From NCBI GenBank assembly GCA_963727445.1, contig CAVSGI010000024.1, positions 1 to 45,083 of the forward strand: DNA of 45,083 bases. The letters run 5' to 3'. The position numbers and the translations under genes were made by a program. The notes under the pieces are model-generated. The model worked only from the letters and a program-made list of their open reading frames with translations. It did not search any database and was not told where the DNA came from. The stretch's first letter is position 1; every line of letters begins with the position of its first letter. The stretch is from an uncultured delta proteobacterium. Its GTDB lineage: Bacteria; Myxococcota_A; Polyangia; Polyangiales; B10-G4. Below are positions 1-45,083 of the stretch, piece by piece.

Positions 1-92
1 AGATGGGATGTAAGCGGCTGGCCGCCACTGACGTGGTAGCCGTAGCCCCACAACCGTAAACGCGGTCAAGAGCCGCAGAGTGGAGGCCAGCC

Positions 93-1123
93 GTGGAACA
101 CATTGGCATCGATGTTCACAAGAAGACAGGTCGGTCTGCATCCAGACGAGCGAGGGAGAGCTGCGGGAGCGGCGCGTGGCGACGACGCGCGATGCGCTGG
201 CGAAGGTGTTCGCGGACCGCGCCCGGGGCGAAATCCTGATGGAGGCGTTCGACGGACAGCGAGTGGGTGGCGCGGTGGCCTCGAGGAGCTGGGCCATGAG
301 GTGATCGTGGCGGACCCGAACTTCGCGCCGATGTATGCCACGCGAAGCCGCAAGGTGAAGACGGACCGGCGCGATGCGCGGGCGCTCTGCGACGCCTGCC
401 GGCTCGGCGCGTACCGCCCAGCGCACCGCGCCTCGGACGCGGCCCGTCATCGGCGAGCGCAGGTCGCGGTGCGTGATGCGCTGGTGCGCACGCGAACGAA
501 GTACATCTCGCTCACCCGAGCGCTTGTGCGGCGCGAGGGCTTGCGCCACGAAGCGGCGGAGCGGCGACCTTCGCGAGGCGCATCGAGGAGCTGTCACTGC
601 CCGCCCACCTGGCGCTCGAGGTCGCGCCGCTGCTCACGATGCTCGAGCAGCTCACCATGCCGAAATCCGCGACGCCGACAAGCGCCTCGCCGAGCTCGCC
701 AAGGGCGACAAGTTCGTCGAACGCCTGTGCACCGTGCCGAGCATCGGGCCGGTGACGGCGGTGACCTTCGTCGCCGTGGTCGACCAAATCGGTCGCTTCC
801 ACAACGCCTCACAAGTGCGCGCCTACCTCGGCCTGGTGCCCCGCGAGCTGAGCTCTGGCGAAAAACGGATGCGGGGCCACATACGAAGCCGGCAATCGCC
901 GTCTCAGGTCGCTGCTCGTCGAAGCGGCCTGGGGATCTTGCGTCACAAACGACCGGAGACGAAGGCGCTACGCGACTGGACGGAGCGCATCGCCGCACGC
1001 CGCGGCAAGCGGATCGCGGCGGTGGCGCTGGCGCGCAAGCTCGCGGGGATCTTGTACGCGATGTGGCGAGACGGGACGCGCTTCGAGGCGACAGCGAGCC
1101 GTGAGGAGGCTGCTGCAGCCTGA
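93..1123 (+). CDS. IS110 DEDD recombinase/transposase (several frameshifts in this assembly)
   Basis: GGAGG RBS then GTG-EHIGIDVHKK. Motifs ILMEA, KTDRRDARAL, VPSIGPVTA, AYLGLVPRELSSG and AVALARKLAGILYAMWRDG are spread over ORFs 80-304, 103-1104 and 374-1123. Confidence 0.9.
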
Positions 1124-1164
1124 CCCGCAACCGACGATGACCCGCTCTTCGTGAAGGGAACCGA

Positions 1165-1300
1165 TTATGGTGGTCGAGCGCGATGTGCTGGCTGGCTGCT
1201 GTCGAACGCCGATGGATAGATGGCGCCGACCACCACCGAATCCCACCCTGCGCCGCGGCCTCGATGCCGCCCCAGTCGAGCGCGAACAGAAGGCTGAACA
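1165..1300 (+). ncRNA. Putative bridge RNA/seekRNA of the IS1111 element (boundaries approximate)
   Basis: Stem TGGTGGTCG (1168-1176)/CGACCACCA (1227-1235) encloses an internal loop with target-matching segments 1184-1193 and 1215-1219. Donor-matching segments 1240-1247 and 1286-1292 flank the stem CTCGA/TCGAG. Confidence 0.7.
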
Positions 1301-1409
1301 ACCCGTCACGTATGAGCGAAACGACGAACCCGAGCCGAGGCGAAGGAGACGTGCAACGACGTAGAACGAAAATCAGACAAACCTGTTGACCGGGGTCGCC
1401 GCTCACAGA

Positions 1410-1526
1410 AGCCATCACAAACGGCCTCCCTCCCCTCCGGCCGGGCTGGGAGTCGACAAATCATACCTTCTCGGAAACTCGGGCGTCCGGTGAAGGGGTT
1501 GGCTTCCGTGGAGGCTGGAAACCGGA
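1410..1526 (-). repeat. oriIS repeat copy 1 (tip interrupted by IS1111)
   Basis: Matches 5577-5695 and 9300-9418 apart from two 1-bp deletions. Confidence 0.95.
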
Positions 1527-1705
1527 GCTGCGCGAGGCGCTCGCCGTTGACGAGAACAATGCTGTCAGACGCTGTCGCCGCGAAGTCGCGCGCCTCCCGC
1601 GAGAACTTCGACGTCGTGATGAAGACGCCCTTCGTCGCGCGTCGACCCGCGAGCGCCCCGAAGAAGCCTTGAATCGCGGGGCGCCCTACGTGGTTGTCCT
1701 CGGCG
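1525..1705 (-). pseudogene. mrr: Internal 60-codon fragment of a second mrr allele
   Basis: AEDNHVGRPAIQGFFGALAGRRATKGVFITTSKFSREARDFAATASDSIVLVNGERLAQL is 58/60 aa identical to the Mrr at 2379-3314, with many synonymous differences. Confidence 0.9.
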
Positions 1706-1783
1706 AGGGTGAAATCCGGGGGCTGGAAGCACATGGTGGCCGTCACAGGCGTCGTTGTTGAGTAGCGCTCATCGACAGCACGT

Positions 1784-2152
1784 TCATTGCTGCCCTTCTT
1801 CCTGCTCTTCTAACAGTGCTCCACGGCGCTTCTCTTCGGCCAGTGCTTCACCGCGCGCGAGTTCTGCCGCTCGGTCTGCCGCTCGGTCACGAAGCGCTTG
1901 TCGCTCCTCCTCCGTCATGGCTTGAACCGCCGCCCATGCACGCTCTGCCTCCTCCTCTGCAGTTCCCCCGCCGGCGGCCTCTGTAGCGGCCTCAGCCCGC
2001 TCCTGGGGGGTAGGCTCGGGGGGTGGGACAACCACGAGAGGCGGCTCCGCCGTGGGTTCAGTACACCCGCAGGGGACAACCAGGAAGGTGACGATGAGCC
2101 CAACGGCCACCGCGAGGCTGATGCTGTGGTTAGGCTGGGCTCGGTCTCTCAT
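1784..2152 (-). CDS. Hypothetical membrane-anchored/lipoprotein, possibly 3'-truncated
   Basis: GGGGGAG RBS before ATG 2152; hydrophobic segment, Cys, Pro-rich linker, charged helical tail. Confidence 0.5.
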   Translation of the reverse strand: MRDRAQPNHSISLAVAVGLIVTFLVVPCGCTEPTAEPPLVVVPPPEPTPQERAEAATEAAGGGTAEEEAERAWAAVQAMTEEERQALRDRAADRAAELARGEALAEEKRRGALLEEQEEGQQ

Positions 2153-2219
2153 CGCTCCCCCTGTCTTGCGCACGCTCGCCCAGTGCGGGTTCATAGCGTG
2201 GGCCGGCTCGGTTTGCTTA

Positions 2220-2302
2220 GGAACCGTCCCGTCGCGGACGGCGGCAAAGTAGCCATCCAGGTCGAACTGCTTGGGGTTACCTTGAAAAATCCAAGTGGTC
2301 AT
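2220..2302 (-). pseudogene. N-terminal fragment of an EVE-like domain protein
   Basis: RBS GAGGGGG then MTTWIFQGNPKQFDLDGYF, resembling the W-I-F-Q-x-N-P start of EVE-like proteins; similarity ends after ~27 codons. Confidence 0.5.
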
Positions 2303-2378
2303 CGTTCACCCCCTCGTGCACCGTTCGAATCGGCACATGAACCCAAGGACTTGGGCTGGACCCAATGGTTAGAGGACG

Positions 2379-3314
2379 TCACGAGTCCTCGTCGAAGTAG
2401 TCGCTGTCGATCTTCACGACATTGTAGCTCTCGGCTCTACTCACCCCGACGCTGTACTCAATCATCAGCTGGGCTAGGCGCTCCCCATTGATGAGGACGA
2501 TGCTGTCCGATGCCGTCGAGGCGAAGTCTCGGGCCTCGCGTGAGAACTTCGATGTCGTGATGAACACGCCCTTCGTCGCTCGCCGCCCGGCCAGCGCACC
2601 GAAGAAACCCTGAATCGCCGGGCGACCGACATGGTTGTCCTCGGCGTAGCGCTTTGCTTGGACGTACACCTTCTCTAGGCCGAGTCGATCAAGCGAGACG
2701 ACGCCGTCAATACCGCCGTCCCCCGAACCCCCAGTACGGACGAGCGAGTTTCTTTGGGAGCCGTATCCCATCTTGTGGAGGACATCGAGAACGAGGTCCT
2801 CGAAGAAGGCCGGGCTGGCGTTGCGAATCAGGTCCAGAAGCTCTCCGCGTATGCGCTCTTGAAGCTCAAGGTGCGCCGCTCGCAGCCGCTCTTCGGGGGT
2901 CTGCGTCGCGTCGGCCGGTTCGACGGTTTCGTCAGCAACCTGATCATCGTCCTCGCCATCGTCGGCGAGCTTCGCCTTCACGGGTCGGAACGCCATCTGC
3001 TTGACCACCTCGGCCGGGATGCCTGCCGCATGGTCTGCTGCGAATGCTCGGCCCTGATCGGTGAGTTGCCAGTATCCGCGCTTCGGTGACGTGGACAGCC
3101 CCGCTCGTTTCAGACGGTCATGCGCCCACCCAATCCGATTCTTGTAGACCGGCTGTCGACGACTCGGCAGCTCTTCAGCCTTCTGCGCCTCCGTGAGGTT
3201 CATCGCCCGTGCCATTGCCTCGTGCGCGTCCGAAGACTTCTCAGGCTCCCGTCGCGACGCCAGATGCCTGAGCAACGGCTCGATGAACTGGTCGAAGGTG
3301 GGAACGGTCGACAT
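2379..3314 (-). CDS. mrr: Mrr type IV restriction endonuclease
   Basis: N-terminal Mrr_N-like region (PTFDQFIEPLL...YKNRIGWAHDRLKRAGL...RGYWQLT) and catalytic GDGGIDG...YVQAKRY...KGVFITTS; GGAGG RBS. Confidence 0.95.
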   Translation of the reverse strand: MSTVPTFDQFIEPLLRHLASRREPEKSSDAHEAMARAMNLTEAQKAEELPSRRQPVYKNRIGWAHDRLKRAGLSTSPKRGYWQLTDQGRAFAADHAAGIPAEVVKQMAFRPVKAKLADDGEDDDQVADETVEPADATQTPEERLRAAHLELQERIRGELLDLIRNASPAFFEDLVLDVLHKMGYGSQRNSLVRTGGSGDGGIDGVVSLDRLGLEKVYVQAKRYAEDNHVGRPAIQGFFGALAGRRATKGVFITTSKFSREARDFASTASDSIVLINGERLAQLMIEYSVGVSRAESYNVVKIDSDYFDEDS

Positions 3315-3396
3315 GGGGTGCCTCCGGGATGGCGAGCATACAGCGTCTCCGCAGCAGGCAGGGTGGCATCGTGGGTGGTAATCTCGGCCAAGATCA

Positions 3397-3665
3397 TGCT
3401 TCGCCCTTGCCTCATGCTTGCCGGTCTCTGGCTGATGGGATGTAGCGGTACCGACGGGCCAGTGCCTCCGCCGCTCGGTGGAGTCGGAGCGTCCTGTGCC
3501 GAAGATGGGGACTGCCTCGCCGGACTGGAGTGCTTCGCAGGACCAGAGGGGGCGCGCGCGTGGCCCGAGGGGTACTGCAGCCGAGGTTGCGCGCGGGATG
3601 TGGACTGTCCCGGCGAGGCGCGGTGCGGCTCAGAAGTCGCCTCTGGCTCTCTCACAGATGCGTAG
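3397..3665 (+). pseudogene. Truncated Cys-rich myxobacterial lipoprotein
   Basis: Lipobox LMGC, then VGASCAEDGDCLAGLEC...WPEGYCSRGCARDVDCPGEARC; runs into the 3' end of the opposite gene at ~3630. Confidence 0.55.
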
Positions 3666-4181
3666 CTGCTCCGGCGTCACAGAAACATGCGTCCGGTTCG
3701 TGCGCATCGCATCCAAGGTACAGCCACAATAGCCCGCCGCCCCGTCGCGGGAACCCTCACTTTGTGCACATCCATCCATGTAGGAGTGGACTTTGTAACT
3801 TGTCCAGGCGCCTCGGCTATGGGGCGTTCGGCCATTCCAGGGCGCCGTGCGACGTGACGCAGACCGAGCCCACTCCGCGCACCTGTCTATGTCACGGTGC
3901 CGGGGTCCGGGATCGGGTCTTCCTGCGCGCACTGCGCGGTGGAACTCGATTCTCCAGGCGTCCATCGTGCATGAACAGACGAGCATTGCGGCGCGCCGCG
4001 GTGTGCCATTCGACTCGGCCGCTTGTGCGCACGTTTCCAACCGACTGAAGATTGCCAGTGACGACATCCTTGCCGGTTGAAAGTAGTTCGGAAGGTCTGA
4101 GCGTACGGTGCCGGCCGTGCCCATCACTCCCACACTCGCGAGCAGGATTGAGACTCCGAAGCTTCGACGGCGCATCCACAT
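3630..4181 (-). CDS. Hypothetical secreted protein with two Cys-patterned repeats
   Basis: Signal-like N-terminus; repeats CAQ...VCSCTMDAWR...RC and CAQ...YCGCTLDAMR...IC. Confidence 0.6.
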   Translation of the reverse strand: MWMRRRSFGVSILLASVGVMGTAGTVRSDLPNYFQPARMSSLAIFSRLETCAQAAESNGTPRRAAMLVCSCTMDAWRIEFHRAVRAGRPDPGPRHRDIDRCAEWARSASRRTAPWNGRTPHSRGAWTSYKVHSYMDGCAQSEGSRDGAAGYCGCTLDAMRTNRTHVSVTPEQLRICERARGDF

Positions 4182-4423
4182 ACCAGGAAGAGAGTGTACA
4201 GGTTCTTTCGTACGTCATCCTGCCTCTCCGATCAGTGACCGTCGCTGCGACTCGGTATGGATCGCGAACTAGCGAACGGTGTTTCAGTCCTCCGTCGTGT
4301 ATGAGATCGACCCATCATGGGCAGTCGCCGGAGATGAAGAGGAGTAGCCTCGGAGCAGGGCGGCTGCTTTAATCTTTCTGGGTTCTCGCCGGCGCCAACC
4401 GCGACCGCTCGTGAACGACAGGG

Positions 4424-4936
4424 CTAACTCAGGGCTCGACAGGTGAACACGCCTAGTCCCACGGAGAGGCCTGCGAACGGCAGCCCATAGAACAACGCGC
4501 GCCCCCACTTCACGCGGTCATGCCAACCAGCGGGCTTCTCCCGCGGAATGCCACAGGCCTCGTCGATGTGAATGCTCAGCTCGTAGCGGCCTTTCGAGAG
4601 ACGCTCGACGCGTTTGATTTCATCCACAGCGCCCTTCAAGAGACGGCCGTAGTAGAGCCAGTCGATGAGGCCGATGCTAGTCCACACGATGAGCAGCGCG
4701 AGGAACGCCATCGCGATCCATCCGGCCGGCAGTGACGAGCCCTCGGTTCCGGCCTTGGTCGCCCAACCCATTACCGCGGCCAACGCGGCCAGCCCGCCAA
4801 GCGACTGGGTTCGCATCTTCACGATCAGTTCGTTGAAGTGGATCGCGACATCCTCGCATTTCGCCCAATAGAGGAAGTCCCGATCGGTATCGGTGGCAGG
4901 CCACCAATCGGACTCCCTGTCCCCCAAACGTGACAT
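4424..4936 (-). CDS. Hypothetical membrane protein (about 3 TM segments)
   Basis: 3' part of ORF 4424-5128; hydrophobic stretches LGGLAALAAVMGW, WIAMAFLALLIVW, LFYGLPFAGLSVGLGVF. Start codon is a best guess. Confidence 0.6.
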   Translation of the reverse strand: MSRLGDRESDWWPATDTDRDFLYWAKCEDVAIHFNELIVKMRTQSLGGLAALAAVMGWATKAGTEGSSLPAGWIAMAFLALLIVWTSIGLIDWLYYGRLLKGAVDEIKRVERLSKGRYELSIHIDEACGIPREKPAGWHDRVKWGRALFYGLPFAGLSVGLGVFTCRALS

Positions 4937-5148
4937 GCCGTGGAAGGTAGGCTCCCGCCCAGCTTCGAGAAAGAAAGTGGCCGAATGTCCAAAGGCGAAC
5001 CCCTTTGGACGCCTACGTCGCTGAACCGAGCCCTGGTCACCCCGCAGGGGTGACCAGCGTCGACCCCCGAAAGCACGCAGTGTCCTCGACCGGTGATGGT
5101 GCAGACGACGGTTGACGATAACTTCCACGCCCCGCGAGACTGGATGTT

Positions 5149-5478
5149 GTGGATGGTCTCGTCGCGCTGATCGTATGGGGAATAGTCGGCCTCATTAGTC
5201 TCGGCATCTACTTCCTGCCAACCATTGTTGCCATGAGCAATAGCCATCAGAGTGGCGGGGGCATCTTCATCCTCAACTTGCTGCTCGGATGGTCTCTCCT
5301 CGGTTGGGTCATCGCGCTCGTCTGGTCCTTCACCAACGTGGAGCCCAGCACGACAATCATCCATCACGCGCCCCAGCAGCCGGCTCATCAGGGACAGTGC
5401 CTTTCGTGCGGAAGTTGGAACGTCGCGCGGCTACCCGACGGGACGCGCGTGTGCGGCAACTGCGGCCAACGCGGTTAG
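5149..5478 (+). CDS. Superinfection immunity protein (T4 Imm-like) with C-terminal Zn ribbon
   Basis: IYFLPTIVA...H...IFILNLLLGWSLLGWVIALVWS is the Imm_superinfect signature; CLSC...CGNC tail. Confidence 0.85.
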   Translation: MDGLVALIVWGIVGLISLGIYFLPTIVAMSNSHQSGGGIFILNLLLGWSLLGWVIALVWSFTNVEPSTTIIHHAPQQPAHQGQCLSCGSWNVARLPDGTRVCGNCGQRG

Positions 5479-5569
5479 GTGACAGAGAAGGGAACCTGTC
5501 TGTGGCCATCATTCGGTCGACACGTCGCTGCATGTCATCATCGCCGACTACACTGCTGATGGTCTTTGC

Positions 5570-5695
5570 GGCTGATAGCCATCACAAACGGCCTCCGCTC
5601 CCCTCCGGCCGGGCTGGGAGTCGACAGAATCATACCTTCTCGGAAACTCGGGCGTCCGGTGAAGGGGTTGGCTTCCGTGGAGGCTGGAAACCGGA
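5570..5695 (-). repeat. oriIS repeat copy 2 (126 bp, no transposase)
   Basis: Identical by eye to 9293-9418. Confidence 0.95.
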
Positions 5696-5971
5696 GCTTC
5701 GTCCGCGCGCGTCGCTTCGCTCGATCACGACGCGGCCGAGCGCGGGACGTGCCGGACGCCTCCTTACCGAGCCGCCACTTCCAGTAGCTCAGCGTCCGCG
5801 CGTTGATTCCCAGCTCCGCGCTGAACTCCGCGGCCGTCAGCTCGCTGTCGTTCCACCGCTCCACCCGCTTCGACCATTCTTCTCGTGACGTCCTCATCGG
5901 CGCCTCCTTTCGAGGGCCGATCGATCACACGATGGCGGTCAGGCTGCTGGACGGGTCCGTCGAACGGATAC
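5696..5971 (-). mobile_element. Truncated IS66-family left end with partial tnpA (orfA, start 5897)
   Basis: Terminal GTATCCGTTCGACGGACC resembles IS66 IRs; ORF MRTSREEWSKRVERWNDSELTAAEFSAELGINARTLSYWKWRL is TnpA-like HTH; cut at the ori repeat. Confidence 0.8.
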
Positions 5972-6264
5972 CAGCTTTGCGTCCTACCAGTGCTACTCCT
6001 GGGCGTCCGCTCTCTCGCTGAACCTGCTCGTCATCGGGCGCCAACTACCAGCGAGCTGACCTGCTCGACATCTTCGTCTTCTCACGGACCACGTCGCGGG
6101 AGTCGTCCGTCCGCAGATGCCTCCTCGCGTCTCCATTGCACGTCGGCGCGAAGAAATTCCCCGCTCGCCTGCTTCTCGCCCCGCGGCCAACGCCGTACAC
6201 TCGGCGAATGCCGATGCGATGCGAATTCACGTCCGCGAAAACCGCGTTTCCGGACGGCCTCTAG

Positions 6265-8381
6265 CTAGGAGACCGTGGAGCCCGGCTCGCTGTCGGCGCG
6301 AGACCGGCACGAGCTGCCCGCTGCGGTCCTCGGCCATGAGCAGCATGCCCTGGCTCTCGAGGCCGACCATCTTCCGCGGGGCGAGGTTGGTGACCACGAT
6401 GACCTTCTTGCCGACGAGGTCCTCGGGCGTCATGTGCTCGGCCACGCCGGCGAGGATCTGCCGCGTCTCGAAGCCGAGGTCGACCTCGCAGCGGATGAGC
6501 TTCTTCGACTTCTTCACGCGCTCGGCGACCTTCACCTGACCGACGCGCAGATCGAGCTTGGCGAAGTCGTCGTAGACGATGGTGTCCTTCACCGGGGTGT
6601 AGGGCGGCCGCCGCCGGCCGCCGCCTCGCCGCCGCCGCAGCGCGCCTCGAGCTTCGCGCGCTGGGCCTCGATCCGGCGTCCTCGATCTTGCGGACGAGGA
6701 TCTCCGGCTCGCCGAGCGCGTGCCCCGCCTCGAGCAGCGGCGCTCCCGCCTCGTCCCAGCCGAAGGTCCGCCGCTCGCCGCCCGGCGTCGCTCGAGCGCA
6801 CGCCGTCGAGCTCGCAGGATTGCGCGCATCTTCTTCGCGGTGAACGGCAGGAACGGGCTCCGCGAGGATCGACATCGCCGCGCACGAGCTGGAGGCTCAC
6901 GTGGATGCGTGTTGCCGCAGCGCTCTCGAGGTCGGTCTTCTTGCGGTCGCCCACGGCTCGCTGTCGTTGAAGTACTTGTTGCCGAGCCGGCCGAGGCTCA
7001 TCAGCTCGTTGATCGCGTCGCGCATCCGGTACTCGTCGATCAGCGCGCCGATGCGCTCCGGGAAGCGCCTTCAGTGCCTCGAGCGTCGCGCGGTCGGCCT
7101 CGCTCGGGTCCTTCAGCGTCAGGCACCGTGCCGTCGAGCTGCTTGACGCAGAACTGCACGCGTGCGGTTGAAGAAGTTGCCGACGTTGTCCGCGAGCTCG
7201 TTGTTGATGTGGGCCTGGAAGTCGCTCCAGGTGAAGTCGGCGTCCTGCGTCTCCGGCAGCGATGCGCAGGAGCGAGTAGCGCAGGTAGTCGGGCGGGAAC
7301 GCCTCGAGCGCCTCGCCGAGCCACACCGCCCAGCCGCGGCTGGTCGAGAGCTTCTCGCCCTCGAGGTTGAGGAACTCGTTGGCCGGGCACGTTCTCGGGC
7401 AGCACGTAGTCGCCGTGCTCCATCAGCATCGCGGGGAAGCTGATGGTGTGGAAGACGATGTTGTCCTTGCCGATGAAGTGGACGAGGCGGGTGTCGTCGG
7501 ACTGCCAGTAGGTCTTCCAGCGCTCGGCGTCGCCGACGCTTCTGCGCCCACTCGCGCGTCGCCGAGATGTAGCCGATCGGCGCGTCGAACCAGACGTAGA
7601 GGACCTTGCCCTCCGGATCGATGCCCGCCTTCTCCGCGACGTCCTCGGGAACGGGCACGCCCCACGGGATGTCGCGGGTCATCGCGCGGTCGCCGAGGCC
7701 GAGCGTGAACCACGACTCTGACCTGCCCGAGGACGTTCGGCTTCCAGTCCTTCTTCGTCGCGATCCACTTCTCGAGTTCGGGCTGCAGCTTGCCGAGCGG
7801 CAGATACCAGTGCGTCATATCGCGCGGCTCGGGCGTGGCGTCGCTCAGGGTGCTTCGCGGATCGATCAGCTCCGCCGGGCTCAGCGAGCGTCCCGCACTT
7901 CTCGCACTGATCGCCGTAGGCGTTCGGGTTCCCGCAGTGCGGGCACGTCCCCATCACGAAGCGGTCGGCGAGGAACATCTTCGCCTGCGGGTCGTAGAGC
8001 TGCGTCTCCGTCTTGATGACAAACGTGCCCTTCTTCGCGAGCGCCCGGAAGAACGCGCGGCTCGTCTCGCGGTGCACCGTGCTCGAGGTGCGCCCGTAGT
8101 GGTCGAAGCTCATCCCGAACGGCGGCGAAGTCCGTCTGCGCCATCGCGTGGTAGCGGTCGACGATCTCCTGCGGCGTGACGCCGTCGGCCATCGCGCGCT
8201 TCACGATGGCGGCGCCGTGCTCGTCCGAGCCGCAGATGTAGACGACGTCGTCGCCCTTCAGGCGGTGGTAGCGGACGAACACGTCGGCGGGCAGGTACGC
8301 GCCAGCCAGGTGCCCGAGGTGGATCGGCCCGTTCGCGTAGGGCAACGCGCTCGTGGCAAGGATTCGCCGGTAATCCGTCAT
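6265..8381 (-). CDS. metG: Methionyl-tRNA synthetase, full length but with many frameshifts (errors or pseudogene)
   Basis: [58 protein letters not shown]-terminal tRNA-binding domain [10 protein letters not shown]...[17 protein letters not shown]. Confidence 0.92.
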
Positions 8382-8483
8382 GGGCGGGAGAGCCTAGCTC
8401 CGTCCCTACGGATTGGCCGTCGGATCGGCGAACGCCTCGGTCCACGGCGCGCCACCGAGCCCACGCGAGCGACTGGCCAGTGA

Positions 8484-8710
8484 CGGAGGGCGCCCATACC
8501 GTTTTGGCGAGGTGTTCGAGGAAGGCGAAAGGCGGTGGCTCGCGGGCGCCGCGCTGGGCTTGATCGTGGTCGTCGCCGCGACGGTCGCCTTCGGCGCCCT
8601 GGCGGCGCCGCGCGCCCAAGTACCGTCCTGGATCGGCTTCGTGGCGACCTCGGCGCTCGTCTTGGCGGGCGCAGGCCGGGCGCTTGTCTGGGCCCATGCG
8701 GCGCTCCGAT
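8484..8710 (+). pseudogene. Fragment of a membrane-protein gene divergent from metG (start uncertain)
   Basis: Two TM-like stretches in ORF 8413-8733, then an abrupt switch to HNH sequence. Confidence 0.4.
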
Positions 8711-8716
8711 GTCGGA

Positions 8717-8890
8717 GTGCATCGCTGCGATAACCGAGTCAGCGTGAATCCCGACCACCTGCACGTCGGCACTCACCGCCAAAACATGCGCGACATGGTA
8801 CGCCGAGGACGCTCGCGAGCCGGAACGCGGCCGGCGGAAGCAATAGCACAGGTACGCCAGCGTCTCGGCGACCCCACCGAGGTGCCATGA
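8717..8890 (+). pseudogene. HNH endonuclease fragment
   Basis: VHRCDNRVSVNPDHLHVGTHRQNMRDMVRRGR matches the phage-type H-x-C-D-N...NP-x-HL...N motif; no N-terminus. Confidence 0.8.
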
Positions 8891-8894
8891 CTCT

Positions 8895-9292
8895 TCAGGA
8901 GCCGCGTAGAGTGACAACGTTCGCGTTTCCGAGGCCGCAGGTGTCGAGCAGGCCCGTGAACTCTTCTTGAGATATTCTCGCAAGATCGTTGAAGTCATCT
9001 TGAACTGAGGAGGCATTTATCAAGAAGCGCGCAGCGTCCTCCAGCACCAATGCGCGTTTGCTATCGATGAGCGCGCCGAGGTGGTACTGGGCCGCCCGAT
9101 GAATTCGTCTCAGATCATCTTCTTGTACTTTTGCATCAAGCTCGCGGCACACCACTTCTGCAATGCGTTCGGCGTCGCAGGTGCGACAAGGAACAAGTAC
9201 TGACAAGATACTGCAAGATGCCCCCACCGAGATGTCCACCTGGACGAACCGGTATCCTAGTTCACCGCACATCTTGTGTATCGAGGATCGCT
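8895..9292 (-). pseudogene. Lower-GC 3' gene fragment abutting oriIS copy 3
   Basis: Open frame running from the ori tip to TGA 8895; visibly more AT-rich than the host genes. Confidence 0.45.
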
Positions 9293-9418
9293 GGCTGATA
9301 GCCATCACAAACGGCCTCCGCTCCCCTCCGGCCGGGCTGGGAGTCGACAGAATCATACCTTCTCGGAAACTCGGGCGTCCGGTGAAGGGGTTGGCTTCCG
9401 TGGAGGCTGGAAACCGGA
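9293..9418 (-). repeat. oriIS repeat copy 3 (parental, 88 bp downstream of the transposase stop)
   Basis: Position 3' of the transposase gene, ori-like tip, identity to copies 1 and 2. Confidence 0.9.
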
Positions 9419-9506
9419 CGGTGCATGAAAGGCATGATGGCTCGATCTTCGCCCGCGCGTCGAGCCGCGGACGCAGCGCGACGTCGACAGGCTCGGGGGA
9501 GCTGCC

Positions 9507-10970
9507 TCAGGCGACGTGAAAGAAGAGGTCGTCGTCGTTGGGCGGTGCGCGTGCCGGGGCGGGCACGACTGGCTCTGCCGGCAGGTCGAGGCTCTCGAGG
9601 ATGCGGCGGATGGTGGCCGGTCTCAGGATCGAGGCGACAAAGCGCATGCGGGCGTGGCACTTCGGGCATTCGAGCGAGTCGATGTCGAGGCCGCGTCGCA
9701 TGAGCTCGGCCCAGCTCGGGTTGTGACGCTTGCGTTTGGACGTGCTGTGCTTCGGGTCCTTGCCTGGCTCGGAGGGACGCCCGTACGCGACGACCCGCCT
9801 GCGCAGCTTCGCGTTGGCCGCGAAGACGCCGTGGTAGAGCAGGAGATTCTTCTGGGGGCGTGGGACGAGGGCAGCGAGGCGCCCGAGGAGCTCGGTCGGC
9901 TCGAAGCTCAGGTGCGTGGTGCCGTCATCGTAGGGGGTCTTGAGGGTGAGCAGCACGCGATCGCCGCGGAGCTCGATGCGCGACTCCGAAACGGGGGGCC
10001 GGAGCAGGTAGCGGCAGATGCGCTCGAGACGTGGGCGGTTCTTGCCGCGCACGGCGGTGTTGGCGTGCAGGTCGAAGCCGTCCTGGCGAGCGCGGCGGCG
10101 GCCGAGGACTTTCGGTGACGTCTTGGGCGGAGCGGTCCGGATGCGGCGCGTGGAGAGAAGTGCCCGCGGACCGGTGAGCGCGACCTGCTGGATGGCGGCA
10201 GCGCCGAGGCGCTCGTGAAGGGTGGGATCGACGTAGTCCGTTCCGTCGTCGCCCTCCCGCCAGACGCCGCGGCGGATCAAGAGCCGCCGCAGACGCGCGA
10301 CGAGGGTGGTGAGCAGGGCCGCGACCTCCTCGTCGGTCGGGGGCGGCAGACGGTGAAAGCGGACGGAACCATCGGACGCCTCGAGGAACACCCCATCCGG
10401 GATCAGCGTGTGGAAGTGCGGATTGAGATTGAGCGCGCCGCCGAAGCGCTGGATGACTGTGACGCTGCCGGCCTGTCCCCCTGGATGACCACGCCTCTTC
10501 GCGCGGTCCCGGAGGAAGCCGAAGATCGCCCGCGTGAAGACGGCGAGGACGGCGCGACCGAGCTCGTGGTCGAAGGCGAGACGATAGCGGAGCTCGAAGG
10601 GGAGGCTGAGCACCCATTGCCGCATGCGGACCGGTGGTAGGACCTCGTCGACCAGGTGCGCGGCCTGCGCGGACATGCGTCGGCCGCCGCAGGAAGGGCA
10701 GAAGCCGCGGCCCTTGCAGCTGAACGCGACGAGGCGGTCCGTGCCGCACGCGTCGCAGCGAAAGCGCGCGAAGCCATGAGCGAGGACGCCGCACTCGAGA
10801 AAGCGCCGGAGCTCAGCCTCGACGAAGGCCGGGACGCCGACGCCGTCGCGGTCCGTGGTCCGGGTCTCCGCCAGGAACGTCTCGAGGTGCTCGCGGACCG
10901 TCTGGTGCAAGGCGGAGCGCTCGCGGTCGCGGCGGACGTAGCTTCGCGACGTCGTCGGGGAGAGCGGCAC
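9507..10970 (-). CDS. IS91/ISCR HUH transposase
   Basis: Zn-binding CG..HGFAR.RCDAC...FSCKGRGFCPSCG, RQWVLSLP, QRFGGALNLNPHFH (HUH), ERICRYLLRPP (single Tyr as in ISCR), YHGVFAAN. Confidence 0.95.
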   Translation of the reverse strand: MPLSPTTSRSYVRRDRERSALHQTVREHLETFLAETRTTDRDGVGVPAFVEAELRRFLECGVLAHGFARFRCDACGTDRLVAFSCKGRGFCPSCGGRRMSAQAAHLVDEVLPPVRMRQWVLSLPFELRYRLAFDHELGRAVLAVFTRAIFGFLRDRAKRRGHPGGQAGSVTVIQRFGGALNLNPHFHTLIPDGVFLEASDGSVRFHRLPPPTDEEVAALLTTLVARLRRLLIRRGVWREGDDGTDYVDPTLHERLGAAAIQQVALTGPRALLSTRRIRTAPPKTSPKVLGRRRARQDGFDLHANTAVRGKNRPRLERICRYLLRPPVSESRIELRGDRVLLTLKTPYDDGTTHLSFEPTELLGRLAALVPRPQKNLLLYHGVFAANAKLRRRVVAYGRPSEPGKDPKHSTSKRKRHNPSWAELMRRGLDIDSLECPKCHARMRFVASILRPATIRRILESLDLPAEPVVPAPARAPPNDDDLFFHVA

Positions 10971-11119
10971 GCGCGGAGCTCGGCAACCCCCGTGCCCGGA
11001 TTGGGGTCAGTCATTATCGTGGGTTACGCCTCCGAATCGGCGGATGCGCGGCGGCCCGCCGGCGGGCCGCCAGGCCTGATGGCCTCGCCTTTACCGCTCG
11101 AGAGCGGCCGCTAAGAAGC

Positions 11120-12289
11120 CTAGAGACCGACGCTCGCGAGCATGTCGCGGCGGACGGCCTCGTTCACCGCCAGGGCGAGGATCAGCGAGACGAGCAAGCC
11201 GATCGTGACCAGGACGAGGTCCTTGCCGAGGATGCGCAGGGTGCCGCGTACGTCGCGGCTCGAGGTGCCGCGAAGCGCCATCGCCAGCTCGCGTCCGCCG
11301 AGCAATCCGATGAAGACCCAGGTGGTGCTCATCGGGACCTTCGAGACCATCTTGAAGTAGTAGAGGATGCCGCCGAAGACGAGGTTGATCAGAGTGGCCG
11401 AGCGGAGATCGACGATCGAGGACTTCTCGTTCACGACCTCCTGCACCTTCTCGCCCCGCATGCGGAAGAGCACGCCGAGCCCCAGGAAGATCACACCGGC
11501 GAAGGTCACCATCTCGCCGAAGGACATGGAGCGCGGGAGGTACACGGCGATGTTCGCGGCGTCCTGCATGATCCACACGGACCACAAGAAGCCGCTGCTC
11601 AGCCACTGCGCCGGCAGCCAGAGCGGATGCGCCGCGCCGCGAAACCATCGTTCGAGCGCCTTCGCCGCGACCGCCCAGAGCACGATCGACAGCACGAAGG
11701 CGAGCAGGTAGCCGCTCAGGCTCTTGCCGAGGACGTCGCTCACGGAGCTGCCGGATGTGGCGAAGCTCGACAGGAGCAGGAAGGTCGTCGACACCGGCAT
11801 CTTCAGCCGCGTCAGGATCAACAGAAAGAGCGGCGCCGCGACTTGGAGGTAGCTGAAGCTCTCGGGCGTCGTCTCGAAGCCCTTCGACTTGAGGCGCTCG
11901 TAGCTGACGTCGCCGCCATAGTGCGCCCAGCTGTAGGCGACGGTGACGACGAAGATGCCGCCGATGAAGAGCCAGAGGATCCACCACGGGCGCTTTTCGT
12001 TCGCGGCGATGAAGGTGCCGATGGTCTGGATGCTGTCGTTGGCGACGGCCGAGTAGCCGGCGATGCCGAAGCCCAGCCAACGGGCGAGAAAGGCATCCTG
12101 GTAGACCACCCCGACCAGCAGGAAGAGCCCGCCGAGGAGGCCCAGGAACACCCTTTCCTCGACGGCGTAGGTGATGAAGAAGCGCGGAAGATTGGCCAGA
12201 CCGAAGCTCTGCTCGGCGCTCGCGCGCGCTTCTTCCGTCTCTCCCTTGGCCAAAGCGGACAGATTCTGGCGGCTTATCGGCGCCCGCAC
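11120..12289 (-). CDS. PiT (inorganic phosphate transporter)-like membrane protein
   Basis: Multi-TM; duplicated motifs ANDSIQTIGT / QDAANIA and PVSTT / PMSTT. Confidence 0.6.
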   Translation of the reverse strand: MRAPISRQNLSALAKGETEEARASAEQSFGLANLPRFFITYAVEERVFLGLLGGLFLLVGVVYQDAFLARWLGFGIAGYSAVANDSIQTIGTFIAANEKRPWWILWLFIGGIFVVTVAYSWAHYGGDVSYERLKSKGFETTPESFSYLQVAAPLFLLILTRLKMPVSTTFLLLSSFATSGSSVSDVLGKSLSGYLLAFVLSIVLWAVAAKALERWFRGAAHPLWLPAQWLSSGFLWSVWIMQDAANIAVYLPRSMSFGEMVTFAGVIFLGLGVLFRMRGEKVQEVVNEKSSIVDLRSATLINLVFGGILYYFKMVSKVPMSTTWVFIGLLGGRELAMALRGTSSRDVRGTLRILGKDLVLVTIGLLVSLILALAVNEAVRRDMLASVGL

Positions 12290-12405
12290 CGTGACATTGC
12301 GGCAAAAGGAGGCGCCGATTCCGGGCAGATTGGGAGAGGATCAGGGGGTGTCCTTCTAATTGACCCGGTTTTTGGTGATCCTAAGAGCCAGCTCTGGAGG
12401 ATGTG

Positions 12406-14411
12406 ATGCGAGCTCTCCCGCTTTTTCTAGTTCTTTCGCTCTTGGTAGCCGCGTGTACGGACACTGGCTCCCCACGACGCACCGGCGACGGTGGTACCGA
12501 CGACGCGGACGCTTCGCCCCCGATCGCAGACGCTGATGGTGACGGTATCAGCGACTTCGACGAAGGCCGGGCGGACAACACCGACACCGACGGGGACGGA
12601 ACCCCCGACTACCTCGACGACGACTCGGATGGGGACGGCATCTTCGACCTCGACGAGGCCGGCGACTCCAATCCCGCGACGCCTCCCGAGGACGCCGACA
12701 TGGATGGCATTCCGAACTTCCGCGACCTCGACTCCGATGGAAACGGGATCGACGATGCGGTCGAAGGCATGACCGACACCGATGGTGATGGGATCCCGGA
12801 CTTCCGCGATCTCGACAACGACGCCGACCGCGTCGACGACGTGACGGAGCTGGGCGATCCGCCCGACCCCACCGCAGACCTCGATGGCGACGGCCTCCCC
12901 AACTGGCTCGATCCCGACAGCGACGGCGACTTCATCCTCGACGGTGAAGAGCGCCCGCGTACCGGCGCCGCCGTCGACACCGATGGCGACGGCACGCCCG
13001 ACTGGATGGACGACGACTCCGATGGCGACGGATGGACCGACGCCGAGGAGGCGGGCGACATGGACATCCGCACCGCGGCCATCGACACCGACGGGGACGG
13101 GATCCCGAACTTCCGCGACGGTGACTCCGACGGCGACGGCCTGTCCGACGCAGACGAGCGGACCTACGGCACCGACCCCACCCTCGCCGACACCGATGGC
13201 GACGGCGTGAGCGACCTGGTCGAGGTGACCGCCTGCGCGGGCGACGCGAGCTGCGCCATGGACGCGACCGACCCGACCTCGAGCCCGCGCGCGCGCGGCG
13301 ACTTCGTCTTCGCCGAGCCGTACATGATGCCGCCCATGCCGACGCACGACACGCTCGATTTCGCGACGGATATTCGGGTGGCAGACGTGTATTTCCTCGT
13401 GGATACGACCGGCTCGATGGGCAGCTCGATCACCAACGTTCGCACCAGCCTGTCGACGCCGACCACCGGGATCATCGACCAGGTGCGCGCCATGATTCCG
13501 GACGTGTATTTCGGCGTCGGCGACTTCCGCGACTACGCCGACGCCTGGCTCTACCGGAACCTCACCGACATGACGGCGGATGCCGCGACGGCGCAGGCTG
13601 GCGTGAACATGCTCGACGCAGGCGGTGGCGGCGACTACGCCGAGGGTGACGTGCCCGCGCTGGCCGCGGTCGCGTCCGGCATGGCCGTGAGCGCGAGCCC
13701 GGCATCCCGGCGCGCAGTGGCTGCCCGGCGGGCACCTTCGGCTACCCGTGCTTCCGGTCGAGCGCCGTGCCTATCGTGGTGCTCATCACCGATGCGCCGT
13801 TCCACAACGGTCGCGGCGGGACCAACCCCTACAGCGGCTACCTCGACTACGCGACGATGCTCCCCGACGTCACGGCTGCGCGCATCCGGGTCATCGGGGT
13901 CGCGGTCGGCACGGGCGGCCAGACCGACCTGAACGCCATCGCGATGGACTCGGGCGCCGTCGACGGCGCCGGCGCACCGCTCGTCAGCCTCGCCTCGGGC
14001 GGCACGGTCGACGCGGCCGTCGTCACGCAGATCCAATCGCTCGCCAACGCGACCCGCTTCGACATCAACGTCGTCTTCACCGACGATACGAGCGACGCGG
14101 TCGACACCTGGGCGGCCTTCGTCGACCACATCGAGGCCAACGAGACGGGCGACCCGGCGCGCGGCTGCGCGGCGCGAACGGCCGAGGACACGGACGGCGA
14201 CGGCTACGCCGACACGTTCCGCGACGTGGAAGGCGGCACGCGCGTCTGCTTCGACATCTACGTCAAGCAGAACGACACCGTCATGCCCACGGCCGACCCG
14301 CAGCTCTTCCGAGCGACCCTCACCGTTCTCGGCGATGGCTTCACGCCCCTCGACGAGCGCGACGTCTTCTTCCTGGTGCCGCCCGAGGTCGTGGTCGGCG
14401 GTCCGGACTGA
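12406..14411 (+). CDS. TSP3-repeat + vWA lipoprotein, CglD-like (frameshift ~13700)
   Basis: Lipobox VAAC, many DxDxDGxxD repeats, MIDAS-like FLVDTTGSM, IVVLITDAPFH; joins ORFs 12403-13932 and 13767-14411. Confidence 0.8.
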
Positions 14412-14480
14412 TTTTTCTTCCACATCGCGCGGCGTGAGACACCTCCGCCGCGCGGTTTCACAGCGGGGTGAAAAGCTCTT

Positions 14481-15011
14481 ATGCTCTCGCCCCGCATGCT
14501 GCGCCGCCTCGGAATCGGACTGCTCAAGGGTCTCGTCGTGGGGATCGGCCTCGGCGTCGGCTTTCAGGTCGGCCTGGGCTGGGGCACCACCACCGGCCTG
14601 CTCGGCTATCTGCTGGCCATGGGCTTCGGAGCGACCGCCGGGATCCTCTGCGGCAAGGCGCCGTGGCGCGCCGAATCCTGGATCGAAGCGGTGCTCAAAG
14701 GTGTGTTCGGGGTCGGGGTGGGCGCGCTCGTCTATTGGGTGGGGTCCAGCTACCTGGCGTGGCAGATCCCCTTCGCGCTCCCCTACGCGGCCGCCGGCGG
14801 TGCGTGGACCGCTCAGCCGCTCCTCTACGCGCCGGTGATCGGCGCCGTCTTCGGGACCATCGTCGAGCTCGACAACGACGAGAGCGCCCCGAAGCGGAGC
14901 AAGGCGAAGAACAACAAGAAGGTCCGAAGCGGCCCCCGCACCCGGGTGACCACGACGGACCTCGACGAGGTCGTCCTCTCCGGCGGCCAGAAGAAGAAGA
15001 GCGCGCGATGA
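14481..15011 (+). CDS. Hypothetical 4-TM membrane protein
   Basis: Gly-rich TM helices, basic tail; stop overlaps fbp start (ATGA). Confidence 0.75.
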
Positions 15012-16057
15012 GCCAGTCGAAGAGCGAGCCAGACCGACCGAGCTTCCGGCCGGGCCCCGAAGCGCAGCCGGCGACCAGCCTCAATCATCACATCCTCGAG
15101 CAGGGCCGAAAGGCGCAGGGCGCGACGGGGGACTTCACCGGGCTCTTTCAGCAGATCGGGCTTGCGGCGAAGATCATCTACAGCCGCGTGCATCGCGCCG
15201 GGCTCATGGGTGTGCTCGGCAGCGCAGGCCATACGAACGTGCAGGGCGAGAACGTCGCCAAGCTCGACGACTTCGCCAACGACACGCTGGTGAAGAGCAT
15301 CTCGACGGGCGGCTACGTCTGCGCGATGGGCAGCGAGGAGGTCGAGGACATCATCCCGGTCCCCGCAGGCACCCCCACGGGCAAGTACGTCCTGCTCTTC
15401 GACCCCCTCGATGGCTCCGGCAACATCGACATCAACGCCTCGATCGGGACCATCTTCTCGGTCTTTCGCCGCAAGTCGACGGGTGACGGGCCCGGAACCC
15501 TCGAGGACTGCCTGCAGCCAGGGCGCGACCTGGTGGCGGCGGGCTACGTGATCTACGGGTCGTCCACGATGTTCGTCTACACGACGGGCAAGGGCGTCTG
15601 GGGCTTCACCTACGACCCTTCGGTGGGCGAGTTCTTCCTCTCGCACGACGACATTCGCATTCCCGAGCGGGGCAACACCTATTCGATCAACGAGGGCAAC
15701 TACTCCAAGTGGGAGCCCGGCGTGCAGAAGTGGGTGGACTGGATGAAGAGCGCCTCCCCTGAGGAGGGCCGTCCCTACGGCATGCGCTACATCGGCGCGA
15801 TGGTCGCCGACCTGCATCGCACGCTCCTTCGCGGTGGCGTCTTCGCCTATCCCGGCGACACCAAGAAACCGAGCGGCAAGCTCCGCCTCCTCTACGAGGC
15901 CGCGCCTTTCGCTTTCATCGTGGAAGCCGCGGGTGGCTCCGCGAGCGACGGCAAGCGGCGCATCCTCGACATCGTCCCCGAGAAGCTTCACCAGCGAACG
16001 CCGCTCGTCATCGGCAGCAAGAAAGACGTCGAGGACGCGCTGGGCTACTTCGGCTGA
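15008..16057 (+). CDS. fbp: Class 1 fructose-1,6-bisphosphatase
   Basis: [51 protein letters not shown]. Confidence 0.97.
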
Positions 16058-16110
16058 GTCGTGCACGAAAGCCCACCACTAATTGGACGTGTTGTCCTAC
16101 ATGGGCCTAC

Positions 16111-17082
16111 ATGGTGGGTGTGCGACGCAAGCTGGCCATCGGGTTGAAGGTTTCGGTCTCGCTGGGCCTCGTGGCTTATGTGGTCCTGTCGATCCTCGAG
16201 CGGGACGGCTTCGACGTGCTGGCGGCGAGGCTCTCGGACTTGGCGCTGCCCTTCGTGGTGCTCGCGAGCGCGCTTCACTTCGTGGCGGTGTTCGCGGGAG
16301 TGCAGAGGTATCGGCTGCTCCTCGAGCAGCGTGGTCTCAGCCTGCCCTTCGCGTGGGTCCTGAAGACCTATCTCGTGGGTCGTTTCGTCGGTGCGTTCAC
16401 GCCCTCGACGGTGGGGCTGGACTTCTATCGCAGCATCGCGGTGGCCAGGCACACCGGGCGCAAGCTGGAGAGCGCCGCGGCCGTGCTGGCGGAGAAGCTC
16501 TTCGGCCTCTCTGGTCTGGCGCTGGTGACCCTCGCGCTGGTGGCGTTGGGCGCGGGCGACCTGCTCGGCAAGAGCGCGCTGCCTCTCGCGCTCGCCATCC
16601 TTTCGGCGGCGGGTGTCGGTCTCTTCGCCCTCGCGCGCCCGGAGAAGATGAAGGCGCTCACGCGGCACGCCCCGGCGCGCCTCCGCACGCGCGCGGAGGC
16701 GCTACTCGACGCGATCGCGGCCGGAGAGATGAGCGCGGCGTCGACCGGCCGCGCGCTGGCGCTTTCGATCTGCGGACACCTTGCGACGGCGGCGGTCTTC
16801 GTCGCGACGGCCTTGGCGCTTCGAGTCTCGGTCGATGCGAGCACGGTGCTTGTCGTCGGAAACGCGATCGTGATCGCCACGCTGCTGCCGATCTCGGTGG
16901 GCGGCGTGGGGGTGCGCGAAGGCGTGGCGGTCGTGCTCCTCGCGAGCGCGGGCGTCGGGCCGACCGAGGCGAGCCTGATCGCTCTGCTCGGTTACGTGAC
17001 CGGCCAGCTGCCCGCGCTCCTCGGCGGCGCGCTCACGCTGGTGAGCGACCGTCCCGGCGCCCGCGCGCCCGCCGTCGCCTGA
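16111..17082 (+). CDS. Lysylphosphatidylglycerol synthase TM-domain (flippase-like) protein
   Basis: Multi-TM; R..LL, FTPSTVGLD..R, EK..G, LPISVGGVGVRE. Confidence 0.85.
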   Translation: MVGVRRKLAIGLKVSVSLGLVAYVVLSILERDGFDVLAARLSDLALPFVVLASALHFVAVFAGVQRYRLLLEQRGLSLPFAWVLKTYLVGRFVGAFTPSTVGLDFYRSIAVARHTGRKLESAAAVLAEKLFGLSGLALVTLALVALGAGDLLGKSALPLALAILSAAGVGLFALARPEKMKALTRHAPARLRTRAEALLDAIAAGEMSAASTGRALALSICGHLATAAVFVATALALRVSVDASTVLVVGNAIVIATLLPISVGGVGVREGVAVVLLASAGVGPTEASLIALLGYVTGQLPALLGGALTLVSDRPGARAPAVA

Positions 17083-17087
17083 AGGCG

Positions 17088-17540
17088 TCATCCGAGATCG
17101 ACCGAGAGGACCGCCTCCTCGACCTCTTGGACGTGCTGGTCGAAGAGCTCCGCGTCACCACCGGCTTCGACGAGGAAGACGCGCCCACCGTGGACGAAGA
17201 CGGTGGCCCAGTAGTGGTGCAGGCGGCCGCCGACGTGGGTCTCGTATCGGATCTGGACGCCCGCTTCGCCGGATGACGACTCGACCTCGCGAACCGACAC
17301 CGCCTCGTAGTGCTCGCGCAGGCGGCGGTCGATGACGCCTGACCAGAAGGAGAGATCGCCCGCGGGGTCGTTGTCCATCGCGCGGACGCCGATGACGACG
17401 CCGTCGGAGCTGGCGACGCGCTGGTCGTAGGCGTCGTCGTCGATCGAGACGAAGCCGGTGGGCGTGCGGATGTTGGTCGCGTGGGTGCAGCCGCTGGCCA
17501 GCGCGGCGAGGGTGAGGCCGATGAGGATGAAGTGCTTCAT
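17088..17540 (-). CDS. Hypothetical lipoprotein
   Basis: MKHFILIGLTLAALASGC lipobox; follows the DUF4349 gene. Confidence 0.75.
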   Translation of the reverse strand: MKHFILIGLTLAALASGCTHATNIRTPTGFVSIDDDAYDQRVASSDGVVIGVRAMDNDPAGDLSFWSGVIDRRLREHYEAVSVREVESSSGEAGVQIRYETHVGGRLHHYWATVFVHGGRVFLVEAGGDAELFDQHVQEVEEAVLSVDLG

Positions 17541-17572
17541 GGGGTCTCCGTGGTCTTCGTTCGGGTGACAAA

Positions 17573-18485
17573 TCAGGTGAGGTCGAGCAGGCGACCGAGG
17601 CCGGTGTCTTCCAGCCACTCGATGGGGAGGGCGAGACGGCGCGGGGGCGGCGGCGGGGGCGGGGCGGCCTCCACCACGACCTCTTGGGGCTCGGGGACGA
17701 CGACGGGGGCGGCGTCGAGGTGAACGGCGACGAGCGAGAACGCGACGCGTGAACGCAGGAAGCGCAGCCGACCCTCGGCCTCATCGATCTGCATCGCGAC
17801 GCGCTCGAGCTCGGTCTGGACGCGCAGGGCTTCGTCGATGGTGTTCGCGCGTGCGAGGAAGGATTCGAGGCGCTGGCGGAGCGCGCGGAGGTTCTCGAGC
17901 CGCACGTCGAGGTCGTGGTACTCCTCGGAGACGTCCTGCGCGGTGACCTGGCGGCTCTTCACCTCGCCCTGCTGCTCCACGTCGGCGAGGCCTTCGCGGA
18001 AGAGCCTCGAAGGAATGCGCACGGTGACCGAGTCGTCGGTGCGGCCAGCGAGGTAGCCGCCCAACGAGACCGCGCCTTCGATGATGCGCTCGATGGTGGG
18101 CGCGATGTCCTCGGCGGGAACCTCGAGGCGCATGTTGGCGGTGTAGACGAGGAGGGGCGCGGGCAGATCGGGGATCTGGATGGGGTCGTTCGGGTCGCGC
18201 TCGCCGTCGCCGCCGCCGCCGCGGCGCTGCGTGGTGAGGGTGGTCGCGACGAGGTTGCCGGCCGCTGTCGAATCGCCGCCATCGGCCGGCGGCGTCGCCG
18301 TTTGCAGGCCGCCGCTGGTCTCGATCTCGGCGACCTCCGCCGCACCTCTCGGAGGCGGCCATCTCCTCCGGTCCGGAGGCGTAGGCCTCGTCACCACCCG
18401 GACCCACCTCACCAGGCACGGCCCCGTAGGACCCACCGCATCCGACGGCCATCACCGCCAACAAGACAAAGAAATGTCGTTTCAT
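17573..18485 (-). CDS. DUF4349-domain lipoprotein (frameshifted near 5' end)
   Basis: MKRHFFVLLAVMAVGC; LVYTA.M.L.V, GGY, VRIP, QDVSEEYHDL..RL.N. Confidence 0.85.
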
Positions 18486-18653
18486 ATGCCACCTCCCAGT
18501 CATGGCTCGGGAGGGTTAACGCGGGCGGGGAGGCCCGCTTACACGGGCGGGGTGTGCGAGGGGCAAAAGTGAAAAAGTTCGGACCGTCCCCGTATGGAGA
18601 AGCGGTGTGATTCCGTGATGGGGGTGGGGGAAAGTCCCTGCTAGCTTGGGGGG

Positions 18654-19133
18654 GTGGACCCGTCGCAGATCGGGGTGGACGTGCACGACGCGAACAACGT
18701 GGTGTTGCACCACGACAATGCGTTGGTGCAGTTTCGGACGGGGGAGCTGACGCGGCGAGGGCTCGAGCAGATCGAGACGGCGCTGCGTCTGGTGAGGGCC
18801 GGGCGGAGCGGGCCGACTGGGGCGATCCTCATCCTCGCCGAGGGTGCGAAGACGCCCGATCGGGAGGTGCGCGAGCTTCAGCGCGAAGTGATCAACCAGA
18901 TGCTCACGGACGAGCGCAGCCACGCCGCGGTGGTGCTGGAAGGAAGCGGCCTGTCGACCAGCTTGATGCGAACCTTCGCGCGCACCACGATGCCGCGCAA
19001 CGGCCGTCTCCGGCTCGTGCGCGACGCCGACGAAGCCGTGCGCTGGATCGCGCAGACGCTCGGGCGGCGACCCGAGGACCTGCGCGCGCTCGTCGAGCGG
19101 GCGCGCGCCCTCGCCGCGAGCGGCGCCCCCTAA
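18654..19133 (+). CDS. Hypothetical protein (STAS/SEC14-like small myxobacterial family)
   Basis: P...VR..., AAVVLEGSGL....R, DEAVRWIA pattern. Confidence 0.6.
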   Translation: MDPSQIGVDVHDANNVVLHHDNALVQFRTGELTRRGLEQIETALRLVRAGRSGPTGAILILAEGAKTPDREVRELQREVINQMLTDERSHAAVVLEGSGLSTSLMRTFARTTMPRNGRLRLVRDADEAVRWIAQTLGRRPEDLRALVERARALAASGAP

Positions 19134-21007
19134 GAAGGCGAGTCGCCGCGCTGAGTCCGGCCCCAGGCGAGGGCGAAGATGGCGATGGCGACGAAATTGA
19201 TGGCGCTGAAGAGCGTGGCGACGTGCGCGGGGTAGGCCAGGGCGGGCCAGAGGGAGAGGGCGAAGCCGAGGCCGACGAAGAACATCCAGCGGAAGATGAA
19301 GAGGGCGCCGATCGCCCAGAAGGCGGCGAGGAGAACGAGGTCGGTGGTGAGGACCGATTCGAGGGTGGCGCCAGGATCGTAGAGCGCGACGAAGCGGTGT
19401 AGGAGCACGCTGGTGATGGTGACCGCGACCCAGCCAGCGAAGCGGCGGTTGAAGAGGTTTCGCGTGACACGCCTCCACAAGACCACCAGCAGAAACGCCA
19501 TCGCACAGAGCATGCCGAGACCCAGAACGAAGGCGTGGGTCTTCGTGACCTCGTCGACCGTGCGCGCGTAGACGCCGATGGCGACGACCGCTGCGGCCAC
19601 CACCGCGCCGCCGAAGATCTGTACCGTTCGCTCGATGCGTGGGTCGAGCTCCTTCGCCAGGTTCGCGAGGCGGCTCCGCTCCTCGGCCTCGCGCGCCAGC
19701 TCCGCCTCGAGCGCCTCGACCTGGGCGACCAGCGCGGGTGGGGGCGCCTCCAGCTCGCGGAGCATCGCTCGCGCCGCCTCCCCGTCGCGCCGGTCGAGCT
19801 CGACGCGGACGGCGAGCTTCGCGCACGCGGTCAGACCCGGCGCGACCGCCGGGTTGTCTGCCCACTCGCGCCGCGCCTGCTGAAACGCGAAGCGACACTC
19901 GGCGATGAGACGACGAAGCTCGCCGAGATCCCGCGACGCGACCGGCACGCCCTCGATCATCTTCTCGAGCGCCGCCAGGCGCGCCTCGCCGGTGCGCGAA
20001 AGCGCGCGCGAGCCACGATGGCGCACGAAGTCGTCGAGGGCATCGCCGAAGGCGCGCGCGCTCGAAGGCCGGGCATCCTTGTCTCGCGCCATCGCCTGCG
20101 TCGCCAGCGCGGCGAGCTCCTCCGGAACCTCGGGCCCGTACTCCGGCGGAGCCGAGGTGAAGGCAGAGAAGAGCACTTGGGTCAGCGTCGCCCCCTGATG
20201 AGGCGGCTGTCCCGTCAGGATCTCGTGCAGCGTCGCGCCCAGGAGAAACACGTCGGTCTGCGCGTCGACCGTGCCGCCCAGCATCTCCGGCGCCAGGTAG
20301 TAGGGCGTGCCCGCGAGCTTGTCCCCCACGTGTGTCCCCACCCTCGCGGCGATACCCCAATCGACCAGGTACACCTCGCCGAAGTCGCCCAGCATCACGT
20401 TCTCCGGCTTGATGTCCCGGTGAACGATTCCCCGACTGTGCGCGAGCGTGGCGGCGTGTGCCACGCGCCGCAGCACGTCGACGTGGTAGAGGAGCCGATC
20501 GTCTTCGGCGATCTCGTTGCGGGACCAGAACGCATGATCCGGCTCGGCGAGGAGCACGTTCCACCCGACGCCCTCGACCCGCTTCATGATCAAGAGCGGC
20601 CGGCCTTCGTCGTCCTGCGCGAGCGCGTGTACCGGGATGATGTTCGGATGCGCGAGGCGGCCGGTGACCACCGCCTCGTCGCAGAGGGCAGCGACGGCGC
20701 GTTCGGACAGGGCGTCCTTCACCGTCTTGACCGCGACCTTGCGCCCCAGAGAGCGCTGCATGGCGAGGTACACCTTGCCCATGCCGCCCTCGCCGAGGAG
20801 CTCGAGGAGGGACAGCTCCACGTCCTGCCCCGCCGCGAGGGGCTTGGCCCCGACCGCCGGGAGCAATCCCGCCGAGCCCCGAAAGCTCGACCACGACTGC
20901 GGCTCGTCGGGCACCATGGTTGCGTCCATCGCAACTGGGTTCATCGGAAGACCCAGACCGGCGATCGTCTCGTCGAAGGCGCGCTCGTCGTCGCTCTTGC
21001 TGCTCAT
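19130..21007 (-). CDS. Ser/Thr protein kinase with C-terminal multi-TM region
   Basis: LGEGGMG, VAVK, HRDIKPEN, DWG, YLAPE; about 5-6 TM helices at the C-terminus. Confidence 0.93.
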   Translation of the reverse strand: MSSKSDDERAFDETIAGLGLPMNPVAMDATMVPDEPQSWSSFRGSAGLLPAVGAKPLAAGQDVELSLLELLGEGGMGKVYLAMQRSLGRKVAVKTVKDALSERAVAALCDEAVVTGRLAHPNIIPVHALAQDDEGRPLLIMKRVEGVGWNVLLAEPDHAFWSRNEIAEDDRLLYHVDVLRRVAHAATLAHSRGIVHRDIKPENVMLGDFGEVYLVDWGIAARVGTHVGDKLAGTPYYLAPEMLGGTVDAQTDVFLLGATLHEILTGQPPHQGATLTQVLFSAFTSAPPEYGPEVPEELAALATQAMARDKDARPSSARAFGDALDDFVRHRGSRALSRTGEARLAALEKMIEGVPVASRDLGELRRLIAECRFAFQQARREWADNPAVAPGLTACAKLAVRVELDRRDGEAARAMLRELEAPPPALVAQVEALEAELAREAEERSRLANLAKELDPRIERTVQIFGGAVVAAAVVAIGVYARTVDEVTKTHAFVLGLGMLCAMAFLLVVLWRRVTRNLFNRRFAGWVAVTITSVLLHRFVALYDPGATLESVLTTDLVLLAAFWAIGALFIFRWMFFVGLGFALSLWPALAYPAHVATLFSAINFVAIAIFALAWGRTQRGDSPS

Positions 21008-21202
21008 CCCCGCTTTCCTCCGCGAACTCTCCCACGAAATGCAAAACCAGCGCGGGCGCCGATGATTAACACGAACCTATCGCCTTGTTAATTGCATGAT
21101 ACCAAGGGCTTGTTTCTTGACGCGGCGCATTAGGGGATTAATTCTCTGGGTGCCCTGTAAATCTGTAAATGCTCTTGGGGCGGGGCAGGCGGGAGTCGTG
21201 TG

Positions 21203-22120
21203 ATGGTCGACAAGATTGCAGTGGTCGGATGCGGGGTGATGGGGACTGGGATCGCCGCCGCCATCGCCTCCCGAGGCATGCCGGTGGTGGCCGTCAAGGC
21301 CACGGGTGGTGACCCCGAAACGGCCCGGTCGCGCATCGCCGCGATCTTCGACCGCCGCGTCGCGCGCGGCAAGATGGAGCAAAGCGAGCGCGACGCCATC
21401 CTCGCCAGGGTGGAGGTGAGCACCGACCTCGAGGCCCTCGCCGACTGCGACCTGGTGATCGAGTCCGCCGTCGAGGATCTCGCCGCCAAGCGCGAGCTCC
21501 TGGCGCGTATCGAGGCCGTGATCAGCCGCGGGACGATCCTCGCCACCAACACATCCTCGCTCCCCCTCGACACCCTCGCCGACGCGATCGAGCGACCGGA
21601 AGAGCTCCTCGCCCTGCACTTCTTCAATCCGGTCGGCGCGATGAAGCTGGTCGAGCTCTCCTACACCACGCGCACCGCGCCCGGCGCCGTCGTCGCGGCG
21701 AAGAACTTCGTCGAGCAGCTCGGCAAGGTCCCGGTGGAGGTGGCGCCCTCCCCCGGCTACGTCGTGAACCGACTGCTGACGCCGATGCTCCTTCACGCGA
21801 TCGAAACGCTCGAGGGCGGCGTGGCTACACCCGAAGCGATCGACACCGCCATGACGCTCGGTGCAGGTCACCCGATGGGCCCGCTGGCCCTCGCTGATCT
21901 GATCGGCCTCGACGTCGTGCTCTCGATGGCGACCACGCTGAAGAAAGAGCTTCACGACAAGCGCTACCGCGCGCCTTCGCTCTTGAGGCGGCTCGTGCTC
22001 GCCGGCGATCTCGGTCGCAAGACCGGACGAGGCATCTACGACTACACGGGCAAAGAGCCGGTGGTGAATCCGCGCCTTCTGCCCGAGCTGCCCCAGCACG
22101 TCGCCGGCGCAGCAGAGTAG
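21203..22120 (+). CDS. 3-hydroxyacyl-CoA (3-hydroxybutyryl-CoA) dehydrogenase
   Basis: GCGVMGTGIA, VIESAVE, ATNTSSL, LHFFNP, GHPMGPL.LAD.IGLD, LGRKTGRG.Y. Confidence 0.95.
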   Translation: MVDKIAVVGCGVMGTGIAAAIASRGMPVVAVKATGGDPETARSRIAAIFDRRVARGKMEQSERDAILARVEVSTDLEALADCDLVIESAVEDLAAKRELLARIEAVISRGTILATNTSSLPLDTLADAIERPEELLALHFFNPVGAMKLVELSYTTRTAPGAVVAAKNFVEQLGKVPVEVAPSPGYVVNRLLTPMLLHAIETLEGGVATPEAIDTAMTLGAGHPMGPLALADLIGLDVVLSMATTLKKELHDKRYRAPSLLRRLVLAGDLGRKTGRGIYDYTGKEPVVNPRLLPELPQHVAGAAE

Positions 22121-22141
22121 CCACGGGCTCTGTCCGCACGC

Positions 22142-23959
22142 TCAGAGGCGGATGACGCTCACGGCACGGAATCGGGAGCCCGATGCCAGGCGGAGCGAGA
22201 TCCGCACGTGCCCTTCGAGATCGGCGAGGAGGCACTGGCCGACGGCCGCATCTGTGTGAATCTCGAGCGTCGTTTCGCGCCGCGTGAGGGCGACCATGTC
22301 CCCCGCCGTCCGCGCGACCTCGCAGCCATCTACGTTCACGGCGGCGTCGCCGACGACCACGGTTCGCGTCACGCCCGCCTCGTTTTCGAGCACGACGCGG
22401 TAGGGTCCTTCGATCGTCGGCGAGATGACGACGTCGGCGAAGATCAGCCCTGCCACCCGCACCGCCGCGCCGTCGTCCAACGCGGTCACGACCTCCGAGC
22501 CCTGGTCGTAGGCGGTGGCGACGTCGAGGGAGAGCCATTCGGCGTCCGTCGACACCAGCGGGTCCGGTGGGTTGTCGAAGGGGCTTCGCAGGAGCTCGCG
22601 CCGATACGATCCGCCGACCCCGCCGATCTCGGCCACCGCTCCGTCTGCACACGACACCAGCGCAGCGACGGGCCGCGACGGCTCCCCGCGCTCTTCGGCC
22701 ACGCCACGACCCACGTCCACGCGGAAGGCGCGCCGCGTTCCCATGTCGTCGGTTCCCACGACGAGCAGGCGATTGTCGGCGAGGGTCGCCGCACGTGCAT
22801 CGGCGAGAGCGACGAGCCCGCGGATGTCGACGGTCGCGACGCTCGCTGACGCACGGTCCCCCAAGGTGACCACTGTCGCCGCGACTTCGTCGTCACCGCG
22901 CCCGCCGATCATCACCAGGCGCCTTCCCCGCAGGGCGACGAAGGCGGCGTCGCCGCGATCCGGCAGGGACGCCACCATGCGGAAGACGCCCTCACTCGGG
23001 TCCATCGCCTCCACCGATCGCACCAGCGCGCCGTCCTCGGCGAAGCCGCCCGCGACCACCACCAGCCCATCGAGCCCGGCGGTGAAGGGCAGCCGTCGCG
23101 CGGTGAGGATCGGTCCGAAGCTCTCGTCGATGGTGAGAGCCTGGGGATCGACCGCCACCACCGAGCTCATGGGAGGCGCGCCGATCGAGCTCACGCCACC
23201 CACGAGCAGCACGCGCCCGTCGGGCAACGCCGCAGCGCCGTGGTCGCGACGCTGACACACCCCCGAGCTGCACAACGGACGCACGGCGGGCACGACCGCT
23301 CCGTCACGCGCGTCGTAGACCTCGTACGTCTCCTCCGCCGCCTGCCCCTCGAACTCGGTGCCGCCCGCGATCACCACCCGCGTACCGCTGAGGGTCGCGC
23401 TCGCACCGATGCGGCGCGTGGCGAGCTCCGCGTCGAGGTTCGCGAGCTCCTCGCTCGGCGGTACCACCACCAGCCGCCGGAACCCGGCCATCGCATCGCT
23501 GCCCTCGTCGAGCCCGCCAGCCACCAGGTAGCCGCCGTTCGGGAGCGGTGAGAGCGCACCGCCCGGAGGCAGATACACCTCCGGATCGGAGGCCGCGCAG
23601 CTCGCGCCGAGAGGCAGGAGCAGGAGTGACGCCTCGGCATCCGAGGGGGCACGGATGTGGAGCGCGCCCGCCGTGAACGTGTCCTCGACGTGGAGGGCGA
23701 CGGTCAAGACGCGGGTCTCGAAGGGGAATTTGCGGATGGGCATCGCCATCGTCTCGGTGAGGGAACGGACCTCGACCGTGTCGTTCGTCGAGGGAAAATC
23801 CCCCGAGGCGACGATGTCGAGGCGCCCCATTCCGTCAGGAGGCTGACAATCGATGGAGGCCGGCAGGCTCAGGACCAGGCGCGCCCGCGTCACCTCCTCC
23901 GCGGGGCTGCAGGCCGCCGCGAGGATCGCGAGGGTCGAGAGCACCGATAACGCCCGCAT
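22142..23959 (-). CDS. Kelch-repeat lipoprotein
   Basis: Lipobox AAAC; repeats YLVAGG, VVIAGG, LPDGRVLLVGG, VVVAGG, LVMIGG. Confidence 0.8.
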   Translation of the reverse strand: MRALSVLSTLAILAAACSPAEEVTRARLVLSLPASIDCQPPDGMGRLDIVASGDFPSTNDTVEVRSLTETMAMPIRKFPFETRVLTVALHVEDTFTAGALHIRAPSDAEASLLLLPLGASCAASDPEVYLPPGGALSPLPNGGYLVAGGLDEGSDAMAGFRRLVVVPPSEELANLDAELATRRIGASATLSGTRVVIAGGTEFEGQAAEETYEVYDARDGAVVPAVRPLCSSGVCQRRDHGAAALPDGRVLLVGGVSSIGAPPMSSVVAVDPQALTIDESFGPILTARRLPFTAGLDGLVVVAGGFAEDGALVRSVEAMDPSEGVFRMVASLPDRGDAAFVALRGRRLVMIGGRGDDEVAATVVTLGDRASASVATVDIRGLVALADARAATLADNRLLVVGTDDMGTRRAFRVDVGRGVAEERGEPSRPVAALVSCADGAVAEIGGVGGSYRRELLRSPFDNPPDPLVSTDAEWLSLDVATAYDQGSEVVTALDDGAAVRVAGLIFADVVISPTIEGPYRVVLENEAGVTRTVVVGDAAVNVDGCEVARTAGDMVALTRRETTLEIHTDAAVGQCLLADLEGHVRISLRLASGSRFRAVSVIRL

Positions 23960-23979
23960 CGCGCTATGATCTCTCACGA

Positions 23980-25791
<1,812 letters not shown>

Positions 25792-25802
<11 letters not shown>

Positions 25803-27036
25803 GCGCTTCCAGCAGCTCCGCCAGCTTCTTCCCCAGCTCGCCGCCCTTCACCAGGAAGTGGCGGATGCCCAGCTGGTGGAGCAGCTGTCGGTCGTGCTCC
25901 TGAGCGCCCGCGCTCACGAGGACGATGGTGCAGCGCTCGGCCAGGTGGGAGCCGCGCATGTACATGGCCACCTCGATGCCGTTGAGCTTCGGCATGTGCA
26001 GGTCGAGGAGCATCACGTCCGGCTCGAAGCTGCCGAGCGCCGAGATCGCTTCCTCGCCGTCGCGAGCGACGCGCACCTCGACCCCATTTCCGAGCGCCCG
26101 CTGCACGTAGAAGCGCTCGAGCTTGGCGATGTCGTCGTCGTCGTCGACGATGAGGATGCGCTCGATCGCCTTCTGCTCCGCGGGGGGCTTTTCGTCGAGG
26201 ACGGCCGCGAGACGCCAGGCGATGCTCTCGGCCGACTGCGGGCGGTCGCCGGGATCGAAAGAGAGCATCTCCGCCACCAGGCTCACCAACCCATCGGGGA
26301 CGTCCTTGCGGAAATCCCGCAAGCTCGGCGGCGGCGCGAGGTGCGTCTCGTAGAGCGCCGGCAGGGTCTCGGCCATCCGGGGCAGCTCCCCGGTGAGGAG
26401 CTCGAAGGCGGTCACCCCCAGGGCATGGATGTCCACCAGCGGTCCCGAGCCCGGCTCGAGCTCACCAGTCAGCGCCTCTGCCGCCATGTAAGGGGGCGAG
26501 CCCGCGACCAGATCCGCGCGCGCGAAGCGGAACTCCGGGAGGAAGAGACCGAAGTCCATCAGCACCACGCGGCCGTCGGGGCTGAGCATGATGTTCTCGG
26601 GTTTGACGTCGCGGTGGGCGATGCCCGCCTCGTGTACCACTGCCAGCCCCTCTGCGACCGACTTCAGGATCGGCACCGCGTCCTGAACCGAGAACTGCTG
26701 GCCGTTGGCGAGGCGCTGGGTGAGTAGATCGGAGAGTGAGACGCCGTAGATCCGCTCCATCACGATGTAGTCGATGTTGCGGTGCACCCCCATGCAGTGG
26801 ACGGTGATCAGCGTCGGATGGCGAAAGGCAGCCATCGCCGTGGCTTCGTCACGCAGGGGAGGCGCGTCGAGATCGGGCCACGCCGCCTTGATCGCCACCC
26901 GGCGATCGAGGGAGTGGTCGTGGGCCTCGAGGACCTGGCCCATGCCACCACTGCCGAGCACGCGACGGATCTCGTAGACCCGACCGAGCACTTCACCGAT
27001 CTCGAAGATCGGCGTCTGACGGTCCGACTCGCCCAC
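25792..27036 (-). CDS. Ser/Thr kinase fused to a response-regulator receiver domain
   Basis: LGSGGMG, HRDVKPEN, DFG, YMAAE; C-terminal ILIVDDD...LLDLHMPKLNG...VSA...FLVK. Confidence 0.92.
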
Positions 27037-27055
27037 GGCTGGCGGCGATCATACC

Positions 27056-27856
27056 TCAGAAGGTCTGCGGCGGCTGCGGCTGTGACATCGGAGCGCGCGG
27101 CGCCTCGATGTCCGGACCCGCTACGGGCAGCGTCGCTCCGCCTGCCTGCACGTGCTCCATGTAGACCTGCGCCAGGAAATGGCCATGCGCCACCATGCCC
27201 AGGATCGCGACCGGAAAGATCCCGACGAAGCACGCCAGCACACCCACCATGCTGAGGAGCCAGCTCACGACGCCGATGATCAGCGTGCCCTTGAACAGCA
27301 CACCGAAGTTGGCCTTTGTGAACTGCATCACTTCGCCGAACTTCATCGCCTGGTTCAGGTCGTCGGTGAGCTCGGCGCGCATCGCCGCCACGGACGCGGG
27401 GATCGCGGCCAGCATGGCCAGCACGATCACCCCGAAGTAGCCGCCGAACATGCAGCACATGGCCCCGAGGCCGCCGAAGGCCGCGCCCGCGTCACCACCG
27501 CTCTCCGCCGCTGCGACGCCGCCCACGGCCACCGCGATGAAGCCGAAGTACATGCACACCACCAGGCCGCCGACGAGCACCATCACCGGCAACGTCCACA
27601 GGAAGCGGGCCAAGAGCGCCTTGAAGCCCAGGCCCACCAGCTTGCCCAGGTAGTCGAAGTCGAAGTCGAGGCGCGGCAGCGGGGTATCCTGTCCATGGAC
27701 CGCCCGGCGCATGATCAGCGCCTGCCAGCCGAGCAGGGCCAGCTGACCGATGAGCGGGATGATCATCGACGTGACCAGGATCACCGAGCCCACGACGATC
27801 TTGTTGGTCCATTGCGGGTCTTCGCGCGCGACCCGATAGCCCTTCAAGTAATCCAT
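27056..27856 (-). CDS. DUF4013-like membrane protein
   Basis: DPQW.NKI.VG, IP.IG...L.G, LP..F pattern; multi-TM. Confidence 0.75.
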   Translation of the reverse strand: MDYLKGYRVAREDPQWTNKIVVGSVILVTSMIIPLIGQLALLGWQALIMRRAVHGQDTPLPRLDFDFDYLGKLVGLGFKALLARFLWTLPVMVLVGGLVVCMYFGFIAVAVGGVAAAESGGDAGAAFGGLGAMCCMFGGYFGVIVLAMLAAIPASVAAMRAELTDDLNQAMKFGEVMQFTKANFGVLFKGTLIIGVVSWLLSMVGVLACFVGIFPVAILGMVAHGHFLAQVYMEHVQAGGATLPVAGPDIEAPRAPMSQPQPPQTF

Positions 27857-27872
27857 TCGCCCCCGGTGCCGA

Positions 27873-28463
27873 TCACTCGCGCGGCGAGAAGTTGAAAGGC
27901 ACGCTCACCACCGCGCAACCGCCGGTGGGGTTGGGAAACTGCCAGTTGCTGGCGAGGTTCCGAACGCAGGCGAAGACGGGCGGGCTCCGCAGTGAGCCGT
28001 TGACGCGCGTGCCGCTGACGTGGCCGTTCGAGCCGACGCGCACCATCACCCGCATGTTGCCCTGCAGCGTGTGGTTGCTCTTGAGCTCGCGCTCGTAGCA
28101 GTTGCGGATCTGTCGGTTGTAGCCGCGCACCACGCTCATCGCCTGGGCGGCGTCGATGTCGCCCGGGCAGTCCCACTCGTCGCGGACGTAGCGGTAGACG
28201 ATCTTGGTCTTGGTGGGGCCTGTGTCCGCATCGGGACCGGCATCGGGCTCGGGGTCGGGCAGCTCGATGATGGGCTCGGCGAGCGAGGTGGAGCGGTCGA
28301 TGGGCGGCCCGGTATCGGCCTGGGTCACCTGCGGGGTGTCGCCGCTGCCGTTCGACATCGCGGCCCAAATGCCGACCACGCCGCCGATGAGCAGGATGCC
28401 GATGATGAGGTACTTGAGGTTGCCCCCGCCCTCGTCTTCCGGCGGTACGGATTCGGTCGCCAC
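27873..28463 (-). CDS. AgmX/PglI C-terminal (TonB-C-like) domain membrane protein
   Basis: TM then IRNCYERELK...LQG...V...G.V...ACV......WQFP.P.GG...V.VPF.F. Confidence 0.85.
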   Translation of the reverse strand: MATESVPPEDEGGGNLKYLIIGILLIGGVVGIWAAMSNGSGDTPQVTQADTGPPIDRSTSLAEPIIELPDPEPDAGPDADTGPTKTKIVYRYVRDEWDCPGDIDAAQAMSVVRGYNRQIRNCYERELKSNHTLQGNMRVMVRVGSNGHVSGTRVNGSLRSPPVFACVRNLASNWQFPNPTGGCAVVSVPFNFSPRE

Positions 28464-28564
28464 TTAGTCCCCTTCCTCACAAAAAGGCCCACGGCCTTCG
28501 GAGAGCCGGAGCATACCCGAGCCAGCGTATCGGGCCAAAGTCTTCCCTGTCGGCTCGGAAAAGC

Positions 28565-29271
28565 TCACCCGACGATCTGAGGCCCGGACACGTCCACCTT
28601 CATGCGCGTGACCGCCTGGATCTCCCCTTCGGGGAGCGGATCGCCCGGTTCGAGGTCGACTCGGGTACGCACGAAGAGCCGAATTCTGCGGCTGGAGTTG
28701 ACGAGATAATCGCTCAGGGCGGCGCTCCCGGCGGCGTCGACCTCTCCCATCCCCGACGAGGTCATGCGCGCCTGTTGGGCGGGGATGGTGGCGAGGCGAT
28801 GGACGCCCAGGGCCGGGTCGACGTCCACCGCTCCCTCCGGCCCCCAGAAGATCTCGATCTCGGACAGGTCGATGGTGAGGGTGTTCAGCTGCACCGTGTA
28901 GCTGAGCTCCGAGACCTCGATCGCGTCCACCACCACGAACGCAGCGCTCAGATCGCCGAGGAGCGCGTCGAAGTCGATCACGTCGCCCACCGGCGCGGTG
29001 ATGGTGCGCGGGGCGGGATTGCAGACGCTGCGCTCGCACGTGACCGTGATCCCCGCGGTCGAGGGACACATCCCACCGGTCGGACAGGGGAGCGACGCGA
29101 TGCGCCCTCCGTCGGCGAGGGCCATCGGCACTTCGAGAGAACCGGAGCTGACGCTGAGCTCCACGTCCTGTGTCTCGTACGTGACTGTGCCGATGTCGCT
29201 GCATGAAGACAGGAGCAGCAACGCCAAGATCGGGGAAGCAAGGCAGCCCCCCTCGAAAGGGCGGCGTTCAT
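28565..29271 (-). CDS. Hypothetical lipoprotein (probable frameshift in signal peptide)
   Basis: ILALLLLSSC lipobox in ORF 28565-29656; ATG 29271 lies in a different frame near C-runs. Confidence 0.65.
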
Positions 29272-29360
29272 GTAGGAAGTATAGCGCGAGGTGGCCGTCT
29301 CGGCTCGAAATCGAATGGAGCACGCCTCCGAGGGACCTCTCGCACGACGCGTGGCTTGGG

Positions 29361-30608
29361 TCAGGGCGGGACGATGTCCACCTCCAAGACCTGAGTCGGG
29401 TCTGGCTGCGTCGACACGGCGATCGCGGAAATGGCGCCGGCCAGGACCGCACCGACACCCACCCACACGTACCAACGTCGCCACCAGGGTAGCGGTGGTG
29501 GTGGAGGAACGAAGACCTCCTCTTCCTGGAGCCACGACAGCCCCTGCGCATAGGCGCGGTTGGTTGGGGCCAGATCCTCAACGGGGCGGAAGGCCGGAAG
29601 GACGAAGGGAACCTCGTCGAGGGAGAGCCGGCGCGGCAGGGCACATCCCTCGCCACTACACCGCATCAAGAGCGCGCGGTCCTGGTCACCGTCACCCACG
29701 CGCAAGAACCAGACGGCGGAAACACCCAAGAGCTCCGCGAGGCGGATGCCGAACGAGAAGTCCCCCGCGGCCATCTCCGTCGAGAGCCGTCGCGCGGAGA
29801 CCACCATGGGATTGGCAGCGAGCGCCACGACCATCGGCGGCCGTCGCCCCTCGAGCACCTCGATGACCTGACCCCAGGGCGAACGACCGGGCGCCTCGAC
29901 GCGTAGCACGTGGGTGCCCACCGGCGCGCGCACGATGCGCGGCAGCGTGCCCAGCTCGCGGTCGTCGAGATAGACGGTCGCGTTGGGAGCGCTCGTGCGC
30001 ACCTCGAAGCTGCCGCGCGGTCGCATCGCGACGGCGGCCGTGATCTCCGTCGCGCGGCGGCAGACCTCGGGGGGCGCTTCGGCCGCGCGGACGCCGCGGC
30101 TCGGATCGAGGGTGGCGACGCGGCGGAACGCATCGGCCGCGAGCTCGTCGAGGCCGTCGCCCTCCACCTGCGACGCCGTGATGCCGATGGCGGTCTGCAC
30201 CTCGGCGATCCACGCCGCCGCGCCGGGCACGTCGGCGTGCGCCTGCGCGATGCGATCCGCCTGGGCGAGGCTGTCGAGCGCCGCGCTCTCCTCGAGCGAG
30301 GCGGTCCGCGCGCGCGCGTCGACGATGAGGCGCTCGACCTGCTTGAAGGCGTCGACCCGGCCCGCGTCGAGGGCCCCCAACGCGAGGGCGCGCCCTTCGG
30401 CCCAGGCGATGGGATCGCTGATCACCTGATAACCAGCACGACGCGCGGCGCGCTCGACGTGGGTGGTGAATTCCCGAACGCGGGGCTCCGGCGCCCCTGG
30501 GTCGGGCGAGACGAGGACGAGGGCGATCTCGGGATCCGGCTGGGCGGCCGCGACGCCCGGCGAGGCCCAGATGAGGAGCGCACTGACGAAAATGAGGGCG
30601 CTTTTCAC
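29361..30608 (-). CDS. PEGA-domain protein
   Basis: Signal peptide; FEVRTSAPNATVYLDDRELG..P......GTHVLRVEAPG; PWWRRWYVWVGVG C-terminal anchor. Confidence 0.85.
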   Translation of the reverse strand: MKSALIFVSALLIWASPGVAAAQPDPEIALVLVSPDPGAPEPRVREFTTHVERAARRAGYQVISDPIAWAEGRALALGALDAGRVDAFKQVERLIVDARARTASLEESAALDSLAQADRIAQAHADVPGAAAWIAEVQTAIGITASQVEGDGLDELAADAFRRVATLDPSRGVRAAEAPPEVCRRATEITAAVAMRPRGSFEVRTSAPNATVYLDDRELGTLPRIVRAPVGTHVLRVEAPGRSPWGQVIEVLEGRRPPMVVALAANPMVVSARRLSTEMAAGDFSFGIRLAELLGVSAVWFLRVGDGDQDRALLMRCSGEGCALPRRLSLDEVPFVLPAFRPVEDLAPTNRAYAQGLSWLQEEEVFVPPPPPLPWWRRWYVWVGVGAVLAGAISAIAVSTQPDPTQVLEVDIVPP

Positions 30609-30692
30609 CGAAGCAGACGATGCCGGGTGGGCCGAACGCGGGTCAAGCGCGCGATCGTTGAAGATCCGGGCGATGATGGCAGTCTCTTGACC

Positions 30693-31310
30693 GTGAAGCG
30701 ACTCGCTTGGCCGCTCCTCGCCGCGCTCCTGCTCGGCGCCCTCTTCGCTTCGGGAGCCGAAGCACAGGGCTTCTCCGCCTCGGAGACGCGACGGCTGAGG
30801 CGCGGGCGGCTGGTCACCCGGCCCGAGACGCAACGGCGGGGAGACCTGCTGCTGGTGGGCGGGACCTCTTTTCAGGTGATCGACGAGCCGATCGAGGTGG
30901 TGTGGGCCGCCATCAAGGACACCAACGCCTACCGCCATTACCTGCCCGAGGTCGAGCGGGTGCGCACCGTCTCCCGGGGCCGAAACGGGCGCGGAAAGGT
31001 CATCAGCGTCCTGCACAAGCGGGGACCCCTCGAGGCCAGCTATCACCTCCGGCTGGACTTCTCCGAGAGCCGCCACACCGCGCAGTTCCGCGTCGATTCG
31101 GGGCACGACAACGACGTCCGCGAGGGCTGGGGATACATTCAGGTTCAGGCCTATGGGGAGCACCGCTCGATGGTGACCTGGGCCATCCTGGCGGACATCG
31201 GCTCCGGCATCGCGATCGGCCTGCTCCGGGAGGAGATCCAGCGCTGGATCCTCCAGGTCCCCCTACTGATGAAGCGCTACCTGGGCTGGGCCGCCGACCG
31301 CTACCGCTGA
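30693..31310 (+). CDS. SRPBCC/START-family protein with signal peptide
   Basis: IDEPIEVVWAAIKD...Y..YLPEV motif. Confidence 0.75.
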   Translation: MKRLAWPLLAALLLGALFASGAEAQGFSASETRRLRRGRLVTRPETQRRGDLLLVGGTSFQVIDEPIEVVWAAIKDTNAYRHYLPEVERVRTVSRGRNGRGKVISVLHKRGPLEASYHLRLDFSESRHTAQFRVDSGHDNDVREGWGYIQVQAYGEHRSMVTWAILADIGSGIAIGLLREEIQRWILQVPLLMKRYLGWAADRYR

Positions 31311-31392
31311 TCCCGGTTGGCGGGGGTTGGCGGGCGGTTGCACGGGAATTGCGGGTCGCCTATGTTTCGCCCCCTTTCGGGAAAAGCGACCC

Positions 31393-33069
31393 ATGGAAGA
31401 CATCGCCAAGAAGCTCCCTCAGATCGCGGCCAGCGGGCTCATCATCCTCCTCGCGGTGGTCTTCGCGCTCCAGTTCGGCGGCCCCCAGGCACAGGGCTGT
31501 GGCTCCGGGGGCGGCACCTATGCCGCGAAGGTCCACGGCTACGTCATCACCGAGGGCGACTTCCGCGCCAACTACGTCCTCGCCGGCTTCGATCGCTACC
31601 CGACCGAGGTCGCCCAGCAGCAGAACTTCCGCGAGCTGATCCTCGACGGCCTGATCGAGCGCGAGCTGCTCGCGCGCGCCGCGGAGGAGATCGGCTTCAA
31701 GACGAACGAGGACGACGTCATGCGCAAGCTGGCGCGCGACTCGTCGGTATACCTCTCCCTCGGCGTGGACGCGCCGCCGAACATGCCCAGCGGCGAGATC
31801 ATGGTCCCGGTTCGTAATCAGGACGACGAGTTCGACATCGAAGCGGCGAAGCGCTTCATCCAGTTCGGCCTGCGTCGCAGCGTGACCGAGTTCGGCGAGG
31901 CGCAGATCCGGGAGACGCTCGCGCAGCACATGCGCGAGCTCGTGACCTCGACTGTGACCGTGAGCGATCAGGAGGTCTGGGACACCTTCCGCCGCGAGCG
32001 CGACACGGCGACGCTTCAGTACTTCCGCTTCACGCCCAGTTATTTCGGCGAGTCGCTGGCGCCGACGCCCGAGGATCTCGACGCGTGGATCGCCGATAAT
32101 CAGGAAGCCGTCGATCGCGAGTACCAGGCCAACCGCCACCGCTACACCGGCCTCGAGAAGCAGGTCCGGGCGGAGCACATCCTGGTGCGCGTCGACAGCG
32201 ACGCGAGCGACGAGGTGAAGGAAGCGGCCCGCGCCAAGGCCACCGCGCTCCTGGCCCGCGCCCGCGCCGGCGAGGACTTCGAGACCCTCGCGCGCGAGAA
32301 CAGCGACGACACCTCCAGCGCCGTGCGGGGCGGGGACCTCGGCTACAACCCTCGGGGCCGGATGGTCTCCGAGTTCGACGAGGCCATGTTCTCCATGGAG
32401 CCCGGGCAGATCTCGGACCTGGTGGAGACCCAGTTCGGCTTCCACATCATCAAGGTCACCGGGATCCGCGAGGGCGACGTCCCCGAGGACGAGGCGAAGC
32501 GAGAGCTCGCCGACCGCCTCTACCGCGAGGCCCGTGCCTCGGAGCGCGCCGAAGAGGAGGCCAACCGGATCCTCGCCGAGGTGCGTGGCGGCAAGTCCTT
32601 CGAGGACGTGGACGCCGAGCTCCTCGCCGCGCAGACCGGAGAGACGCCCCCCGCCGAGGGCGAGGGTGAAGAGGGGGAGGGCGAAGAGGAGCCCGAGCGC
32701 GACACCCGCGCCCCGCAGCTTCAGGAGACCCGTCCCTTCGGCCGGGCCGACTCCCCCATCACCGGCATCTCCGACAACGGTCCCATCGTGCGCGCTGCCT
32801 TCGAGCTCACCGCCGAGGATCGCATCGCCGACTCGGTGATCGAAGCGGGGGGCGAGTACTTCGTGATCCGCCTCTCGGAGCGGAACATCGTCCGCGAGGA
32901 GGACATGGAGCCCGAGGTCGCCGAGCGCATGCGCAACGGCCTCATCGCCGCCAAGCAGCGCGAGGTTCTCGAGCTCTACCTCCGCCAGCTCCGCTCCGAC
33001 GCCGAGGCCGAGGGCGCCATCGTCATCAGCCCGGACATCCTGAGCTACGACCGCCCGGACGAAGTTTGA
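31393..33069 (+). CDS. SurA/PpiD-type peptidyl-prolyl isomerase
   Basis: N-terminal TM, SurA_N-like region, parvulin VRAEHILV...FETLARENSDD..SAVRGGDLG...ETQFGFHII. Confidence 0.93.
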   Translation: MEDIAKKLPQIAASGLIILLAVVFALQFGGPQAQGCGSGGGTYAAKVHGYVITEGDFRANYVLAGFDRYPTEVAQQQNFRELILDGLIERELLARAAEEIGFKTNEDDVMRKLARDSSVYLSLGVDAPPNMPSGEIMVPVRNQDDEFDIEAAKRFIQFGLRRSVTEFGEAQIRETLAQHMRELVTSTVTVSDQEVWDTFRRERDTATLQYFRFTPSYFGESLAPTPEDLDAWIADNQEAVDREYQANRHRYTGLEKQVRAEHILVRVDSDASDEVKEAARAKATALLARARAGEDFETLARENSDDTSSAVRGGDLGYNPRGRMVSEFDEAMFSMEPGQISDLVETQFGFHIIKVTGIREGDVPEDEAKRELADRLYREARASERAEEEANRILAEVRGGKSFEDVDAELLAAQTGETPPAEGEGEEGEGEEEPERDTRAPQLQETRPFGRADSPITGISDNGPIVRAAFELTAEDRIADSVIEAGGEYFVIRLSERNIVREEDMEPEVAERMRNGLIAAKQREVLELYLRQLRSDAEAEGAIVISPDILSYDRPDEV

Positions 33070-33176
33070 TCGTGCCAGGTAGTGAGGGCGTGCGCAGCCG
33101 TCGCTTCGCTCGGCCGCTTGCGGGGTTGCCGAGGCTGGGGGCCGGCAAGGTCTAATCGTGCTCAGGGGCTGCGCCC

Positions 33177-34467
33177 CTAAGTGTTGACCAACGCCCCGAG
33201 CGAGATGATCGCGTTGTGCGCGAGGTGGGCGACGATGGTGATCGTCGTCGAGCCGGTCCACCAGCGCAGACCGGTCAGGCCGATGCTCGTGAAGAGGATG
33301 GCGGAGAAGGCGCCCCAATCGCCCCACGACTGAGGAAGGTGCGCGAGGGCGAAGAGGATGACGGTGACGCTGAAGGCGACCGAGGCGCCAGCGCGCCGCT
33401 CGAGGGTGCCGAAGACCAGCCCGCGAAAGAAGAGCTCTTCGGCGACGGGGACGACCACCGAGATGAGCGCCAGGGTCAGCGCTCCACTGGAGAAGGAGAC
33501 GAGGGCGCTGATCGCCGCCTCGCCGGTGGCGGGGATGAGGGCCGAGAGGATTCCGACCGACCACGAAGAGGAGGATGCCGGCGATGGGAGCGACGGCGAC
33601 CGTCCAGAGGCGGCGAGGGGGCAACAGACCCAGGAGCTGGGCGCGTGACCAATGCGCGAGGGGTGGCACGAGGACGAAGGCGAGCGCCACCTCGGAGCCG
33701 GCGATGACGAGACCGCGGAAATAGGCGGCGACGCCGCCTCCCCACGGCACGAAGGCGAGCACCAGCAAGACGCCGATCAAAGCGAGGACGCCGCCGACCG
33801 CGCGCCAGGGGGACGGCGGTGCGCCGTCCTTGCGGTCGGGGGCCGCGCGCGACAGGCCGAGGGCGAGCGCGAAGGCGCCACCCAGAACGAAGAGGACGAA
33901 CCATGGGTCGTCGCCGCCGAGGGGAGGATTTCCGCTGATGCGAGCGACGACGTCGGTCTCGCGCGCGACGTCGGGAAGCTCGCCATTCGGCGCGTCGGGC
34001 CACACGGCCTCGATCGCGAAGGTTCCGCCCTGCCGAATCGCGTGACCCGAGCCGAGGCGAACGCATGATCCCCAGGATGCGACTTCGAGGTTCTGCAGAA
34101 GCTCCTCGTCGATGGGCGCCTGGATCAAGACCTCCTGCGCCTCGGGGTTCCACACCATGAGCTGGACGCTGGACCAGCGTTCGTCGAGGACGGTCTCGGC
34201 GCAGAACGCGAAGGCGACGTCGTAGCCCGCGGGAACCTCCGCGCGCACGAGCGGGGCGTGGGGCTCGCCGTTCGTCGGGGCGAGCGGCGCCGCCTCGGAG
34301 CTCACGTCGATCTCGCCGTCGTAGAGCGCGACGACGCGGAGCCCTCCGAGGACCAGACCGCCGAGGACGGACAGGACGCCGAGGACGATCAGCGCGATCC
34401 GCGCCCGGGCCAAGAGCCCCTGCCGATCGCGGAAATCCGTGTCGGGCTCGTGCTCCTCCCCTTCCAC
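33177..34467 (-). CDS. CPBP (CAAX/Abi) intramembrane metalloprotease with N-terminal extension (frameshift ~33550)
   Basis: PVAEELFFRG, LFALAH, AHLAHN motifs. Confidence 0.85.
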
Positions 34468-34485
34468 GCCGGGGATGGTAACGCC

Positions 34486-35160
34486 TCAGCCCTCTTCGAG
34501 GTTCACCCAGTGCGCTTCGCCGCCCGGCCCCCACTCTTTCTTCCAGATGGGCACCGTCTCCTTGATGCGATCGATCGCGAGGCGACACGCGTCGAAGGCC
34601 TCGGCTCGGTGGGGCGCGCTCGCGGCGATCACCACCGCGAGATCGCCGACCACGAGCTGTCCCACCCGGTGGGTGGCTGCCAGGCGAACGCCCGGGATTT
34701 CAGCGGCAATTCCGTCGAGTACACGCCGCATTTCCTTGGTCGCCATCTCGGGATGCGCCTCGTAATCGAGGCGGGCGACGGGCTTGCCGTCGGCGTGATC
34801 ACGAACGATGCCGGTGAACAGCGCGACACCACCCGCCCCCTCGTGGCGCACCGCATCGAGGCACTCGTCGAGGGAGAGCGGCCCGTCGCGTACGTCGACG
34901 AGAACGACCGCCGTCCCCCCTGCCACCGGCGGCAGAATGTCCGCCACATCTCCATGAGAAAGGGGCGTTTTTGCATCCGCGAAATCGCCGTTCACCGCGA
35001 CGCGCATCCGGCTGACGTGCGCCGAGAGTGGCGGGTGTCGCTCGGCGAGGAGTGTGAGCAGATCGCCCGCGCACAACGTCGCATGGTGGGCGCTGATCTC
35101 CTCCTCATCACACCCCGCGAGCTCGCGGGCGGCAGCAAAGTAGCGAACACGAATCTGCAT
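34486..35160 (-). CDS. MoaD-MoaE fusion (molybdopterin synthase, MoaX-like)
   Basis: IRVRYFAAARE...VAVN...LPPVAGG directly followed by F.G.VR...L.YEA...HR.G.L..G...HR..AF...IK..VPIWKKE. Confidence 0.92.
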   Translation of the reverse strand: MQIRVRYFAAARELAGCDEEEISAHHATLCAGDLLTLLAERHPPLSAHVSRMRVAVNGDFADAKTPLSHGDVADILPPVAGGTAVVLVDVRDGPLSLDECLDAVRHEGAGGVALFTGIVRDHADGKPVARLDYEAHPEMATKEMRRVLDGIAAEIPGVRLAATHRVGQLVVGDLAVVIAASAPHRAEAFDACRLAIDRIKETVPIWKKEWGPGGEAHWVNLEEG

Positions 35161-35241
35161 GGTGCACGTCCAGGGTGTTTGCGCTCCGAGTCTACGACGC
35201 TTGACCCCGATCCGTGCGGAGCTTAGCGTTTCCACAGCATC

Positions 35242-36057
35242 GTGGCGAAGAAGCAAGAACGATTCGTGACGGAAGAGGACCGCCAAGGCACGCGCCGAGG
35301 CGCGCGACGCACGCCGCGTGAGGATCGCGCTTCGGCGCAGATCCCTCTTCTCTTCCGTGGTGATCACGAGACGCTCGAAGAAGCGGCGCGTCGCGCTCTC
35401 GAGCGACGGCTCGGCGGTCTCCTCGAAGAACCGGTGACCCTCACCATCACCGACAACCGGCACACGATGATCTCTTCACGCCGTCGCGGACGCGTCACGC
35501 ACGTGCGCCTTCACCACATGTTCCTCGACGCCGACGACGTCACGGTGCGTTCACTCGCGCGCTACCTCACGCGCGGAGACAGTCGCGCCTCCGCGCGCCT
35601 CGACGCGTTCATCGAGGACAACGCGCATCTGATCCGCAAGGAGCGCGCGCGCGCCGCGCGCGTGCGCACACGTGGTCGCTATCACGATCTCGGTGACATC
35701 TTCGAAGAGCTGAACGAGCTCTGGTTCGATGCGCGCATCATCGACGTGCAGGTCACCTGGGGTCGTCGTCCGCCGAGCAACCTCCGGCGTCGTCGCTCGG
35801 TTCGCCTCGGCACCTACGTTCAGGACGACCGCCTGATCCGCATCCACCCGGTGCTCGATCAGGAGTGGGTGCCGCGCTTCTTCGTCGCCTACGTGCTCTA
35901 TCACGAGATGCTTCACCACGTCGTTCCGGCGCCGCTGATCAACGGTAAGAAGCACTTTCACTCGCCCGAGTTTCGTCGCCTGGAGCGGGACTATCCCGAC
36001 TACGACCGCGCGATCGCGTGGGAGAAGACGAACCTGCGCCGGCTGCTCAGCAGCTGA
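35242..36057 (+). CDS. SprT/YgjP-like zinc metallopeptidase
   Basis: IRIHPVLD...VP....YVLYHEMLH...HSPEFR..E. Confidence 0.85.
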   Translation: MAKKQERFVTEEDRQGTRRGARRTPREDRASAQIPLLFRGDHETLEEAARRALERRLGGLLEEPVTLTITDNRHTMISSRRRGRVTHVRLHHMFLDADDVTVRSLARYLTRGDSRASARLDAFIEDNAHLIRKERARAARVRTRGRYHDLGDIFEELNELWFDARIIDVQVTWGRRPPSNLRRRRSVRLGTYVQDDRLIRIHPVLDQEWVPRFFVAYVLYHEMLHHVVPAPLINGKKHFHSPEFRRLERDYPDYDRAIAWEKTNLRRLLSS

Positions 36058-36131
36058 GTCGCCGCGTCGAATTGGGTCGCGGCCGGCAGCGGCAGCCCGC
36101 GGGCCCGAAACGCACTCGCCGAATGAGTCGT

Positions 36132-38006
36132 CTACTCTTCGACGCGGGTGACGACGCGGGCGAGGTTTCCATCGCCGGTGATGTTCACGCGAATGCGCTG
36201 ATCGGGGGGCTGGCCGAAGGGGCGGAGGCGCAGCGTGTGGGTGCCGACCGGTAGCGTCACGCGGAGCGGCGTCTGGCCCAGGGGACGGCCGTTCGAATCG
36301 TAGACGTTCGCCCAGCCGCCGGGCGTCGAGATGAACGCCACGCCGGTAGAGGACTCCTGTGCGGCAGCCTCCATCGTCGCGGGCTCCATGGTCTGGACCG
36401 GATCCATCCGCGGACGGCGCATCCCCCGGCCGCCGGTCGCGGGCCGACGCATGTCGACGGTCGGCGTCTCTGCGCCGGCGTCGACCTCCTCTTCGTCCCC
36501 TTCCTCGCCGGCGTCCGGCGCGGTGGGATCGTTGTCCAGCATCGTCGGCGAAACGGGGGTCGGGTCTTCGACGGTCGCGGTCTCGGGCGGCGTGTTGCTG
36601 GCGGTCGTCGGCACGGGTTGGTCGGTGAGCGCGGCCCACGCGACGGTGCCGGCGATGCCCACCAGGATCAACACCGAGAGCGCCCCCAGCGCCGCGTAGA
36701 GCATCGGCCGCCCGCCACCCTGTGCCTGGTAGGGGCCGGTCTGCGCAGCATGGGGACCCGTCATGTGGGGTGGCGCGTAGGTGGGCACACCGCCCGCGCC
36801 CACGATCGGCGTCCCTCCCGGAGCCACCCCGGGCTGAGCGCCATAGGGCATCGGCGTCTCGGAGGGATAGACGGGGTCGGTCGCGGGCGGCGGCAAACGG
36901 TCGGGGTCGACCGGCTGCACCTCCGACTCGCTCACCTCCATGTGCGTCACGACGGTGGCGTCGAGCTCGCCGCGCTGGGCGGCGTCCATGATGTCGTACT
37001 TGCGCTGGCGGCCGTCTGGGAAGATGGCGTCCATCCAGTCGGCGAGCTCCGCTGCATCGGCGGGGTGCCCGGTGGAGCCCGAGAAGCGGGCGAGGTCGCG
37101 CGCGAGCTCGCGGGCCGTGGAGTAGCGTTGGTCGGGATCGCGAGCGAGAGCCTTGAGGACGATGTTGTCGAGATCGGGGTGAATCCCGGGCCGATAGGTG
37201 CTGGGCGGCGGGATGGGATCGTTGAGCATCGCGGTGAGGGTCTCGACCGTGGTCTCGCGCCGGAAGAGGCGCCTCAGGGTGAGCATCTCCCACATCACGA
37301 CGCCGAGGGCCCAGACGTCGGCGCGACGATCGATGTTGCCGCCGCGCGACTGCTCGGGCGCCATGTAGCTGAACTTGCCCTTCACCTGGCCGGCGGAGGT
37401 GTGATGGACGCGATCGGAGGCGCTCGCGATCCCGAAGTCCACCACCTTCACGTTGCCGTCGTAGGTGACGAAGAGGTTCTGTGGCGAGACGTCGCGGTGG
37501 ACCACGTTGAGCTGGTTTCCGTCGCGTCCGCGGAGCTCGTGGGCGGCGTGCAGACCCTCTGCGGCGTCCGCGATGATCTTGCACGCGAGGATCGGCAGGC
37601 GCGGGGAGTCGAGGGTCTCGAAGTTCTTGCGGACGGTCTTCATCGCACGCGAGAGGGGCTCGCCGATGAGGTACTCCATCGCTATGAAATAGGTGCCGTC
37701 CGACTCGCCGAAGTCGAAGACCTGACAGACGTTCGCGTGGTGGATACGGGAGGCGATGCGGGCTTCGTCGAGGAACATGTCGACGAAGTCGGTCTCCTCG
37801 GCGAGGTGCGGGTGGATCCGCTTGAGGGCGTTGACCTTTTCGAAGCCGCCCGGCCCCTTCACCGTGGCGAGGAACACCGTCGCCATCCCACCCGACGCGA
37901 TCTGCGACGCCAGGTAATAGCGGCCGAGCTTCGTCCCCACCGCCGCGGCCGCTGCAGCCTTGGCGTTGTGAGGGGTCGCGTTACCGCTGTACGACTGCTT
38001 GCTCAT
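36132..38006 (-). CDS. Ser/Thr protein kinase with TM and PEGA-like domain
   Basis: IASGGMA, HRDVSPQN, DFG, KGKFSYMAPEQ; LGQTPL...LPVGTHTL. Confidence 0.95.
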   Translation of the reverse strand: MSKQSYSGNATPHNAKAAAAAAVGTKLGRYYLASQIASGGMATVFLATVKGPGGFEKVNALKRIHPHLAEETDFVDMFLDEARIASRIHHANVCQVFDFGESDGTYFIAMEYLIGEPLSRAMKTVRKNFETLDSPRLPILACKIIADAAEGLHAAHELRGRDGNQLNVVHRDVSPQNLFVTYDGNVKVVDFGIASASDRVHHTSAGQVKGKFSYMAPEQSRGGNIDRRADVWALGVVMWEMLTLRRLFRRETTVETLTAMLNDPIPPPSTYRPGIHPDLDNIVLKALARDPDQRYSTARELARDLARFSGSTGHPADAAELADWMDAIFPDGRQRKYDIMDAAQRGELDATVVTHMEVSESEVQPVDPDRLPPPATDPVYPSETPMPYGAQPGVAPGGTPIVGAGGVPTYAPPHMTGPHAAQTGPYQAQGGGRPMLYAALGALSVLILVGIAGTVAWAALTDQPVPTTASNTPPETATVEDPTPVSPTMLDNDPTAPDAGEEGDEEEVDAGAETPTVDMRRPATGGRGMRRPRMDPVQTMEPATMEAAAQESSTGVAFISTPGGWANVYDSNGRPLGQTPLRVTLPVGTHTLRLRPFGQPPDQRIRVNITGDGNLARVVTRVEE

Positions 38007-38010
38007 TTCG

Positions 38011-38862
38011 TCAGGGTTGAACCACGGGGGGCATCAGGGCCGTGTTGTTGCTCCCGCCGGCGACCAGGAGCGCGATGAGCACGGCCGCACCCGCAGCCAA
38101 GAGGACACCGCCGCCCACGATGAACGGCCAGGCGGGGACGCCCCCTCCTTCCGGTTCCGGACGGGGCGCGATGATCTCGTTGCCGTTGCCGTTGCCTCCG
38201 CCGCCGGCGGTCGTCCCGAAGTCACGCTCGGCCAGCTCGGCCACGGTACCGATGACGGGATCGTCCGGGGTACCGTCGGAGGCCAGCACCGCACCGCCCG
38301 GGCCGATGGCCTCGGCGTAGATCTCGAGGGTCTGGTCCGAGGTCGTGGGCATCTCGAGCACGGAGTTGCTGCGCTGGGTCCATGCGTTGCCCGGGGCGCG
38401 TGCGCCGAGGCGCACCTCCTGAACGATCCCGCTGGTATCGTTGGTCACGCGGGCCTCGAGGCGCACGCCGCCGGCGTGGCTCTGCGCTTCCGCCTGCACG
38501 CGAATCCGCCCCGTCGTGCGCTCCTTGGCGCGGTCGAAGGCCTCGCGCACCACCGGGGGCACCGAGCGGCCGAACTCGTAGTTGGGCTCGAGTGAGGCGA
38601 GACGCATCAAATCGGTCTCGAGATTCTCCTCGTCGCCGAGGGTGTGATGGACCAGCGCGCGCTGGACGTAGAGCTGAATGACGTCGTCCCGGGTGAGGTC
38701 GCCCGCTTGCTCAGCGCGCTGGAACGCCTCGAGCGCCCCCTCGAAGTCAGCCTCGTCGAAGCGAGCCTGCGCTTCCTCGAGAATGGGATGCGCGAAAGCC
38801 GTCGTGGCAGTTGCCGCGAGCAGGACAGCCGCCAGCGTGAGCGCAAGCGAAAAACGAGCCAT
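38011..38862 (-). CDS. Secreted TPR-like protein with C-terminal anchor
   Basis: Signal peptide, EADFEGALEAF helix repeat, SVPP.V...F, WPFIVGGGV anchor. Confidence 0.7.
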   Translation of the reverse strand: MARFSLALTLAAVLLAATATTAFAHPILEEAQARFDEADFEGALEAFQRAEQAGDLTRDDVIQLYVQRALVHHTLGDEENLETDLMRLASLEPNYEFGRSVPPVVREAFDRAKERTTGRIRVQAEAQSHAGGVRLEARVTNDTSGIVQEVRLGARAPGNAWTQRSNSVLEMPTTSDQTLEIYAEAIGPGGAVLASDGTPDDPVIGTVAELAERDFGTTAGGGGNGNGNEIIAPRPEPEGGGVPAWPFIVGGGVLLAAGAAVLIALLVAGGSNNTALMPPVVQP

Positions 38863-39048
38863 GAGCCGGAGGAAGTATGCCATTTTGGAGGGTTTGGAAC
38901 CACTCAACTGCACTTCTGACCCCGCCGGCACCCATTTCGTTGGGCACGGGATATCGACGAAATCCGGCGGGATCCGGCCCGATTGGTTGCGATGTGGGGG
39001 TCCTTCGCCGATCATGATGGGGAGGCTGGAAAAGGAGTGACAGTCAGC

Positions 39049-39477
39049 ATGTCGAGATGGAACTGGATCGCCCTCTTGGCCCTCTTCTTCGGCTGCAGCA
39101 ATTCGAGCGAGACCTCCGGCAGCGAGTCGGCGCAGACGAGCGCGGAGCAGAACGCCAGCAGCGAAGCGGCCGAGACGGCACGAGAGACGACGGCACCTGC
39201 CGCCGAAGAGGCGGAGGACGGCGCGCGCGACCTCGCCGGCATCCGTGCCCTCGTGAACGACGATGGCACGATCACGCTGTCAGGTGCGGATCGCTGGGGT
39301 AACCCCATCGACGCGACCTACGCCGACACCCAATATCTGGAGAATGCGGTGCCTGTGCTCACCCGCAGCATCACCGAGGAGCAGGCGACAGCGCTCGCCG
39401 GCCTGGTGGAAGAGCTGAAGGGCGAGGGGGGAGAGGCACCGATTCCCGAGGCCGCGGGAGGCGACGGAGAAGAGTGA
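39049..39477 (+). CDS. Hypothetical lipoprotein
   Basis: MSRWNWIALLALFFGC lipobox, AAGGAG RBS. Confidence 0.75.
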   Translation: MSRWNWIALLALFFGCSNSSETSGSESAQTSAEQNASSEAAETARETTAPAAEEAEDGARDLAGIRALVNDDGTITLSGADRWGNPIDATYADTQYLENAVPVLTRSITEEQATALAGLVEELKGEGGEAPIPEAAGGDGEE

Positions 39478-40334
39478 AGCGCGTCGCCCTCTCGGCCGTG
39501 GTCGTGATCGTGTGCTGGTCCTCGTCGGTGCAGGCGCAGGATGTGCTCGAACGACTCTCACCGGACCTCGAGGTGTTTGGGATCACGAACCTGGAGCAGA
39601 AGGGCGTGGAGGCCTTCGAGCCAGGGCTCGGCGGCGCGATCCACATCGCTTTGAACCTGCTGCCGGGCTTCGGACTGCACGGCGGCGCGCAGCTCTTCGT
39701 GCTCACCCCGGGGCGGCTCCAGGAGGCGTATTACATCGGCAGCCAGCTGGGCTTTCGGTGGCACTGGACGAAGCTGATCGGGATCTGGAGCGAGGGCTAC
39801 ATCGACGCGCACTGGATCTGGGGCATGAGCGAGCACCAGATCAGCGCCCATGGATTCGACGTCGGCATCGGCTGGGACTTCCCGGTGGCGCCGATCATCG
39901 GCTTCGGGCCCTTCGTGCGCTTCAGCTGGATGAAGGACCCGGGCGTGAGCAACCCGATGTTCCTGAGCTTCGGGCTCTCGGTCAGCTTGATGACCTTCAC
40001 GCGGACGGGTGAGACGGTTCCGGACGAGGACCTCGACGGCGTCCCCGACCACGAGGACATCTGCCCGGCCATCCCCATGGGCCGGCATCCCGATCCCGAC
40101 AACCACGGCTGCCCGGCGCGCGACCGCGACGAGGATGGTCTGGTGGATCCAGAGGACGCCTGCCCCTCCGAGTCCATGTGGCCGCATCCGAGCGAGGAGC
40201 AGCCAGGCTGTCCGAAGCCCGACGCCGACGGCGATGGAGTCCCCGACGAGTACGACGTCTGCCCCCACACCTTCGCCCCCGACGGCGGCGACCCGCTCCG
40301 CGAAGGTTGCATCGAAGGCGAAGACCCGTACTGA
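39474..40334 (+). CDS. Outer-membrane beta-barrel protein with TSP3 repeats
   Basis: Signal peptide, alternating aromatic beta strands, D.D.DGVPD..D.CP repeats. Confidence 0.8.
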   Translation: MKRVALSAVVVIVCWSSSVQAQDVLERLSPDLEVFGITNLEQKGVEAFEPGLGGAIHIALNLLPGFGLHGGAQLFVLTPGRLQEAYYIGSQLGFRWHWTKLIGIWSEGYIDAHWIWGMSEHQISAHGFDVGIGWDFPVAPIIGFGPFVRFSWMKDPGVSNPMFLSFGLSVSLMTFTRTGETVPDEDLDGVPDHEDICPAIPMGRHPDPDNHGCPARDRDEDGLVDPEDACPSESMWPHPSEEQPGCPKPDADGDGVPDEYDVCPHTFAPDGGDPLREGCIEGEDPY

Positions 40335-40379
40335 CGGGGGACCGACCCCACTTCTCACTTTCGTGGCCCGGCCCTGCGG

Positions 40380-41820
<1,441 letters not shown>

Positions 41821-41824
<4 letters not shown>

Positions 41825-42420
41825 CGGCGACCCCCCGCTTCTCGTCGCGCGAGCGCTGCTTCGACGTCCTTGCGCGCACGGCAGAGCAGGCTGCGTGCGG
41901 CGTTCGGGGACACGCCCAGGATCTCGGCGGCCTCCGACGGCTCCATGCCCTCCACGGCGCACAGCACGAAAGCCGAACGGCGGCGATCACCCAGCTCGGA
42001 GAGCACCTGATGCAAGCGCACCAGCGCGCGACGAGCGATGACCTGCTGCTCTACATCGGGCCCATCGGGGGGCGGCGGCTCGGACTCGGCCGGCCGCGGC
42101 TTGTGGTAGTAGCGATAGGAGGTGCGCAGGGCGATCCGGTGGGCGAGGGTCGCGATGCTCGAGCGCCCCTCGAAACGATGAAGCGCGCTGGCGATCTCGC
42201 TCAGGGCGTCCTGCGTCGCATCGTCCACGTCGGGCCGCGGACCGAGCTGGCGAAACATCCAGCGCCGCACCTCGGGGACCAGCTCGCGAAGGACCCGATC
42301 GATCACCGCGTCGTCACGCGAGCGCAGGCGGCTCGCGACCTCGTCCAGCATCGCGCGCTCGCGCGGCGAGCCGGCACGAGGCGAGAGGTGGACGAGAGAC
42401 GGTGCGGTGAGGGTCGACAT
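41821..42420 (-). CDS. ECF RNA polymerase sigma factor
   Basis: DVDDATQD...L.RFEGRSS..T...RIA; RRSAFVL..VEGM...EAAEILG...NAARS.L.RAR. Confidence 0.92.
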
Positions 42421-43523
42421 CAGTAGAAGCTGAAGATGGTGGAGAGCGTGGCGAAGACCTCGCCGGCGTGCATCGACGCCTCGAGGGTGGCGGCCGCGAC
42501 GTCCGCGCGGATGTAGAGGCGCGAGCTGCCCGAGAGCGCGAAGGAGGTTCCGACGTAGCCGCCCACGGAGAGGAGCCAGCCCATCTGATCGAAGGTGAAG
42601 GAGCTCGAGGGAGTACCGGGGACCGAGGGGAACGTTTCGATCACGCGCAGCTGAGCGAAGCCGCCGCAGCCGCGACCGCCGACGTGGAATGCGAGGCTCT
42701 GACCGGCGGGGATCGCTGCACCCGCTTCGAGGCAGGCACGGCCCAGGGGCTGGATCGCGCTGCCTGCGTTCGAGAGGCTGTCGAGCATCATGGCGGCGTC
42801 GATGAGCACGGCGCCTTCGAAGTAGCGCGCGCGCAGGCCCATCCCGCCGCGGATCATCCCGCCACCGATGAAGCGCCGGTCGTTGATCAGGCCGAAGCCG
42901 CCGGTGCCGATGCGCCCGGAGAACTGCGGCCACGGGCTCTCGGATTCTTCCGGATCCTCGTCGTCGTCCGGGGTGGCTTCGGGAGTGGAGGGTGGTGTGG
43001 TGTGGGCGAGCGAAGCAGGCGGCGCCGCGGCAGGAGCCGCAGGCGCAGGAACAGGTGGGGGCGGCGGCACCGGGCCCAGCGCGTCGCGCTCGTCGAGGAG
43101 ACTGACGAGGATCAGCGCGATGGTGCGCGCATCGGCTCGAGGTGCGAAGGGCGTGGCGCGGGCGTGGTCCGCGTCGACGGGGATCACACGAAGGGTCGCG
43201 CCTTCGACGCGGGCGGCGGCTCGGGCTCCCGATTCGATGGCGAGCGCCTGGGCGGCGGCGTCGCGGAGCAGGATGGTGGCGCCTTCGACAGGCTCCGCGG
43301 GGATGACTTGCTCGCCTGCGGGGGCCAGCTCCACCTGCAACGCCGCGGTCCACTCCGCGCGCACCTCCTCCGGAGCGAGGAGGATGATGGCGTCGCCCGT
43401 GGTGGCAGGCGGCTCGGGCGATGCAGCCGCCTCTTCTTCCGGCGCCTGCGCGAAAGCCGCCCCCGCCGAGAGGACGGCGAAGAGCAGAGAGGCAGAAGCG
43501 CCTCGCGTGAGCGCGCGGATCAT
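42420..43523 (-). CDS. Secreted hypothetical protein with C-terminal beta-barrel-like region
   Basis: Signal peptide, Pro-rich linker, amphipathic strands ending in FSFY; stop overlaps the sigma start. Confidence 0.7.
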   Translation of the reverse strand: MIRALTRGASASLLFAVLSAGAAFAQAPEEEAAASPEPPATTGDAIILLAPEEVRAEWTAALQVELAPAGEQVIPAEPVEGATILLRDAAAQALAIESGARAAARVEGATLRVIPVDADHARATPFAPRADARTIALILVSLLDERDALGPVPPPPPVPAPAAPAAAPPASLAHTTPPSTPEATPDDDEDPEESESPWPQFSGRIGTGGFGLINDRRFIGGGMIRGGMGLRARYFEGAVLIDAAMMLDSLSNAGSAIQPLGRACLEAGAAIPAGQSLAFHVGGRGCGGFAQLRVIETFPSVPGTPSSSFTFDQMGWLLSVGGYVGTSFALSGSSRLYIRADVAAATLEASMHAGEVFATLSTIFSFY

Positions 43524-43677
43524 CGACTCGACAGTGGGGTGAAGCTCCCCAAACGTTGCACGCGCGATGAAAAAAGACAGGCGGCTCGATTCAATTGCAA
43601 CGCTCGGCCCCCGAATCCCCACCAACCTCACAAACGCACGAAAAACGCCCGATTCTGGGCGGGGAGAACGGGGAGAC

Positions 43678-44247
43678 ATGAAAAAGAGCGTCTTGATTGC
43701 GGCGATCCTCTGCGCCTTCTTCGGCCTGGGCTGTGAGCTCGCCGGACCCCTCCTGATCGGGGAGGCCACCAAGGGCGACGACCCCGGTGGATCGACGAGC
43801 GCGGCCCTGACCGTGAGCGTCGACAGCGCCGAAGGCACGGTGGCCGGGCGGAACCTCGCCCCCGAGATGTTCGAAGCCACGGGCGACCGCGTGGGCCAGG
43901 AGGTGCAGATCCAGCTCCGCACGGCGGGGGATCTCGAGCTCTGGATGACGACGCAGACCGACACCTCCAGCACCAACCCTTATGGGGGCGGTGACTTCGG
44001 TGGCGACTTCGGCGATGGGAGCCGAGGCGGCGCCGTGCCGGTCCCGCCGCCCGAAGGCGGGTCGGACAACGCCCCGACGGAGCCCTTCGCCGAGCTGAAC
44101 GTCTGCGAGTCGGGGGTCTGCCGACCGGCGGACGACTTCGGGATTGAGATCGTCCAGACCGAGAGCGGCCGCGACGCGATCGTGGACGGAGTCTGGGGCG
44201 AGGAGGAAGCGATCCACGTCTCGCTTCACTACACCGAAGCACGCTGA
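43678..44247 (+). CDS. Hypothetical lipoprotein
   Basis: MKKSVLIAAILCAFFGLGC; GGAG RBS. Confidence 0.75.
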   Translation: MKKSVLIAAILCAFFGLGCELAGPLLIGEATKGDDPGGSTSAALTVSVDSAEGTVAGRNLAPEMFEATGDRVGQEVQIQLRTAGDLELWMTTQTDTSSTNPYGGGDFGGDFGDGSRGGAVPVPPPEGGSDNAPTEPFAELNVCESGVCRPADDFGIEIVQTESGRDAIVDGVWGEEEAIHVSLHYTEAR

Positions 44248-44252
44248 CGGCG

Positions 44253-44811
44253 ATGCGCCGCGCTCTCTTCGCTTCGATGCTGGCTCTCGCCGTCGGCGCT
44301 TGCGACGGCGGGAGCGACCTGCGCGAGCAGATCGCATTGGCGGGTGTGTACTCGCCGACGCGCAGCGACGGCGGGCACGACGCGGTGCTCGCGCTCGGCC
44401 AGCTGCTCTTCTTCGACAAGGAGCTCAGCGGTAATCGCAACATCGCGTGCGCTTCCTGTCACATGCCGGCGGACCACGCGGGCGATCAGCTCGCGCTCGG
44501 GCGCGGGCAGGGCGCGACGGGAACCGGGATCGCGCGAGAGGGCGGCGAGACGCTTCCGCGCAACACCGTGTCGCCCTTCAACCGGAGCTTCGCGGAGAGC
44601 CTCTTCTGGGATGGGCGCGTGGAGAAGCTTCCGGATGGCTCGCTGTCGGCGCCGGTGCCGCTGCCCGAGGGGACGCGGACGCTCCTCGAGGCGCAGGCGC
44701 TGATACCGATCCTGAATCGCAGCGAGATGCGCGGTCAGGTGGGTGACGTCGACACGTTGGGCAATTTCGAACGAGCTCGCGGTGATCGGCGACGACGACC
44801 CGGACGCGGTG
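44253..44811 (+). CDS. Di-haem cytochrome c peroxidase/MauG family lipoprotein, 5' half only
   Basis: LGQLLFFDKELSGN..IACASCH, RNT, FWDGR, QA..PI....EM.G. Confidence 0.88.
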
Positions 44812-45083
44812 CTGACGAAGCAGGCCGTGGCGAACAGCGGACGCGATGGTCGCCGGCGGCCTTGACCAGCCCGGTCTGAAGCTGGGCTACACCGGCGGTT
44901 CGACCGGCATGCTGCTCGCAATTTGATTACACCGATGAGAAAACCGAACACATGCGCGCCGGCATGATGCGCAGCTACCGCTGGGCGGGGTGGCCGGCCG
45001 GCGACCGGGTGCTGAACTTCTGGGGTGCACAGCAGGATATCCGCAAGAACAAGACGAATGGTTGAGCGGCGGCAAGGCAAGGG
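44809..45083 (+). other. Internal fragment of a phenylacetate-CoA ligase/CapK-family gene, frameshifted
   Basis: Across frames reads VLTKQAV...LGYTGGSTG...QFDYTDEKTEHMRAGMMRSYRWAG...GDRVLNFWGAQ. Confidence 0.7.

What the first reader, a model, noticed from the sequence alone, without database searches (positions are those of the whole stretch)
1410..11113. Tandem 'oriIS + cargo' array downstream of an ISCR/IS91-like transposase
Seen: three direct copies of one 126-bp sequence about 4.2 and 3.7 kb apart. Copy 3 is the ori end of the HUH transposon. Copies 1 and 2 stop at the same inner base (..AAACCGGA) and join unrelated DNA in mid-gene (mrr fragment, IS66 tnpA) exactly where the transposase side would be. 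Around copy 2 the two flanks do not rejoin into one gene, so it is not a simple MITE insertion. Known: IS91/ISCR elements mobilise DNA inward from oriIS, and ori works in trans. Inference: non-autonomous ori-headed cargo modules stacked next to their helper transposase, i.e. a rolling-circle gene-capture platform accumulating defence genes and gene fragments, reminiscent of Helitron capture.
Basis: partly seen in the sequence, partly recalled or inferred. Interest (0 to 1): 0.85.

Follow-up and report, generated by a model that had tools for sequence, protein, structure and literature searches.

The report
Transposon-built array of captured DNA fragments
A rolling-circle jumping gene appears to copy a short, fixed piece of its own end and stack kilobase fragments of other DNA between the copies right behind itself, a layout that recurs in several unrelated bacteria and may be an undescribed route of gene capture.

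Summary
The repeat is real: a 125-bp oriIS end of an ISCR-like HUH transposase, three co-oriented copies here and about 50 in the genome. Transposase-less copies start at one fixed inner base, 33 of 38 after a C, and do not rejoin their flanks (9 of 9 homology checks; frame concordance 8 of 43, near random). The same layout occurs downstream of related transposases in other phyla. New here: the inner edge sits at a second copy of each element's own ori box (top-scoring position in 10 of 13 lineages), so it looks programmed. Orphans match the adjacent parent; in two genomes the only orphan lies 2-10 kb behind it; in one 90-kb array the youngest copies are nearest the transposase. Best reading: a polarised, transposase-built ori-plus-cargo array of mid-gene fragments. 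Defence enrichment is not supported. An IS110 targets the ori tip, its guides co-varying. Mobility, strand and read support are untested. The scan noted similar orphan arrays on other DNA before.

The parts
9507..10970 (-). ISCR-like HUH (Y2_Tnp + Zn_Tnp_IS91) transposase, 487 aa, intact frame
   Evidence: Pfam; invariant H185-x-H187, Y321, Y379 in alignment; best NCBIfam NF052416 ISCR clade Ia 333 bits, below its cut-off of 925
9294..9418 (-). Copy 3: parent 125-bp ori unit (inner edge at 9418, oriIS tip at 9294; ori box at 9304-9314)
   Evidence: tip in register with ISCR1 oriIS 22-mer
9419..9432 (-). Second, degenerate copy of the ori box (9422-9432) plus 3-nt spacer, just outside the inner edge; present only in transposase-linked copies
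5696..9293 (.). Cargo module A (3.6 kb): unknown ORF(s), full-length but heavily frameshifted long-type metG (about 6227-8381, minus), 5' half of IS66 tnpA (5696-5897) cut at the inner edge of copy 2
   Evidence: a second, short-type metG lies on C14; window metG is 83% identical to that of another family with 26 gap openings
5571..5695 (-). Copy 2: orphan 125-bp ori unit, identical to the parent
1527..5570 (.). Cargo module B (4.0 kb, 63% GC against 69%): superinfection-immunity-type gene (5149-5478), complete mrr (2379-3314), unknown ORFs, 180-bp mrr fragment (1527-1705) cut at the inner edge of copy 1
1410..1526 (-). Copy 1: orphan ori unit with two 1-nt deletions, tip interrupted by IS110
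1..1409 (+). IS110-family element inserted at the CT of the ori tip; candidate guide segments in its right non-coding end (about 1180-1220); the contig ends exactly at its other end
10971..11072 (-). Left region of the element with a GC hairpin (11050-11071); no sharp shared terIS among the three full copies

Best explanation
The ISCR-like HUH transposase builds a polarised array directly behind its own oriIS. It binds two copies of an element-specific box, one at the ori tip and one 60-160 nt inward (125 nt here). Rolling-circle copying from the tip stops at the inner box, which defines a fixed-size ori unit that leaves the inner box behind. That unit becomes joined to other DNA at a short C-ending target, and a kilobase fragment, cut without regard to gene borders, ends up between the parent's tip and the new unit. 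Repetition gives transposase-ori-[cargo-ori]n with the newest module nearest the transposase. Because orphans lack the inner box, later rounds from an orphan ori should run on into its inward cargo, so modules can move again. SHOWN by sequence: unit, fixed edge, second box at the edge, C|T junction, side and orientation bias, local identity, non-rejoining flanks, mid-gene cargo. INFERRED: transposase binding to both boxes, the strand used, the order of joining, foreign origin of the cargo. Two routes fit: (a) mini-circle inserts into transient incoming DNA, read-through makes an ori-plus-cargo circle, which returns at the parent's ori by the transposase or by homology (my odds about 55%); (b) concerted in-cis duplication and capture (about 45%).
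For: Inner edge: 33 of 38 orphans follow C, 22 of 38 follow GC, background 0.33 and 0.11, p about 1e-11; same C|T rule in G031, G009, G061. Second box: the element's own tip box scores top of its 3' region at the observed edge in 10 of 13 lineages, offset 0 to +2 from the conserved C|TA, Fisher p 3e-9; own versus other lineages permutation p 0.0004. Side: among 68 distinct related elements with 304 kb downstream and 313 kb upstream searched, short co-oriented ori copies lie downstream in 10 loci and upstream in 3, those 3 at contig starts; in G000 all 7 orphans on C24, C9 and C5 are downstream and co-oriented. Local identity: C24 2 of 2 and C9 2 of 3 orphans best match the adjacent parent among 4 parents. 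G062 (5.8 Mb) and G036 hold one full-length orphan each, 2.1 and 9.6 kb behind the parent, modules cut in mid-gene, no near-identical donor copy in the genome. G061: 15 copies over 90 kb, 8 proximal at 96-100%, 7 distal at 78-85%, rho -0.73. Not clean: 5 of 5 G000 copies with a homologous uninterrupted site, G031, G062, G036 by truncated Pfam domains, G061 by homologs, with the missing half absent from the genome; frame concordance 8 of 43 against 0.49-0.60 contiguous and 0.15-0.18 random. Precedent for internal termination and read-through in IS801 (PMC3189936).
Against: No reads, circles or activity seen. The box is degenerate: in a blind per-element shuffle test 0 of 55 elements had a significant upstream match alone; box length and the 0 to +2 window were chosen after seeing the data, and some lineages are related. 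The inner cut lies about 7 nt closer to its box than the tip cut does to its box, which simple ori/ter chemistry does not explain. The G061 gradient is a step between subfamilies, not a smooth decline; C9 runs 100, 74, 100% and G031 is flat. Older G000 clusters have mixed orientation (25 same, 10 opposite neighbours). All genomes used are assemblies of uneven quality; G031 has redundant contigs with different module order. Only 10 of 68 related elements show a downstream orphan, and ISCR1 shows none as best match (2050 of 2065 plasmid records cover the whole ori region).
Confidence: 0.66

Rival explanations
1. Local hopping plus deletion: ori minis made by ordinary premature termination insert cleanly a few kb behind the parent, and later tip-mediated deletions or recombination between copies remove the other gene halves. 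The 'cargo' is resident island or chromosomal DNA, and the array is transposon debris, not a capture device.
For: IS801 makes 229-679-nt ori-end minis at high frequency (PMC3189936). One tip on C12 is joined to the last 44 nt of an IS110 whose remainder is gone, which looks like a deletion. No donor copy of the cargo exists elsewhere, as expected if it never moved. Clusters are full of other IS pieces. Four earlier scan notes read similar arrays this way.
Against: Needs a second event at nearly every copy, even at copies 100% identical to the parent and in genomes with a single orphan; no clean insertion found in 9 checks; does not by itself explain strict co-orientation; window metG is a second copy closest to another family; adjacent modules carry unrelated fragments.
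Confidence: 0.22
2. Opposite polarity: the transposase nicks the top strand at the inner edge, which is then the real start, and the tip is the terminator; units are ori unit plus downstream cargo, Helitron-like (5'-TC start after a target base).
For: Inner junctions read C|T, in register with the conserved C|TA of the tip; the target's last bases mimic the tip's last bases, as for HUH targets 5' of the nick.
Against: Full elements have a sharp tip and a ragged left end; the duplicated C11/C21 module shares its inner junction and differs outside the tip; IS91 moves as the bottom strand from oriIS (PMC13181058); G061 tips are followed by GA in 14 of 19, a target motif beside the ori as in IS91.
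Confidence: 0.07
3. Assembly artefact: contigs were joined through a dispersed 125-bp repeat or mix strains.
For: Window metG and the IS110 are rich in indels; the contig ends at a repeat; redundant rearranged contigs in G031; reads could not be examined.
Against: Misjoining through a repeat cannot create a fixed inner edge that omits the upstream box and follows a C|T rule; the layout recurs in many independent assemblies and phyla; a 125-bp repeat is short for an assembly of 27 contigs. It could still affect module order in single cases.
Confidence: 0.05

Closest known systems
ISCR elements (ISCR1, ISCR2, ISCR28), IS91 family
   Same: HUH transposase with oriIS downstream; tip aligns with the ISCR1 22-mer; sharp ori end and ragged other end; one-ended carriage of inward DNA; capture between two oriIS ('sandwich') is relayed for ISCR28 in PMC12772301 (passages; the primary paper was not seen); circle rescue by recombination is described for ISCR1 in PMC13023784 (passages).
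   Different: Here the second ori is a fixed-size unit cut at an internal box, not a variably truncated element; many units form a one-sided array behind the transposase; cargo is cut in mid-gene at both ends. The protein is below the NCBIfam cut-offs for ISCR clade Ia and IS91.
IS801 miniature derivatives (229, 360, 679 nt; PMC3189936)
   Same: Non-autonomous ori-end fragments with fixed inner ends, made by premature termination (abstract and passages).
   Different: IS801 minis end at a ter-like tetranucleotide and were trapped as insertions in sacB; these units end at a repeat of the ori box, were never found as clean insertions, and pile up beside the parent.
Integrons and CRISPR arrays (recalled, as analogies)
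   Same: Repeat-delimited array next to its enzyme gene, co-oriented, apparently growing at the proximal end.
   Different: HUH enzyme, no integron integrase or Cas hit among the ORFs scanned in window 1-13.9 kb; spacers are kilobases long and ignore gene borders; repeat is the transposon's own origin; no sign of a cassette promoter.
Helitrons (recalled)
   Same: Rolling-circle HUH elements that collect gene fragments.
   Different: No helicase domain; capture lies outside the autonomous element, behind its ori.

Membership tests
IS91/ISCR family | HUH transposase with zinc finger and catalytic tyrosine | tested here: met
   PF04986 and PF14319 above cut-off; invariant HxH and Tyr
IS91/ISCR family | oriIS downstream of the transposase with conserved tip | tested here: met
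   12 of 22 in register with the ISCR1 22-mer; sharp in 4 of 4 transposase-linked copies
IS91/ISCR family | No terminal inverted repeats, no target duplication | tested here: met
   flank tables
IS91/ISCR family | Defined terIS | tested here: inconclusive
   three full copies differ at the left end; a GC hairpin is shared
IS91 (canonical IS91/IS801/IS1294) | Tetranucleotide target beside oriIS | tested here: not met
   bases after 18 intact tips are mixed; only a C or purine-C preference on the other side; the related G061 element does show GA in 14 of 19
ISCR clade Ia (NCBIfam NF052416) | Score above curated cut-off | tested here: not met
   333 bits against 925
IS91/ISCR family | Rolling-circle intermediates and transposition | not testable with these tools
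   no reads or assay available
MITE | Terminal inverted repeats and target duplication | tested here: not met
   ends are unlike; only an 8-nt imperfect internal pairing without covariation; no duplication
MITE / IS801-type mini | Clean insertion into a contiguous target | tested here: not met
   0 of 9 homology checks; frame concordance 8 of 43
IS801-type mini | Intact ori end plus fixed internal end | tested here: met
Integron / CALIN | Whole-gene cassettes | tested here: not met
   modules begin or end in mid-gene
Integron / CALIN | attC sites | not tested
   no attC model was run; Rfam scan of 1-11500 gave 0 matches; the repeat is the transposon's own end
Helitron | Rep-helicase fusion | tested here: not met
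   487-aa protein with Y2_Tnp and zinc finger only

The most novel reading that the evidence does not exclude
A branch of ISCR-like HUH transposases has a dedicated acquisition reaction: using two binding boxes it duplicates its terminal ori unit in cis while splicing a kilobase piece of foreign DNA between the copies, so that arrays of up to about 90 kb grow at the transposase-proximal end, in the manner of CRISPR adaptation or integron cassette insertion but gene-blind and HUH-driven; RNA-guided IS110 elements have specialised on the nick site of these arrays.
Probability: 0.3. Interest if true: 0.9.

Novelty: new variant of a known kind. Interest (0 to 1): 0.68.

Why it matters
How ISCR elements capture genes is an open question: the papers read here still describe their rolling-circle movement as presumed (PMC13393415). 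This finding names concrete, mutable parts: two boxes, a fixed unit length and a C|T junction, which make the capture step testable in one construct. If arrays grow behind the transposase, environmental bacteria of several phyla keep ordered archives of acquired DNA made by a single small enzyme, a possible source of new gene fusions and of the variable regions seen behind ISCR origins. If the debris rival is right, the second box still explains where ISCR rolling circles stop.

Tried and rejected
Read support: the sequencing-run look-up gave no answer, so junction-spanning reads and circles remain unchecked. Exact and degenerate 24-nt patterns of this repeat found nothing in metagenome or genome collections, and the repeat had no match in 40 relatives: it is lineage-specific. 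First frame test was underpowered and was redone with a Markov model; the regular expression failed and was fixed. One apparently clean G061 insertion was tested and rejected. Folding: the unit folds no better than shuffles (z -0.67 and 0.18) and the consensus fold has no covariation support. No sigma-70 promoter or terminator in the unit; no Rfam match. Synteny with the one same-genus genome was too poor to place the insertion site. Blind per-element box test was negative (0 of 55). In one search one lineage (L256) failed to parse and was scored 0, and L272 was dropped because its anchor was not found. ISCR1 minis were not seen in plasmids, but only the best place per record is shown. The lone full copy on C13 could not be classed. 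Two reviews (PMC1489542, PMC2944590) are not held and may already describe ori sub-motifs or ori-only fragments; the ISCR28 primary paper was not seen. Supplements were not read.
Full report
Observation. The window is the whole of contig C24 of a 9.47-Mb, 69% GC assembly in 27 contigs, 86% complete; a genome that the tool places in the same order is titled Myxococcales (G009 = L114), so the host is probably a myxobacterium-type organism (inference). Three direct copies lie at 1410-1526, 5571-5695 and 9294-9418. Copy 3 follows an intact ISCR-like HUH transposase (9507-10970, minus) and its last 22 nt align in register with the ISCR1 oriIS printed in PMC13023784. Copies 1 and 2 end at the same inner base in mid-gene, in an mrr fragment and an IS66 tnpA fragment. 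Copy 1 is cut at its tip by an IS110 that fills 1-1409.

Genome-wide picture. There are 51 BLAST hits and 49 HMM hits at E<0.002, 43 of them in 8 clusters covering 118 kb. Four are linked to a transposase or its remains (C24, C9, C10, C5). Of 38 orphans with an inner edge, 33 follow a C and 22 follow GC, whereas parents read CCG there. After 18 intact tips the bases are mixed. Where a homologous uninterrupted site exists, tips too were joined after GC in 2 of 3 cases. On C24, C9 and C5 all 7 orphans lie downstream of the parent and point the same way; C24 2 of 2 and C9 2 of 3 best match their own neighbour among the four parents. Older clusters on C11, C12, C20, C21 have no ISCR-like parent and mixed orientation.

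Not clean insertions. Five G000 copies with a homologous site all fail to rejoin. Truncated Pfam domains at the edge with unrelated DNA beyond the tip were seen in G031, G062 and G036. One G061 copy whose flanks were in the same frame was followed up: the 364-aa gene is cut near residue 136 and its first part is absent from that genome. Across four genomes the best reading frames of the two flanks agree in 8 of 43 copies (2/12, 3/11, 3/16, 0/4), against 0.49-0.60 for contiguous DNA and 0.15-0.18 for random pairs. A few clean cases are not excluded. One module did move as a unit: 1065 nt of cargo plus the inner junction are shared by C11 and C21 at 99.5%, with different DNA beyond the tip.

Cargo. 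Module A holds a second, long-type metG, 83% identical to that of another family and broken by many indels; whether these are decay or consensus errors is open. Module B holds a complete mrr and a superinfection-immunity-type gene. Across arrays the named cargo is mixed: PPK2, GST, kinase, methylase and glycosyltransferase fragments, repeat proteins, a few toxin-antitoxin pairs, many IS pieces; 4 of 65 selected proteins hit PADLOC. In G062, G036 and G009 the cargo has no near-identical copy elsewhere in the genome, so it is not a replicative copy of the present chromosome.

Other lineages. The 125-mer itself was not found in 40 relatives or in two collections, but related transposases (40-60% identity) have their own units. 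G031 has about ten co-oriented 160-nt copies on one contig, G009 five of 82 nt, G061 (Acidobacteriota) 15 of 92 nt over 90 kb. Among 68 distinct elements from 160 loci, with 304 kb downstream and 313 kb upstream, short ori copies were downstream and co-oriented in 10 loci and upstream in 3, all three at contig starts. In G062 and G036 the only full-length orphan in the genome lies 2.1 and 9.6 kb behind the parent. In G061 the 8 nearest copies are 96-100% and the 7 far ones 78-85% identical to the parent (rho -0.73); this is a step between subfamilies, and G031 and C9 show no gradient.

The second box. In the parents, the bases just outside the inner edge repeat that element's own tip box, and the two change together between lineages. 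Scored over the whole 3' region, the box match is highest at the observed edge in 10 of 13 lineages, at 0 to +2 nt from the register of the conserved C|TA (Fisher p 3e-9); own tips fit better than other lineages' tips (p 0.0004). Caveats: parameters were set after seeing the data, some lineages are kin, and no single element is significant in a blind shuffle test (0 of 55). The inner box stays behind in the parent, so orphans carry an origin but not this site.

Mechanism. Known chemistry: IS91 moves as the bottom strand from oriIS and overshoots its terminator in 1-14% of events (PMC13181058, abstract and passages); IS801 also stops early and yields fixed ori-end minis (PMC3189936). I infer that the transposase binds both boxes, copies from the tip, stops at the inner box and joins the unit to a C-ending target. 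Either the mini first enters transient incoming DNA, picks up inward cargo by read-through and returns to the parent's ori, or duplication and capture happen in one step in cis. Single orphans right behind their parent and the lack of clean insertions favour a local process; they do not separate these routes. Local hopping followed by deletion remains the main rival (0.22), inverted polarity (0.07) and artefact (0.05) are minor.

Parasites of the unit. All 8 IS110 copies with an intact right end sit at the CT of an ori tip. Two IS110 variants target two tip variants, and both candidate guide segments in the right non-coding end change to match (5 and 3 copies). Other IS elements interrupt the middle of the unit in G000 and G031.

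Relation to known systems and to print. It works like an ISCR element and the transposase belongs to that wider family, though below the curated cut-offs. Ori-end minis and capture between two origins are known. Nine full-text searches listed no paper on one-sided arrays of fixed-size ori units or on an internal ori-box repeat; I saw search listings for most and passages of PMC13181058, PMC3189936, PMC12772301, PMC13023784, PMC13393415 and PMC5737581. Subscription papers and two key reviews were not available, so absence from print is not established. Four earlier notes of this scan describe co-oriented orphan ori ends on other DNA and judged them known debris; I did not check their loci.

Verdict. 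Observation confirmed; interpretation partly supported; new variant of a known kind; interest 0.68, with a 30% chance of a dedicated repeat-duplicating capture reaction that would merit 0.9.

Noticed in passing
window 1-1409; G000 C9, C11, C12, C21: IS110-family element inserted at the CT of the oriIS tip in 8 of 8 copies with an intact right end; two variants have candidate guide segments that co-vary with the two tip variants they occupy. An RNA-guided element specialised on another transposon's origin.
   Followed up: partly
G000 C11 7645-10110 (L106:7948-10250): A different IS91-family element, tyrosine recombinase plus Y2 transposase, sits inside one ori unit and splits it.
   Followed up: partly
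G000 C12 30766, C5 177559, C20 65697 and 105334; G031 several: The middle of the unit is a hot spot for other IS elements, with 10-nt (G000) or 6-nt (G031) duplications, some left as footprints.
   Followed up: no
window 6227-8381: Second, long-type metG with many frameshifts while neighbouring mrr and transposase are intact; a short-type metG lies on C14. Decay or local consensus error is unresolved.
   Followed up: partly
G061 C1 688917-689373 (L127:11400-12150): Directly behind the parent, a tandem duplicate of the 3' region and a unit joined tip-to-inner-edge with no cargo; indel-rich, so possibly a sequencing artefact.
   Followed up: no
G014 C13 (L052, L053): Four co-oriented 930-nt truncated-transposase-plus-ori copies with nearly the same inner edge, 3-9 kb apart: a longer version of the same layout.
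   Followed up: partly
G031 C5 versus C16: Redundant contigs hold the same modules in a different order, either strain-level shuffling at the repeats or assembly error.
   Followed up: no
G000 C11 6566-6585 and C21 about 1208-1225: The far end of the duplicated 1.07-kb module is a 16-nt ori tip in the opposite orientation, so the module has a tip at both ends.
   Followed up: partly
G000 C9 923590-924733, C9 915986-917148, C12 56216-56731, C21 11034-11557: A four-helix-bundle (23S rRNA IVP) gene with a low-complexity hexamer tract occurs in several copies; the C10 transposon carries its last 93 nt at the ragged left end.
   Followed up: partly
window 25292-25588 and 40823-41092; 12525-13223: Low-complexity 6-nt tandem tracts inside ORFs and TSP3-type repeats; look like ordinary coding repeats.
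   Followed up: no
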